From a virus, in the IMG/VR virus record IMGVR_UViG_3300028734_000012, positions 96,001-160,000 of that record: DNA of 64,000 nucleotides, one strand, 5' to 3'. Positions 1 through 64,000 of this stretch are shown here, piece by piece (the first letter of the stretch is position 1; the number at the start of each line of letters is the position of its first letter). A model generated the notes under the pieces. That model saw only the letters and a list, made by a program, of their open reading frames with translations, was not told where the DNA came from and did no database searches. The position numbers were made by a program, and so were the translations under genes.

Positions 1-2
1 CT

Positions 3-668
3 GAAAAAGAAAAGGCAAACGAAGCTGAAAAAGCTAAAATAGCTAAAGAAGAAGAAGACAAAAAGGCAAAAATGAGCGCAGACGAAGCTGAAAGTAAGGC
101 AGAAAAAGCTAAGGAGTTAGCAGATAAAGATGCAGAAGCTAAAGAAGCAGAAGCTAAAAAAGCAAAGATGAGCGAAGATGCTGAAATGAGTGCTAAAGCT
201 GATAAAGCTAAAGCCGATAAAGAAGCCGCTGATAAAGCTAAAGCTGATAAAGAAAAAGAAGACAAAGAAGCTAAAATGAGCGCAGATGAAAAGTTCGAAG
301 CTATGTCAGCAGAGAACGCTAAACTAAAAGAAGAAAATAAAGCTTATATGTGTCAAATTGAAACTATGTCTGATTATGCAGACTTAAAGAAATTTCAAGT
401 AGATGCAGAAGAGAAATTAAAACAAGAGAAAGAGATGTCTGCAATCACTAAAGTAATGTCAGATATTGAAAATCGTGGAATCACTATGAGTGAATCCGAA
501 AAGACTGAAATGCAGTCTAAAATTAAGGAATTTTCCTCTATTGAATCTTGGAGCAATTATGTAAAAGCACAGGTATTTGATAGGGCTGAAAATATAGATG
601 GTATCGTAAAGATAGGTCTCCCATTCGAATCTCAAAGAAAAACAAATAGTATTTGGGATACAATATAA
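3..668 (+). CDS. Capsid scaffold / prohead protease C-terminal region (5'-truncated by window edge)
   Basis: Frame is open from position 3 (upstream of Met 72); K/E/A-rich coiled coil with recurring Met-Ser motifs; directly upstream of the capsid genes. Confidence 0.65.
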   Translation, partial: EKEKANEAEKAKIAKEEEDKKAKMSADEAESKAEKAKELADKDAEAKEAEAKKAKMSEDAEMSAKADKAKADKEAADKAKADKEKEDKEAKMSADEKFEAMSAENAKLKEENKAYMCQIETMSDYADLKKFQVDAEEKLKQEKEMSAITKVMSDIENRGITMSESEKTEMQSKIKEFSSIESWSNYVKAQVFDRAENIDGIVKIGLPFESQRKTNSIWDTI

Positions 669-698
669 TTTTTTATTTTAGAAAGGATGAATTGAATT

Positions 699-1235
699 AT
701 GGCTACAAATGTTGTTATAAAAACTCGCGTACAAGCAATGAACATCGATACATACAACAGAACTGCTGTTGCTACTTCTGATGTTGAAAACGGTTCTGTA
801 TTTAATCTTAACTCTTACTCTACAAATCTTGGAGAAGGCACAGTTTGGAATGCTACAGAAGCAGGTTCAGTATCTGCTAAAGGACTATGGATGGCTACAA
901 GCCCAGAAGTTGTTATCACTAGAGACCTAATGGGTAGTGAATATAAAGGCTTAACACCAGACCCAAGAGCATTTATTAATTTCACTGGTCGCATGATTGA
1001 TGCTACATTCCTTGCTCCACATGACATTATCGAAATGACTTGTGCTGGAATTGCTGATGTCGCAACTCTTGGTTTCCTTACACCAGCCGCAACTGGATTT
1101 AAACTTGTTGCATCTGCAACAGCAGGGACTGGTTTCACATTAAAGAAAGTTGGAACAAGTATTCTACATATTGGTTCAAGCAATCTAGTTAAAACTCCCG
1201 TAACTACTTACAAATTTGAAGTAGTTAACAACTAA
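699..1235 (+). CDS. Putative head decoration / minor capsid protein
   Basis: 178 aa, SD AAAGGA; lies between scaffold and major capsid genes; codon usage like other highly expressed structural genes. Confidence 0.55.
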   Translation: MATNVVIKTRVQAMNIDTYNRTAVATSDVENGSVFNLNSYSTNLGEGTVWNATEAGSVSAKGLWMATSPEVVITRDLMGSEYKGLTPDPRAFINFTGRMIDATFLAPHDIIEMTCAGIADVATLGFLTPAATGFKLVASATAGTGFTLKKVGTSILHIGSSNLVKTPVTTYKFEVVNN

Positions 1236-1261
1236 TTTAAGAAAGGTGTTGAATAAAAATT

Positions 1262-2359
1262 ATGACTAAACAATTATGTTTCTCTGCCAACCGTAATACA
1301 GTCGAGGTTGCATTTAGAGATTATATGAACACATATTTTTCTGAAACAGAAAAAAGAACTGGCTTCGCATACGACAACTCAATTTCATTTGCTGATAAAG
1401 AAAAGAAAATGAATAAGTTAATGAACGCTGAAATCTATAGACTTGCTAACATTGAGTTCGCAGAAAATTCAATGGTATCAAACGAAATGTGGGGTCAACA
1501 TCCTCTAATTAAGTGGGCTTCTTTTGCAGTTGCAAACTCACTAATTGATATGATTATCCCAGACGTTCTTGATAAAAGCATCGGCGCTTACACAGAACAA
1601 AGAAATGGTATGATTGGCGATAGCTTTGCTTTCGACGTTGAACCTAATGATTTGTTCTATGTATCTAAAGCTGGTAGAGACCAAAGAACAGTAGAGTTCC
1701 AAAGACAATACAACGGTCAAGTAACTGTTATGCCAGAAAATCGTGCTATTGCCGTTTCTGTTAACTTTTACAAAGTCCTTTGTGGTCTTGATTCTCTAGC
1801 TAAGTTTGTAATGAAAGCTATCCTTAGTGTAGAAGCTCAAATTACAAAAGAAGTTTACAAAGCATTTGATACTGCAATGGGCGACCTTCCTTCAACTCCT
1901 GTAGATGGTAATCTTAAAGTTGCAGGATTTACTAAGAAAGAAGCAGTAAGACTTGCCGCTACTGTTACAGCATATAATGGCGGTGCTAAAGCTGTATTCT
2001 TAGGTACTCCAACAGCATTAGCAAATATTCTTCCAGATGATGCAAACTACAGATACGATATCGATAGTGAATTTGTAAAAGTTGGTTATGTCAGAACTCT
2101 AGCAGGATATGACACAATGGTATTACCACAAATCGCTGATTGGTCTAATCCTTATAAATTAGCAATTGACGACGATAGAATCTATGTAATTTCTCCTTCA
2201 AGCCAAAAACTTGTAAAGCTTTGCTATGAAGGTTCAAGCACAAATAGTACTATCGCGGCTCAACAAACTGCTAACTTAACAGAATCTACAACTATCAACA
2301 AATCATATGGTATCGCAGTTGCTACAAATGCTATTGCAGGAATTATCACACTAGCTTAA
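1262..2359 (+). CDS. Major capsid protein (HK97-fold, inferred)
   Basis: 365 aa; position after scaffold/decoration genes; followed by a strong hairpin; C-terminal YGIAV..NAIAGIITL resembles MCP ends. Confidence 0.75.
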   Translation: MTKQLCFSANRNTVEVAFRDYMNTYFSETEKRTGFAYDNSISFADKEKKMNKLMNAEIYRLANIEFAENSMVSNEMWGQHPLIKWASFAVANSLIDMIIPDVLDKSIGAYTEQRNGMIGDSFAFDVEPNDLFYVSKAGRDQRTVEFQRQYNGQVTVMPENRAIAVSVNFYKVLCGLDSLAKFVMKAILSVEAQITKEVYKAFDTAMGDLPSTPVDGNLKVAGFTKKEAVRLAATVTAYNGGAKAVFLGTPTALANILPDDANYRYDIDSEFVKVGYVRTLAGYDTMVLPQIADWSNPYKLAIDDDRIYVISPSSQKLVKLCYEGSSTNSTIAAQQTANLTESTTINKSYGIAVATNAIAGIITLA

Positions 2360-2404
2360 TCGTACACGTTCGTACATAATATATTTATACATAAATATTA
2401 GGAT

Positions 2405-2437
2405 AGAAGGGATACCGACTTAATAGGTATCCCTCTA
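2405..2437 (+). terminator. Stem-loop after the major capsid gene
   Basis: AGGGATACC..GGTATCCCT inverted repeat; no clear U tract. Confidence 0.5.
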
Positions 2438-2469
2438 CCAATATTTGAATTGAAAGGGGATTTATTAAT

Positions 2470-3174
2470 ATGCCTAAGATTGCAAATGCCGCTTCTACAA
2501 TTGTAGAAGAAAAGGTTACTAACGTTGCTGAACCAACGATTGGCAACGCAGAATATCAACAAATATTACAAGACAATGCTGAACTAAAAGCTAAACTAGA
2601 GGTTTTAATTTCTAGTATGCAGAAATCAGATAATATAGCTAGTAAAATCGAAAGTCCTAAATTAGCAGAGGTAGAAGTCGAAAATGAAGGATTTGTAGAA
2701 CCATCCGCTAATAAACAAATTAAAGTAATGTCTTTATACTACGGTTCTTTAAATTTACCAACAGAAGAAGGTGGCTCGGCAAAATTGTCCTTTAATCAAT
2801 ATGGACAAGTTAAGTCAGTCTCTTATTCTAAGCTAAATGATATTGTTAATACTAATAAGAAATTTGTCGATAATGGATTGTTTTATGTTCTTGATAAAAA
2901 TGCCGTATACTTCTTAGAACTTACGGAATTATATAAGACTATTTTAAACAAAGATGCTATTGATAAAATTTGTGATTTTAGCGCTAATACTATTGAATCT
3001 ATGTTAGATAATATTACTGATTCACAAAAAGAAATAATTATTCATAATATTAGTATGAGTATATATGGTGGACAGGCTGTTGACTATAATAAAGTTGATA
3101 TTATTAGTAGAAAATTCGGAGTTGATATTAAAGCAAAAGCAGAAGGAATGAAAAGTTTTGATGTAAAAGCATAA
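2470..3174 (+). CDS. Hypothetical head-module protein
   Basis: 234-aa ORF with SD AAGGGG, in structural operon. Confidence 0.6.
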   Translation: MPKIANAASTIVEEKVTNVAEPTIGNAEYQQILQDNAELKAKLEVLISSMQKSDNIASKIESPKLAEVEVENEGFVEPSANKQIKVMSLYYGSLNLPTEEGGSAKLSFNQYGQVKSVSYSKLNDIVNTNKKFVDNGLFYVLDKNAVYFLELTELYKTILNKDAIDKICDFSANTIESMLDNITDSQKEIIIHNISMSIYGGQAVDYNKVDIISRKFGVDIKAKAEGMKSFDVKA

Positions 3175-3211
3175 TATTAACTTTATAATATAAAAAAGAG
3201 GGGGTGGGAGT

Positions 3212-3676
3212 ATGGAAACGGTAACTTCATTTGAGACTTTGTATAAATTATTTTTAGGGTCTATTCAAGATTATAAAATCAAAAAGATATTTCAAGAAGA
3301 TGTTGCAATTGCAGAAGATATGATGGATACATTTTTAATTAAAAGTATCCCTCGGTTCTCTTCTGATTGTATCAAGGATATTTCAAATGTAGACCTAGTT
3401 AGTAGAACATTTTTGGTGTCTTTAGATATTGATGAACTCAATATCATGGCTGATTCTATGGTTTTGACTTGGATGAATTGGTCGATAAATAATATTACAC
3501 AAATGGAGATAACTCTAAATGATAACGATTATAAACATTACAGCGAAGAGCGTAATTTAAGTGGTAAGAATAATCATAGAAATATGCTAAGAGAAATATT
3601 AGACCAAGATATTATAGTATATGGATTAAAACATACCCCTTTCAAAGAATGGGCGGCTGGAAATTATGGAGTATAA
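3212..3676 (+). CDS. Putative head-tail adaptor/connector
   Basis: 154 aa, helical; position after capsid genes; SD GGGAG. Confidence 0.5.
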   Translation: METVTSFETLYKLFLGSIQDYKIKKIFQEDVAIAEDMMDTFLIKSIPRFSSDCIKDISNVDLVSRTFLVSLDIDELNIMADSMVLTWMNWSINNITQMEITLNDNDYKHYSEERNLSGKNNHRNMLREILDQDIIVYGLKHTPFKEWAAGNYGV

Positions 3677-3989
3677 TATTAACAATATTAATATATCTGG
3701 CTCTGATGTAAATGAATACATAATTAAATTGATAAATGAAGTGTTTGCTATACTTCCTATATATGAGGAATGTGAAATAGCTGATGATTTTAAAAGATTT
3801 CACGTATATTTAGAAAGATTAATTATGGAAACAGCAGGTGGATATTTTAATTTAGGAACTAAAGGCTACTTAACATTAACAAACGTTTTAACAGGAGTTA
3901 ATATTAGTACACAGTTAAACCATGCAAATGTCAAATCATTAACGTTTTATTGCATATCAATTCTAAATGCATTAAAGGTGATAGAATGA
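3666..3989 (+). CDS. Hypothetical protein
   Basis: 107 aa; overlaps both neighbours (ATGA overlap at 3986-3989). Confidence 0.55.
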   Translation: MEYNINNINISGSDVNEYIIKLINEVFAILPIYEECEIADDFKRFHVYLERLIMETAGGYFNLGTKGYLTLTNVLTGVNISTQLNHANVKSLTFYCISILNALKVIE

Positions 3990-5233
3990 GTTATTATGAT
4001 ACCTTTTTATCAGTTAATAAATCTCCAAAAGAGTTTTATTTAAACCAAATACAAGAATTAGTAAATGGACAATTTGATAATGCTTCAACAGTTCAAAGTG
4101 ATGTTGAGGAAGAAATTGAGTTTGGTACTTTAAGTTTTGTTCCATGTGAAAGTAGAATTACCAGTCTAATTGATGTAAAAACTGGTAAAAAGAACAATGA
4201 TGATTTTAAAAAAATTCTATTTAGAGATGTTACACACCAACCACCATTAGGTACAAGATACAGATTTGAAGATAATATTTGGATTGCTTATGCAACTGAT
4301 AATATAAAAAGTGCTACATCAAGCGCTTATTTACAAAGATGTAATTGTACAATGAACTCACAGGATAAGTACGGTAATATTCACGAAGAGCCATGCTATG
4401 TAGATTATAATCTGATGGAAACACAATTATTAACTAATATACAATTGGATGTTCCAGCAGGAAGAATCGAAGTAAAATGTCAATTGAACAAATATACAAA
4501 AGATGTTGATGTTAATGCAAGGTTTATTTTTGGGGATGACGTTTATAAACTAAGAAGCAGAAGTAAGCCAAATAGACTAAATACTTTTGATAAAGATTCA
4601 GTCACATTTTTATCATTTTATGCTAATTATGACAATAAAGCAGAAGATGATAATTTTGATTTAACAGTTGCAAATTACAAGACATATAATTATGTGATAT
4701 CTTGCCAATCTAATATTAAGAATACGATTGGGGCTAAAGATACATTAAAATCAACTGTTTATTTAGATGGTATAGAAATTGAAGAAGATGTATTATGGTA
4801 TTCATCTGATGCTAGTATCATTGAAATTAATGAAGTTACTGGCGAATATACGTTAGTTGGTTTAGGTATTTGTAATGTTACATGTAAGCTTAAAAATAAT
4901 ATCATTTTTAACACTTCTATAAAAGTAGAGGTTGTTGATGTTATCATTGATAGTTACCATGATGCCATATTACCTAATATTACATATGTTAAGTTGAATC
5001 AGAAACAAACTTATGAAGTTTTTGAATATAACAATGGTATCCCAACGGACACTACGTTTACAATTAATTCATACGATGTTCCAGATAAAAATTATCATAT
5101 TGATACCACATTAAACGGGTTCTCAATAACTAATTTAAAATCTACAAAAGATGTATTACTAAGAATAGTATGTAAAAATAATAGGACTTCTGAACTTAAT
5201 ACACTTTTAATCGAGTTAGGGGGATTGTTTTAA
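3986..5233 (+). CDS. Head closure/neck protein with C-terminal Ig-like domain
   Basis: Start re-assigned to ATG 3986 (SD AAGGTGA); Big_2-like motif VLWYSSDASIIEINEVTGEYTLVGLG. Confidence 0.55.
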   Translation: MSYYDTFLSVNKSPKEFYLNQIQELVNGQFDNASTVQSDVEEEIEFGTLSFVPCESRITSLIDVKTGKKNNDDFKKILFRDVTHQPPLGTRYRFEDNIWIAYATDNIKSATSSAYLQRCNCTMNSQDKYGNIHEEPCYVDYNLMETQLLTNIQLDVPAGRIEVKCQLNKYTKDVDVNARFIFGDDVYKLRSRSKPNRLNTFDKDSVTFLSFYANYDNKAEDDNFDLTVANYKTYNYVISCQSNIKNTIGAKDTLKSTVYLDGIEIEEDVLWYSSDASIIEINEVTGEYTLVGLGICNVTCKLKNNIIFNTSIKVEVVDVIIDSYHDAILPNITYVKLNQKQTYEVFEYNNGIPTDTTFTINSYDVPDKNYHIDTTLNGFSITNLKSTKDVLLRIVCKNNRTSELNTLLIELGGLF

Positions 5234-5829
5234 TGGCTTATTATGCAGAACTTGGTGATATTATTAATAATGTCATTGCAGAAAAATTGCTAAGAAATCA
5301 AACAATATGTAAAGCTTTAAAATATTATCCTACTGAAAACTCTATTGATTATAACCCTTTAACTCAACCAGACATTTCTGACACAAGGTCTCTTCTTATG
5401 GATAAAATTTTTCCATTACCAAAGATGCCAAATTCAGATACAGAAAAACATGGATATGTTACCGTCACTTTAACTGGTGGAGATTCCGCTTATGATAATC
5501 AAGGATATCGTTATGTTAATTTAGTATTTGATATTATTTTTCATCTTGATACTTGGTGTACACAAGCAGGATATAGACCATATCTAATTGCAGAAGAATT
5601 AGACAAAATGTTTAATAACCAACAAACCGATTTACCAATAGCAAATAGACCGCTTGATTTAGGATTTAAACAAAGAGACTATTCTAACTATTTTTATGGT
5701 TTACAATTAGTGTATCAACTTAGTTTAGATAGTAATGTGGGTTGTGGGACTACCCCTGTGGCATCACAAGTAGATATTACAATGAATCAAAGACCTAGTT
5801 TTTTACCAAAGAATCTAAATCTTAGATAG
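5233..5829 (+). CDS. Putative tail terminator/completion protein
   Basis: TAATG coupling; L.FDIIFH..W and RPY.IAEELDKMFN motifs; two genes before the major tail protein. Confidence 0.5.
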   Translation: MAYYAELGDIINNVIAEKLLRNQTICKALKYYPTENSIDYNPLTQPDISDTRSLLMDKIFPLPKMPNSDTEKHGYVTVTLTGGDSAYDNQGYRYVNLVFDIIFHLDTWCTQAGYRPYLIAEELDKMFNNQQTDLPIANRPLDLGFKQRDYSNYFYGLQLVYQLSLDSNVGCGTTPVASQVDITMNQRPSFLPKNLNLR

Positions 5830-5839
5830 GGGTGATGTT

Positions 5840-6724
5840 ATGGAAATGAGTACGTTACGTTTATTATATGGAGATGGGTTAAAATTAATTAATGGTATTG
5901 AGGTTAAACACCCTAAATTATCTGATATCGTAGAGTTAGAAAGAAAATGTATAAGTGATAATGATTATAATTATAATGATTACATAAAAGCATTAACTTC
6001 AACACGAATAGATGTTGCAGATATTTTATGGTGTGAAATGCAAATCTGGTACGAGGATATAAAAACTGAATGGGAATTTTTTATACAGAAATGTATATTA
6101 AACAAAAAGGTTATGAATATATTTTTTGAAGCTGAACTCGATGGGAAGATTATAAAAGTTGAAAAACAGGCTGTTGCAATAGATAAAATATACAGAGATG
6201 CTTTAAATTTCTTCCTTGGATTAAGCGGAGAATATGTACTATTAGATATTAATGAAACCGATATACCACAAATTGTACTTTGTAATGTACAAGAAAACAA
6301 ACTTAAACAATATATTGTTAGCAAAGATAATGTAAAATTTACAGAAAACCTATACGACACTACCCTTAAATATTTGAAAAAAATAAATTGGATAACTAGT
6401 GAATATATGTTCTTAAAAGGTGGAAGTAAAGGTGCTAAACAATATATTTTAAAGAATCAATATAAATCAAGAACAAAAATTAAAGTAGATAAATATTATG
6501 TTTCATTAGATAGTATTATCTCGTCTGAAATTGCAAAGGGTACAAGGTATCAAGACATAAAAGAGTATCCAATATATTTAATCTATGATTTATATTACAG
6601 AAATGTAAAGATAAATGAATGGCAAAATACAATGGATGCATTACATAATGGATGTATAGATACCGAAAAGAACCCAATTGAATGGGAAAAAGTCAATTGG
6701 GGGAGCGTTATAAACTTAGATTAG
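5840..6724 (+). CDS. Hypothetical tail-module protein
   Basis: 294-aa ORF with SD GGGGTGA. Confidence 0.55.
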   Translation: MEMSTLRLLYGDGLKLINGIEVKHPKLSDIVELERKCISDNDYNYNDYIKALTSTRIDVADILWCEMQIWYEDIKTEWEFFIQKCILNKKVMNIFFEAELDGKIIKVEKQAVAIDKIYRDALNFFLGLSGEYVLLDINETDIPQIVLCNVQENKLKQYIVSKDNVKFTENLYDTTLKYLKKINWITSEYMFLKGGSKGAKQYILKNQYKSRTKIKVDKYYVSLDSIISSEIAKGTRYQDIKEYPIYLIYDLYYRNVKINEWQNTMDALHNGCIDTEKNPIEWEKVNWGSVINLD

Positions 6725-6774
6725 TAAGCGAAAGCTTTACTATATATAAATTATTTATGAGGAGGAATTTGATT

Positions 6775-7605
6775 ATGGCTATTCTAGCTACACCTAAAAA
6801 GTTTGCTATGCAACAAGTTTTTGAAATTTTACTAAGAAAACCTGTCGATAAAAGCATTATCGCTTATTTAACAGATACTAAGACTTCTGGACTTGAGAAT
6901 ACTATCACAATGGTTTATCCTACTGGTGGTAGAGGTAATACATACATCGGAACTGGTTTTGGACATTCAAGAAAGGCTACTTTAAAAGTAACCCTTGCAA
7001 CTTGGAATACCGATGTTCTTGCTGTACAGAACGGTACAGAAGTATTTACTGGTAGTACCAATATTACTTGGTATGACACAATTCAAGGCGGTACAGGCAA
7101 AACTTTTGCCACTAAATTTACTGCTATTGGAGCAACTGGTTCAGAAATTGGTAGTTTGTATAAACTAGAACAAGATGGTACATACGGTACTAAGTTCACA
7201 CAAGCTACTACTGCAACTACTGGCACATTCACATATGCATCTGCTACTAAGGCTATTTCATTTGCAACTGCTGATGCTACTGCTCCTGCTGTTGGGGATT
7301 ATATCGCTTGCGCATATACCTATAAAACATCTGCAACTGCTCAAAAGATTACAGTTAATGCGGATGGTATTCCACCAACAGTTCTTGTTTCAGCTTATGG
7401 TGTTGCAAGAGATACATGTACTGGTGAATTGTTCCCTGCTGTTGTAGAAGGACAAGCACAAGTAGATGGTAACTGGAACTTCGATTTATCAGCAAGTGGA
7501 GAACCAGTTGTTCAGAACTTAACAATGGACTTTGTAAGAGGATGTACAACAAAAGAATTATATTCATTTACAATTTTCGAAGATTCTAGCGAAGCAACTG
7601 TTTAA
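6775..7605 (+). CDS. Major tail (tube) protein
   Basis: Start re-assigned to ATG 6775 after SD GAGGAGG; Thr/Ala/Gly-rich beta protein; followed by a strong terminator. Confidence 0.7.
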   Translation: MAILATPKKFAMQQVFEILLRKPVDKSIIAYLTDTKTSGLENTITMVYPTGGRGNTYIGTGFGHSRKATLKVTLATWNTDVLAVQNGTEVFTGSTNITWYDTIQGGTGKTFATKFTAIGATGSEIGSLYKLEQDGTYGTKFTQATTATTGTFTYASATKAISFATADATAPAVGDYIACAYTYKTSATAQKITVNADGIPPTVLVSAYGVARDTCTGELFPAVVEGQAQVDGNWNFDLSASGEPVVQNLTMDFVRGCTTKELYSFTIFEDSSEATV

Positions 7606-7635
7606 TTAATTTTAAACTACTAGATAAAAATTTAT

Positions 7636-7671
7636 CCCACACAGACATTTGTCTGTGTGGGTATTTTTTTT
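7636..7671 (+). terminator. Intrinsic terminator
   Basis: CCCACACAGAC-ATTT-GTCTGTGTGGG followed by a T run. Confidence 0.85.
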
Positions 7672-7693
7672 ATGAATTAAAAGGGGATATGAT

Positions 7694-9544
7694 ATGAAAA
7701 TTTCTGCAATTACGATTACTAAAAATGAAGCTTCTAATATCGAAAATTCCATCAATAGTTATAAAGACGTTGTAGATGAAATTATCATAGTAGATACTGG
7801 CTCAACTGATAATACTAAAGAGATTTGCACCAATTTAGGGTGTAAGGTGATAGATTACGAATGGGAGAATGACTTCTCCAAAGCAAGAAATTTCGCAATC
7901 GAACAAACAACATGTGACACTATTTTATTCTTAGATTCTGATGAATTCTTTGAATATAAATTAGACAATAATTTCAGAACAACTGTTGAAGATGTTCTGA
8001 ATAGAGGATATAACGGTATCAAATTCTTGACTAAAAATATAGATGAAAGTTCACGAACTATTATCAATAACAGTTATGGATTAAAACTATTTAAAAATTT
8101 AGGATTTAGATATGATAGAAAAATACACGAAGTACTAAAAGACTGTGATGAGAAATTAAATACAGTCACCGTATTAGGATATGACCTTATCCATACTGGA
8201 TACAAAAAAGACGTAGATTTAGATAAATGTAAAAGAAATTTAGATATTCTCAATAAAAGTTATGAGAATAAAGAGTATGACACAATTGACTTATTCTATT
8301 TGTCAAGAGAAAATCTGGCAATGTCAAATTATGAATTGGCAGATGAGTTTTGTGATAAATTCTTAGAATCTGATGATTTACAAGATATATTAGCTACATC
8401 TGATATTGCATATTTATCATACTTTTATAAGTATTATATAATGCAAAAGTTAAACTACTATAGCGATTCTGATTTAAAAAATCAATTACTTAAAATTGAA
8501 TCACTTTATCCAAATATTCCACAAACATACTATGAACTTGCTATATTTGAAAAAAGTTCCGATTTAAATAAAGCTATTGAATATTTTAGAAAATGTATAA
8601 AACTTAATTTAGAATTTGAGAATGAACATAAGTTAACAAACAATTTTGGAAATTATGAACCAAATATTTACCACACAATGGCAGAAATTGAATTTATATT
8701 AGACAAAAGAGATGAAGCTTTATCACATTGTATTGTATCATGTATGTTAGATAGACATAATTCTGATTTTCTAGGGTTACTTTTAAAATTAGTAAAAAAT
8801 AAAGATACAATGAAAATAATTGACACATTAAATAAAGTGTATCAACCAAAAACTACAAGTGATTATGAATTTTTAATTGATTCACTTGTAAACACTCAAC
8901 TTTATGGTGTATTCATAGAATATACAATGAAGTATAATATTGAACATAATGGTGGAAGTAATCTTGTATTTTTTGCTATGATTTTAAACACACAGACAGA
9001 TTTATGTATAGAAACTGTACTAGACATATACGAGAAAAAAGGTAACGAATATAATCTATTTATAGCATCATTGGCTATTATGTATAATAACGATATCGAT
9101 TTATATTATGCTTATAGAAATAGATTATCTATAATCTATAAGAATGCTTTAGATTATTACTTTGGTAAAACAACAGATATAAGTGAAGATGATTATAGCG
9201 TTTTTATTAATTTATATGATAGATTGATTTATTTAACAAAAAAAATAAACTACATACAAGATATCGATATGGAAAAGATATCTCAAAAACAGTTAATGAA
9301 AATATTAAATACATTAGAATCTATCGGAAAATTTAGAGAAGTATATTTATTATCAAATAAATTAATTTATAATGATAGATTTATAGATGTTAGAGATGAA
9401 TTAATTAGCATGATGTTATTCTCTTTATTTATGACTAGAAAATATACATTATTTATTAAATGGCACAATAAGCTAGTATTAGCTGAACATATCACTATTG
9501 ACAAATATTCAAATTTATTAAAAATAGCAACTAAAGATGTATGA
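7694..9544 (+). CDS. GT2-family glycosyltransferase with TPR-like C-terminal region
   Basis: ITITKNE...IIVDTGSTDNT, W..DFSKARN, FLDSDE (DxD), IHE and LIHTGY motifs; helical repeat C-terminus. Confidence 0.88.
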   Translation: MKISAITITKNEASNIENSINSYKDVVDEIIIVDTGSTDNTKEICTNLGCKVIDYEWENDFSKARNFAIEQTTCDTILFLDSDEFFEYKLDNNFRTTVEDVLNRGYNGIKFLTKNIDESSRTIINNSYGLKLFKNLGFRYDRKIHEVLKDCDEKLNTVTVLGYDLIHTGYKKDVDLDKCKRNLDILNKSYENKEYDTIDLFYLSRENLAMSNYELADEFCDKFLESDDLQDILATSDIAYLSYFYKYYIMQKLNYYSDSDLKNQLLKIESLYPNIPQTYYELAIFEKSSDLNKAIEYFRKCIKLNLEFENEHKLTNNFGNYEPNIYHTMAEIEFILDKRDEALSHCIVSCMLDRHNSDFLGLLLKLVKNKDTMKIIDTLNKVYQPKTTSDYEFLIDSLVNTQLYGVFIEYTMKYNIEHNGGSNLVFFAMILNTQTDLCIETVLDIYEKKGNEYNLFIASLAIMYNNDIDLYYAYRNRLSIIYKNALDYYFGKTTDISEDDYSVFINLYDRLIYLTKKINYIQDIDMEKISQKQLMKILNTLESIGKFREVYLLSNKLIYNDRFIDVRDELISMMLFSLFMTRKYTLFIKWHNKLVLAEHITIDKYSNLLKIATKDV

Positions 9545-9547
9545 TAT

Positions 9548-9955
9548 ATGAATAATAGAAAATGTCAAAATTGTGGTAATGAATATTATGTTTGTAGGTC
9601 TTGTATATCTATAAATTCTTGGAAAAACGTTTGTTGTACGCAACAATGTTTTAGAAATTTAATGGCTAACTCTGATACAGAGATAAAGCCAATCATTATA
9701 GAAAGTGGAGTGAATAATATGAATGTAGTTTTAAGGGCAGGATTAGTTGGTGGTAAAACAATTGACATTGTTGGATATGACGTAGTGTTAGGAAAGTTTG
9801 ATTGTACCGATGATAAGACAAGGGGATACGATGATTTCGAGTATTTCATTATCCCTAAAGACGAATTACTGGCTATCAAAGAACAAATTTCGGTTTTATC
9901 TACAAGTGAGGTTTCTGCTAAACCGATATCAAAACCTAAAGTTTCAAAAATTTAA
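9548..9955 (+). CDS. Hypothetical protein with N-terminal Cys-rich (Zn-binding) motif
   Basis: CQNC..CRSC..CCTQQC. Confidence 0.55.
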   Translation: MNNRKCQNCGNEYYVCRSCISINSWKNVCCTQQCFRNLMANSDTEIKPIIIESGVNNMNVVLRAGLVGGKTIDIVGYDVVLGKFDCTDDKTRGYDDFEYFIIPKDELLAIKEQISVLSTSEVSAKPISKPKVSKI

Positions 9956-9978
9956 TAACAAAAACATAAATAAACATT

Positions 9979-10037
9979 AAGATAATTAAGTATAAAAAAG
10001 ACAAAATCTTTGAGTATTACTTAATTATCTTTTTTTT
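9979..10037 (+). terminator. Probable terminator (long stem, large loop)
   Basis: AAGATAATTAAGTA ... TACTTAATTATCTT followed by a T run. Confidence 0.55.
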
Positions 10038-10097
10038 AAGATTTTTATATAAATAAAAGGTAAATTTTATTTCTAATAGAGAGTAGGTAAGAATATT

Positions 10098-10559
10098 TTG
10101 AAATATAAAAAATACATATGGGGTCTTGATTTATCGTTAAAGAATACGGGAGTTACTATTTTTCAAGATAATAAGCCTATATTTATTGGTAGCACCATGA
10201 CTAAAGATAAACAAACTCACGGTGTTAGGTTGAAACAGATTTATGATTATCTTAGTGAGTTAAAGGATAAATACCCACCTAGCGTTGTCTGTATTGAACG
10301 TGCATTCAGTAGGTTTAATACATCGACCGCAGTTATATATCGCGTACACGGCATTGTTAACCTATTATTTTATGATGTTGAGCAGGTATATTATCCACCA
10401 AAGACAATCAAGGAATCAATTTTAAAAGGCAATGCTACAAAAAAAGAAGTCATGGAAGAAGTTTTGAAATTATATCCAAATGTGACATTTGAAAATGATG
10501 ACCAAAGTGACAGCTTCGCAATTGTAGTAACCTATCTTAATAAAAGTAAGGTGAAGTAA
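10098..10559 (+). CDS. ruvC: RuvC-like Holliday junction resolvase
   Basis: GLDLSLKNTG, VCIER, P.TIK...GNATK.EV, DDQSDS motifs; TTG start. Confidence 0.85.
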   Translation: MKYKKYIWGLDLSLKNTGVTIFQDNKPIFIGSTMTKDKQTHGVRLKQIYDYLSELKDKYPPSVVCIERAFSRFNTSTAVIYRVHGIVNLLFYDVEQVYYPPKTIKESILKGNATKKEVMEEVLKLYPNVTFENDDQSDSFAIVVTYLNKSKVK

Positions 10560-10561
10560 TT

Positions 10562-11437
10562 ATGGGCAGAACTGATAAATTATCTTATGAATATATTAAA
10601 GAACAATTTAATAATGTTGGATATACGTTATTAGGGGATGAGTATATAAATTCTAAGATAAAACTTAGATATAAATGTGAAAAACATCCAGATAAAGAAT
10701 TAAGCATCACATGGAGTAATTTTCAACAAGGGTATAGATGCCAATATTGTAATAAAGAAATAAATAAAAATGAAATAAATTGTTATTCAATTTATGTACA
10801 TATCTTTCCTAATGGTAAATTATACTTCGGTATTACTTCACAAGATGTAGAACGTAGATGGATGAATGGGGCGGGATATCAATCTCAAATATTAATGACT
10901 AGAGCGATTAATAAATATGGATGGGATGATATTGAACACGTTATCTTATATGATAATTTATCAAAGTCACAAGTTTGTAAGTTAGAACAAGATTATATTA
11001 AATATTATAATACGACTAATCATGAGTTTGGATATAACTTTTCAACTGGTGGTGAGGTTGGTAATAGCGGATGTATTAGAAATAAAGAGTGGAGAAAAAA
11101 AATAAGTGATTCTCAAAAAGGAAATAAAAATGTAATGTATGGGAAACACCCCTCAGAAGAAACACGATTAAAACTTAGTATTGCTCGTAAAGGAAAACAC
11201 AAAGGGGCAGAAAGTTGGAACTCAAAAACCATTATTTGTGTTGATACTGGTGAGATATTTTACTCTATAATTGATGCAAGTAATTATTATAAAACAAATT
11301 ATTCTCATATAGGTGAATGTTGCCAACACAAACGTAAAACAGCAGGAAAACATCAATGGGAATATTATGATAAATATATAGAAAAAGAAGGTGGAAATCA
11401 TCGGAAGACAAACCCAGTACAACAAGCAAACGAATAG
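10562..11437 (+). CDS. Free-standing GIY-YIG homing endonuclease with NUMOD3/NUMOD1-like DNA-binding modules
   Basis: SIYVH..PNGKLYFGIT...RRW, E..YI..Y......GYN; MYGKHPSEETRLKLS; C-terminal IICVDTGEIFYSI..A...GKHQWEY. Confidence 0.85.
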   Translation: MGRTDKLSYEYIKEQFNNVGYTLLGDEYINSKIKLRYKCEKHPDKELSITWSNFQQGYRCQYCNKEINKNEINCYSIYVHIFPNGKLYFGITSQDVERRWMNGAGYQSQILMTRAINKYGWDDIEHVILYDNLSKSQVCKLEQDYIKYYNTTNHEFGYNFSTGGEVGNSGCIRNKEWRKKISDSQKGNKNVMYGKHPSEETRLKLSIARKGKHKGAESWNSKTIICVDTGEIFYSIIDASNYYKTNYSHIGECCQHKRKTAGKHQWEYYDKYIEKEGGNHRKTNPVQQANE

Positions 11438-12434
11438 TGATTTATTAGATAAAATTAGTATAGAGAATAAACAAATAATGACTGAATTTTTACAGTATTT
11501 AAAATCAGTTGATAGAAGCGCCACTACAATTCATGGATATGAGAATGATTTACAAATATTCTTTACATGGAATCTGTTGTTTAATAATAACAAGTTCTTT
11601 ATTGATTTAAATAAAAGAGAAGTAATGAGATATCAAAGTTATTTGTTATCAATTAATAATAGTCCTAATAGAATACGTAGACTAAAATCTGCATTGAGCA
11701 GTATGTCAATCTTTATTGAAAATATATTAGATGATGATTATCCTAATTTTAGGAACATCATAAACAAGATTGAAAGCCCCGTTAAGACACAAACAAGGAC
11801 TAAGACTATTGTTACAGCACAAGAGGTTGAAACCGTTCTAAAGTATCTGACAGATAGAGAGCAGTATCTAAAGGCTTGTGTTTTTGCTTTAGCTGTTTGT
11901 AGTGGTTCGCGTAAATCAGAATTAACACGATTTAAAGTAAATTATTTTGATGATAGTAATATAGTCTACGGTTCACTTTATAAAACACCAGAACTAATGA
12001 AAACAAAAGGGAAAGGTTCTCGTGGAAAAATGTTAGATAGATATACATTGGTTAAAGATTTTAAACCATACTTTGATTTATGGATGGCTCAAAGAGAAAA
12101 ACTTGGAGTTGATAGTGAGTATTTGTTTGTTTCAAAAGATGAAGCAACTGGTAAATGGAAACCAATTACAATCTATACTTTAAACAGTATGGCTATTACA
12201 TTTAGTAGAGTACTAGGTATTGACTTCTACTGGCATTCACTTAGACATTTATTTGTAAGTAGATTAATGGCTTCTAATATTCCAGCCGAAATTGTTAAGA
12301 AAATAGTTGGTTGGGAATCAGTAGATATGGTTGGTATCTATAACGATGCTGATATATCTGCCGAACTAGGTAAATATTTTGATGAAAATGGAATAAAGGA
12401 TAATATACAAGAAGGTAGTTTATCCAATTTATAA
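11391..12434 (+). CDS. Tyrosine recombinase/integrase family protein
   Basis: N-terminal SAM-like domain; catalytic R (GSRKSEL), K (KTKGKG), HxxR (HSLRH), W (VGW) and Y (GIY); start ambiguous (GTG 11391 or ATC 11400). Confidence 0.88.
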   Translation: MEIIGRQTQYNKQTNSDLLDKISIENKQIMTEFLQYLKSVDRSATTIHGYENDLQIFFTWNLLFNNNKFFIDLNKREVMRYQSYLLSINNSPNRIRRLKSALSSMSIFIENILDDDYPNFRNIINKIESPVKTQTRTKTIVTAQEVETVLKYLTDREQYLKACVFALAVCSGSRKSELTRFKVNYFDDSNIVYGSLYKTPELMKTKGKGSRGKMLDRYTLVKDFKPYFDLWMAQREKLGVDSEYLFVSKDEATGKWKPITIYTLNSMAITFSRVLGIDFYWHSLRHLFVSRLMASNIPAEIVKKIVGWESVDMVGIYNDADISAELGKYFDENGIKDNIQEGSLSNL

Positions 12435-12461
12435 TAATAGAAAATAGGGGAGATATATATT

Positions 12462-13109
12462 ATGGCTAATAAAAAAAGCGAGTATGCACACTTTTCAGAT
12501 GTTCATGATAAAATGGTTCAAGTTACAACTGGTTTAATTACTAGAGAACAATTCACTAACTGGTTTAATGAAAATATTACAGTAAAATCATATTTACCAC
12601 TTGCAAGTAAATACGCAATTGTTAATGTGTTTGCAGAAACATTTAAAAATAAAGCATTTAATCAAGGCGATAATAAGAAAATTGATTTAGACTATATTTA
12701 TTTAGAATATGATTTATCTATGATGTTTGATTTACAGTTTTATTATACAAATATTGGTGTAATGCCAACTGATAAAACGACTAAGAATTATGACTTAGTT
12801 AAACAAAGTGGATTATATGATTTGATTAACGGTGCTTGTGAAGGTGATTATGTAGAATTACTTGAAAAATGTGATAGACTTTCTGGCATTCGTAACGTAA
12901 GTATTATGAATGAACTGATAAATATTTTTGATAATTATCCTAAAGTAGAAGAAATCGAAAGAATGAGAGATATTCTTAATAACGAAGTTGATATTGATAA
13001 GCTAAACGTTTTAAAAACTATTGAAACATTTAATAACCCAACTCTTACAAAGATTGTAGAGGGAATTAAATCTGAATCAACAGACGAGATACTTACCAAA
13101 AAGGAGTAA
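12462..13109 (+). CDS. Hypothetical protein (possible tail assembly chaperone)
   Basis: 215 aa, SD GGGGAG, two genes upstream of the tape measure. Confidence 0.5.
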   Translation: MANKKSEYAHFSDVHDKMVQVTTGLITREQFTNWFNENITVKSYLPLASKYAIVNVFAETFKNKAFNQGDNKKIDLDYIYLEYDLSMMFDLQFYYTNIGVMPTDKTTKNYDLVKQSGLYDLINGACEGDYVELLEKCDRLSGIRNVSIMNELINIFDNYPKVEEIERMRDILNNEVDIDKLNVLKTIETFNNPTLTKIVEGIKSESTDEILTKKE

Positions 13110-13114
13110 TAATA

Positions 13115-13627
13115 ATGGCTGATGAAATAACACAGTTTCTAAATGCTAGATTAAAAACTATCGAAGCTAATATGCAATCTGAAATAAAAATTATATTAAT
13201 GGAAACTGGTAATGAAGCCGTAAAGAAAATAAATTCATTTATTTCAGATTGGTATGACAAATATACATATGATGAAAGTGACCCTAACCATTATAAAAGA
13301 ACTAATCAGTTAAGGAACTGTGCAAGATATAGCATAACTGGTAATACTGTTAGAGTTTACATGGATATGAGTAGATTAAGGGCTTCTGCTCAAAATGAAG
13401 GTAAAGGATGGCAAGCACACAGAAGTTTTGATGGTGAAGATTTTACATATGGGTTGATTGATTTTCTTGAAAACGGTGGAGAAGGTAAAGGTTCAAGACG
13501 TAATCCACGTAGGAATGATTTTGGTATCCATTTTTTAGAACAAACACAGGATTGGGTTAATGATTATGTTGCGAAAGAAATAGATAGAAAATTAAGAGTT
13601 TTAGTTAGAATGGACTATAAAAATTAA
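13115..13627 (+). CDS. Putative HK97 gp10-like tail completion protein
   Basis: YKRTNQLRN motif (RTG.L..S-like); basic; directly upstream of the tape measure. Confidence 0.45.
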   Translation: MADEITQFLNARLKTIEANMQSEIKIILMETGNEAVKKINSFISDWYDKYTYDESDPNHYKRTNQLRNCARYSITGNTVRVYMDMSRLRASAQNEGKGWQAHRSFDGEDFTYGLIDFLENGGEGKGSRRNPRRNDFGIHFLEQTQDWVNDYVAKEIDRKLRVLVRMDYKN

Positions 13628-13654
13628 ATTATATTTTAGAGAGGGGGGATAATT

Positions 13655-16600
13655 ATGGCTTTAGGTAAAGGCTCTAAATACTTACAAGAGTTTGGTGTTG
13701 AGATTGGTGTTGAGGTTAAAGATAAGGATAGTGTAAAGCAAGTTAATCTTATCGTAGACCAACTTAAAGAAGTATTTAAAAATAAATTAGGCGATAACGA
13801 ACTATTCAATTATAAACAAGAATGGAAAAATGTACAAAAATTAACAAGTCTAATCGATGAATTAGGGTCTGGAATGCGTGCAACATTTTTAGGTTCTGGT
13901 TCTAATTTACTTTCTACATTTTCATTAAATTTTGAAAATTTACATAAAGGTATAACAACAGTTCTAATCGATTTCAAGGAAATGATTAGATTAAAAGATG
14001 CGGCTAATGCTGGTGGAGAATTTATTAAAAGTGGAACACCAGAAGTAAATACTACCGTAGTTGATAAGACTAATCCTAAGTACCAGATGAGCGAAGTTAT
14101 AAAGTTATATACAGAATTAAGAAATAAAGCTGAACAATTTGCAAAGCAAAGCGTTGGTTCAGAAAAATGGCAAGAAGCAGAAGTTCAACTAAGTAATGCT
14201 CAAACAAGATTAGATGAGTACATACAAAAACATGAAAAATTAATTGATGATGAAAAACTCCGTTCTACCATATTAAAGAATCAGATTATGTTAAGTGAAA
14301 AACTTAATATGTTAGAAGCAAACAAATTAGATAAAGAAGAATCCACAGAAGCAAAAGATAATTTATCTTTATATAACCAAACATTAGGTATATTAAATAC
14401 TATACATACTACAAAAATAAAACTTGTTACAGCGGATGAAAAATCTAGTTTATTATTAAAAGAGCAATTAAAAACATTACAACAAGAACTATCTAGTAAT
14501 GTTGGTAGTGGTAGATTGACCACTAGTCAAGTTTCAAACGTAAACAGCGGAACAGAAAATAATGACAAAATAGAAGCTAGTTATGCAGGAATTGTTCAAA
14601 AACAAGAGCAATCATTAAAACTAGCTAAAGAACAATCAGCCGCAGAAGATGGCTTAAAGTCCTCTCTCAATTATCAAGTAACTTTAAAAGAAAAAATTAA
14701 TTCAGAAAATGCAAAAAATAATACAGAAGTTGCAAGTGCGTATAATAATCTTTTAGCTAAAGAAGAGATTGTATCTCAAACATATAAATCTCAAATATTA
14801 GATAAACAAAAAATAGTATCACTTGAAAACGATTATTCAGATAAGATGTCTATTGTAGATGCAAAAGAAAAAAGTTTACAAAGAAAAAATACAGAAGAAA
14901 TAGATACTGATAATATTAAAACCGCAATAAAAGCTTACGATGATTTAATCGAAGCTAAAATAAGATTGACAAAATTACAACAACAAAAAGCAAACGATGT
15001 TGTAATCGAGTCAAATGTTCAATCAGTTAAGAAATTGCAGTCTGCTTATACAACAGCATCTTCTGCTGTACTTAAAGACAATTCTGTTGTAGCTTCTAAT
15101 GAAAAAGTTAAGGAATCAGTCATCGAAGCAGACAAAAAATTGCTTGAAGCACAGAATAATATTTCTGACGGATTAAAAAATTCTACTGTTCATGTTTCAA
15201 GTTTTAATAGCAAAATGACAGATATGATTCGGAACGTATTCCAATATAGAATAGCTTCTTCTGCATTCCAAGAAGTAGACCAAGCTATTATGGCAAGTAT
15301 AAAAAAAGTAAAAGCACTTGACGATTCAATGACACAGATTAGATTAGTCACTGGTGGAACAAGTCAAGAAGCACAACAAATGATTGGTACTTATGCTAAC
15401 CTAGCCCTTCAACTACATACTACAACACAAGCTGTTGCAGATGGTTCGGTAGAGTGGCTTTTTAATCGAGGTCACTATAAATTCCTTTAACTGACGGGGA
15501 ACTCCTTAGAGATTATTCTACTAACTTATTATGGTGACATAAATAAGGGCAAGCAGTAATGTGCTTGGTATAGTAAAAAAGAATAATATTGGACAATCCG
15601 CAACCAAGTCTCTATTTATTTAGAGGAAGGCTCAACGACTATTCCGAGAGGAAGTACATGCAAGTGCATGGAAATGGGGAATATTTCATATTACAATATG
15701 AAATAAAGATATAGCCTATGCTTATAGGAAACTATGAGAAAATTCCATTTTAGTATTCGTTAATATATTATAGAAAGAAGGTTTTGTGGATACAGATAAT
15801 CAAGAAATTAAAGTAAGAATTAACAATTTTAATTTAGAACATTTTAAAGGTTTAGGATATGATGTAAAAATTAATGATAATATTATCATTAAAACGTGTG
15901 AACTTCCTAATGGCTCTGGAATTAAAGTTGATGTAAAATGTAAATATTGTAAAAAGATATTTAAAAAACCATATAGAAAATACTTAGAAACTAAAGATGA
16001 TATTTGTTGTGATAAATGTAAGACTAAAAAATGTGAAAAAACTAATATTAAAAGGTATGGTAATAAATGTTCTTTAAGAAATAAAGATATTTTAGATAAG
16101 GCTAAACAAACTAATATTAAAAAATTAGGTGTTGAGTATCCTTTTCAAAATAAGGAAATATTAAAGAAGTGCATAAAAACATCATCTAAAAAATATGGTA
16201 TAAACTACAGGAAACATAGTACGAGTAAACAACAATTATATATTTATAATTTATATGGTGGGATTTTAAATTATAATATTGGTAATTATTTTTTAGATAT
16301 ATATTTTAAAGATTCTAATATTTATTTTGAGTACGATGGTTCTGGTCATAATCTTGGGGTTAGACTAGGTACATTTACAATAGATGAATTTAATAAAAAT
16401 GAATTAAATAGAGAAAAATTTCTATATGATTTAGGAATAAAAGAATTTAGAATAATATCTGGAACTGATAAACTACCATCTGATGCTGAACTAATAAGTA
16501 TTAAGAACAAGGCATTCGAAATATTAATTAATCAAGATTTTTATAAATATACATATAATATAGATACTAAAATGGAATCTTTTGAGAAGTAACGATTCTT

Positions 16601-19600
16601 AAAAGTAATATTACAGGAGACAGGGCAAAACAGTAGAAGATACAACGACTTTATTAAAGGCTTCTACAACCTTATCTAAAGTTGGTATGATGGATTCTGC
16701 CCAATCTACAGAATTAATGACAGCCGCTTTAAATGGTTTTAAACTTAGTGCAAGTGATGCTATGGGTGTCGTTGATAAGTTCTCTGCATTGGATTTAAAA
16801 TATGCTACATCAGCAGAAGAAATTGCAACAGCGTTACAATACGTTGCATCTAGTGCTGGATTAGCAGGAGTTGGCATTGACAAAATGAGTGCCTTGATTA
16901 CCGTAGCTTCTTCTGTTACAAGATTATCAGCAGAAACTATTGGTAATGCTTGGAAGAGTGTTACTGCTAGAATGCAAAATATCAAAATTGGCAAGTTTGT
17001 TGATGATGATACTAGCGAAGCATTAAATGACGTTGAAAAAGTTCTTAATAAATTAGGAATTAAACTAAGAGATACTAACGATTCATGGCGCAATATGGAA
17101 GATGTACTTGATGATGTTGGCAAAAAATGGAATACATATACAGATATAGAAAAATCTGCATTAGCAACTTCTATAGCTGGTACTCGTCAACGTAACGTTT
17201 TTATTGCCACAATGGAAAACTATGATAAGGTATTAGAAGCAACAAGTGTTTCAGCTACATCAGCAGGAACAGCCCAAGAAAAATATGCCGCAATTTCGGA
17301 TTCAGTTGATGGTAAACTTAACAACCTTATTGCAACATGGGATAAGCTAGTTAATAATCTTAACCAAAGTGGTAATTTTAAAGGAATACTTGATTTAGGT
17401 ACTTCATTAGTTGGTATGTTAGACTATGGAATAAATAAATTAAATTTATTATCTGCCGCACTTGTATTAGTTGGTGGTAAATTATTAGGTTTAGGTATCG
17501 AAGGTTTAATGACTAAGTTTTCAACTATGTCAACAGCTACAGATGGGTATGTCATTACTTTAGGTAAATTAGCACAAGCAACAATGTTAGGCAACGTAGA
17601 AACACAAAAGACACAAATTCTATACGATGGTCAAGTATTAAATTTAGGTAAATTAAATCAAGCGCAGTTAATTTCAGTTATTAGTAGTAATAAAGAATTA
17701 GCTGGTTTAAAATTATTAGATGCAGAAAAAATAGAAGCGGTTCTTGTCACGCAAGGGGTAAGTGCCGTAATAGCAAAAGATACCGCAATAAAGCTTACTG
17801 ATGTAACTGCCACTGGTGCGGCTACTGTAGCAACTGGTGGATTTACTGTAGTTATGAAGGGTTTAACTGCGGCAATAGCGGCTAATCCAATTGGTTTTTG
17901 GTTAACATTAATTACTACATTATTATCAGTTGCTATTCCCTTAATTCAACACTTTGCAGGAGCAGAACAAGATTTAGCTAATAAGTCAAAAGAATTATTA
18001 GATACATTTGCTACACAAAAAGCAACATTAGATAGTAACGCTAAAAGTATTAGTGATGTAAGCACCGAATATGCCAAATTAAGACAAGGTGTAGATGCTT
18101 TAAATAATAATGTAAGTTTATCATCTACCGAATATACTAGATTTTTAGAATTAAATAAACAAATTGCAGGAGTTTCACCAGAACTAGTTAAGGGGTATGA
18201 TTCACAAGGTAATGCTCTATTAGACTTAAACGGTGGTGTAAATGCAGTTGTTACATCATTAACAGAAATGATTGCAAAACAAAAGGAATCATATAATCAA
18301 AGTATAGTTAAAGATGCCGATAATATATGGAATGGGATTAAAGGTAAAGTAGACGAATATAATACTTCTTTAACTAATTTAGATGAAATACAAAAGACTA
18401 TAAATACTAATACTGGTTTATCACAAGACAAAATGCTAACTTTATCTGAACAATTAGATAAACTTGGTATATCATATACAAAAGTTTATAAAGAAGCAAA
18501 AAATGCTAATGAATATGGTACGTGGAGTTTTGATTTTGGTGGTATAGATACTAAAGATGTAACAAAAAAAATATCAGATTCAAAAAATGATATAAAAAAA
18601 TCTTTAGAAACTGAACTAGCTAAAATACAACCAGTGATACAAGCAAAAGTTGAACTTGATGATAATTATAAAAAAATGGGAAGTCAATTACAATCAGTTG
18701 TTACCAAAGCTGTTTCTGGTTTAAACTTTAGTAAAATTGGAAGTAACACAACAGAAATTAGTGACTATATCTCAAAGAATATAATCAAACCAATCTCCGA
18801 CAATTCCCCAAAAATACAAGAAGCTTGGAATAAGGCATTAAAATTACAAACTGATTTTAGTAAAGGCACAATAGATAAAACTAAATTTACAGCAGAAGTA
18901 AATGATTTATTTAAAGAAGCATTTTCTGGTGTGGATACAAAAACTTTAGATGTATTAAAAAATTCATTAACAAATGCAGGAGTTGAAGGTAACGGATTAA
19001 TTCAAATGTTCACTAATCTACTTACACCTACAAAAGATGAAACTGATGCAATTGCCGCACAAGCTGATGCTTTAGATTCTTTGAGCACTACAATTACCAC
19101 TATAGTTGATAAATATAATTCTCTTGGTGATGTTATAGAAAATATTAATACACATCATGCCGTATCATCTGATGATATGAAAGCAATTATAAAAAACTAT
19201 AGCGATTTAACTCCTGCTCTATTAGAGTATTCAGCAGGAATTAGAAGCGCCGCTAATATAGAAGATTTATTAAAAGCTAAACAAAAAGAACAAGCTGATG
19301 CATATAAGAAAAATATACAAGACCAAATAAGCAATAGCACTGATTTTTACACTCAAAAAATGGCAAAAGAAAATACATTGGCAACTCAATTAGAAGCTAA
19401 CTATCAAATAGATTATGCAAAATATACAACATTCCAACAACTTAAAAATGCTGTTGATGTAGCTGTACTTAATAAGCAAATAGGATTAGTAACTCTTTCT
19501 GGAAAAATTTTAGCTGATGAATATTTAGCTGATGCAACTAATTATGGTAGTTTCGAGAATGGTAAAACTAAAATTTCTGATGCAGTTAGGTTAAATATTG

Positions 19601-22239
19601 AAGGTCTTAATGAAGACAAAATTAGAGCATTAGCTAAACAATACGGAATTGATGTTGGAAAATATGGCGATGGAGAAGCGGCAAAAGCAAAAATTACCGC
19701 AGAAGTCACTGGAAAAATAGTCCAAATGTATGCCGCAACTAACGATGGGTTTAAGAGTACATTACAAACTCAATTAGAATTGGCTAAAGCAAGCGTAGCT
19801 TCTATGGAAGGTAACGGACAAGACGGTGGTAGGGCATACATAAATGCACAAAATAGTATTGTAGCTTTACAAAAAGCTTTAAATGGTGGTACAACAACAG
19901 ATACAAGTGGAATACAAAAAACAATTGACGGTATTCTAGGAAGTATTAATACTAGCATACCAAAAACTACAAAAGAATTAGATGCAGTTGATGCCGCTAC
20001 TAAGAAAGCCGCTAGTACCGCAAAGTCAGAAGCAAGTGCCGCCGAGACAGCCGCTAATAAAGCCGCCGCCGCATTAAAAGCAAAGTATGAGTTAGAACGT
20101 AAGGTAATAGAAACAGCAAAAGATACTGGAAAATATGATGTTAATAAGATAGGATATTATACCGCATTAAATAGCCTACAAGCTAAATGGGCTAAATCTG
20201 CTTTAGACACAGAAGACAAATTAACATTACAAAAAGATACTTATGGTGCGCTTAAAGACTATCAAGACGATATTTTAAAATCTTCTTATGATGAACTTGC
20301 AAGAAGAGAAGACCTTAACATAATAGGAAAAGATTCAGAAGCTTCACTTCAAAATCTGTTAGAAATTCAAAAGAACTTAAATTCAAGTGGAATGACACTA
20401 GCAAATACAGCAGAAAAACAACTTGAACTACAAAAGAAAATCCTTGCAGTTAAAAAAGCTATTGCTGATTCTGAACAAGATACTCTTGACCATGATGTAT
20501 CAATGGGAACAGTTCAAGAAAATAGTATTCAGTACGTACAAAGATTACAAGCTATATATGCAAAATTAAATTCAAGTAATATAGCAGACAAAAAAGATTT
20601 ATGGGATTTACAAGAAAAAATTTATGATGCTGAAAAAGCTTATGCTAAAGAACAATTAGATAATGCTTCAAAAGCTATCGATAAGAAAATAGCGGCATAC
20701 CAAAAACAACAAGATGCGATTGAGAAAACATATCAGAAACAAATAGATGCAGATGAAGCAGAAATCAAATCATTAGACAAAAAAGAAACTGTTCTTGAAG
20801 ATTTATATCAACCACAACTTGATGCTATTGATGCCCAAACTAAGGCTTTAGAAAAACAAGAGAAACTAATGGAAAATATGTATCAACCACAAATTGATGC
20901 ATTACAAAAAGTACTAGATGAAAAAGAAGCTGAAAATAATTTAACTGATAAATCTATTGCGCTTGAGAAAGCAAAACAAGATTTAGCTAAAGCTGAAAGT
21001 CAAAAAGTAAACCGTATATATAAACAGGGTGAAGGGTTTGTATTTGAAGCAGATAAAACTGCGGTTTCTGATGCTAAGAAGACTTTAGATGATTTAAATT
21101 ATCAAGCAGAAATCGATGCAATAACTGCTCAAAAAGATAAATTACAATCTTCACTAGATTCAGAGAAAAAAGCGTTAGAAGACCAAATTACGACACTGAA
21201 TGATTATAAGACTACATTACAAGATAATTGGGATGCTGAAAAGAAAGTCTTAGATGACCAAATTAAAACATTGAATACTCATAAAGATAACTTACAAGAT
21301 ATTGTTGATGCTGAAAAGAAATCTATACAAGACCAAATAGATTCTTTAAATGATTATAAAGATGAGTGGGATGAACTCGTAGATTATTACGATGAAAATA
21401 GTGATGAGTTTATTAAGAAAATGACTAATAATAATGTTAATGAGACAGGGTTATTAAAATCAAGATTAGCAAGTTATATTAGTCAAAATACTGACTTCTT
21501 AGATTTATTTACAACAAGTAATGATAATGAAAATTCTTTATTAACAGATAGAGAAGATTCTTACACAGAAAGTAATCAAGCATCATTAGTATTATATAAT
21601 CAAAAGACAGCAGATTATTTAGCTAGTCAGACAAAATTCTTAGCACAGTTATCTGATGGTAATTCTAAAGAGAATGCTTTATTAACTACAAGACTTGCTA
21701 ATTTAGATTCATTTAGGGCTAAATATGCAGTTTCACAAAATCAAATTGTTGCAACAAATAGTACAATAATTAATTCTAATGATAAGTTAGCAAGCAGTTA
21801 TAGTAATGCGGCATCTGCGGCATCAAACTATATCGATTCACTAGCAAGCGTAGCCGCCGCTAAATCAAAGAGTAGTAGTAGCGCTCCTAATAGTAACTAC
21901 GTTGCTCACGGGGCTTATGCTGATGGTGGTGTTGATACTAAGGGTGGATTAAATATGCTACATGGTACTCCAACAAGTCCAGAAACAATATTTAATGCAA
22001 CTGATAGTAAGAAACTATACGATGTTGTACATAACAATAGTAATCTAGCAGAATACTTCACAAGCAAGATGGAAACACATAACTCTAAAATTACATCAAG
22101 CAATGATAAGAACGTTAATATTACAATTGGGGATGTCAACTTACACGAAGTTGAAAATCCAGATACAGCGGCTAAAGCTATCGTTGAGAAACTTCCAGCT
22201 AGTGTATTGCAAGCATTGTTTAGTAGAAGCGGTTCTTAA
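13655..22239 (+). CDS. Tail tape measure protein (~2475 aa after splicing; exon 1 13655-15459/60, exon 2 16617/18-22239)
   Basis: Splicing joins ...DGSVEWL to RQGKTVEDTTTLLKASTTLSKVG, restoring the TMP core EWLRQG motif; TP901-like core, hydrophobic segments, long coiled coils, C-terminal YADGG..LHGT..PE motif. Confidence 0.9.
15685..15702. repeat. 18-bp palindrome copy 1 (intron P8 stem)
   Basis: TTCATATT-AC-AATATGAA. Confidence 0.7.
15786..16592 (+). CDS. Intron-encoded putative homing endonuclease (Zn-ribbon plus Vsr/EDxHD-like PD-(D/E)xK domain)
   Basis: Inside the P9 region; CKYC/CDKC; C-terminal FLDI...IYFEYDGSGH; GTG start with SD AAGGT. Confidence 0.75.
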   Translation: MDTDNQEIKVRINNFNLEHFKGLGYDVKINDNIIIKTCELPNGSGIKVDVKCKYCKKIFKKPYRKYLETKDDICCDKCKTKKCEKTNIKRYGNKCSLRNKDILDKAKQTNIKKLGVEYPFQNKEILKKCIKTSSKKYGINYRKHSTSKQQLYIYNLYGGILNYNIGNYFLDIYFKDSNIYFEYDGSGHNLGVRLGTFTIDEFNKNELNREKFLYDLGIKEFRIISGTDKLPSDAELISIKNKAFEILINQDFYKYTYNIDTKMESFEK

Positions 22240-22331
22240 TATACGTTAACATTTAGGAATATAGTTGAAAGAGAGTGATTGTCATGTGACATTTTTTAAT
22301 AAATAATCAAAATTTATAGAGGGAGAAAATA

Positions 22332-24302
22332 ATGGATATTAATGATAAAATGGTAAGTGTATTGTCGGAAACAATTGTTGATTCAGTTAATAAAGCGGTA
22401 GAAAATATCGATTATGATAAAAGTTTTAAAGCAATTGTTACGGCAGTACTAGGAAATAATCAATATAAAGTTGCATTTAATGGAGCAGAATATAATATTC
22501 CTGCTGGAATTAAAAATACAACATTTAAAATAAATGATTCAGTATGGGTTATGATACCACAAAATAGATGGGCTGATATGTATATATCTTCTAGTGTAAT
22601 ACCTAGCGCTACTGTGTTGCCAACACCTAATACTTGGATTGCTACAGCTACTACAATGGGAGATAGCAATTGGGGATACTATTTAACTATACCCAATTTT
22701 GTATTTACAGAGGGTTGTCAAGTAACATTTAAAGCCCCTATTGCTCCAATAGAAGGAATTTGGATATATGTAAGTATACCAAATGTTACTACATTTGGTA
22801 TCCGTAAATTAAATGGGGAGTACCCAACAAGTGATAGTTGGGTAGCTAATGCAATGGTTACAGTGACTTTATCATCATCAGTAGTTTTAGATTATGGTAG
22901 TGGCTCTGCCCGTGGTGGTACAGCTTTTTTTAAAGGTGGCGCAGGAAGTATAAAAGATATGTATGACTTCCCATTAAGTATACAGACAGCCACACCTACG
23001 CCTGTGAATACTAATCATATATGGATAGCAAATGACACTAAGAGGATTTTAGTTATTGATGAAGCCGTCAGAGCAGGATATGATAATTATTATTGCGCTA
23101 AAACTAGTAACACAAATAATAAATACTTAAATCTTGTAACTACAAAAAAAACTACAGACGGTACAAAAATAACTATGTTCGATAACTATATTAATAGAGA
23201 TGCTACCCCTTGGACTACTGCAAATAATGTAGCTTTTACAAATGGAAGTACCATAACTTCTTTATCTCAATTTCCTTTAATATATAGTAAAGTTAATGGT
23301 GCTGTTGATATGGAAACAGCTTATAGATGGGATGGTTCTGCTTGGCAATATTTAAGTCAAAAAGGTAAATATGTATTTTCTGGATTTACTGGTGCATCAC
23401 CATATAATCATATGTATAATAGAAGTGGAAACGTTTTAATTCAACATTCAGATATTATAGTGCCATATAGTTATCCTATCTATTCAAAATTTTCACCAGA
23501 TGGAGTATATTTATTTGTTTCGATATACAGTTCCCCATATTTATATGCATTTAAAAGAATTGGAGATACTTTTACACAAATTACCTTTAATTTACATTTA
23601 CAAAATTATATATTTGATATACAGTTTAGCCATGATGGTAATTACGTAGCACTTTGTACCTATTCTTTAGCTACATGTGATATTTATAAAAAACAACCAG
23701 ACGGTTCTTGGGTATTTTTAACTTCACTTTCTGGTCAATATACATATTGTTGTGCGTGGTCACAAGACGATAGTTATCTTTCATTTAGTGGAAGATACAA
23801 TTATATATATCTGTATAAAAAATCTGGTGATACATTTACATATTTAACAATTAATGTTATTGGGACGGCATCATCTTCATATTATAAATACAAAATGGAA
23901 TATGATAGTACTGGAAATTTTATTGTATGTACATCTAACACCACACCATATATAAATTTATTGTATAAAACTTCTGAAACTACTTTTAATGTAATGGCAA
24001 CAACTAACTATGGAGTACCATCCCAATATACAAATGTTAAGTTCCTACCAAATAACTATATAGTATTAGGGGCTGGTGGTTATTTATATATATATTCATA
24101 TACATATAATACTTTCACATATATTAATACAATTGTAGTTGGTACTAATGTTAGTTCTTTAGATGTGAATAATACTGGGACTTATTTAATAGTTGGTGGT
24201 ACTAATTATATGTATATGTATTCTATAAGTGGGGCAACACTTACATTAGTTAATACTATAGCTATATCTGGTACTGGGTATGGATGTACCTTATTAAATT
24301 AA
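22332..24302 (+). CDS. Tail spike/receptor-binding protein: OB-fold-like N-terminus, knob domain, C-terminal beta-propeller
   Basis: First gene after the TMP; WD40/YVTN-like blades (FSPDG, FSHDG, WSQDD, YDSTG); AFFKGG linker. Confidence 0.65.
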   Translation: MDINDKMVSVLSETIVDSVNKAVENIDYDKSFKAIVTAVLGNNQYKVAFNGAEYNIPAGIKNTTFKINDSVWVMIPQNRWADMYISSSVIPSATVLPTPNTWIATATTMGDSNWGYYLTIPNFVFTEGCQVTFKAPIAPIEGIWIYVSIPNVTTFGIRKLNGEYPTSDSWVANAMVTVTLSSSVVLDYGSGSARGGTAFFKGGAGSIKDMYDFPLSIQTATPTPVNTNHIWIANDTKRILVIDEAVRAGYDNYYCAKTSNTNNKYLNLVTTKKTTDGTKITMFDNYINRDATPWTTANNVAFTNGSTITSLSQFPLIYSKVNGAVDMETAYRWDGSAWQYLSQKGKYVFSGFTGASPYNHMYNRSGNVLIQHSDIIVPYSYPIYSKFSPDGVYLFVSIYSSPYLYAFKRIGDTFTQITFNLHLQNYIFDIQFSHDGNYVALCTYSLATCDIYKKQPDGSWVFLTSLSGQYTYCCAWSQDDSYLSFSGRYNYIYLYKKSGDTFTYLTINVIGTASSSYYKYKMEYDSTGNFIVCTSNTTPYINLLYKTSETTFNVMATTNYGVPSQYTNVKFLPNNYIVLGAGGYLYIYSYTYNTFTYINTIVVGTNVSSLDVNNTGTYLIVGGTNYMYMYSISGATLTLVNTIAISGTGYGCTLLN

Positions 24303-24317
24303 TGAAAGGAGATATTA

Positions 24318-24623
24318 ATGTTTTATTATACATACGATATTAATGGTTACGTATTATCTAAATCAAATATACAACCAATTGATACTAAATATGGAATACA
24401 TGCAATAGATTTTGATTTAGATAACTATGATATAATTATTGGTTCAATAGACGAAAACTATAATATTACATTTTATACTCAAAATCCAAAACCAACAGCA
24501 ATACTAATACAAAACTTAACAATTTTAAAATCTAATTTATTAGATAGCGATAATATTATGCTAGATTTAGATTATAGATTAACATTACAAGAAAATGGAT
24601 TGAAAGAAAGTGATATTACATGA
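24318..24623 (+). CDS. Tail fibre-associated small protein (XkdW-like position)
   Basis: 101 aa with C-terminal coiled coil, followed by an XkdX-like gene. Confidence 0.5.
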   Translation: MFYYTYDINGYVLSKSNIQPIDTKYGIHAIDFDLDNYDIIIGSIDENYNITFYTQNPKPTAILIQNLTILKSNLLDSDNIMLDLDYRLTLQENGLKESDIT

Positions 24624-24766
24624 CATATAAATTGATTAAAAAGGTTATCGAAAATGGAGTTTACGATAAAGTTGATATCCAAAATAAGTTAGATGTTTTT
24701 ATGACATTTAATCGTATCACGCAAGAAGAATATACTGAATTACAAAATTTAATAAACACGAAATAA
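24620..24766 (+). CDS. XkdX-like small protein (48 aa; not in the ORF track)
   Basis: MTYKLIKKVIENGVYDKVDIQNKLDVFMTFNRITQEEYTELQNLINTK; ITQEEY motif; ATGA overlap. Confidence 0.75.
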   Translation: MTYKLIKKVIENGVYDKVDIQNKLDVFMTFNRITQEEYTELQNLINTK

Positions 24767-24799
24767 GAGTTTCATTTAATTTAGAAAGGGGGTTTAATT

Positions 24800-25963
24800 A
24801 TGGCATCACCATTATTATACCAAATAGTTCCATTTGATGCTAAATCAGCATTTGACTTTGTATTTTCATATAGTGCTAGTCAGATTTTTAAGAATAGATT
24901 AATCGTAAAAAACAATGTTACAAACGTAACTGTATATGATGTGACTACTGAAAGTAGACAATTACTATGTGAATTACCAGCAAATACATTAGTAAATGGG
25001 ACTGCTTATAATGCACAATTATCCGTATTTGATTCAAGTAACAATGAAAGTACATTAAGTAATATTATATCATTTACTTGCTACGCTATGCCAGTTCTAA
25101 TATTTAGTAATTTAGTTGCTAATCAAGTATTGGATAATTCTTATTATACCTTTACATTAAGTTATACACAAGCACAAGATAGAATACTAAATAATTATAA
25201 GATGACTTTATATAACAGTAACAGTTCTGAAATATTCAACACTGGTACTATTTATAACACGACTTCTTTATCACAAATAATTAAAAATTTTGATAATAAT
25301 ACAAATTATTTTGTTAAGGGTGACGGAGAAACAGTAGATGGTATGACATTTACTACTGGATTAGTTAGGTTTAATGTCCAATATATTACACCAGTAGTAT
25401 TCTCAATGATAGAACCAGAAAATATGCCATTACTAGGAGAAGTTAAGATTACTTCAAATTTGTTATCAATTGATGGTTGGTCTAATCCAGACCCACCTAC
25501 ATATATTGGTAATAACCTTGTGGATTTATCCACTCCTAATACTTGGGTTATATTTGATAAAGGGTTTGACTTAACTAATAATTTTTTATTACAAATTAAT
25601 CTTAGAAGTTTAACTCCTAATCAAATGTTTGCTGAATTTTCTAATAGTTTATGTTCTTTCCAATTATATTATATGGAATCTACATTTTCTGATTCAGATG
25701 GTTTGGTTGGATATATTAATTTAAAAACAAAAGGGAACGCATTAACATATACTATAAATAGTCAATATATTAAACCAATGAGTATATATGGGTATATTTA
25801 CAATATTTGGATAAGAAAAGTAAATAATATATATGATTTAAAAGTAGCAAGTTTATCTATTACAATAGATGATATTAATGCTATGCATTCTACAATTAAT
25901 GATATTATAGAAAAGGATGTTCATATTGCTACATTTGATAGTGATATGCAAAATATTATATAA
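24800..25963 (+). CDS. Baseplate/tail protein with FN3-like domains
   Basis: LVNGTAYNAQLSVFD and FDNNTNYFVKG FN3-like strands; tail module. Confidence 0.55.
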   Translation: MASPLLYQIVPFDAKSAFDFVFSYSASQIFKNRLIVKNNVTNVTVYDVTTESRQLLCELPANTLVNGTAYNAQLSVFDSSNNESTLSNIISFTCYAMPVLIFSNLVANQVLDNSYYTFTLSYTQAQDRILNNYKMTLYNSNSSEIFNTGTIYNTTSLSQIIKNFDNNTNYFVKGDGETVDGMTFTTGLVRFNVQYITPVVFSMIEPENMPLLGEVKITSNLLSIDGWSNPDPPTYIGNNLVDLSTPNTWVIFDKGFDLTNNFLLQINLRSLTPNQMFAEFSNSLCSFQLYYMESTFSDSDGLVGYINLKTKGNALTYTINSQYIKPMSIYGYIYNIWIRKVNNIYDLKVASLSITIDDINAMHSTINDIIEKDVHIATFDSDMQNII

Positions 25964-25974
25964 AGGAGAAATAT

Positions 25975-27561
25975 ATGTCAAGTACAAATAAGACATCTGG
26001 CTTAGACTTAACACAATATATTGGTGTTGACATTTTTAATCCTTTAGAAGATTACAATGTTGATATGGGTAAATTGGATACTAAAATAACAGCCCTATCA
26101 AATACAGTACCTATGAAAACTATAGCAGACATAACATATTATGTTTCTACAACAGGATTATACACAAATGATGGATTAACAAGTGGCACATCATTTCCCA
26201 CAATTAAGTATGCTATTGATAAAATACCACAAGTTGTTAATCATGTTATTACAATTAATGTAGCGGCAGGAACTTACCCAGAAGATATAGTAATAAGCGG
26301 ATTTTCTGGTAAAGGGTCTATATACCTTATCGGGTCATCCACACTAGAAACTGCCTCAAATTACAATGTATTAAGTTGTGAAATTGATAATTGTAGTTGT
26401 GTTGTTGAGGTTAAGGGGCTTAATTTTACAAGTATTCTAAAACCAAGTTTTTGTGGAAACTATTGTATGAATGTTAGACTATTCTATACTAAAGCTATTT
26501 CTATATCTGATACTGGCGTACTTATTGTTGGTTCAAAATCAGTCATTGCTTTTTGTATTATATCAAATAAGAAACAAGCGATAGGCGCTGATAGTAACTC
26601 GGAAGTATATACAACAGAGGTATCTGGTATAAATAATATAGTTTCCTATTCATCACTCGCAAACTGTAAGATAACCGCTATGAGTATAATGGGACAGTTA
26701 TCTGGACGTATTAACATGCAATATGGTGGAGAAATTATTGGTTCTGATGGTAAGTCTACAAGTGGTTATAGCCCTAACCTGTTAATTAATGGGGATTTTA
26801 AAGTCTGGCAACGTGGAACAACATTCAATTTAGCAACTGGGGGATATACAGCAGACAGGTGGAAGATATATACTGACAGTTCAATGACAAATGTTGCCTA
26901 TTCTGCAAAACTGTATTGTTTAAACAGACTTGGTGGAAACGGAACATTTAGTGCTATATGTCAGTTCATAGAAGATTTAAGTATTATTGGTAAAACTGTT
27001 ACTATGTCTGCAATGATTGACGGAGTTGTTTATTCAGTTACAACTGTCTTAGGCTCACAACAAAGCTTCATTGTTAAGTCTGGAATTTTGGAATTTGATA
27101 TTGGAACAGCGATTTATAGTAATGTAAATCCTGCCGTAAATATAGCGTTTCTTGATAAACTTGACCACCAAGTATCATGGGTGAAGCTTGAAGTAGGTTC
27201 TGTCCCTACACCATATGTTCCCCGTCCAATAGCAGAGGAACTTGCAATGTGTCAGAGATATTTTATTTCATGCAAGAAGGGCTGGGAATCAACTAATGTC
27301 TACCAAATAAGTTTGAATGACATATATGCTAATTTTAATATCCCAGAAATGCGTGTTGTTCCGACTGTTAATGTTGATGGTTCTAAGATTTATGTTAGCG
27401 GTCAGAATACTAATGGAATAACAGGGTTTACTATAGATTCACATGGAGCAAGCATGGCTCTTATTTCTTTGCATGTAGTAAGCACTAATAATTCTGTTAA
27501 CGTGTATGGTTTACAAATAGCTGTAGATGGTGCTATAACTCTTGATTCAGAAATATACTAA
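25975..27561 (+). CDS. Tail fibre / receptor-binding protein, paralog A
   Basis: YYVS..G...NDGLT, beta-helix-like middle, NLLINGDFKVWQRG, ELAMCQRY, LDSEIY end. Confidence 0.75.
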   Translation: MSSTNKTSGLDLTQYIGVDIFNPLEDYNVDMGKLDTKITALSNTVPMKTIADITYYVSTTGLYTNDGLTSGTSFPTIKYAIDKIPQVVNHVITINVAAGTYPEDIVISGFSGKGSIYLIGSSTLETASNYNVLSCEIDNCSCVVEVKGLNFTSILKPSFCGNYCMNVRLFYTKAISISDTGVLIVGSKSVIAFCIISNKKQAIGADSNSEVYTTEVSGINNIVSYSSLANCKITAMSIMGQLSGRINMQYGGEIIGSDGKSTSGYSPNLLINGDFKVWQRGTTFNLATGGYTADRWKIYTDSSMTNVAYSAKLYCLNRLGGNGTFSAICQFIEDLSIIGKTVTMSAMIDGVVYSVTTVLGSQQSFIVKSGILEFDIGTAIYSNVNPAVNIAFLDKLDHQVSWVKLEVGSVPTPYVPRPIAEELAMCQRYFISCKKGWESTNVYQISLNDIYANFNIPEMRVVPTVNVDGSKIYVSGQNTNGITGFTIDSHGASMALISLHVVSTNNSVNVYGLQIAVDGAITLDSEIY

Positions 27562-27594
27562 AATAAAACAACTTAAAAAGAAAGGGGTGAATAT

Positions 27595-29235
27595 ATGTCA
27601 AGTACACATAAAACAGACAATGTGCCTTTAACACAGTATGTAGGTATAGATATCTTTAATCCACTAGAGGATTATAATGTTGATATGTTTAATATATCAA
27701 GTGCAATAGGTTGGATATATGATGATTTTGATGCATTAGACAATAAGTATCCATTAAAAACTGTTGAAGATATTACATATTATGTTTCTAAAGGGACTGG
27801 ATTAGATGATGAAAATGACGGATTAACTTCTGACACAGCATTTTATAGTATAGCTAAAGCAATAAGTATGATTCCTCAAATTGTGAATCATAATGTAACT
27901 ATTAATGTTGCCGCAGGAACTTACATAGAAGATGTCACACTCGAAGGATTTGTAGGTAAAGGGACGATTACATTAAAAGGTTGCGAAGCTTTAGGTTCAC
28001 CAACGGAGTATAAAGTTAATAGCGTATTAGTACAAAGATGTACAGTATTAGTTTCAGTAATTGGTTTAAATGCTGTGTCTTTTAAAACAGGGTTTGGTTC
28101 ATTTACTTCAACCCTATGTTCAGAAGTGTATATTAATACATGTATATCTACATATATAGATGCAACAAAACCTCATTTTGGTATTTTATCATGGGGTTCA
28201 ATCACATATGTAATTAATAGTACATTTTCAAATTCTAATGGGATATACACAGGACTTGGTGGGACTTTATATTTAGAATCAGTATCTGGGACTAATAATC
28301 TTGTTGGTATTACTGTAGCTAATGGAAGTACAGCTATTAAGTCATTTGGTGTTATTATTACTGGCAACATAGACACCAGTATTCAAGCTGGAAGTCAAAT
28401 TATAGGTTCTGATGGTAAGTCTACAAGTGGTTATAGTCCTAATTTACTTATTAATGGAGACTTTAAGATTAATCAAAGAGCATTATCTAGTTATACAACT
28501 GCCAATGCTTATTCTGTTGATAGATGGTTAAATTATGGTGTTAGCACAACTATAACACCTATAACAAATGGATTGACAATTTCATGTTTGTCAACTAGTG
28601 ATAGCAATCTAATCATGCAATCAGTAGAAGATTATGCTAAGTTCTCTGGTAAGACTGTTACATTGTCAGTAAAATATAGTGCTTTGTCTTTAGGGACAAA
28701 TACTAAAATGACATTAGCTATTAGTGATGGCATTAGTATGTATTCTGTTGATACAACTCAATCAAGTGGTATCATTAGCGTTACGCATATACTTCCAAGT
28801 AATATTACAAAATTATGTGCGACACTGGTTAAATATGGAAACGGAACATCATTTTCAGTAAATGTAGAATGGGCTAAACTTGAATTAGGTTCTGTACCTA
28901 CACCTTTTGTTCCACGTCCAATAGCAGAAGAACTTGCAATGTGTAAGAGGTATTATGAATCATTTCTTTGTACTTCTATTGTTACGGATAACTCATATGG
29001 AACGTATCGCTACTGCTCTAGTATACCCTTGGTAGAGAAAAGAATATTTCCAACTCTAAAATTTGATTCAGCAAATATTCTTAATATTGTTATACTTAAT
29101 GCATCGCAAATTAGTTATGATAGTTCTGCTTCTAATAAATCATCAATACTTCCAACGGTTTTACAATCAGCTTTTACTACTACTGGAGCTAATGGGGTTA
29201 TTTTTATAGGTTCAGCAGATGCAGAAATTTATTAA
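27595..29235 (+). CDS. Tail fibre / receptor-binding protein, paralog B
   Basis: Same architecture as paralog A (TQY.G.DIFNPLEDYNVDM, NLLINGDF, ELAMC.RY, ADAEIY). Confidence 0.75.
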   Translation: MSSTHKTDNVPLTQYVGIDIFNPLEDYNVDMFNISSAIGWIYDDFDALDNKYPLKTVEDITYYVSKGTGLDDENDGLTSDTAFYSIAKAISMIPQIVNHNVTINVAAGTYIEDVTLEGFVGKGTITLKGCEALGSPTEYKVNSVLVQRCTVLVSVIGLNAVSFKTGFGSFTSTLCSEVYINTCISTYIDATKPHFGILSWGSITYVINSTFSNSNGIYTGLGGTLYLESVSGTNNLVGITVANGSTAIKSFGVIITGNIDTSIQAGSQIIGSDGKSTSGYSPNLLINGDFKINQRALSSYTTANAYSVDRWLNYGVSTTITPITNGLTISCLSTSDSNLIMQSVEDYAKFSGKTVTLSVKYSALSLGTNTKMTLAISDGISMYSVDTTQSSGIISVTHILPSNITKLCATLVKYGNGTSFSVNVEWAKLELGSVPTPFVPRPIAEELAMCKRYYESFLCTSIVTDNSYGTYRYCSSIPLVEKRIFPTLKFDSANILNIVILNASQISYDSSASNKSSILPTVLQSAFTTTGANGVIFIGSADAEIY

Positions 29236-29254
29236 AAAAGGAGAACTACAAATA

Positions 29255-29917
29255 ATGGAAATTAATATACAAACACACAAAGCTTATGCTAGTGTAGATT
29301 CTAATAATATTGTAACTAAATTATTCTCTGATGTTTTTATACAACCAACTGATACGGACGTATTAATCATTGAAGGACAAGGAGATTCTGTAGTTTATAT
29401 ACAAAATAGTTATACATTGATGGATGAAAATCAATGTTATAATTATAAAATAGTTGATGGAAAAATAGTCACTAGAGATTTAGAAGAAAAACAATCTGAT
29501 GTTGATTATATAAATCGTGTGAAAATACAAAAATTACAAGAGATATCAAATGCTTGTGAGAAAACAGTATATGCAGGAACTGATGTGACTACATCTTTAG
29601 GTGTAGAACATTTTTCTTGTACTGCAAATGACCAAACTAACATTTCGGCTTCTGCTTCTGCCGTATTACAAGGGGCAACGCAAATCCCATATCATGCTGA
29701 TGGTAAATTATGTAGAGTATTTAGTGGTGAAGAAATCACTAATTTATATACAAGCGTTAAGTTATTTGTTACATATCAAGTTACATTCTGTAATCACTTA
29801 AATATTTGGATTAAACGTTGTACGACAATTGATGAATTGAACTCTATAACATATACTTCTAAACTCCCAAGTGATTTATTAGAAAATTTTAATACTATTA
29901 TGGGTATAGTAGAATAG
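29255..29917 (+). CDS. Tail fibre assembly protein (DUF4376-like)
   Basis: Start ATG 29255 (SD AAGGAG); HFS....DQTNI and YHADGKLCRVFS motifs; follows the fibre genes. Confidence 0.6.
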   Translation: MEINIQTHKAYASVDSNNIVTKLFSDVFIQPTDTDVLIIEGQGDSVVYIQNSYTLMDENQCYNYKIVDGKIVTRDLEEKQSDVDYINRVKIQKLQEISNACEKTVYAGTDVTTSLGVEHFSCTANDQTNISASASAVLQGATQIPYHADGKLCRVFSGEEITNLYTSVKLFVTYQVTFCNHLNIWIKRCTTIDELNSITYTSKLPSDLLENFNTIMGIVE

Positions 29918-29924
29918 AAAGAAT

Positions 29925-30344
29925 ATGAAAAAGTTATTCGAAAATTTAATTTTGTTTTTAATTGGTGGTAGCATTTATTTCTTTTCTGAATGTATATTCA
30001 GAGGTTATTCGTTTATGCCTATGTTTATCGTAGGCGGTATATCGTTTCTATGTATAGGAGCATTAAATAATACAGTGTTTAATTGGAACACACCTTTATT
30101 AATACAACAATTTATATCAATGCTTATTATTACTTCTTTAGAATTTGCAAGTGGTATGATATTGAACGTTTATATGGGATTAAATATGTGGGATTATTCT
30201 AACCAATGGGGGAACATTTATGGACAGATTTGTCCAAAATTTATGATAATCTGGTTCTTTGTTTCTCTTATTGGTATTATTTTAGATGATATTATTAGAT
30301 GGAAACTGTTTAAAGAAGAAAGACCGCATTATCAATTATTATGA
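29925..30344 (+). CDS. Membrane protein (CmpB/TMEM229-like putative permease family)
   Basis: Four hydrophobic segments; GG..Y...E...RG, EF.SG..LN, WDYS....N..GQIC motifs. Confidence 0.7.
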   Translation: MKKLFENLILFLIGGSIYFFSECIFRGYSFMPMFIVGGISFLCIGALNNTVFNWNTPLLIQQFISMLIITSLEFASGMILNVYMGLNMWDYSNQWGNIYGQICPKFMIIWFFVSLIGIILDDIIRWKLFKEERPHYQLL

Positions 30345-30362
30345 AAGAATAGGGGGTGTAAT

Positions 30363-31265
30363 ATGGTATTTTTAGGTAATTCATTTTTCTTAGGGCAAAA
30401 GTGTATGAGAACTACCCCATCAAGTATTTCTCATATTGTAAAAATTAAATTACAAAATGGTATGTTCGATGAAGTATATATTGGTAAGGATACAAATACA
30501 ACATATACAACAGATATAAATCCTACATGGGATTATAATACACTTTTACACGCATTTTTCAATGGTAATTTATATGCTGGTAATGTAGATTTCCAATTAT
30601 CACAAGTAAGTTCTATAAGAATAAAACGTAGAGTAACTGGTGAATATGAGTATACTACATTATTTGAGATACCTATTAAGGTAGAATCAGATTTACGTTT
30701 TACAAGATATGATAGATTAGCACAATCTGGAATACAGTATGATTACATAAGCGTTCCAGTACTAAATAACGTAGAAGGTAACTCTAGTGTTAAGAGCGTT
30801 TTAAGTCAATTTGAAGGTGTATTTATTGTTGGTAAAGACCAAACATTCAATACAATATTAAATGTTGCAATCACTTCACAAAAGAATAGACCATCTTCCA
30901 TTATCAATACAATAGATAGAAAATATCCATATGTTGTTTCTAATGGATTAAATAATTATTATAGCGGTACAACAACTGGTATGTTCTTAGAAACAGAAAC
31001 AGATAATTTCACATGGAAATATTATGATGGGTGGAAACATAGAGCCGATTTAATGGATTTTTTATGTGATGGTAAGCCTAAAATTCTAAAGCATTATGAT
31101 GGAAGAATTTGGATGATATCTGTTGTTGAAAATCCAACCGAAACAGTACAAGAACAAAATGATATTGTAATTACTTCATTTAACTGGACTGAAAGTGATG
31201 ATTATAATTCAACTAATGCGTTATATAATGGTGGGTTTATTGAAGTTAATGTTGAGGGGAGATGA
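30363..31265 (+). CDS. Putative distal tail/baseplate protein
   Basis: 300-aa beta-rich ORF in the tail module; FL.DGKPKILK..DGRIW motif. Confidence 0.5.
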   Translation: MVFLGNSFFLGQKCMRTTPSSISHIVKIKLQNGMFDEVYIGKDTNTTYTTDINPTWDYNTLLHAFFNGNLYAGNVDFQLSQVSSIRIKRRVTGEYEYTTLFEIPIKVESDLRFTRYDRLAQSGIQYDYISVPVLNNVEGNSSVKSVLSQFEGVFIVGKDQTFNTILNVAITSQKNRPSSIINTIDRKYPYVVSNGLNNYYSGTTTGMFLETETDNFTWKYYDGWKHRADLMDFLCDGKPKILKHYDGRIWMISVVENPTETVQEQNDIVITSFNWTESDDYNSTNALYNGGFIEVNVEGR

Positions 31266-31271
31266 TAATCA

Positions 31272-32681
31272 ATGCCATATCAAGTACAGCAAGAAGACAT
31301 TAGATTATTAAAACAATCTCCAAAGACTAATTATGTTTCGTTAGAGTTACAAAATAACGTATTTAAAACAATAGATAAAATGGAAGGTCAACTTGTATCT
31401 GATTCATATACAATTGATGCAGATTCTGATATAAGAAGAACCTTTACACTTACATTAGTTGTAAGTGATTCAAGTTTTAACATAGGAGAAAATTCTAAAA
31501 TATGGTTGAATAAATATATTAAAATTACTATTGGTACTTTTAATTTAAGGACAGAATCAATCGTATGGTATCCCGTAGGTACATACCTATTTACAGATAC
31601 TAACTATAAATATGATTCAGTTTCTAATATATTAACATTAACTTGTGTAGATTTAATGAGTAAATTAACGGGATTAAGAAACGGGCAACTTACTGGTTTA
31701 ACTACCTCAATACCACAAGGTTCTGTACTTCGTGATACGATAATTTCAGTAATCACACAGTTAGGTGGATTCCCAAATTATAGAATTGAGGATGCTGGAA
31801 AACCAATACCATATGACTTGAATTTTTCAACTGGGGCAACTGTTTATGAAATTCTTACGACACTAAGAGACTTATATGCAGGATATGAAATGTTCTTTGA
31901 TATTGATAATGTGTTCGTATTTCAACCAATACCAACATGTAAAGATACAGATTATTTTTTAGTAGATACAGACTTAAAGGATTTAGTTATTTCAGAAGAA
32001 GTAAGTAACTCATTTTCTGATGTTAAGAATGTCACAGAAGTTTGGGGTCAAAACATTGAAGCTGATAGATATACTGACAGTGTAACTATGAGTGGAGATA
32101 CATATACTTTAACATTTACTTCCGCAATAGTTTTAAGTAATTATTTAGATATATCTTTTAAAGCATCAGCAAATAATGTTGCAAATGCAAAGATTAAATT
32201 TAACACAAGTACTGTATATAATATATTAGATGAAGATGGAGTAAATATTATAGCTAATAGGATTGTGGCAGGAAAAACGTATGTAGTTAGATATAGTAAT
32301 AGCACAGTTAAATTATTAGGTCAAAATCAAATATATGCTATTTGGAAAGATACCAACGCTGATAGTCCATATAACATTAATAAAATTGGTGAGATTTGTC
32401 AAATATTTAGCGGTGGTGACTATGAAAAAATATATTCTGACGACCTAGCTTTAGAACGTGCTAAATATGAAAACTGGTTAAAAACAAGATTACAAGATGC
32501 GACCGTGTTAGAAATGATTAATATACCTTGGATGGATGTAAATAAAAAGATTTTATACCAAAGTAAAGTAACAGGAGTAACACAAGGATATATAACTAAA
32601 TCAATTAATGGCTCAACAACAACTGGGACGATGACAACTAATATTATAAAATATTACCCATTGTATCCAGACATTATATAA
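31272..32681 (+). CDS. Putative baseplate hub/Tal-like protein
   Basis: IDADSDIRRTFTL, L.C.DLM..L.G, YEMFFD motifs; inserted knob domain similar to those in 22332 and 35621. Confidence 0.55.
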   Translation: MPYQVQQEDIRLLKQSPKTNYVSLELQNNVFKTIDKMEGQLVSDSYTIDADSDIRRTFTLTLVVSDSSFNIGENSKIWLNKYIKITIGTFNLRTESIVWYPVGTYLFTDTNYKYDSVSNILTLTCVDLMSKLTGLRNGQLTGLTTSIPQGSVLRDTIISVITQLGGFPNYRIEDAGKPIPYDLNFSTGATVYEILTTLRDLYAGYEMFFDIDNVFVFQPIPTCKDTDYFLVDTDLKDLVISEEVSNSFSDVKNVTEVWGQNIEADRYTDSVTMSGDTYTLTFTSAIVLSNYLDISFKASANNVANAKIKFNTSTVYNILDEDGVNIIANRIVAGKTYVVRYSNSTVKLLGQNQIYAIWKDTNADSPYNINKIGEICQIFSGGDYEKIYSDDLALERAKYENWLKTRLQDATVLEMINIPWMDVNKKILYQSKVTGVTQGYITKSINGSTTTGTMTTNIIKYYPLYPDII

Positions 32682-32696
32682 AAAGGAGATGAGTAA

Positions 32697-33392
32697 ATGG
32701 CTTATACTGATTGCCCACTAAGTACGCTACCAACTACTATTGATAGTTTTCCTAGAAGACAGGATTTAACCCTTGCAGATTTGTCATTAGTACAAAGTTT
32801 TGAAACAAAATATGCAAGTGGAGATTTTGCTGGCGCTAACCAAATTATAGAAGATAACCCAACTTTAAAATTAAAAATTAACAATGCAGAAACATGGAAT
32901 GAAATGAGAGATGCAATTATTGCATTAGAGCATATGTTCATGACTGACATTGAAGATTACATAACTAACGTAGCGCAATATCAAGGGACTTTTATACCAT
33001 CAAAATCATATAAAAAATACGATATAGTTGATTATGTATTTAATGATGCTGTTAATTGTTATATGGTAAAATATAACAATACACCAGTTGGTACACTTCC
33101 AACTGATTTAAACTATTTTGCACCACAAACTCTTAGAGGTTTACAAGGTGTAAGTGGTATTGGTCTATCATTTAAGAAATTATGGATTGATATAACTGAA
33201 TATAAGGTAGATGAAAGTGTGTCTTATTTAGGTGATATTTATCAATGTTTAATTCAAAATGTAGGACATAACCCATTAACTTCACCTACGTATTGGTTAA
33301 AAATTATGTACTTAACACCTCAAATTGTTACTAGCACAGATAAACCAACAAGTTTGAAATCTGGCGGCTATTGGTTTAAGATAGTTGCTTAA
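32697..33392 (+). CDS. Tail/baseplate protein with carbohydrate-binding-like repeats
   Basis: Y...D.V.Y repeats and P...P.YW motif. Confidence 0.5.
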   Translation: MAYTDCPLSTLPTTIDSFPRRQDLTLADLSLVQSFETKYASGDFAGANQIIEDNPTLKLKINNAETWNEMRDAIIALEHMFMTDIEDYITNVAQYQGTFIPSKSYKKYDIVDYVFNDAVNCYMVKYNNTPVGTLPTDLNYFAPQTLRGLQGVSGIGLSFKKLWIDITEYKVDESVSYLGDIYQCLIQNVGHNPLTSPTYWLKIMYLTPQIVTSTDKPTSLKSGGYWFKIVA

Positions 33393-33413
33393 TAGAAAGG
33401 GGATTAATATATT

Positions 33414-34517
33414 ATGAATATTAAAGGAATTGATGTTTCAAAGCATCAAGGTAAAATTGATTGGTCAAAAGTAAAAGCAGATGGTGTAAAATTTGCTATG
33501 ATTCGTGCTGGATATGGTAATTCTATATCACAAAAAGATACTTTATTTGACTATAATGTTACGAATGCTTTAGCTAACGGAATTGACGTAGGAGCATATT
33601 GGTTTAGTTATGCTGTTTCATCAACAGATGCACGAAAAGAAGCACAAGTGTTTTTACAAGTTATTGAAAAATATAGAGGTAAAATGAAATACCCAGTATG
33701 CTTCGATTATGAATATGATTCAGTCAAATATTCTATATCAAAGGGTGTGACACCTACTAAATCATCGATGACTAGCATAGCAAAAACATTTATGACAGAA
33801 GTTAAAAATACTGGATGGGCTACCATGAATTATACTAATATGGATTTTATTAGAAATAAATTCGATATGTCACAGCTAAGTGAGTTTGAGATATGGCTTG
33901 CAGACTACAGTGGCTCACCAGACGTTACTTGCGGTATTCAGCAAACAAGTAGTAATGGTAAAGTTAATGGGATTAGCGGCTCTGTAGATATGGATACAGC
34001 ATTTAAGGATTATGCAAATCATCAAACTGCATCAGATGCAGTAAGTGATACAACTTCTGATTTTAGTATTTCAAAAGGTAATTCATATCAATTTAAAATT
34101 ACATCAAGTAATACACCTAGCTTTATTTTAGGAACTGCTAATGTATTCACAGTCAGTTTAGTTAGTCAAATTGGTAAGGAATATTTATTTAGAATCACAG
34201 CGATTGGAAATTCTGGTCAAGCAAGCGGAGTATTCCTTGATGGCAAGAAGATTTGTATAGTTACCGTTAAAGAAGATATTGTAGTTTCTGATACACCAAC
34301 TACATTAAATGTTTCTAAGGGTAAAACTTATCAGTTTAAATTAACGGCAGATAAAAAACCAGTTTTCACTTGTGGAAATGGTGGGATATTTATTGTTGAT
34401 TTTGTAAAGTCAGAAGGTAATGACCATTTCTTTAAAGTAACAGCTATTGGGGATATTGGTCAATCAGCAGGATTTTATGCAAATGGTAAGAATATCTGTA
34501 TAGGTACAATTAAATGA
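33414..34517 (+). CDS. Endolysin, GH25 muramidase with two C-terminal ~85-aa repeats
   Basis: GIDVSKHQG.IDW, GAYWFSYA, FDYE, WLADY, VDMD. Confidence 0.9.
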   Translation: MNIKGIDVSKHQGKIDWSKVKADGVKFAMIRAGYGNSISQKDTLFDYNVTNALANGIDVGAYWFSYAVSSTDARKEAQVFLQVIEKYRGKMKYPVCFDYEYDSVKYSISKGVTPTKSSMTSIAKTFMTEVKNTGWATMNYTNMDFIRNKFDMSQLSEFEIWLADYSGSPDVTCGIQQTSSNGKVNGISGSVDMDTAFKDYANHQTASDAVSDTTSDFSISKGNSYQFKITSSNTPSFILGTANVFTVSLVSQIGKEYLFRITAIGNSGQASGVFLDGKKICIVTVKEDIVVSDTPTTLNVSKGKTYQFKLTADKKPVFTCGNGGIFIVDFVKSEGNDHFFKVTAIGDIGQSAGFYANGKNICIGTIK

Positions 34518-34843
34518 AAAAGATTAAGAAGAAACCAGAGTTTTCTAAGTTCGTAATTGGCGCTTTAGTTTCAACTTATTTTGTAGTTTTAATTCTAGGT
34601 ATTTATGTAGTGATTAGTGCTTTAATACTATATCCAGAGTATGCCGTACAAGCATTAATGGCACTATTCACATATGTTGGTACTGTTAATGCAATTTCTA
34701 TACCATTTTATTTGACTACTAAAAGAGATGAGAATCTACAGAAATATCCAGACATAAAGACAATAGATGATTTTAAATCTATGAACGATATCAGTTCAAA
34801 TATGGGTGAAGACCTATCGAATATAAACAATACGGAAAAGTGA
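34514..34843 (+). CDS. Holin-like membrane protein (2 TM)
   Basis: Basic N-terminus, two hydrophobic helices, overlaps the endolysin stop. Confidence 0.6.
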   Translation: MKKIKKKPEFSKFVIGALVSTYFVVLILGIYVVISALILYPEYAVQALMALFTYVGTVNAISIPFYLTTKRDENLQKYPDIKTIDDFKSMNDISSNMGEDLSNINNTEK

Positions 34844-34853
34844 GGAATATTAT

Positions 34854-35216
34854 ATGAAAGAATTTATGAGTTTCGTTATTACAAATTGGGCATTAATTGT
34901 CGGTTTCATTTTTGTTATTATTATGGCAGTACAAAAAATCATGGAGTTTGTGGCATTACCTACAGATAAGAGAATGGCAGAAGTTAAAGAAAGACTTTTA
35001 GAATGGGTTAGAATTGCCGAAGCAGACCTTGGTAGCGGTACTGGTGTACTTAAACTTGCACAAGTATATAATACTTTCTGCGAAGCGTTCCCTTACCTAA
35101 AGAAATGGATTACAATTGATAAATTTGATGTTCTTGTAAAAGAAGCTTTAGCTAAAATTGAAGCCGCATTAACTACAGAACAAGCTAAAATTAATGCTTT
35201 CCATTTAAGCAAATAA
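34854..35216 (+). CDS. Holin-like protein (LL-H-like, 1 TM)
   Basis: N-terminal TM; V..AE..LGSGTG..KL..VY motif. Confidence 0.6.
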   Translation: MKEFMSFVITNWALIVGFIFVIIMAVQKIMEFVALPTDKRMAEVKERLLEWVRIAEADLGSGTGVLKLAQVYNTFCEAFPYLKKWITIDKFDVLVKEALAKIEAALTTEQAKINAFHLSK

Positions 35217-35229
35217 TAGAAACGATATA

Positions 35230-35261
35230 TATGCCATTATGGGTAATTCTGTAATGGCATA
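35230..35261 (+). terminator. Hairpin after the lysis cassette
   Basis: TATGCCATTAT...GTAATGGCATA; weak U tract. Confidence 0.4.
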
Positions 35262-35291
35262 ATTATAAAAAGAAAAGTGAGTGATAATAAA

Positions 35292-35621
35292 ATGGCAAAT
35301 ATGTCAATAAATAATTTTACATTTCATGACCATACCACAATAGCGAGTGTGGGGAATGAATTACATCTTACTAACAATATACAGACTGTCGATGTTGAAA
35401 TTGTCGCCACTGGCACATTTACGGCAAATTTTGAAGGCAAAGGTTTATCTGGTGCATGGTATCCTATTGTTGGGGCTGATTTATCTACATTAAATTTAGC
35501 AAGTAATACTAATGTTACTACAGCTTTATGGCAAATAGATTTAACTGCGTTGGTATCTTTTAGAATTAATTTAGTACAAAATGCAGGAACTGTTTCTGTA
35601 TATGGAAAGGTAGTGGGATAA
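35292..35621 (+). CDS. Small beta-sandwich appendage adaptor, copy 1
   Basis: Paralog of 38025-38366 (NF.FH, NN..TV..E, W, .D......I.L..N.G..S.YGKVV); TAATG coupling to the next gene. Confidence 0.6.
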   Translation: MANMSINNFTFHDHTTIASVGNELHLTNNIQTVDVEIVATGTFTANFEGKGLSGAWYPIVGADLSTLNLASNTNVTTALWQIDLTALVSFRINLVQNAGTVSVYGKVVG

Positions 35622-37858
35622 TGGCAGTAGATAATATTGCAAGAGGTTTAGCAAATTCTGCTGTAATTATTGCGCCTACTAATGTATTTACAAGTAATGC
35701 ATTAAGAGATGATTATTTTACATCTAATCCATCTGAAATAAAAGATAAACTATATTGTTTCAGTAATGGTCAATTACAAAGATATACAAATGGCGCATGG
35801 GTAGATTCAAGTCCTGCTATTAAAGGTGAGCAAGGGAACATGGGTATACAAGGTGTAAAAGGTGATACTGGTGCACAAGGACTAACAGGAGCACAAGGTA
35901 ATACTGGAATTACAGGAGATACTGGTGCGCAAGGTATACAAGGAATAAGCGGTTTACAAGGGGTTCAAGGTTCTGTTGGAGACCCATTCAAAATTACTAA
36001 AACATATACTTCTATTTTAGAAATGGATGCAGATTATACTAATTCAGATATAGCTATAGGTAATTTTGTATTAATTTCATCAACAGTTGATGACATAGAC
36101 AATGCTAAAGTATATGTAAAAGACCTTACTGCATACTCTTTTGTAACTGATTTATCTGGTATTTCTGGAATCAAAGGCGAAGATGGGTTACAAGGTATTC
36201 AAGGAATTGCTGGTATACAAGGCTCTATTGGAAACACTGGGTTAACTGGTTCACAAGGTATCCAAGGAGTTAAGGGTGATACTGGTGATACTGGTTTAAC
36301 AGGCTCACAAGGAGCACAAGGGGCACAAGGTATTCAAGGTATTAATGGGGCTACTGGTGAACCGTTTAAAATTACTAAAACATATACTTCTATAGCATTA
36401 ATGAATGCAGACTATTCTAATGTGAGTGTAGTTATAGGCAATTTTGTATTAATATCTTCTACCGTTGATGATGTAGATAATTCAAAAATATATGTAAAAA
36501 ATTCTAATGAATTTGCATTTGTAACGGATTTATCTGGTGCAACTGGTATACAAGGTGAAACAGGATTAACAGGCGCACAAGGTATACAAGGAGCACAAGG
36601 GATACAAGGTAATCAAGGATTAACAGGGGTTGAATCTAGTTCAGCTTATACATCTGCCGTATCTTATGGATACACAGGGACTGAAAGCAGTTTCTATACA
36701 TTATTAGCTAAGACTTCTTATGTTTCAATTCCTGCAACAGCTACTTATGCTAGTGGAATTGTTACTATAACTACACCAGTAACAACTAATAGATTTACAT
36801 TCATTGCTCCTAGTGATTTTTTAGTATCTGATACATATAAGCTAAATGGAACAGCTATTGTAGTAAAAGACTTAAAAGGAGTAGCCTTAACTGGTGGATG
36901 GGTAACTGGCTCTCCAATAGAGTTAACAGTATCTAATTCATCAGCTTTTTTTAAGAAAGGTAGTGGTAAGCCATTAGTAGTTACCACAGGAGAATGGACT
37001 GTTAGAACCGCCGTTGAAACAAATAAGTGGTATGGTGTATGTTATGGCAACGGGTTATTTGTTTCTGTATCCGTTATTGGAACACATAGGGTCATGACTT
37101 CACCAGACGGTATAACATGGACGGGCAGAACTGCCGCAGAAGCTAATAGTTGGACTGTTGTATGTTATGGGAATGGTTTATTTGTTGCAGTATCAAGAGA
37201 TGGGACGCACCAAATTATGACTTCACCAAATGGTATAACATGGACATATAGGACTGCTCCAGAACTAAATTTGTGGTATTCTTTATGTTTTGGCAATGGG
37301 TTATTTGTTGCAGTTTCTCAAAATGGCACGAATCAAATTATGACTTCACCAGACGGTATAACATGGACAGCTAGGGCTTCTATCGAAGCTAGTTCTTGGC
37401 ATGGGATATGTTATGGTAATGGGTTATTTGTTGTGGTTGCTCAAACTGGAACACATCAAGTTATGACATCACCAGATGGTATAACATGGACTGCAAGAAA
37501 TGCCGCAGAAGCTAATTATTGGATAAGTATATGTTATGGGAATGGATTATTTGTCGCAGTTGCACAAACTGGTACGCATCAAATCATGACTTCACCAGAT
37601 GGTATAAACTGGACAGCTATAACTGCTACTGAAAATAATACTTGGGGAAGTGTGTGTTATGGTAATGGATTATTCGTTGCAGTTGCACAAAGTGGAACAC
37701 ATAGAGTTATGACTTCACCAGATGGGATAAACTGGACAGCTAGAACTGCCGCAGAAAATAATGTATGGGTATCTTTGTGTTATGGTAATGAAATATTCGT
37801 TGCAGTTGGCGCTGACGGTACTAACAGAGTTATGACTACTAATATCGTTTTAAATTAA
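35621..37858 (+). CDS. Collagen-like fibre with C-terminal 7-bladed beta-propeller
   Basis: N-terminal D..ARGLA; three Gly-X-Y tracts separated by a duplicated PFKITKTYTSI module; knob domain; seven 41-aa CYGNGLFVAV..MTSPDG repeats. Confidence 0.8.
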   Translation: MAVDNIARGLANSAVIIAPTNVFTSNALRDDYFTSNPSEIKDKLYCFSNGQLQRYTNGAWVDSSPAIKGEQGNMGIQGVKGDTGAQGLTGAQGNTGITGDTGAQGIQGISGLQGVQGSVGDPFKITKTYTSILEMDADYTNSDIAIGNFVLISSTVDDIDNAKVYVKDLTAYSFVTDLSGISGIKGEDGLQGIQGIAGIQGSIGNTGLTGSQGIQGVKGDTGDTGLTGSQGAQGAQGIQGINGATGEPFKITKTYTSIALMNADYSNVSVVIGNFVLISSTVDDVDNSKIYVKNSNEFAFVTDLSGATGIQGETGLTGAQGIQGAQGIQGNQGLTGVESSSAYTSAVSYGYTGTESSFYTLLAKTSYVSIPATATYASGIVTITTPVTTNRFTFIAPSDFLVSDTYKLNGTAIVVKDLKGVALTGGWVTGSPIELTVSNSSAFFKKGSGKPLVVTTGEWTVRTAVETNKWYGVCYGNGLFVSVSVIGTHRVMTSPDGITWTGRTAAEANSWTVVCYGNGLFVAVSRDGTHQIMTSPNGITWTYRTAPELNLWYSLCFGNGLFVAVSQNGTNQIMTSPDGITWTARASIEASSWHGICYGNGLFVVVAQTGTHQVMTSPDGITWTARNAAEANYWISICYGNGLFVAVAQTGTHQIMTSPDGINWTAITATENNTWGSVCYGNGLFVAVAQSGTHRVMTSPDGINWTARTAAENNVWVSLCYGNEIFVAVGADGTNRVMTTNIVLN
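36995..37855 (+). repeat. Seven tandem 123-bp coding repeats (propeller blades)
   Basis: W..RTA.E.N.W..VCYGNGLFVAV...GT...MTSPDG x7, ending at the stop codon. Confidence 0.9.
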
Positions 37859-37869
37859 AATTTGATAAT

Positions 37870-37887
37870 TTCATATTATAATATGAA
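37870..37887. repeat. 18-bp palindrome copy 2 (intergenic)
   Basis: TTCATATT-AT-AATATGAA. Confidence 0.7.
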
Positions 37888-37902
37888 ACATCACAAAATT
37901 AT

Positions 37903-37945
37903 TAATACTATAGGATTAAGACAAATTTTCTATAGTATTTTTTAT
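37903..37945 (+). terminator. Probable intrinsic terminator
   Basis: AATACTATAGGA...TTCTATAGTATT followed by a T run. Confidence 0.6.
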
Positions 37946-38024
37946 TCGCAATATATACAAAAATAAAATATTTTTATGTACACATATAAACAATAAATTA
38001 TAAGGGGAAAGGTGAAAAACATAT

Positions 38025-38366
38025 ATGTCTAGCAATGTTTTAGAAAATTTTATATTTCATGAAGATAATAGTGATATAGGAGATGGCAATATTCTCACAA
38101 TAACAAACAATATGTCAACTGTTAATTTTGAGGTTATCTCTTCTGATGATAATGATTTTGAAGCAATGGTATACGCTCAACTTGTTGATTCAGACAGATG
38201 GTATAATTATCCATGTTTTAAGTTACCTACATATGAATTAATAGATAATTCATTTAGTGAAAGTGGCTATATTTATACCGTTGATGTTAGTGCAATTTCT
38301 AAAATTTTTATTAGATTACTTAGCAATACTGGACTAATTTCAATTTATGGAAAAGTGGTGAGTTAA
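38025..38366 (+). CDS. Small beta-sandwich appendage adaptor, copy 2
   Basis: Paralog of 35292-35621; SD AAGGTGA; TAATG coupling. Confidence 0.6.
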   Translation: MSSNVLENFIFHEDNSDIGDGNILTITNNMSTVNFEVISSDDNDFEAMVYAQLVDSDRWYNYPCFKLPTYELIDNSFSESGYIYTVDVSAISKIFIRLLSNTGLISIYGKVVS

Positions 38367-40144
38367 TGGACAGTGTAGCGAGAGGATTGGCTTCAAGAGT
38401 AAATAATACTGGTAGGCTAAAAGGCTCTTATAAAGGGTATCTTAGCACAGCAGAAGGTGTTGACACAACTGCAAGCGGTAACAATAGCCATTCAGAAGGA
38501 TATTGTACTATTGCTTCTGGCGAAGGTAGTCATGCAGAAGGAGACCAAACAACTGCTTCTGGTACTTGTTCTCATTCAGAAGGTAGAGATATAACTGCTT
38601 CTGGTCATTTTAGCCATGCAGAAGGTAATGAAACAATTGCTTCTGGTACTTGTTCTCATGCAGAAGGATTATCCACGATTTCAAACGGGTATGATAGTCA
38701 TACAGAGGGATATGGTTCATCCGCTTCTGGTAGTAGTTCCCACGCAGAAGGTGAGCATACATTAGCTTATGGTGATGATAGCCATGCAGAAGGATTAAAT
38801 ACAACTGCAAGCAGTAATTATTCTCATGCAGAAGGTCAATATACATTAAGTGCAAATGGAGTTATGTATAACATAACTGCTTATAACAATACCAATAAAA
38901 CAATCACACTTAATAATGTAACAGGATTAAGTGTTGGTGATAAGTTACAAATTAAAATCGTACTTGATATGTCATTATCTAATATTAGTATTACAAAGAT
39001 TACTGGTTTGGTTGTTACTTTAAATACAACATTAGTGATTAGTTCTAATTGGTTGTATGCTGTTAAATTATCTTCTACGATGGGGGCAGTCCATTCAGAA
39101 GGATACAGTTCATTAGCTTGTGGGCTATACTCACATGCAGAAGGTGGAACTACATTATCAACTGGCGAAGGTAGTCATGCAGAGGGTGAAACTACAATTG
39201 CAAGTGGACGTTGTTCTCATACAGAGGGTGGTGCGACTAAAGCAAGTAATACTTGCTCCCACGCAGAAGGAAGTTCTACAACATCAAGCGGTTTATATTC
39301 TCATTCAGAGGGACAAAATACAGTAGCAAGTGGGTCTTGTTCACATGCAGAAAACGGTGGTGCAACTGCAAGCGGTCTTTGTTCTCACGCAGAGGGTTCT
39401 CTTACAAAAGCAAATGGAGATTATTCACATGCAGAAGGTGGCGCAACAACATCTGATGCATTTTTTTCTCACACACAAGGAACGTATAATAAAGTATTAA
39501 CTGGAACTCCAACGGCTTATTCCGCAACGGCAGATGCTTTTGTAATTGGAAATGGAACTAGTGCTAGTGCTTTATCTAATGCTTTTAGAGTAACTTTTAA
39601 TGGTAAGACTTATGGTCTATCTGCTTTTAATACAACTGGCGCTGATTATGCTGAATTATTTGAGTGGGAAGATGGTAATCCAGATAATGAAGATAGAGTT
39701 GGATATTTTGTAACACTTAATGGTGAAAAAATAAAAAAAGCTACATCTTTAAGTGATTATATTATAGGGGTAATATCAACTAATCCATCTATAATTGGAG
39801 ATAATTATGCAGATGATTGGAACGGTAAATATGTTACTGATAAATGGGGAAGAATACAATATCAAAATGTACTTGTTCCTGCAACTGATACACAACCAGA
39901 ACGTTTAGATTATGTCCCAGTACTTAATTCGTCATGGGATTCTTCACAACCTTATACTTCAAGAGAAGACCGTAAAGAATGGGGAATTGTAGGTATGATG
40001 GGTAAGTTACTCGTCATAGATGATGGGACTTGTGAAGTAAATGGATATTGTAAACCAGTGAATGGAATAGCTACAAAATCTGATAGTGGATATAGAGTAA
40101 TCAAAAGAATAGATGATACGTGCGTTAAAATTATAATAATTTAG
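38366..40144 (+). CDS. Trimeric fibre/spike with YadA-like beta-roll repeats and C-terminal peptidase G2-like intramolecular chaperone
   Basis: N-terminal D..ARGLA; two blocks of 14-aa SHAEG..T.ASG repeats; GADYAELFEWEDGN...R.EW..VGMMGKL...DDG as in phi29 pre-neck appendage-type proteins. Confidence 0.8.
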   Translation: MDSVARGLASRVNNTGRLKGSYKGYLSTAEGVDTTASGNNSHSEGYCTIASGEGSHAEGDQTTASGTCSHSEGRDITASGHFSHAEGNETIASGTCSHAEGLSTISNGYDSHTEGYGSSASGSSSHAEGEHTLAYGDDSHAEGLNTTASSNYSHAEGQYTLSANGVMYNITAYNNTNKTITLNNVTGLSVGDKLQIKIVLDMSLSNISITKITGLVVTLNTTLVISSNWLYAVKLSSTMGAVHSEGYSSLACGLYSHAEGGTTLSTGEGSHAEGETTIASGRCSHTEGGATKASNTCSHAEGSSTTSSGLYSHSEGQNTVASGSCSHAENGGATASGLCSHAEGSLTKANGDYSHAEGGATTSDAFFSHTQGTYNKVLTGTPTAYSATADAFVIGNGTSASALSNAFRVTFNGKTYGLSAFNTTGADYAELFEWEDGNPDNEDRVGYFVTLNGEKIKKATSLSDYIIGVISTNPSIIGDNYADDWNGKYVTDKWGRIQYQNVLVPATDTQPERLDYVPVLNSSWDSSQPYTSREDRKEWGIVGMMGKLLVIDDGTCEVNGYCKPVNGIATKSDSGYRVIKRIDDTCVKIIII

Positions 40145-40146
40145 CA

Positions 40147-40185
40147 AAATGGGATATAACATTTTATTGTTATATCCCATTTTTT
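40147..40185. terminator. Bidirectional terminator at the convergence of the late (+) and early (-) arms
   Basis: AAAATGGGATATAAC..GTTATATCCCATTTTTTT. Confidence 0.85.
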
Positions 40186-40193
40186 ATGCGTTT

Positions 40194-40484
40194 TTATTTC
40201 TGTTTTAATAATCTTTTAGCTATTCTATAAACCCATTCTTTATGATAGTCTAAATTAAACCCAGTTGAGTAATCCCAATCTTTAAATTCTTTATAGAACT
40301 CGGTATTTTCGCTTATGTCTGGATAAAGTTTTTGCAGATTAAAAAGTTCTTCACTCCATTGGGAATAAACTGCATCGTCTATAACATTTTTATCCAATTG
40401 ATAATAGATGTATGAATGTACCAATATTTGTCTACGTCTTCTCTTAATTAATTCTGTAATTTTATTAATTTCAATTTCAGTCAT
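40194..40484 (-). CDS. Stand-alone NAD-dependent DNA ligase domain Ia-like protein
   Basis: Start ATG 40484 (SD AGGTGG); HSYIYYQLDKNVIDDAVY..W..EL..LQ..YP resembles the LigA N-terminal Ia motif. Confidence 0.6.
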   Translation of the reverse strand: MTEIEINKITELIKRRRRQILVHSYIYYQLDKNVIDDAVYSQWSEELFNLQKLYPDISENTEFYKEFKDWDYSTGFNLDYHKEWVYRIAKRLLKQK

Positions 40485-40590
40485 TATTTTACCACCTAAA
40501 ATTATTTTTAGTATTTTGTATATTCTATTTTTAAAAGCATATAATATTATCAGTAACCCATATAAATTAAATAAATAGGAGATTGACAAC

Positions 40591-40827
40591 ATGGCTAGAG
40601 GAAGAAAACCATTACCTAAAGATTACGAAAAACTCATTGCGGAAATCAATGATAAAATTGCCCGTTACACAAAGAGGATTGAAGAATTTGAAACAGAAAA
40701 AGAAGAGTTAATGCAAGGTAGGAAACAGAAAGAACTAGAGACTTTGTATAATACGATGTTATCCACTGGCAAAACAGTTGAAGAAATCGTAACTTTAGTA
40801 CATGATAGTTCTAAGAAATCCAAATAA
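40591..40827 (+). CDS. Small coiled-coil protein with basic N-terminus
   Basis: SD AGGAG; MARGRKP then heptad repeats; followed by a terminator. Confidence 0.7.
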   Translation: MARGRKPLPKDYEKLIAEINDKIARYTKRIEEFETEKEELMQGRKQKELETLYNTMLSTGKTVEEIVTLVHDSSKKSK

Positions 40828-40836
40828 TCTAACTTT

Positions 40837-40878
40837 AAAATACTATAAAGTCTTTTATTGGCTTTGTAGTATTTTTTT
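40837..40878 (+). terminator. Intrinsic terminator
   Basis: AAAATACTATAAAGTC..GGCTTTGTAGTATTTTTTT. Confidence 0.7.
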
Positions 40879-40883
40879 AGCCA

Positions 40884-40912
40884 TTGACTATTATCCATGA
40901 TTGTGATATGAT
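40884..40912 (+). promoter_or_regulatory. SigA-type promoter with extended -10 for the MazF-like gene
   Basis: TTGACT-N17-TATGAT with TG at -15/-14. Confidence 0.65.
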
Positions 40913-40951
40913 ATATACATAAATCTATATATAAAAAAGGAGAAATGATTA

Positions 40952-41605
40952 ATGTCTACCATCGGCAATAGTACAAACATAAGTGAAGCCTTAGTAGAAG
41001 AAGAGTATGATAATAGAGAATTTAAAAGAGGGGAAATTTACTTCGTTAATTTAGAAGATATGGGTTATGGCTCACGATACATTCAAATGAAAACCCGTCC
41101 TGCTCTAATAATTCAGAATGATGTCGGCAATAGTCACAGTCAAACAATGATTATCGCATTACTTACAACTTCCGATAAGAAACCTTATCCATTTCAATAT
41201 CACTTCCCTCTTAATGGGAGAATATCGGTTATTATGTTCGAACAAATTATGACTGTTGATAAGTTTCGTATGCTGAATAGATGTGGAGCATTAACTCATG
41301 AACAAATGATAGATGCCGAACAAAAACTTATGTATTCGTTACAACTTAATAGAATGTCACTTGAAAATATTATTGACTTTGATATTATGAGTGTAAATTC
41401 CAAAACAACTAATTTTGGAAATGTTACTTACTTCGAAATCGTGATACATTTTCTAAATAATCAAGATAGAATAATCAATATATCGTTAGATAAATTGCAA
41501 GAATACAACAAGGTAGTTACTAAAAGTATAAAATTTATTAAACTAAAGAAACTGCTAGATTGTTGCAAAGGGTTGAATTGGTTAGTTAACAACAACGAAA
41601 TTTAA
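40952..41605 (+). CDS. PemK/MazF-like endoribonuclease with C-terminal extension
   Basis: KRGEIYFVNL...G...Q.KTRPALIIQND.GN, ALLTT, EQIMTVDK.R. Confidence 0.82.
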   Translation: MSTIGNSTNISEALVEEEYDNREFKRGEIYFVNLEDMGYGSRYIQMKTRPALIIQNDVGNSHSQTMIIALLTTSDKKPYPFQYHFPLNGRISVIMFEQIMTVDKFRMLNRCGALTHEQMIDAEQKLMYSLQLNRMSLENIIDFDIMSVNSKTTNFGNVTYFEIVIHFLNNQDRIINISLDKLQEYNKVVTKSIKFIKLKKLLDCCKGLNWLVNNNEI

Positions 41606-41609
41606 TAAT

Positions 41610-41900
41610 TTATTTTTTAGAAACATTAGTAGAAATATTACTAATGTTTTTTACTAGTTTCTGTTCATTATCAATTAGAATTGACATTGCTTGTGCTTTA
41701 GTGAAACCGACTTCAACTAGAGCATCATATTCATTTTTCTTTGCTAATGCGCCAATATGGAATAACTCTTTATTATTTGCATAATCAGAATATACAGTCA
41801 TCAATTCTTTGAGGGCAGTATAAACAATTGGCTTATATGCTTCGACTAATCCGCTAATAGCTGTAGGGTCTTTTAATAGTTCTTTAAATAATTCATCCAT
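41610..41900 (-). CDS. Hypothetical protein
   Basis: ATG 41900 with SD AAGGAG; GFTKAQAMSIL motif. Confidence 0.6.
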   Translation of the reverse strand: MDELFKELLKDPTAISGLVEAYKPIVYTALKELMTVYSDYANNKELFHIGALAKKNEYDALVEVGFTKAQAMSILIDNEQKLVKNISNISTNVSKK

Positions 41901-41931
41901 AAGTAATCTCCTTTTGATGTAAGTCATCACC

Positions 41932-42243
41932 TTATTTATTGATATTAGATTTAAGAAATTCTTCTCTAAGTTCAGTCTCGTTTAGATTATATTTTTTAAT
42001 AATATAATCTAAAAGTTCAGTTTCATCTATAGTTATTCCAGAACAAAATGGACAATATTCCTTCTTTAATCCAATCTCATCCATCATATATGATGGGAAG
42101 TATCCTTCATAATCATTATCTTTTTCATTATCATGTACAACACATTCATCACATATATCTCTTCCGCAAGAATTACAGTGAGCAACAGCTTCTTCATATC
42201 TTGATTCACCACAAGAATCACAGCTATAATAATCTACACTCAT
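41932..42243 (-). CDS. Cys-rich Zn-finger protein
   Basis: CDSC, CNSC, CDEC, CPFC; ATGA overlap with the upstream gene. Confidence 0.6.
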   Translation of the reverse strand: MSVDYYSCDSCGESRYEEAVAHCNSCGRDICDECVVHDNEKDNDYEGYFPSYMMDEIGLKKEYCPFCSGITIDETELLDYIIKKYNLNETELREEFLKSNINK

Positions 42244-42821
42244 TTTACCGTTACCCATTCTTTTACGATGACTTTATGTTCTGGAATAATTTTTTCGTAT
42301 TCATTCTTTTTAACTTCATAAGGCTGAGAATAATATTCATTTTCTTGACATTCTGTAAGTCCACATTCCCATTCAACGCAAAAATACTTATCTAAAAGTT
42401 GAATATATGATGTTACAGAACGAGACCAACGTCTATCATCCCCCTCTTCTCTTTCAACCTCATAATCAACTAAATTACTAATTTCTCTTTCTGTGAGTTT
42501 TTCTTTATTGGTAATTTTTTTAATCATAATTTCTTCAAAGTGGGTATCATAATATTCTTCTTCTTGTTCTTTAGCTAATTTAGCTTTGGCTTTTTCTGCT
42601 TCTTCTTTTGCTTTAAGTTCTGCGCTTTCGATATCTTTTTGTTTTTGAGTAGGTAACTGTGCTATAATATAAGTGTTCATATCTCGCCATGTTTTAAATG
42701 AATCATTTAATGATTTAATTTTCCAATTAGTCTCAATCAATTCATTCCAATAATTATCCATATCTTCTTCTGTAAGATTCATGGATTTTAATAGCGCTTT
42801 GATTTCTGTTTTAGTAGCCAT
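42240..42821 (-). CDS. Hypothetical protein
   Basis: 193 aa, SD AAGGAG; C-terminal RW...W..GLTECQENEY..QPYEV motif. Confidence 0.6.
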   Translation of the reverse strand: MATKTEIKALLKSMNLTEEDMDNYWNELIETNWKIKSLNDSFKTWRDMNTYIIAQLPTQKQKDIESAELKAKEEAEKAKAKLAKEQEEEYYDTHFEEIMIKKITNKEKLTEREISNLVDYEVEREEGDDRRWSRSVTSYIQLLDKYFCVEWECGLTECQENEYYSQPYEVKKNEYEKIIPEHKVIVKEWVTVK

Positions 42822-42831
42822 TTATTTCTCC

Positions 42832-43677
42832 TTATTTCTTTTTAAAAAGATTAATGAACCAATTAGCAATTTTTAGAATAAAGTTCATAAAGCCATTCGT
42901 GACTGGCACAATAATATCTTCCTTTGGCTCACCAGTAGAACCCCATGCTTCATCAATTGGGTAAGTATAAGGTAATATAGCTTGGTCTTTTACACCCCAG
43001 TTAAGACCCCAACTATTAGAAATTAACCAACCAGTTTCATTCCATCCGTAAATTGTTAATGCGTGATTCCCTGCTAAATCAGAACCTTTTTCAATAACCG
43101 CTTGTACAGAACCATCTGCATTTATTATCACACTAAATCCATTGTCATTATACCACGGGACACCGATGCCTACATACCCATAGTTCATGATTGCCGATTT
43201 AATTTCATCTGGTGTAGTAACTTGGAAATATGTAAGAATTTTATTAGAAGAAGCTAAAGCATTTAACTTATCCACTCCAACTTCTTGTAATTTATCGGTA
43301 AGTTCTGGAACTTCAAGATTATAATCAAAGTCTTCATTGAAAACATCCCCAACAGTTTGTAGCGTTTTAAACATATCTCTTAGATACATTCCTTGCATAG
43401 TAAGGTCTGGTCTATTAGCATATAAAAACCCAACTGAAAATCTCTTAAACACACCGTTTCTAATCAAATACAGTTTTTCTCTTACATATCCACCCATATG
43501 AGGAACACATGAATTTATATTACTTTGGTCTTTATCCTCGTTCGGTTGCCCAATCGTATATGTTTTAGGAAATACTACGGTTTTTGCAACGCTTAGTTTA
43601 TAATCTCTTGTATCTACCTTTGGTTTTAAAGCACCTAACTCACCAGTAAACATTTGAGGTTTATTTACATTATCCAT
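42832..43677 (-). CDS. Papain-like C1 cysteine peptidase
   Basis: DQ...NSC (oxyanion Gln, catalytic Cys), GNHALTIYGW (His), SNSWG (Asn); amphipathic C-terminus. Confidence 0.85.
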   Translation of the reverse strand: MDNVNKPQMFTGELGALKPKVDTRDYKLSVAKTVVFPKTYTIGQPNEDKDQSNINSCVPHMGGYVREKLYLIRNGVFKRFSVGFLYANRPDLTMQGMYLRDMFKTLQTVGDVFNEDFDYNLEVPELTDKLQEVGVDKLNALASSNKILTYFQVTTPDEIKSAIMNYGYVGIGVPWYNDNGFSVIINADGSVQAVIEKGSDLAGNHALTIYGWNETGWLISNSWGLNWGVKDQAILPYTYPIDEAWGSTGEPKEDIIVPVTNGFMNFILKIANWFINLFKKK

Positions 43678-43691
43678 ATTTTATCTCCTTT

Positions 43692-43973
43692 TTATATTTC
43701 ATTTCTCATTCTTATACCTAATATACTTCTCATGACTGATTCTTTAACCATTTTATAATGAGTATAATCTGGAAAAATATTTTCTGATTCTTTTTCTCTT
43801 ATTGCTTGTAAAGCCCTTGCTACATCAACCATTACTTCATTTACTGGTCTATAACTTTCTTCTGGATGCATCATAATATCTACACCAATATTTTGTAATT
43901 CTCTAGCAACATTATCAATATTTTTCTGTCTATAATCTTCTTTGCTAATATCGTCATAATTCAAATTATTCAC
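43692..43973 (-). CDS. Hypothetical protein
   Basis: 93-aa ORF, GTG start. Confidence 0.5.
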   Translation of the reverse strand: MNNLNYDDISKEDYRQKNIDNVARELQNIGVDIMMHPEESYRPVNEVMVDVARALQAIREKESENIFPDYTHYKMVKESVMRSILGIRMRNEI

Positions 43974-43992
43974 CCCCTCTCATTAAGACTGA

Positions 43993-44040
43993 CCACAATA
44001 TATAGTGGTGTCACCTAACGACAACCACAACATGTAGACC
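43993..44040. promoter_or_regulatory. Tandem NrdR-box-like palindromes
   Basis: CCACAATATATAGTGG (43993-44008) and CCACAACATGTAGACC (44025-44040), 32 bp apart; match acaCwAtATaTwGtgt. Confidence 0.6.
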
Positions 44041-44175
44041 TAAACTGTGAATGAAATACGAATTTGATTTCACAGACAGCCTACAGTACCTCTAGTTTTA
44101 TCTGTGTGACCTCACAAGCCGTTTGTAGGGATTCGGAGTATAGTTTTAAGTCTGAAATTACGTAAGCTGATACGG

Positions 44176-44547
44176 TCATCTAATGCCAAGTTTAGATTTG
44201 AGTTCAATAATTTTTTTATTTATATCATTTTCTTCTTTATCTACTCTTCCTTCTTCTTCTGTATATTTAATGACTTCATCAATATATTTTCGGAATTTAA
44301 TTAATCCATCATGATTATACGCATCAATTAATTCATAAATACTTCTACCAAGACCATAACCATAATCGAGACCATAGTTAAGGTTATAGGCATCCTTATC
44401 TGGCTTCGGTACATTGATGCTTAATTCAGATTTTTGCTTTTGTAATGTTCTAATTTGCTCAATTAAATTACACTCTGGTAAATTCTGGTCTACTGAACAA
44501 ATATTTTGCTTAATTACTGGTTGTGTTTTATTTTTGTTCCAAAACAT
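44176..44547 (-). CDS. Hypothetical protein
   Basis: 123 aa, SD AAGGAG. Confidence 0.55.
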   Translation of the reverse strand: MFWNKNKTQPVIKQNICSVDQNLPECNLIEQIRTLQKQKSELSINVPKPDKDAYNLNYGLDYGYGLGRSIYELIDAYNHDGLIKFRKYIDEVIKYTEEEGRVDKEENDINKKIIELKSKLGIR

Positions 44548-44559
44548 TTTTGTTACTCC

Positions 44560-44919
44560 TTATAATTCAAATTCAAATTCTGTACCAATTAAATCTTTTA
44601 AACTATTGTTAATTTTATTAATTTCGTTTGTTCTTATCATATCTGCATCAGATATACTATATTCTGCTCTAACTCTATCAATAATATCTTTCATTATTTC
44701 TTCCTTATTTTTATTAGCTAAATATTGTAGACTTTTTTCAATACAATTATATTTACCAGTATCATTAAATATAAGCTTAATAATCAATGTACTACCTTTT
44801 ATATATTTATTAATAAAAGGTATTTTATGGTAAGTTTGTATTTCAGCGCCTAAATAATCATGAAATGGTCTTTCATAAGTGCCAACGTTAAATCCTGCAT
44901 TTAATATTTTAAATTTCAT
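44560..44919 (-). CDS. Hypothetical protein
   Basis: 119 aa; overlaps the upstream gene. Confidence 0.55.
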   Translation of the reverse strand: MKFKILNAGFNVGTYERPFHDYLGAEIQTYHKIPFINKYIKGSTLIIKLIFNDTGKYNCIEKSLQYLANKNKEEIMKDIIDRVRAEYSISDADMIRTNEINKINNSLKDLIGTEFEFEL

Positions 44920-45460
44920 TTTTCAATTCCTTCGGATTAATAATCACAATATTTTTGTTCATACCTTTAGCGTATTTTACACATTTTCCAGTACCGCCTT
45001 TAGTCCCATCCCAAACAGCAATAACAATATCTGATTTATTTACCATATATTCATTACGCTTTTGCATTTTTTCAATATAATAAATATCTTCTTTTTGACC
45101 ATCGACTTTGTATCCTTCTATCCTATCAACAAGGGTAAGGATATCTGCTTGATATAGTTGCGTTCTCCATTTTTGAAAATCTTGCTTATTCCATAGGATA
45201 TATTGTCTTTTAAATGGGACTGCAATTTCAGTTATAATATTTTTATAGGAACTCTTTAATTTATTACAAACATAAAATGCCATTTGGTCAACACCTAGCG
45301 CCCCACCACAAATGAAGTGAAATTCTTCTCCTTCATTTTCTTTAATTATTTTTGTTACGGTTGTTGTAATAGCAAGAATAACATCTTGATTTTTAGGTAT
45401 ATCCCAATTATAACCACCGAGTTTATTAGGTCTATGCCCTGTAAAACATATAGTAATCAT
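44909..45460 (-). CDS. SLOG superfamily YspA/DUF1273-like protein
   Basis: CFTGHRP, GGALGVDQ, MQKRNEYMV..SD..IAVWDG..GGT. Confidence 0.85.
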   Translation of the reverse strand: MITICFTGHRPNKLGGYNWDIPKNQDVILAITTTVTKIIKENEGEEFHFICGGALGVDQMAFYVCNKLKSSYKNIITEIAVPFKRQYILWNKQDFQKWRTQLYQADILTLVDRIEGYKVDGQKEDIYYIEKMQKRNEYMVNKSDIVIAVWDGTKGGTGKCVKYAKGMNKNIVIINPKELKNEI

Positions 45461-45999
45461 TTATTCTCCGCTATAGCTGTTAAAATATCTAAGACAATTG
45501 CATTTACTGAACTTTGAACCCCATCAATTGCTGTATATTCTATATTATATTTATTTAAAATATCAACTAATTCAACAGCTATTTCATCAGATTCTTGTTC
45601 TGTTTGATTCCTACCATTTGTGTCATATACTTTTTTGCGATTGATAAAGTAATTAAGATTGTTATATTGAGATAATTCATCGATAACTAAATTATCTAAT
45701 GTTCTTGACTTCTTACCGTATTTGTTATTATAAAGTACAGTAAGAATTAAAGGTCTATCAGTTACAATAACATCTACTTTGCCATTTACCCTAAATAATC
45801 TATGGTTCTGTTTAGCGAATATGTATAGTTCATCCTTAAAGGTCTCTTGCCTGTCTTCCCATACTAAGTCTTTAGCGAACTCTGTTACAAGTTCACAGCT
45901 AACTCCGAGCCATTTAAGGTGTGCAAACACATCTGCCATGATAGTGCTTTTACCAGATGATGGGCTTGCTATTAGATTAACTACTAATGTATTAGCCAT
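45457..45999 (-). CDS. NadR/Ttd14-like P-loop kinase (AAA_28)
   Basis: VNLIASPSSGKST, E.AK.LVWE, IVTDRP, GRNQ. Confidence 0.75.
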   Translation of the reverse strand: MANTLVVNLIASPSSGKSTIMADVFAHLKWLGVSCELVTEFAKDLVWEDRQETFKDELYIFAKQNHRLFRVNGKVDVIVTDRPLILTVLYNNKYGKKSRTLDNLVIDELSQYNNLNYFINRKKVYDTNGRNQTEQESDEIAVELVDILNKYNIEYTAIDGVQSSVNAIVLDILTAIAENK

Positions 46000-46014
46000 T
46001 AAATTCCCTCTTTC

Positions 46015-46452
46015 TTAAAAGCCACTTTCTTGCATAGTTGCATCAAATAAATTACATTCCAAATGAGTATCATCAATTGCTATAATTTTAAGAGAACGAT
46101 AATCCCATCTGCCGCAATAATCACCATTAAAATAAGAATTGTCACAATCAATAACTACTATTTTACTTTTTCTATTAAACGTACCATTTTTCTTTTTAGG
46201 GAAAGTTGAGATAAAGTCTACCATATTAACATTTTGTAATTTATTGACTTTAGCTATGACTTTATCTATGTTTTCAATATACTCTGATTGAGTTAAATAT
46301 ATTCTTGATAAATCATCAAATTCCCTATACCCAAGTTCTACAAATTCGTCTTCTTCATAATCTTCTTTAAGTTCATCCAAAGCCTTTAATATTTTGCTAA
46401 AATCATAGTCTATAGATAATTCATTTTTACCAATTGTTAATTTATCTTTCAT
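46015..46452 (-). CDS. Hypothetical protein
   Basis: 145 aa; PKKKNGTF motif. Confidence 0.55.
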   Translation of the reverse strand: MKDKLTIGKNELSIDYDFSKILKALDELKEDYEEDEFVELGYREFDDLSRIYLTQSEYIENIDKVIAKVNKLQNVNMVDFISTFPKKKNGTFNRKSKIVVIDCDNSYFNGDYCGRWDYRSLKIIAIDDTHLECNLFDATMQESGF

Positions 46453-47326
46453 TATTACACTCTTTCAATAATAATTTTTTACTAGTAAATCCTGCGGCTG
46501 AAAAATGTCCACCACCACCAAAAGATTCAGCAACTTTACTACAATCGACTGTCTTATCTGTTGAGAATAAGGAATAGGTGTACTGTGTGCCATCAAAAAC
46601 ATAAACAACCACAAATGGATATTGATTAATCTTATCTCCAAAAATCCAACTATTTGATTTTTTATTTATAACATAGCATTTATATCCTGCTAGTTCTGAT
46701 TCATATCCAAAATTAGATAAATAATATTCATTATCCGAATCTATATATTTTTTGATAATATTTCCATCGTGAATAATATCGTCCAAAATATTTGTGTGTC
46801 CAAATTTATCTTCTGATAATAACCTATCCCATATTGGATTAGATGGTGTCATATTAAGGCTTTCAATCCCTAACTTGAAATATGTGGTCATATCTCCATA
46901 TTTATAAATCCAACAATCATAATCAGAAACTAATTTAATATACATGGGACATTCTTCGAAACTTACGTTATATAAAAACATATAAGTTAATGCCGCACCA
47001 GATATCTTATCTTGGATTAAACCTTTGATATTATGTAAATTTTTATATTTTTTAATTAACTTTAGTGAAGATATATGGTGGTCACACCACACTATATTAG
47101 TAGTTCTATTTAGTATATTTTGGAATTGGTCTAAAGTTGGTTCTGTGAAAGAATAGTCTACTATGTATACCTTTTCATTATTAGATACAACATCTGGTAA
47201 TGGTTTAGTATAATCAACTTCAAAGAAATCTTTTTTAGAAAACGCATACCCATGTTTCTCTTCGTAATTTAAAACAACTGATGCCGCACAAATACCATCC
47301 ATATCATTATGATAAAAACATTTCAT
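46442..47326 (-). CDS. DHH/DHHA1 phosphoesterase
   Basis: HNDMDG, VDYS, WCDHH, SGA.L, D.D.W, GGGH..AAGF. Confidence 0.9.
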   Translation of the reverse strand: MKCFYHNDMDGICAASVVLNYEEKHGYAFSKKDFFEVDYTKPLPDVVSNNEKVYIVDYSFTEPTLDQFQNILNRTTNIVWCDHHISSLKLIKKYKNLHNIKGLIQDKISGAALTYMFLYNVSFEECPMYIKLVSDYDCWIYKYGDMTTYFKLGIESLNMTPSNPIWDRLLSEDKFGHTNILDDIIHDGNIIKKYIDSDNEYYLSNFGYESELAGYKCYVINKKSNSWIFGDKINQYPFVVVYVFDGTQYTYSLFSTDKTVDCSKVAESFGGGGHFSAAGFTSKKLLLKECNNER

Positions 47327-47339
47327 TAATTTATTCTCC

Positions 47340-47756
47340 TTATAATTTACATACTAAAATTTTACAATCCGTATCTTTAAACACATCTTCGATAATCTGC
47401 CTAACCATTCCCCATTGAAGCCTGTCTCTTGTGCAACCTAACTTGTAAATCGCTATTTTTTCAATCTTCTTTTCAATAATAATATCTCTCATCATTTCTA
47501 ATGATTTAGTCAGCGATTCATATGTAGGCTTATTCCAATACTTAGATTTTGTTACCAAATTAAATACTTTATTTACTAGAATACAATCTGGATATGTACG
47601 CTTACCATTTTGATGTAGGTATTGTCTTAGATGAAATCTTTTTTGGAACTCAACCGCTATTCCTGCCCCTAGTTCATAATCAGCAGAAATACAATGTGCT
47701 AGATAATATTCATTTGGAAGATTGAATAAATTATATTTTATTTCTTTAATTTTCAT
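47340..47756 (-). CDS. Macro domain protein (Poa1/TARG1-like ADP-ribose processing)
   Basis: AHCISAD..LGAGIA..F, FNLVTK, K.GC.RDRL.W. Confidence 0.85.
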   Translation of the reverse strand: MKIKEIKYNLFNLPNEYYLAHCISADYELGAGIAVEFQKRFHLRQYLHQNGKRTYPDCILVNKVFNLVTKSKYWNKPTYESLTKSLEMMRDIIIEKKIEKIAIYKLGCTRDRLQWGMVRQIIEDVFKDTDCKILVCKL

Positions 47757-47766
47757 TTTGTCCTTT

Positions 47767-47949
47767 CTAAACTGATTTAACTAATTCGTAATCATCAGCC
47801 GTATTTTCATTAATATAGTCTATCATACCTAAATATTTCAAATTATCCATACTAAATGTATTAACATTAACTTGATGAGTAATTTGATATTTAACTTTTG
47901 ACTTTTTATTTATAATGGTATCTCCAATTTTAATAATTTTATATTCCAT
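47767..47949 (-). CDS. Hypothetical protein
   Basis: 60 aa, SD AAGGAG. Confidence 0.5.
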   Translation of the reverse strand: MEYKIIKIGDTIINKKSKVKYQITHQVNVNTFSMDNLKYLGMIDYINENTADDYELVKSV

Positions 47950-47962
47950 TGTAATGTCTCCT

Positions 47963-48325
47963 TTAGAATATCATACAAACTAATATTTGTACAATGTGTA
48001 AACTCTGGTCAATGTAAAGTGAATGCCAATCTGAAATATTAAGTTTCTTATACCATCCTCTACATTTCCATGCATCAATTAACATATGACCAAATACTAA
48101 GAATGCTAGTTTTAATGGGATATATGCGAATCCAAAAATCATAAGACCAAATGTAATACCGATACCCCAAATTGCAGAATGGACAAATAGTATATAATTA
48201 CTCTTTGCCTTATAAGTTGCTAAAAATTCACTTTGAAGTGAATAATCCAATAATAGATTTATCCAATATAAAAAGATAAATATATAAAAAGGATTTTGTT
48301 TTATTTGTTCTAATAAAATATTCAT
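47963..48325 (-). CDS. DUF3307-like membrane protein
   Basis: DY.LQ..F.A..K, H..I, H..ID..K, DQ.LH. Confidence 0.75.
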   Translation of the reverse strand: MNILLEQIKQNPFYIFIFLYWINLLLDYSLQSEFLATYKAKSNYILFVHSAIWGIGITFGLMIFGFAYIPLKLAFLVFGHMLIDAWKCRGWYKKLNISDWHSLYIDQSLHIVQILVCMIF

Positions 48326-48356
48326 TTGTGTACTCCTTTATTTATTCCCTATATAT

Positions 48357-48385
48357 ATTATAGTATATTTTAATTGTTTTGTCAA
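48357..48385 (-). promoter_or_regulatory. Consensus SigA promoter (early)
   Basis: TTGACA-N17-TATAAT on the - strand. Confidence 0.85.
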
Positions 48386-48390
48386 GTAAA

Positions 48391-48780
48391 TTAGGAATTA
48401 AATTCTTTTATATTATATCCATAAGAATTAAGCCAATCGGCTACTAGATGACGATGGCAAAAATCTTCTGGTTTTTCGTAACAAATAAGGGCGATACTAT
48501 CATGGATATTCATATTGTAATATGAAGTATTTTTCATCAAATCTGCTAAATCTTTAAGTACTTTTTTATAATCTAGTTTATCTAATACTTCTGATTGGAA
48601 ATGTTCTATGTAAAAATCATTATCATGATTTTCTTTCCACTCCATAAAGAATTTATATTTAGGAGCAAGTTTCTTATATTCTAATCCATCCCATCCTTTA
48701 GGACTTTTACCACAAATTGCAATTGGAATAATGTTTGGTGTAAGATTCTTTATATTAGAAAAATAACTTGTATATATCAT
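48391..48780 (-). CDS. DUF488-like protein
   Basis: IYTSYF, LAP, L.CYEKP..FCHRHLVA.WL; start ATG 48780 (alternative 48792). Confidence 0.75.
   Translation of the reverse strand: MIYTSYFSNIKNLTPNIIPIAICGKSPKGWDGLEYKKLAPKYKFFMEWKENHDNDFYIEHFQSEVLDKLDYKKVLKDLADLMKNTSYYNMNIHDSIALICYEKPEDFCHRHLVADWLNSYGYNIKEFNS
48509..48526. repeat. 18-bp palindrome copy 3 (inside DUF488-like CDS)
   Basis: TTCATATT-GT-AATATGAA (reverse complement of copy 1). Confidence 0.7.
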
Positions 48781-48795
48781 TTTATACTCCATCCT

Positions 48796-48830
48796 AAAAA
48801 GGGCAAGCTAACAAAAGCTTACCCTTTTAA
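48796..48830 (-). terminator. Probable terminator after dUTPase
   Basis: AAAAGGGTAAGC..GCTTGCCCTTTTT on the - strand. Confidence 0.6.
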
Positions 48831-48836
48831 TATTAT

Positions 48837-49367
48837 TTATTTACCGCTACTACCTAACATTCCCATACCACGTTTTGATTCAATCTTTTTTAAATCTTCA
48901 TATGGAAGTTCTTCAATATTTGTTTTAGGTACTGGTAGTAGTAACGATTGGGTAATAGCTTTTTTATATGGATAAATTATTACATCATTTCCAAACTTTA
49001 ATTTTATTGATTCTATTTGTTCATTCTTTTCTTTTTCGTCTTCTTTAAATTTTAGAATAATAATAAAATTATTTGTGGTATTAGTAATAGGAACTTTCCA
49101 TTCGTTTCTAAATCCAGAATCAATTACTCCACAACGTTGTGCAATACCTTTTGTACCAGTTGAACCACGTTCTTTTAAAATCATAACATATTCATCTGAA
49201 AATGCAGATGCGATTCCTGTTTCAATCATGACTGTTGTATGAGGATTTATTACTAAATATTCTTGTGTAAAATTTGCATATATATCATATCCTGCATTTT
49301 CTATATCTTTATTTGGTATAACCCCATCACTTTTTACTTTTGAAAAATAAACTTTAATTTCACTCAT
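48837..49367 (-). CDS. dut: Trimeric dUTPase
   Basis: AGYD, ERGS, GVIDSGFR, Q, RGMGMLGSSG motifs; start ATG 49367. Confidence 0.9.
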   Translation of the reverse strand: MSEIKVYFSKVKSDGVIPNKDIENAGYDIYANFTQEYLVINPHTTVMIETGIASAFSDEYVMILKERGSTGTKGIAQRCGVIDSGFRNEWKVPITNTTNNFIIILKFKEDEKEKNEQIESIKLKFGNDVIIYPYKKAITQSLLLPVPKTNIEELPYEDLKKIESKRGMGMLGSSGK

Positions 49368-49383
49368 ATTAAAATCTCCTTTA

Positions 49384-49884
49384 TTATATATCATTTTTTA
49401 TAAATCTAGCGTTATTGATATCTCGTTTTCTTGGATTAATTAAATTATGTAGTCTCCTATGTTCTGACTTTGTTAATACTAATAAATTATTTACATCATT
49501 ATTTAATTTATTGAAATCTTTATGATGAACTTCATATTTTGGTAATAGATACTTAATGCCATTAATTTCTACACTATTTTCTTTATTTAATAAATATTTT
49601 TCTGCAACTAATCTATGCTCAAAAACAAAATCATCATCATTCTTAAATGGATGATTAGGACATCTAATAAGTTTATACCCATGACTAATTCGTTTATCAG
49701 ATTTCCATGATGTATTTAGATTTCCTTTTAACCCATATTGTGGATTATTTTTACCTTTAAATGTTTCTTTTTTATCTATTCCCATACATTTCCTTGAACA
49801 ATAATTATGTTTAGATATACGTGATGGTTTTCTATGAAATTTTTTATTACATATTTCACATTCACAATTCACTTCGCTTTTCAA
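49384..49884 (-). CDS. Free-standing HNH homing endonuclease
   Basis: Zn-finger N-terminus; EHRLV...VHHKDFNKLNN..NL......H..LH; TTGA overlap with the nrdJ stop. Confidence 0.85.
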   Translation of the reverse strand: MKSEVNCECEICNKKFHRKPSRISKHNYCSRKCMGIDKKETFKGKNNPQYGLKGNLNTSWKSDKRISHGYKLIRCPNHPFKNDDDFVFEHRLVAEKYLLNKENSVEINGIKYLLPKYEVHHKDFNKLNNDVNNLLVLTKSEHRRLHNLINPRKRDINNARFIKNDI

Positions 49885-52229
49885 CTACATCTACTCCATC
49901 CACATGACTTACATAAATTACATCCACCTTCAAATATTAATGGCTCGGCACATTGAGGACAAATACCAGTTTTTATTAGTTGCTCTTTAGGGTCAGCCAC
50001 AATGCAAGAATCAATTATTTTAGTAGGTTGTTTAATAACTTGTGGAATGGTAATCTTTTTTGGTTTAATTTCTTCTTCTGTCTCATCGTCTTCTTCATCA
50101 TCATCTTCATCATCTAATCCTAATTCGCTTCTGACTTCTTTATACATATCAATTAATGCATTTCCAATAGCCATTGGACAGCAAGCGCCTTTTGATGTAT
50201 CATGTTTTAATACCGTTCTATTGGTATATGACGAACAAAGTCCACTACTATTTAATTGGTCTACGATGGTATAAATATTTCCGCCCAACCTAGCGCACAA
50301 TGAAATTGTACGAGACAATCCAATCATGAAATTATTACAACCGCCACTCGAACCTTTATCAAAGAACGTTTCAAGTAAATCACCAGTCACAGGGTCAAAC
50401 CATGCTGTACAATGTAAACTACCACAACCAGTAATTAATCTACGTTTCTTACCAATCTCATCATTATTTATTAATAAGATATCTCCACGTTTTAATTCTG
50501 TCAGTACTTTTTTATCTTTATTGTCATCTATAGAAGTTAATATTCCAGTACGTTTGCATCCATCAACATAAATTGTCATTCCTTTAAGCTTTTGTTCCCA
50601 ACCATATAAATAAACTTTCTCTATATCATCTAATGTTGATTCTTTAGGTAAGTTTAAAGTAGAACTAATAGCTGTATCGATATGTTTTTGCATTGTTGAT
50701 TGCATATCAATTCTATTTTTCCAAGGAATCATATCTGATGATACAAAATATTCTGGTAATGTTTTTGTATCATATTTTTTCATATACTCTGTTGCTTCGT
50801 CAATAAATACATCATAATAAACATCTTGATTTTTATGCAGTGTTTCTGTTTTACGTTTATAAGACATTCTAAATATAGGTTCACATCCAGTACTAACATT
50901 TAACATTGTACCAATGCTACCAGATGGTGCAATTGATAATAAAGAACAATTGCGTAACCCATATAATTTTAATTCTTCAATTTCATCATCCGTAAAATGT
51001 TCTTTAATGATTTTTGATTTCCAAACTAATTCTGTATATTTTGGAAATGAGCCTTTAGAAACTGCATTATCTGATGAAGAAATAACCGCGCTTCTAAACA
51101 TTTCGTACAAAATACTATCTATAAGTTTTAATGATTGTTCATCTCCGTATGTAATACCCATTTTTAAGAACATTGAAGCAACACCCATAACCCCTAATCC
51201 AGTATTTCTATAGTTTATAGCCATATCTCTTTGTTCTTGTAATGCATGATACTTGAATCCATAGTCTAAAACTTCATCTAAAGCTGTAATAGCAATTCCA
51301 ACATCATTTTTGAAAGAATTTAAATCAAATTCAGCATTTTCTGTATATGGGTTAATAACATATTCTGATAGATTCATTGACCCTAAATTACAAGCCCCAT
51401 TTTTTGGAAGTGGCTGTTCCCCACATGGATTACCAGTAACTACTTTATAATCATCAACAAATTCCATAATATTATGATTTCTAAATTCATTTGTAAATAT
51501 GATTCCTGGCTCTGCCCAATCAAAAGCATTTAAACACATTGATTTATATACATCTATTGGGCAAACATCATATTTAATTTCCCCACTGTCGTATTTAAAG
51601 GTAATATGTTTAATTAATTTTTCACCAGTCAAGTAAAAATGTTTTACCATATCCATAAATTCATTATCTATTTCAAGTGATAAATTCGCCTTTTCAATTT
51701 CTCCTGTCTTACTTTTAACAGTAATAAAAGTCTCTGCTTCTTTATGCCATGCATCAAGAGACATCATTAATGCACCTTTACGAGAACCGCCTTGTGAAAT
51801 ACTTTCTGTAACTCTGTCAAAAATTCTCATAAAAGGGATTATACCATCTGATTCATAGCCACCACTTGTGGAAGACCCTTTTGGTCTAATTTTTGATAAT
51901 GATAATCCTTGACCACCTTGCGTTTTATATGTAATAGCAAGATTCTTTGCTAAATCCATTATTTCAGAAACACTATCTGGCGCATATCCACTAGAATAAC
52001 AATTTGATGTGCTTGCATTTCTTCCAGTATTATAGTTAGTCATAGTACGACCACCATAAATAAATTTCTTTTTTAAAATCATATTTTTAATAGATTCATT
52101 ACCATTAGAAATCCTGTTAATCATTTCATCAAATGTTTCTTTTTTACCATTTAATGTTTGCATATATTTTCCTGTACAAATATCAATCCCAAGTGTATTA
52201 TTTTCGCCTAACCATTGTTCAACTGTCAA
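49881..52229 (-). CDS. nrdJ: Class II (AdoCbl-dependent) ribonucleotide reductase with fused TSCPD/Zn-ribbon C-terminus
   Basis: SNC, NPCGEQ...ACNLGS, IAPSGS, TGCEP, AISST.N, TGCG.L, C-terminal CPQC..GGC..C..CGWSRC; no nrdB in the window. Confidence 0.88.
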   Translation of the reverse strand: MTVEQWLGENNTLGIDICTGKYMQTLNGKKETFDEMINRISNGNESIKNMILKKKFIYGGRTMTNYNTGRNASTSNCYSSGYAPDSVSEIMDLAKNLAITYKTQGGQGLSLSKIRPKGSSTSGGYESDGIIPFMRIFDRVTESISQGGSRKGALMMSLDAWHKEAETFITVKSKTGEIEKANLSLEIDNEFMDMVKHFYLTGEKLIKHITFKYDSGEIKYDVCPIDVYKSMCLNAFDWAEPGIIFTNEFRNHNIMEFVDDYKVVTGNPCGEQPLPKNGACNLGSMNLSEYVINPYTENAEFDLNSFKNDVGIAITALDEVLDYGFKYHALQEQRDMAINYRNTGLGVMGVASMFLKMGITYGDEQSLKLIDSILYEMFRSAVISSSDNAVSKGSFPKYTELVWKSKIIKEHFTDDEIEELKLYGLRNCSLLSIAPSGSIGTMLNVSTGCEPIFRMSYKRKTETLHKNQDVYYDVFIDEATEYMKKYDTKTLPEYFVSSDMIPWKNRIDMQSTMQKHIDTAISSTLNLPKESTLDDIEKVYLYGWEQKLKGMTIYVDGCKRTGILTSIDDNKDKKVLTELKRGDILLINNDEIGKKRRLITGCGSLHCTAWFDPVTGDLLETFFDKGSSGGCNNFMIGLSRTISLCARLGGNIYTIVDQLNSSGLCSSYTNRTVLKHDTSKGACCPMAIGNALIDMYKEVRSELGLDDEDDDEEDDETEEEIKPKKITIPQVIKQPTKIIDSCIVADPKEQLIKTGICPQCAEPLIFEGGCNLCKSCGWSRCS

Positions 52230-52812
52230 TATTCGTTCCCCCTATACATGATTTATATTCTTGAATATATTTATAAACATCAGCCCAATCACCTGCAAGG
52301 TCAATCTGATATTTATTAACATCAAATCCTTGATTCCACGGATATTTTAATAATATCTTTTTGTATTTTCCGTCAACTAAATTATGTACAGCATCATCTA
52401 CCATGATATCTACATCAACCATTTGCTTATTTCCGCAAACAAATAAATGCTTATGAAGATTTATAAATGGATACTCTTTTTTAAATATGTTAATTTTAGT
52501 CTCTAGTATTGTTGGGGCTGTATCCGTTATCAAATACAAATCTATATCATTATCTTTACTCAATTTTTTCATATATAATTGAGATTCATATAACGGTTGT
52601 ACACGCTCCCAAAGTTTAGGGTTTACCCACAAATCTTCTACAAGTCTTTTATACTCTTTTGGAAATATATTTCTCATATCCCATTCAGTAATATCTTCCA
52701 TTGTATAGTGTAACCCTGTGTATTCATTAAATAAACTTATGAATGCGAATGTCGAATCGAATAAGACACAATCATAATCTACTCCAACTTTTATCTTATT
52801 TATTTTCACCAA
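52219..52812 (-). CDS. 5'(3')-deoxyribonucleotidase (HAD, NT5C-like)
   Basis: VDYDCVL, K, IMVDD..HNL, PWN. Confidence 0.8.
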   Translation of the reverse strand: MVKINKIKVGVDYDCVLFDSTFAFISLFNEYTGLHYTMEDITEWDMRNIFPKEYKRLVEDLWVNPKLWERVQPLYESQLYMKKLSKDNDIDLYLITDTAPTILETKINIFKKEYPFINLHKHLFVCGNKQMVDVDIMVDDAVHNLVDGKYKKILLKYPWNQGFDVNKYQIDLAGDWADVYKYIQEYKSCIGGTNIDS

Positions 52813-53302
52813 TCTCCTTTATAAATTTAATTGCTTCTTGTTCTAAATCTTCAATCGTATCATTATTATTTATAGTATAGTCATATGCAAAATTTAATAC
52901 ATTTGCATCAGCCATATTTGATTCAATCCGCTTTATATTGTTATTAGTAATTAATAATGTTTTTGCCCCAAAATCATTTACAAATCTTTGGATTTCGTCT
53001 GGTTCACGAACGTGTATGAACAGAAATGGACAATTATTCCCTTTGAATATATCGATTACTTCTACAACATCTTTATAAGGCATATCATTATAATCTGAAA
53101 ATAATAGTTTTAAATCGCTTAATAATTTTCTATCTTTTTCTGTTTTACCGCCATCCCATCCACCTATTTTAGCAATCATCTTTACTTTGTTAACAGATGA
53201 ATAATTCATTACTTGATATTTACAGTTCTTCTTTACTAAATGTACGAAAGTATCCTTTCCCCATGAGCCAGAACCGTTGATGATTATAATCGTTTTATTC
53301 AA
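52796..53302 (-). CDS. dNMP kinase-like P-loop protein
   Basis: TTG 53302 (SD GAGGGGG); INGSGSWGKDT, R..L, HVREP.EI, YDYTI.N. Confidence 0.65.
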   Translation of the reverse strand: MNKTIIIINGSGSWGKDTFVHLVKKNCKYQVMNYSSVNKVKMIAKIGGWDGGKTEKDRKLLSDLKLLFSDYNDMPYKDVVEVIDIFKGNNCPFLFIHVREPDEIQRFVNDFGAKTLLITNNNIKRIESNMADANVLNFAYDYTINNNDTIEDLEQEAIKFIKEIGENK

Positions 53303-53303
53303 T

Positions 53304-53912
53304 TTATTCCCCCTCTTTTTTAGATAGTCTCTTGTAAAAATCATCATTATATGCCGCATATCTTTCTCTGATATCTAACATATTAATATCTTTGTGAGTT
53401 TCTGTAAATTTTTCCCAAAAGTTACATGGTTTAAATTCTGGACACCCACAACGATAAATGCAGTTTGGAACAAGAACATTTGCTATTTCTGGTTCTGGTT
53501 TATGTATTGTATACTTCAAATCTTCCGCAAGTTTTCTAGCTTCATCAGCGGCTTGATAACATAATCTTTTACGTTCTGTGTCAATTAAATTTTGTGGGTT
53601 AGCGAACCCATTAAAATCAACTAAACTATCTTGTGGTTTTTTATCTCTATCTTCGCCAGTTCTATCAGTTCGCTGTGTTCCAATGAATTTTTCCCATTTA
53701 TGTCGTGACCACTCTGTACTAACCCAATATTTAATATTTTTCCAAACCCATAAAATATTAATGATTCTAATTGGGCTATGCTCTGAAATTAGAAGGTCTT
53801 CTTTAAATTTTTGAGAAGGTTCGTTCTCTGTAAAATCTTTATTTACAGTTGTTCTACAACAATTCTTAACAGTTTTCCAACTGCCATAAATTTCATTAAT
53901 TTCAGTTTTCAA
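53304..53912 (-). CDS. Flavin-dependent thymidylate synthase-like protein (divergent ThyX)
   Basis: TTG 53912 (SD AAGGAG); EHSP, SRH, R.C..A..E.R, LVP.C...C.CPE..PC. Confidence 0.65.
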   Translation of the reverse strand: MKTEINEIYGSWKTVKNCCRTTVNKDFTENEPSQKFKEDLLISEHSPIRIINILWVWKNIKYWVSTEWSRHKWEKFIGTQRTDRTGEDRDKKPQDSLVDFNGFANPQNLIDTERKRLCYQAADEARKLAEDLKYTIHKPEPEIANVLVPNCIYRCGCPEFKPCNFWEKFTETHKDINMLDIRERYAAYNDDFYKRLSKKEGE

Positions 53913-53934
53913 ATAGTTTCTCCTTATATTACTA

Positions 53935-54576
53935 TCACATAGTACTATAATATGTATTACCAATTTGTTTCCATAGTTTACCTAAATGCCTATACTCTGA
54001 CTGATATACAACATTGGAAGGACAAAGAGTTTCACCTTCTAAAACTCTTTTAGCAATTGCATAAGCCCTCTTAACAGCTTCTTGTTCACAAGCATTTTTT
54101 GCTCTGCTAGGGAATTTTACACCATTTTCAAACCCTGCATATTGACCTTCTGATTCTAAAACTCCACGGATGGTGTTAGCAAACTTGCCACTTTTTACTC
54201 TATTTATAATAACATTGCCATCGAGTATTCTTTGAATATCTGTGGCATTATTTCCACCGTGTTCATTATATATACCTGCCGCCATACAAAACAAATCATC
54301 GTCAGTATAGTTATAAACCTTTTTAGAAATTTCTTTAGGCGGCGGTGTATATATTGATTTAATTTTCATATCACTAACTTTTTCTTTAGTGATTAAACTA
54401 ATCTCGTTAAAGACTGTTGGTTCGCTAGTGTTCTCTATTTTACCAATACAATTCTCTATTTTGTATTTATGAATTGGCGTTTCTGTAGCTTTCACTTGAA
54501 AGTCTATTCTATCACTCATTAATGATATTGATAACATGAGTGCTAATGAAAGGCATATCGCGCTAGTCCTTTGCAC
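53935..54576 (-). CDS. SleB-like cell wall hydrolase (Hydrolase_2) with signal peptide
   Basis: IYNE.G...NVIINRV.S..F.NTI..V....GQY. Confidence 0.8.
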   Translation of the reverse strand: MQRTSAICLSLALMLSISLMSDRIDFQVKATETPIHKYKIENCIGKIENTSEPTVFNEISLITKEKVSDMKIKSIYTPPPKEISKKVYNYTDDDLFCMAAGIYNEHGGNNATDIQRILDGNVIINRVKSGKFANTIRGVLESEGQYAGFENGVKFPSRAKNACEQEAVKRAYAIAKRVLEGETLCPSNVVYQSEYRHLGKLWKQIGNTYYSTM

Positions 54577-54593
54577 AAAATCACGCTCCTTAG

Positions 54594-54824
54594 TTATCCT
54601 TTGTCAACTAAGTCTAGGTCATCTATCCAAAATAACCATTGTGGAGTTGATTCATCTTCTTCTAGTATATACATAAATGTATAAAAATTATCAACGTCCA
54701 ACTTAGCCGTAAAGGTATTATTTTTGTTTTCTGTAATAAACTTTGTAAATTTGTCAGAGTATTTACCTCTTTCGAGGATTTTGTCCGTTTTGATTTTTAC
54801 TTTTCTACCAGATATATTTTCCAT
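54594..54824 (-). CDS. Hypothetical SH3-like small protein
   Basis: ATG 54824 after SD AGGAG, immediately downstream of a consensus promoter. Confidence 0.55.
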   Translation of the reverse strand: MENISGRKVKIKTDKILERGKYSDKFTKFITENKNNTFTAKLDVDNFYTFMYILEEDESTPQWLFWIDDLDLVDKG

Positions 54825-54846
54825 ATTTTTTTTAACTCCTATATAT

Positions 54847-54875
54847 ATTATAGTATAATTTACAGTGTTTGTCAA
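54847..54875 (-). promoter_or_regulatory. Consensus SigA promoter (early), near-copy of the 48357-48385 promoter
   Basis: TTGACA-N17-TATAAT with shared flanks. Confidence 0.85.
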
Positions 54876-54910
54876 GTAATTAGGATATTTATTTAATTAG
54901 AATTTATTTT

Positions 54911-57900
54911 TTATATGTGATGAAAACTGCCTATATTCCAATATCCTTTATTCTGAAACACATGCTCTGCAAAGATTATATCATATTTTTCAATTGGGCT
55001 TTCTTCATATAATTCCGATGCCATATAAAACGCTCCATGCTTTCCAGAACCAATTGATTGTGTTCTAAGACTATATTTCCATACTTTGTTAGGAACTTTG
55101 CTAAACCTATCTATAATAGGTCTAATTTCTAATACAACTAGTTTTCTACGTTCTTTTTCTTCCTGTGAGTGTGAACATAGATTAATATAGCCTAGAAACT
55201 CCAATTGTGTTAAAATTTTGTCTTTGTATGAAAAATCTTGTATAGTTTGACAGTTTAAAAAGTCGTCGCATTCCTGCAATATATTTCTCACATTCAATTT
55301 TGTAAAAGATTTCTCGCTTTCTGTTGAGTTTCGTAGTACAATATTATATAGAGTTTGTTTACTTTCGAGTTTAGTCTTGCTAATTGTTTTAGAATTTCCC
55401 TGTTTAAAGAAGTCAAACATATCAACAATTCTAAGTAATTTCATAGAATTTCCAAACTCTTCAAAGAAATCTAATTTAATTAGAATTTCAAGCTGTCTTG
55501 AATTAATTTGGATATCTCTAATATCATACAATAAATCAGTAAAGGTATTATATGTATTATTTCTTAAACTATACAAATCATCAGCACAATTTTTATTTAA
55601 AAACTTAATTGATTGCATACCTTTATAAATTGATTTAGTGCTTATGTCAAATGAGTATTCAGATTTACCATATCTAAATTTAGGCTCAACAATCTCTATC
55701 TTTAATAATTTAGACAATTCTGTCCCATTTGAAATGTCTTCTTCTGTTTCAGAACAATTTAAAAATGCAGTTAAAAACTCATAAGGGTGATAATAACGTA
55801 AGTATGCACATAGATATCCTAACATGCAATATGCGATACTATGGTTAAGTCCAAACATATATGAACTTGCATCTTCGATTATCTTTAGGAATATCTTTGC
55901 TTCTTCTTCTGATATCTCTCTAGGCTTATCAGAGACCTTGCAATAACCCTCTAAGATGTTTGGTAGCGCTTTCTGTAATCTATCAGCATCCTTACGACCA
56001 ATGGCACGACGGGTATTATCAGCTTCACTACCAGATAGTCCACAAATATCAGTTAAGAATTTAATTACATCTTCTTGATAGACCAGATAACCTAGATTGT
56101 CCTCTAACAATTTATCGATAATTGGTGATGGATTATGGTTAATTATATGTTTACTTAGACTATCTCTGTACGATGCACCAGATGGACGAATCATAGCCGT
56201 AACAAGTGACATATCCTCAATAGATTTTGCATCAAATTTCTTTAATGTATTAAATGCAAAAGCAGATTCAAATTGAAATATTGCAGTATTAGATTTTTTC
56301 ATATCAGCCCATACGTTTTCATCATTCCAATCAATCTGATATGATAACGGATATTTTTCACCAATATATTCATAAGTCTTTTTAATGATACCGACATTCT
56401 TTAATCCTAAAATATCATATTTAGCAAGTCCAGTTTCATGAACGCATTCCATATCTAACTGCATAATTACATTCCCATCATTTACGAAAGTACCATAATT
56501 ATCAGCTAATGTAATTGGAGAAATTACAATTCCTGCTGGATGTTGGCTTTGAGATATAATAGTTCCTAACATTCCTTCAAAGTAATAAAATATCTTAGGA
56601 TACTTTTCTCTGCATTTATCAGCGTTAGCTTCGTATTCTGTTTTTATCGTTTTCATAATTGCTAAATTATATGGGCTTTCACTTTTATTTAACTGTGGAT
56701 TAGCCTTACACCATAAGAAGTCTAACGCTCTCCCTATATCATCAATTGTACCTTTGTCTGATATAGTTCCCATTGCTAAAACAAATGCTGTCTTTGGCTG
56801 TCCAAAATGAGTAATGATATGTTCGTATATCTTAGCCCTATCATCTTTAAACACATCAATATCGATATCTCCGATTTCCTTACGGTCTTCATTACAAAAC
56901 CTAGAAAATACAGTTTTCCATCTAATAGGATTTAAATCAGTTACATCGGTAACATATGCGACACAGCTACCGCCACAACTTCCTCTGCTGAACCCAATAG
57001 GGATACCGTTCTCTTTACACCAACAAAGAATTTCTGACATTGAAAGCATAAACCCTAACATATCAACCTTTTTAAATACCCTTATTTCTTCTTGAATATT
57101 TATTTCAAACTTTTCTTTTTGGCTCATTGGGATTATGCCATTTTTAAGTTTTTCTTTAAACATTTTATCGATACGCTTAATAAATACTTCTTCATCATTA
57201 TCGTACATTCTAGGATATTTTATTGATGCATCCAGTACAATTTGTTCTATAGTACTTGCCATAACATTTGTATTTTCTATTGCTTCTAATATTATATCCA
57301 TTGGTAATGAGTTTTGCACTATAAAGCTATGTACAAGTTCATCATATGTCTTATATGTTAAATCATAATCGTCTTCATTGCTAAACTCAATTTTTTTAGA
57401 TTTCTGTAATATACTACGGCATTCTGCTTTATAGCTATTTAAACTATGTGTATCTGTTCCTGCTATTAATGGCTTATTATATTTCTTTGATAAGTCATAT
57501 AGGCTCTTGTTAAAACTAATCTGGTCTTCTGTATTATGGTACTGAATTTCATAATAATCATAATGTTTTAACAGTTTATCAAAGTAATCTTTAGTCTCAT
57601 CTATTTGAGACTGGTTGAAAAGAATTTCATTTCTTATTTTTAATCCGTCAAAATTAGGGTCTTCTTCTTTGGCTTCAAGAAGTTGGCTTTGTAACGATTC
57701 TATTTTTTCTTTAATTGGGGTTATGGTATTCATTAACTTATTTAATGGAGAAGCTAAACATGCTGAAATTTTTACGATATTATCAGATACACCTAAAAAT
57801 TCATCAAAAGTTAATCTTGGTTTATAGTAAAAATGGTCTGGTTGAGTAGCTAGTCCAACTAAAGTATTTAGTTCCTTTAATCCCTCAAAGTTCTTTGCTA

Positions 57901-58204
57901 ATAAAACTGTGTGATAATTATCTCTAACTTTATATGGTTCATCTTCATTAGTGCTATCAAAGTTATCATGAAATAATTTTTCAGTTAAATACACTTCACA
58001 ACCATGAATATATTTAATTCCATTCTTTTCACAGTACATCTTTTTGGCAACCCAATTGTAGATATTACCTTAACCATGTTCAGTAGAAGCAATTGCCTTT
58101 TGCCCCAACTGAACACATCTGTCCACATAATCAGTAAATTTAGTACAGCTATCCAATAAAGAATAATCTGAATGCGAGTGATAAACTACATAATTATCTT
58201 TCAA
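54911..58204 (-). CDS. dnaE: DNA polymerase III alpha subunit (DnaE-type), with in-frame TAA at codon 45 flanked by GGT codons
   Basis: TTG 58204 with SD AAAGGAG encodes YHSHSDYSLLD...ASTEHG*GNIYNW in frame with the 1042-aa ORF; RGS, GDIDID, HPAG, KYDILGL, YQE, FGLNHS.AY. Confidence 0.88.
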
Positions 58205-58904
58205 TAGAATCATCTCCTTTATAATTAAATTCTCCGAACAGTTCAATTTCTTTATCTTTTCTTGCCTTAATTGCTTTTTCTATAGTATCAAAACTTCCTA
58301 TATTAATATTTTTGTAATTATACATAATCCTTGCTATATATTGATTACCAATTTGCGCTATACCTTTATATCCACTAGTGTTATTGCTATTTATTCCTCT
58401 ATTTATACCATTAGTTGATTTATTAGCTAAACGTAAATTATTCCTTCTGTTATCATTTTTATTTGTATTTTTATGGTCAATTATTATATTAGAATCATTA
58501 ATATCTAATATAACTCGATGTAAACGATAAGAAGAATTATGTTCATTTTTTTGACTACTTATAATATAATTTTGGTCATTTTCTAGCCATGTAAAGTCTT
58601 TGATTTTATCATAATCAACTAAATCAAAATAAAAGTTTTTATCAGTATTTGTAGTCCATCCTATTCCATATTCATTAGTTAAATCATATTTATTATATTT
58701 TCGTTTTGCTTTAGAAGTCATTTCTTTATGTAAACATCCACAAGATTGTGTATTCATTTTCTTTAAATTAGAACCTCTAACTATAATATCGTTTCCACAA
58801 TCACAATGACATAACCACCTAGTTTCCCCATTACCTACTACATCATATTTACTGATAACCAATAATTTACCAAAAACTTTATTAGTTAAATCAACCCTAA
58901 CCAT
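58194..58904 (-). CDS. Free-standing HNH-AP2 homing endonuclease
   Basis: DLT...FGKL..W.C.CDCG..SCGC; LHR...IDHKN....DNRRNNLR; NNTSGYKG...ARI......GSF AP2-like tail; overlaps the dnaE start. Confidence 0.88.
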   Translation of the reverse strand: MVRVDLTNKVFGKLLVISKYDVVGNGETRWLCHCDCGNDIIVRGSNLKKMNTQSCGCLHKEMTSKAKRKYNKYDLTNEYGIGWTTNTDKNFYFDLVDYDKIKDFTWLENDQNYIISSQKNEHNSSYRLHRVILDINDSNIIIDHKNTNKNDNRRNNLRLANKSTNGINRGINSNNTSGYKGIAQIGNQYIARIMYNYKNINIGSFDTIEKAIKARKDKEIELFGEFNYKGDDSIER

Positions 58905-58910
58905 TTATTT

Positions 58911-60896
58911 TTAATATTCACCGCATTCACTTTCATTTAAATTATCGCATTCTAATTTTCTTCTCCCAACTAGTATCCCATTGCTACCAAATTTAGTGGA
59001 AGAGTATTTAATTGAGCCATTATCCCAATTATATTTCTTATAAATATCATCACTACTACCATATAATCTACGGGTAGCTTTATCGTATCTTAGCCCCATA
59101 CGATAGCCCTTTTCCCCTAATGTTCTGTCTTTAAATACTGTGAATTGTCTATCAAAGTTTTCTTGTAATAATTTTTTATCATATGTCTGTTCTAGCCCGT
59201 AAATTCTATCAGCCATATTTACAATATTAGAAGTTCCTAAGATATCATACTCATTTAAAGGTGTTCCAACTTGTGGTTTTCTTGGATGTGCTACTAAGTG
59301 AATTGTGCAACTATTTCTCTTTGCAAAGTGAATCAATTCATTCATAAATTCTACTTGAACAGCCGTCAAATCTGCATCAGCAATACCCTTAAAATTTAGA
59401 CACAACCAATTGTCTAAAACAAATACTCTTGTACCTCTTTTCTTATACATATCTTTCATTCTGCTAAAAACATCTAATGGGCTTGTTAGTAATAAATTAT
59501 CGTATACAAACATTCTGTTCTTGTAGGTCTCTTTAATCTTCTCAACTGCCTGTGTAGTAGGCTTATAATACTTAAATCCGTTAGGATTAGTGAACTCTAT
59601 AACGTGGTCTCTTCCTGCCGCCTGTGATAGTATCCAATTTAACATCTGTGATGTAGTGCTTTCTGCATTAAACCAGAATACTGATTCTCCTTTATCTACT
59701 GCATCAAGCACACAAGATTGTGCAATTAGTGTGGTCTTTCCTACACCACTGTAAGCCGTCCAAATATTCATCGTACCATCTATGTAGCCATAAATCTTAG
59801 AATCTAAATCACGTAGTCCTGTTGATAAGTAATGGGTCTTTTCAATATCAAATTCTTCTACTGTTGTTAGGTCTACGATATTTTCAAGAGGAACTTCTTC
59901 TGCGTTATTAATTAATTGGAGTATGTCACCTTTACCACAACTTAATAAAATATTATTTGCATCTGTTTTTCTAATGAATACATTCTCGCTAAATGTTTGA
60001 TAGTATGCTTCGACTTTATCTTCTTGTTCAACTGTTGGCTTAATAACTTTACAACGATATTCACCCAAACGATTAATGGTATTTTTTAATCCTTCTTGCC
60101 CTGCTGAATCATTATCAAACCATAATATAATTTCTTTAAAATTTTCAAGGAAATCATAGTTAAATTCAATCCATCCTAAATCATTTGCACCACCGTTAAT
60201 TGAACATACATTAGAATATCCCGCTTCAACACAAGCTAAAGTATCTTGATATCCCTCTGTAATTACAAGTGGTTTTGTAATATCTACTTTATTACTATTA
60301 TATAAGATAGGACACATAGATACTTTTGGTTGCCACCACATCTTCATTTCTCCATGTTTAATAGCATGTGATGGTCTATATTTAACTGCTAGTAATGTAT
60401 TGTCTAAGTCTCTAAGTTCATATACTATATTACCATGAACATCCTGTTTAACATCCATGTAATCAAGCGTTGCCTTTGATATACCACGCTTTGCCAGATA
60501 GTCTTCTACTTGTGACCTATCTGTATTTGTCTCTTCCCGTGGATAAATATAGCCTTTAAAATAATCCTTTCTATCTTTTACACTTTGACCATAATCTTTA
60601 ACATCATAGCCCATATCAAGTTCTTCAAATAATCTTTTTAAAGCTTTCTTATAAGTACCTTCTAATGTAGTATATAAATCTAAAATACCAAAGTTCTTAC
60701 CACATCCGAAACAGTGGAAATAATGCTCTTTTGTATTCCAAGAAAAACTAGGTGTAGATTCATGATGAAAAGGGCAACACCCTTTTAAATTTGCTTCATC
60801 CCATTGTTCGAGATTCAATTCCTTATTAATGATAAAAGCCGCATTATCGCCTAGCTTGTCTTTCGCTTCTTGAATTTTCTCAAACAAATCTGTCAA
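58911..60896 (-). CDS. Primase-helicase (CHC2 Zn finger, TOPRIM, DnaB/SF4 helicase)
   Basis: CPFH.E.TPS..CFGC; ITEGYQD, FDNDSAG; AYSGVGKTT, VLDN, LVAHPRK. Confidence 0.9.
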   Translation of the reverse strand: MTDLFEKIQEAKDKLGDNAAFIINKELNLEQWDEANLKGCCPFHHESTPSFSWNTKEHYFHCFGCGKNFGILDLYTTLEGTYKKALKRLFEELDMGYDVKDYGQSVKDRKDYFKGYIYPREETNTDRSQVEDYLAKRGISKATLDYMDVKQDVHGNIVYELRDLDNTLLAVKYRPSHAIKHGEMKMWWQPKVSMCPILYNSNKVDITKPLVITEGYQDTLACVEAGYSNVCSINGGANDLGWIEFNYDFLENFKEIILWFDNDSAGQEGLKNTINRLGEYRCKVIKPTVEQEDKVEAYYQTFSENVFIRKTDANNILLSCGKGDILQLINNAEEVPLENIVDLTTVEEFDIEKTHYLSTGLRDLDSKIYGYIDGTMNIWTAYSGVGKTTLIAQSCVLDAVDKGESVFWFNAESTTSQMLNWILSQAAGRDHVIEFTNPNGFKYYKPTTQAVEKIKETYKNRMFVYDNLLLTSPLDVFSRMKDMYKKRGTRVFVLDNWLCLNFKGIADADLTAVQVEFMNELIHFAKRNSCTIHLVAHPRKPQVGTPLNEYDILGTSNIVNMADRIYGLEQTYDKKLLQENFDRQFTVFKDRTLGEKGYRMGLRYDKATRRLYGSSDDIYKKYNWDNGSIKYSSTKFGSNGILVGRRKLECDNLNESECGEY

Positions 60897-61654
60897 ACTA
60901 TATCAACCCCATTCTTAAAACCATCTCTATCTGATTCAAATTGTTTTCTATACTTTACAGCTTCTTCTTTATTGTCACACCATTTAAAATAATGTTTTCC
61001 ATTATAAGTTAAATAGGCATTCCATTTATTATATTTTTCATTATAAGATACACCAACTACACCTGTTTTGTTAGGTTCGATAGAGGATATTAATTCACAG
61101 TTTTTTAATCCTCTTTCTATTCTGCTATATATTGTATATATTGATATATTATATTTTTTAGAAATTTGTTGTGGAGTGAATTTTTCGCCATCAATTTCTC
61201 CGTATATATTATAAGATGTATTGTTTTGTTGTTCTTTATTTGTTGCCCATCTACAATTCTCTGGACAATAATCTTTATTACCATCTATACGGTCTATACT
61301 TAGATTATCTTGATATCCATTATCTATAGACCAGTTATAGAAATTCATAAAATCATTAAGCCATTCTTGACAGATATTTATATCTTTATAATATTCATGA
61401 TATTTATGAGTTCCGTATACTCTACATTTCATCCCATGATATATGCTATATAATCTTGTATGCATTAAACAACCACAAGATTTAGATTTTCCAGAAATTA
61501 ATCTTTGAGCAGATACGTTTATTTCTTTATTGCATAACTTACATTTACATAGCCACAACGGTGAAACATAATGACGATATTGTTTTTCTCCATTTTGTTT
61601 AATTGCTATTAAAAATCCGAAATTTATTCCTGTTAAATTATCATTAACTTTCAA
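60893..61654 (-). CDS. Free-standing HNH-like homing endonuclease with AP2-like tail
   Basis: Likely TTG 61654 (SD GGTGA; alternative ATG 61666); W.CKC..SCGC, SIDRIDGNKDYCPENCRWAT..EQ.NN, KTGVVGVSY. Confidence 0.82.
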   Translation of the reverse strand: MKVNDNLTGINFGFLIAIKQNGEKQYRHYVSPLWLCKCKLCNKEINVSAQRLISGKSKSCGCLMHTRLYSIYHGMKCRVYGTHKYHEYYKDINICQEWLNDFMNFYNWSIDNGYQDNLSIDRIDGNKDYCPENCRWATNKEQQNNTSYNIYGEIDGEKFTPQQISKKYNISIYTIYSRIERGLKNCELISSIEPNKTGVVGVSYNEKYNKWNAYLTYNGKHYFKWCDNKEEAVKYRKQFESDRDGFKNGVDIV

Positions 61655-62447
61655 TATCTTCACCATTTTTAATAGGGCATACATTTCTGAACGCGCAAAA
61701 ATTGTCGGAAAAGAAGTCTCCACAATTTGGGTAGAAGTCAAATGTTGATTCAATTTCTTCAACATTAGTTACAGCCCAATTCAAAGCTTCTTCATAGTCT
61801 TCTTGCTTAAAATCTATAATAGTCCATTCATTTTTTCTAAATCTGTTAAACATCATTTGCTTTGGAAATTTACCGTATTTTTTATATGTAGCATATGAAT
61901 ATAGGTATAATTGTCTTGCATATTCTTTTAGTTCGGCTTTACTCTTAAACCTTGCTTTAGATTTATGGTCTATAATTACTAAATCTCCATTTTTATCAAG
62001 CGCGACTAAATCAATTTTACCATTAAATATAAACAAATCATTTATAACTTCTTCAAATTCATATTCAGCTTCAAGTATTTCAAAGTCATTAAATCCTTCA
62101 AAATTCTCAAAATATTTCTTTCCACTATCGTAATAATCTCCTGCAAAATCCTTTGAAAAGTCTTCTGACATTTTTAATGTAAAATCTGATGTTATTTCTT
62201 TGTTATAGTTATCAATATAATATTGTGATAAATCATAAACGTTTAGTTCGCCTTTTTCAAATTTCTCTAAAATATTATGGCAAAATCCACCGAACTCGGA
62301 AGTGCCATGACTTATGCCCTCTTCTCCATTAAAATAATGCTTAAAGAATCCATATCTACAATGTAAAAATGAAGATATCTTACTAAACGAATATCTTGGA
62401 AGTTCACGTTGCTTTTCTGTTAATACTCCTGTGTTAATACTCTCCAA
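61644..62447 (-). CDS. PD-(D/E)xK RecB/Cas4-like exonuclease
   Basis: SFS.I..F..C, G..CH..LE, GKIDL..IIDHKS, QL.LY, C-terminal Cys cluster. Confidence 0.85.
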   Translation of the reverse strand: MESINTGVLTEKQRELPRYSFSKISSFLHCRYGFFKHYFNGEEGISHGTSEFGGFCHNILEKFEKGELNVYDLSQYYIDNYNKEITSDFTLKMSEDFSKDFAGDYYDSGKKYFENFEGFNDFEILEAEYEFEEVINDLFIFNGKIDLVALDKNGDLVIIDHKSKARFKSKAELKEYARQLYLYSYATYKKYGKFPKQMMFNRFRKNEWTIIDFKQEDYEEALNWAVTNVEEIESTFDFYPNCGDFFSDNFCAFRNVCPIKNGEDIES

Positions 62448-62467
62448 CTACTCACCAACCTTATAAT

Positions 62468-62500
62468 TAAAGCCACAGAAATATCACATCTGTGGCTTTA
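62468..62500 (-). terminator. Stem-loop after ssb
   Basis: TAAAGCCACAGA..TCTGTGGCTTTA perfect 12-bp stem. Confidence 0.6.
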
Positions 62501-62528
62501 TTCTATTTATTAAATTTTCTGTGTTATA

Positions 62529-62942
62529 TTAGAATGGAAGTTCGTCATCATCTGGTGTTTCATTTTTAGCGCTTGTATCTTCGTTAGCAGTTTCATCAGA
62601 AGAAGTGCTTGCTTCGCTTTGGCTCTTAGAATCAATAAACTCAAAATTGTTTACAATGACTTCTGTCTTTTTGCGTTTATTACCATCTTTATCGGTATAT
62701 GTACTGCTTCTTAGTTCGCCTTGAACTCCAACCTTTTGTCCCTTTTTGAAATACTTTACTAAGAACTCGGCATGTTGATTCATTGCTACGAAATCGATAA
62801 AATCTGCTTGTGGATGTTCTTTATCTTTACTATATCTATTTCTAGCAAGTGTAAAGTCAGCCACCTTAAAAGTATCGCTAATTTCTTTAATTTCGGGGTC
62901 TGCTGTTAGTCTACCAATGAAAATTGCATCATTACCTACCAT
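62529..62942 (-). CDS. ssb: Single-stranded DNA-binding protein
   Basis: IGRLTADPE, ADFI, KKGQKVGVQGEL, acidic tail DDDELPF. Confidence 0.93.
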   Translation of the reverse strand: MVGNDAIFIGRLTADPEIKEISDTFKVADFTLARNRYSKDKEHPQADFIDFVAMNQHAEFLVKYFKKGQKVGVQGELRSSTYTDKDGNKRKKTEVIVNNFEFIDSKSQSEASTSSDETANEDTSAKNETPDDDELPF

Positions 62943-62945
62943 ATA

Positions 62946-63905
62946 TTATTCTCCTTCATCCGTCTTAATTAAACACTGTAACGCATCTAATACTTCTTCT
63001 GCAACGCTTAAATCTGTAATAACATTAAAGTTTGCAGTCTTCTTACCATTGACTAGATTATATTCCTTGATGGCATTAGAAATATCAGTTCTACCTATAC
63101 CATCATCTTGTAACTGTTTAGCCAACATGCTAATCTCTGCAATTTTGGCAGTTACTTCATCACTAGGAGTTACAGCTACTTTTACTTGCTGTGTAACTGT
63201 AGCTGATTTAACAACTGCATCTACATCACCACTATTAGCCCAATCATATAGGTTCTCTCCGTCTTTTTCTGTAAGTACATCATATCTACCCTCAAATAAA
63301 TGCGTATTGTCTTTTTCTACATTTGGAATATGAGTTTCTTGGTCAATATTCAAAACAACAGTATACTGGAAATCTCCTGCTTCTCTTTGCTTAAAGCCAA
63401 CACCAACTTTTTTAGGGGCTTGTTTACCATTCTTATCTTCCATCGTATAAGCTGTTTTACCTCTTACAGTAGAAATAATATGTATTGGAGTTTGTAGAAT
63501 TTTTTCTTGGAATGCATCATCTCTAGGTGTTAACTTAGCCCAGTTCGTATATGAATTACCATTCATCTTACTATGTACATCTAAGATATATTCCCACTCA
63601 TGTGATGTGCTATCAATTACAAGTACTTTAAATCCTGCATCAACTGCGGCTTGAATTGCTTCGATGTATTTTTCTGGTGTATAAGGTGCTTCTAACTGAA
63701 TATCAGAGAATGAGAACTCATTAGCGTAGTATCTGATACGACCATTTTCTGTATCAATTACTGCAACTCCCTCGCCACCAGTCTTTCGTGCAAGTCCCGT
63801 TGCAAGTCTTAATGCCGTGTAACTTTTTCCTGCTCCTGCAACACCGCCTAGAAGAACTTTAACATAGATATTCTCTCTCTGTGCCTTTTTAAATTGCATT
63901 GCCAT
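62946..63905 (-). CDS. Sak4-like AAA ATPase (recombination/ssDNA annealing)
   Basis: GVAGAGKS, IDTENG, VIDS.SHEW, KD.T; adjacent to ssb and exonuclease. Confidence 0.75.
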   Translation of the reverse strand: MAMQFKKAQRENIYVKVLLGGVAGAGKSYTALRLATGLARKTGGEGVAVIDTENGRIRYYANEFSFSDIQLEAPYTPEKYIEAIQAAVDAGFKVLVIDSTSHEWEYILDVHSKMNGNSYTNWAKLTPRDDAFQEKILQTPIHIISTVRGKTAYTMEDKNGKQAPKKVGVGFKQREAGDFQYTVVLNIDQETHIPNVEKDNTHLFEGRYDVLTEKDGENLYDWANSGDVDAVVKSATVTQQVKVAVTPSDEVTAKIAEISMLAKQLQDDGIGRTDISNAIKEYNLVNGKKTANFNVITDLSVAEEVLDALQCLIKTDEGE

Positions 63906-64000
63906 ATTAATTTAATTACCTCACTTTATTATGTATTAAATTTTATATTAAAAATAATATAATCTGTTTAAGAGTTAGCCTTCTACTTTTGGAATAACAA

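Follow-up and report, generated by a model that had tools for sequence, protein, structure and literature searches.

The locus considered here raises the question of how a DNA polymerase can be made from a gene that contains an in-frame stop codon. In the window, by which we mean the whole stretch of viral DNA that was analyzed (64,000 nucleotides), the minus strand of dnaE reads ACT GAA CAT GGT TAA GGT AAT ATC TAC, with TAA at 58070-58072, and the frame beyond this stop is open to position 54911, in the same frame as the 44 codons that precede it. A first-pass annotation of this DNA had placed the start at TTG 58204 behind the Shine-Dalgarno sequence AAAGGAG, and had described the GGT-TAA-GGT arrangement and the same-frame continuation of more than 1050 codons; all of these were confirmed on the minus strand (Table 1). 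It should be noted that translation could also start at an ATG at 58213, which is in frame and is where P0121 begins.

The two parts of the gene were compared to Pfam profiles. Downstream of the stop, PHP, DNA_pol3_alpha, finger and HHH_6 (PF02811, PF07733, PF17657 and PF14579) were found in this order, i.e., a DnaE-type Pol III alpha with a PHP domain. The PHP profile covers positions 2-38 in the 44-aa piece, and position 39 picks up at the Asn after the second GGT; therefore, the extra material is exactly two codons, and apart from it the parts before and after the stop form one continuous PHP/DnaE protein. All uninterrupted relatives have (S/T)EHG(N/K/..) without a gap. The earlier description of a 6-nt insertion, rather than a point nonsense mutation, thus agrees with both the profile and the homologues. 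We suggest, with a probability of about 0.72, that dnaE is made as one polypeptide by means of a programmed +6 translational hop over these bases.

Table 1. Features of the interrupted dnaE locus in the window, followed by the junctions of the interrupted dnaE lineages.
Feature	Position	Strand	Evidence
Primase-helicase gene, upstream context	58911..60896	-	Pfam
Free-standing HNH endonuclease gene, 236 aa	58194..58904	-	PHROG 374, E 1.2e-42; only copy in the 176-kb genome G000
Shine-Dalgarno AAAGGAG of dnaE	58214..58220	-	sequence; 9 nt 5' of TTG 58204
dnaE part 1, 44 codons, PHP motifs HxH ... EHG, last codon is the putative take-off Gly	58073..58204	-	Pfam PHP positions 2-38, E 2.3e-9
Predicted 5' stem-loop, ends 1-2 nt before the take-off codon	58076..58116	-	folding energy
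Putative take-off codon GGT (Gly)	58073..58075	-	sequence; GGT in 8/9 lineages, GGC in 1
In-frame TAA directly 3' of the take-off codon; would occupy the A site	58070..58072	-	stop there in 9/9 lineages: TAA 5, TAG 4
Putative landing codon GGT (Gly), 6 nt past the take-off codon	58067..58069	-	landing is GGN in 9/9 lineages
dnaE part 2, 1052 codons and stop: rest of PHP, polymerase core, fingers, HhH	54911..58069	-	open frame, Pfam
Junction in the window: GGT TAA GGT (6 nt)			
Junction in L016: GGT TAA GGA (6 nt)			
Junction in G001 (= L020/L026): GGT TAG GGC (6 nt)			
Junction in L027: GGT TAA GGC (6 nt)			
Junction in L028: GGC TAA GGC (6 nt)			
Junction in L095 and L134: GGT TA GGA (5 nt)			
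Junction in L097: GGT TA GGT (5 nt)			
Junction in L136: GGT TAA ACAT GGC (10 nt)			

Alignment of dnaE from related phages, proposed earlier as a check, revealed eight more diverged phage lineages that are interrupted at exactly the same point, nine with the window (Table 1). The pattern is the same in all nine: a GGY take-off codon, TAR directly after it and a GGN landing codon, so that a single peptidyl-tRNA could pair, Gly to Gly, on both sides of the gap. Past a +5 or +10 gap, dnaE continues in the +2 or +1 frame (in L136 over more than 1000 codons), the junction has no ATG, GTG or TTG in frame, the conserved residues begin exactly at the landing codon, and (S/T)EHGKPL.. or TEHGNIY.. is restored by a Gly-to-Gly hop only. 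With the remainder of dnaE out of frame, such a hop would therefore be the only explanation for those versions. Gly-to-Gly hopping is also the most likely reading for the window, because gaps of 5, 6 or 10 bases occupy this site in the eight other lineages; thus, the stop-hop suggested at first pass is supported by Gly-stop-Gly in five diverged lineages, together with the four lineages (+5/+10) that are out of frame.

Two details of the codon pairs deserve mention. The landing codons are not always cognate for a tRNA that reads GGU: in L016, L095 and L134, the landing codon is GGA; these three GGA landings follow GGT, and therefore two of three bases are matched. In G001, an overlapping out-of-frame GGG at +5 comes before the in-frame GGC.

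Divergence between the interrupted genes was calculated for the regions on both sides of the stop. For G001 versus L028, pS was 0.89 and pN 0.16 in the 44 codons, and pS was 0.76 and pN 0.11 past the landing codon; for L016 versus L027, dN/dS was about 0.04 in the 44 codons. Judged by these rates, dnaE is under purifying selection on both sides of the stop. Synonymous divergence is saturated between some of the five +6 lineages, and the differences in the ten codons from the stop to Met 58039 are mostly synonymous. The distribution of the interruption is sporadic: eight interrupted rows correspond to 6 changes on a DnaE tree of 88 rows, and both the insert and the HNH gene are absent from the sister lineage P0002, whose identity to the window is 64-70% across two trees. 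A search for the +6 version in the GKPL-type dnaE clade gave no matches. No cultured phage with the insert was found; the matches to 29 GenBank phage records were each unbroken, and the two records inspected at the site, one of them Bacillus phage vB_BcoS-136, were both uninterrupted. One further candidate was rejected: in the P0007 contig (L017), TAG replaces the Thr/Ser codon in HLH*ELS, which is not the same phenomenon, because it is a point change and matched codons are absent.

Several other explanations were weighed against hopping. The gene could simply be broken: the phage may be defective or a satellite, carrying a nonsense insertion and using another polymerase, or the insert may be an assembly artefact, as might be suspected for a metagenome contig with an estimated completeness of 89%. 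This is extremely improbable and already strongly disfavored. The insert is not an assembly error, as raised in the first-pass annotation, because GGTTAAGGT recurs without change in a Logan assembly made independently (SRR9021243, locus L018), and because 13 contigs are on record with the truncated ORF of 1042 aa that starts from Met 58039. Moreover, the ORFs on either side of the stop are intact and under selection in nine lineages, CheckV rates two of the genomes as 100% complete, and in G000 the single dnaE is the only DNA polymerase gene, with no PolA. A search for host or prophage copies found none (the scan of genome contigs gave chance TGG matches only), and a search for further small ORFs like the 44-aa piece returned the window's own piece and two ORFs cut by contig ends. 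The extra bases might instead be gone before translation, through an RNA-level micro-intron or editing, or through DNA heterogeneity, e.g., slippage from one GG repeat to the other in part of the population. Short GG repeats do bound the gaps, and the L016 dnaE has a roughly 780-nt intron-like insertion, an indication that splicing elements do occur in these genes; yet consensus assemblies from many samples all retain the insert, an Rfam search of the window and of L016 found no RNA family, and the protein collection has no near-identical insert-free allele (among 5.8 billion proteins, no uninterrupted protein had an identity to the window dnaE of more than 59%). To our knowledge, no bacterial or phage mechanism removes 5-10 nt from an mRNA, and we regard this route as very unlikely.

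Programmed or leaky readthrough of UAA by a near-cognate or suppressor tRNA would yield a DnaE with a two-residue insert, TEHG-X-GN, and seems unlikely as well. Products of readthrough and of stop-hopping differ by two residues only (Atkins et al., PMC5009743); here, the hop product would contain AIASTEHGNIYNWVAK, and the readthrough product would be the same peptide with two residues added. The downstream ORF is in frame in the window and in four other lineages, which is compatible with readthrough, but in the same-site +5 and +10 versions readthrough is impossible. The stop was never replaced by a sense codon in any lineage found: in a search for alleles in which a sense codon separates the two Gly codons, the 7 dnaE matches (6 lineages) all had a stop and the other matches were unrelated proteins. 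An insertion between HG and N is not tolerated in any homologue. A G after UAA makes a strong terminator context. The tRNA with anticodon CUA encoded by G000 would favor suppression, but it reads UAG, not UAA, and no tRNA that reads UAA is present; the complete genomes G001 (UAG) and G002 (UAA) encode no suppressor tRNA. Global recoding of stop codons was also rejected: TAA ends 60 of 86 long ORFs in the window, the code is standard, and the stop in dnaE is the only one in the window flanked by long ORFs that does not simply separate two neighboring genes. The remaining alternative, which we find quite improbable, is a gene in pieces, in which termination at UAA is followed by reinitiation nearby and the 44-aa peptide and the protein of ~1050 aa assemble non-covalently, like HEG-split NrdA or T4 gp39/gp60; enzymes split by homing endonuclease genes can indeed remain functional. 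TAAGG resembles a weak Shine-Dalgarno sequence, and in the five +6 lineages ATC, ATT or TTG stands as the third codon past the stop, but the spacing from AAGG to ATC is 3-4 nt only. Met 58039 is conserved in the same five lineages; however, the ten codons before it are conserved at the protein level with synonymous changes and are therefore translated. The junctions of the +5/+10 lineages lack ATG, GTG or TTG in the right frame: in L095, none occurs for about 27 codons, the only earlier start-like codon being ATT at about codon 18, and L136 has a single ATG nearby, which is in another frame. Such a split would also part the metal-binding motifs of one PHP barrel and lose the conserved Gly-Asn.

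In the hopping mechanism that we favor, the ribosome would decode GGU (58075-58073) and stall with UAA in the A site; the peptidyl-tRNA(Gly) would then unpair, the mRNA would slide by 6 nt and the tRNA would re-pair with the next GGU. Decoding would restart at AAU (AAT 58066), giving the canonical ...STEHGNIYNW... protein. A hairpin is predicted directly upstream of the take-off codon, in the outer stem of which GUGUUCAGU pairs with ACUGAACAU, the 3' arm being the Thr-Glu-His codons. Its minimum free energy is -18.7 kcal/mol (z -4.9), and none of 200 shuffled sequences was as good. The hairpin would refold as its 3' arm exits the ribosome and would probably thereby assist the forward movement of the mRNA, a role that has been proposed for the 5' stem-loop of T4 gene 60. 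An outer stem with all 8 bp intact is present in 5/9 interrupted versus 0/57 uninterrupted lineages (Fisher p 1.4e-5; because the lineages are not all independent, this test and the corresponding test for the HNH gene overstate the significance). One compensatory change in the stem, U-A to C-G, was observed, and the Thr codon of the stem is ACT in all seven Thr-type interrupted lineages. The hairpin is missing in L028, L095 and L134, and its energy alone splits the interrupted and uninterrupted groups weakly (Mann-Whitney p 0.058). The shared hairpin and ACT codon could result, in part, from a co-transferred patch of DNA and not from selection for hopping.

For the gene upstream of dnaE, an "HNH-AP2" endonuclease had been suggested; the HNH part is supported by matches to PHROG 374 (E 1e-42) and PHROG 99 (E 4e-38), both "HNH endonuclease", and the Pfam HNH_3 score, 23.9 bits, is slightly below the threshold of 24.8. 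An AP2 domain was not reported by Pfam. The overlap with the dnaE start, also described earlier, is at the stop of the HNH ORF (58904-58194) and is 11 nt long. HNH homologues adjoin dnaE in G001, L027, L028, L136 and the cultured Bacillus phage vB_BcoS-136. An HNH homologue beside dnaE or within about 5 kb of it was found in 6/9 interrupted versus 7/57 uninterrupted lineages (Fisher p 0.001, overstated as noted above), which supports the proposed link between the insert and the HNH gene indirectly. Insert-free carriers of the HNH gene, including vB_BcoS-136, all have Ser in place of Thr, directly 5' of GAR CAY GG; thus, every dnaE that goes with an HNH gene has either the insert or a Thr-to-Ser codon swap. 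For example, compared to near-identical HNH-less relatives of the L057 type, L068 and L083 have ACA changed to TCG beside GAGCATGG; in these comparisons, the upstream sequences are unrelated, identity is 87-94% around the site and it rises to 98-100% beyond. Such a local drop in identity, found near the site where carriers of the HNH gene lack the insert, is reminiscent of a co-conversion tract, and the Thr-to-Ser swap suggests target-site immunity. On the P0002 contig, the primase-helicase gene is followed by a 79-aa ORF and then dnaE, with no HNH gene.

The gap would most likely disrupt the HNH target in the highly conserved DNA that codes for TEHGN, which would give immunity and leave the protein unchanged. 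The 6-nt gap is one of a same-site family of 5-, 6- and 10-nt gaps, which occur sporadically across the phage DnaE tree in association with a single family of free-standing HNH genes. On balance, comparison of these sequences leads us to favor a phage family of mobile cassettes, each made of an HNH gene and a micro-gap, in which a stop-containing insert of 5-10 nt, placed where the DNA of an essential gene is most conserved, would give immunity to the adjacent homing endonuclease and a hairpin-driven Gly-to-Gly hop would erase the insert at translation. The arrangement resembles intronless homing by the free-standing HNH and GIY-YIG endonucleases of T-even phages (Mob, Seg): the HNH ORF lies between conserved replication genes and is missing in close relatives, the flanking markers have a co-conversion-like gradient and the presumed target is polymorphic in the genome that carries the nuclease. 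In those systems, however, immunity usually comes from substitutions, which corresponds to the Thr-to-Ser route here, and a hopped micro-insert with a stop codon would be an unusual second route.

It had also been proposed that the locus may be a miniature T4 mobA/gene 60 element. Membership in that element was rejected: dnaE is a different host gene, the gap is much shorter and BLAST gave no similarity between the HNH protein and the decayed T4 mobA (the best tblastn match to T4 bases 1-7000 had E 1.5, a weak test, T4 mobA being decayed). Nevertheless, T4 gene 60 (Manning & Atkins 2022, bioRxiv 10.1101/2022.08.31.505936; PMC5009743) has much in common with the dnaE gap, namely Gly take-off and landing codons, a stop directly 3' of the take-off codon and a 5' stem-loop, an untranslated insert where an essential replication gene is highly conserved, a sporadic "hit and run" distribution with an HNH gene next door, and an insert thought to protect from the nuclease with the protein unchanged. 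The differences are in the length of the gap (5-10 nt here and 50 nt in T4, which leaves no room for a take-off stem-loop or an internal Shine-Dalgarno sequence), in the host gene, which is the large subunit of topoisomerase II in T4, and in the position of the endonuclease ORF, which lies outside dnaE and does not split it. The "byp" elements of Magnusiomyces capitatus mitochondria are inserts of 27-55 nt that are translationally bypassed (PMC5009743). There, too, bypassing renders mobile inserts harmless, and two-out-of-three pairing is tolerated, because the take-off and landing codons are not always perfectly matched, as for GGT to GGA here. Unlike the dnaE gaps, byps are found in mitochondria with relaxed decoding, are longer, occupy many sites per genome and have no homing endonuclease.

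Stop-hopping is established for synthetic sequences, where one amino acid is specified by 9 nt; natural cases were stated as unknown in a 2016 review (PMC5009743). The synthetic stop-hops are like the present case in their codon-stop-matched codon geometry, with a +6 hop as in the window and a +5 geometry as in some relatives, and in the presumed mechanism, re-pairing of the peptidyl-tRNA during the wait at a slow stop codon in the A site. Those constructs are artificial and of low efficiency, unstimulated ones being described as low-level, whereas the dnaE case is natural and conserved, affects an essential gene and has a candidate stimulatory hairpin. The original synthetic stop-hop work reportedly gave an efficiency of about 1%.

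Natural programmed bypassing is known from very few systems, i.e., T4 gene 60 with its homologues and the yeast mitochondrial byps. If our reading is true, the dnaE gaps would be the first natural family of short stop-hops, at the short end of a continuum leading to T4 gene 60 bypass. With a natural, conserved 5-, 6- and 10-nt series in the sole replicative polymerase gene of several phage lineages, one could ask how little a bypass signal needs and try the mRNA-refolding "driver" model on a very small element; the series could also reveal how the conflict over conserved target sites is resolved between homing endonucleases and their hosts. Many phage "pseudogenes" with a stop or a small frameshift would then actually be recoded. 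Interrupted dnaE looks like a pseudogene because gene callers truncate it at Met 58039 or split it. A different annotation problem accounts for a family of 1132/1134-aa DnaE proteins that seemingly start with (M)SLLDS; this is an unrelated gene-calling effect, because there is no stop upstream and the start is probably a CTG after a strong Shine-Dalgarno sequence.

The dnaE gene of the window, which covers bases 96001-160000 of a 176-kb IMG/VR virus record with a GC content of 30%, is interrupted by a stop codon between two glycine codons, as the first-pass annotation had observed. In Pfam, the 44-residue piece before the stop covers positions 2-38 of the PHP profile and position 39 is the Asn after the second GGT, with the polymerase core, finger and HhH domains all downstream of the stop; thus, the interruption is an insert of exactly two codons in an otherwise continuous DnaE, as had been proposed. 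It should be noted that the identical sequence is found in an independent Logan assembly of SRR9021243, which speaks against an assembly error, and that the 1042-aa ORF starting at Met 58039 is recorded on 13 contigs. The closest uninterrupted protein among 5.8 billion proteins is only 59% identical, so no near-identical allele lacking the insert has been sampled. This dnaE is the only one in the genome, which lacks a family-A polymerase. Because gene callers place the start at Met 58039 (window 58039-58069), giving 1042 aa and missing the 54 residues before it, the polymerase of this phage is truncated in public protein collections.

Features of the dnaE region in the window
Feature	Coordinates	Strand	Basis or context
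SD AAAGGAG of dnaE	58220-58214	minus	sequence
dnaE start TTG and 44 codons	from 58204	minus	sequence
In-frame TAA in dnaE	58072-58070	minus	...ACT GAA CAT GGT TAA GGT AAT ATC TAC...
dnaE downstream part, 1052 codons, same open frame	to 54911	minus	
HNH endonuclease gene, 236 aa	58904-58194	minus	PHROG 374, E 1e-42; Pfam HNH_3 just under cut-off

Searching IMG/VR and JGI contigs by degenerate DNA patterns and with the guidance of a profile, we found eight more phage lineages interrupted at exactly the same point of dnaE, three with a gap of +5 and one with a gap of +10 from take-off codon to landing codon. In the +5 lineages, frame 0 reads (S/T)EHG and then a stop, and the remainder of dnaE (GKPLNWTEKW.. 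or GKPLGWISKKMY..) lies in the +2 frame, from the second Gly codon exactly; in the +10 lineage, frame +1 holds the remaining 1008 codons. When the codon separating the two Gly codons was left free in the pattern, no dnaE with a sense codon at that position was detected, and the other matches were unrelated proteins.

Interrupted dnaE lineages: junction, gap, pairs in the 8-bp outer stem of the 5' hairpin and position of the HNH homologue relative to dnaE
Lineage	Junction	Gap	Stem pairs	HNH homologue
Window	GGT TAA GGT	+6	8/8	overlaps dnaE start
L016 (143-kb genome G002, 38% GC)	GGT TAA GGA	+6	8/8	5.3 kb upstream
L020/L026 (92-kb genome G001, 42% GC)	GGT TAG GGC	+6	8/8	directly upstream
L027	GGT TAA GGC	+6	8/8	directly upstream
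L028	GGC TAA GGC	+6	1/8	directly downstream
L095	GGT TA GGA	+5	6/8	none within 6 kb
L134	GGT TA GGA	+5	5/8	fragments only
L097	GGT TA GGT	+5	7/8	fragments only
L136	GGT TAA ACAT GGC	+10	8/8	directly upstream

The best explanation of the interrupted gene, to which we assign a probability of roughly 0.7, chiefly because out-of-frame variants occur at the same site, is a programmed +6 hop, in which peptidyl-tRNA(Gly) would leave the take-off codon and re-pair with the next GGN in frame, so that the gap would be skipped. Such a Gly hop would give back the conserved sequence, without loss or gain of a residue, in 9/9 lineages, which favours the stop-hop reading of the first-pass annotation; G001 is the sole lineage in which the first GGN, an overlapping GGG at +5 before the in-frame GGC, is not the productive one. 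For -1 or +1 frameshifting of the usual kind, non-slippery sites would have to serve, and residues would be added. Internal initiation finds no in-frame ATG, GTG or TTG at the +5 and +10 junctions, and the ATG within CATGG is out of frame at every one of them. In the window, initiation at Met 58039 was ruled out as the source of the large part, because inter-lineage differences in the ten codons from the stop to this Met are mostly synonymous, indicating that these codons are translated.

Sister lineages sharing the stop have saturated or nearly saturated synonymous sites and a conserved protein on either side of it. For G001 versus L028, pS and pN are 0.89 and 0.16 in the 44 codons, and 0.76 and 0.11 after the landing codon; for L016 versus L027, dN/dS is ~0.04 in the 44 codons. 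The genetic code of the window phage is standard: of the 86 long ORFs in the window, 60 end in TAA, and dnaE is the sole locus of the genome where a stop divides two long in-frame stretches, neighbouring genes excluded. The 22 tRNAs of this genome include tRNA(CUA) and tRNA-Gly(UCC) and none that reads UAA. G001 and G002, each rated 100% complete, use all three stop codons and have no suppressor among their 3 and 6 tRNAs, respectively. The tRNA(CUA) of the window phage (93 nt, G000:C1:6145-6237, minus strand, outside the window; labelled 'Pyl' by ARAGORN) has a long variable arm and resembles an amber-suppressor tRNA; no gene with an in-frame TAG for it was seen in the genome.

The 48 nt 5' of the window take-off codon form a predicted stem-loop of -18.7 kcal/mol (z -4.9; 0/200 shuffles as stable), with the 3' arm in the Thr-Glu-His codons (ACU GAA CA) and the 5' arm 31 nt upstream, in Val-Gln-Leu codons. 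Among 57 distinct uninterrupted relatives, none has all eight outer-stem pairs and one has seven (median 3; Fisher p 1.4e-5). A compensatory change from U-A to C-G is present in L016 and L027, and covariation measures exceed those of shuffles. The Thr codon, which the stem requires to be ACT, is ACT in 7/7 Thr-type interrupted lineages, versus roughly a fifth of uninterrupted ones. We consider the hairpin only a candidate stimulator of the hop, because it is absent in three interrupted lineages, folding energy by itself separates the two groups weakly (p 0.058), and a transferred DNA patch inherited in common could account for part of the pattern. At take-off, the 3' arm of the hairpin would lie within the ribosome, a placement that fits the gene 60 bypass model, in which forward movement is powered by mRNA that refolds as it exits (bioRxiv 10.1101/2024.12.09.627546).

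The first-pass annotation had suggested a miniature T4 mobA/gene 60 cassette. The working arrangement is indeed similar: Gly codons for take-off as well as landing, a stop codon occupying the A site, a stem-loop on the 5' side (a predicted one here), a putative immunity insert in a conserved replication gene, and a sporadic 'hit and run' distribution. However, membership in the T4 element was rejected, since the gene differs, the gap is 5-10 nt versus 50 nt in T4, the nuclease ORF leaves dnaE unsplit, and the window HNH protein has no detectable similarity to T4 mobA, which is decayed. Geometrically, the arrangement amounts to a natural version of the synthetic +5 and +6 stop-hops, of which no natural occurrence was known according to a 2016 review (PMC5009743); full-text literature searches found no later report.

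The HNH gene, single-copy in the window genome, had been described as HNH-AP2; the HNH assignment and the overlap with the dnaE start stand, whereas Pfam reports no AP2 domain. Its homologues near dnaE are 36-56% identical. The anticipated co-occurrence was recovered: a nearby homologue accompanies 6/9 interrupted versus 7/57 uninterrupted lineages (Fisher p 0.001, ignoring relatedness). A DnaE tree of 88 rows requires six changes to account for the eight interrupted rows known at that point, and well-supported branches force every one of them; the uninterrupted sister lineage of the window (P0002) has a 79-aa ORF in place of the HNH gene. In (T/S)EHG, Ser takes the place of Thr in every uninterrupted HNH carrier of the GN-type clade and also in the cultured Bacillus phage vB_BcoS-136. 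In L068 and L083, two HNH carriers without the insert, identity to HNH-less relatives is 98-100% deeper in dnaE and 87-94% within ~150 nt of the site, with ACA changed to TCG immediately 5' of GAGCATGG. Such a pattern would be predicted if the endonuclease recognises F-T-E-H-G-coding DNA and carriers escape by a codon swap or a micro-insert; as indirect evidence, it makes an immunity role of the insert plausible, with the balance tilting slightly in its favour. In vB_BcoS-136 (MH884508.1), an HNH homologue with 39% identity (L137 969-1505) overlaps the dnaE start; this dnaE is uninterrupted and reads FSEHGS, its Ser codon being TCG, and the phage might allow the question of the endonuclease's target to be addressed by experiment. 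In G001, part of the N-terminal domain of the HNH protein is encoded a second time just 3' of dnaE, on the opposite side of that gene (L030 5135-5344), and a similar fragment lies 4.3 kb downstream of the site in L097.

Several other irregularities of phage dnaE were observed. On the contig of protein P0007 (L017 3866-3871), TAG replaces the Thr/Ser codon of the first PHP motif (HLH*ELS), a point change without matched flanking codons. The dnaE of L016 carries a second, stop-rich and intron-like insertion of ~780 nt (~650-1545, minus strand); it follows residue 748, with ...SSNYQFG on one side and the NHS..GY motif on the other, and has no Rfam match to a group I or II intron. For a large family of phage DnaE proteins (1132/1134 aa), the annotated start is an internal TTG (L050 2440-2500); the true N-terminus (LSKNYTAYHVHSELS) lies after a strong SD, with CTG as the probable start codon.
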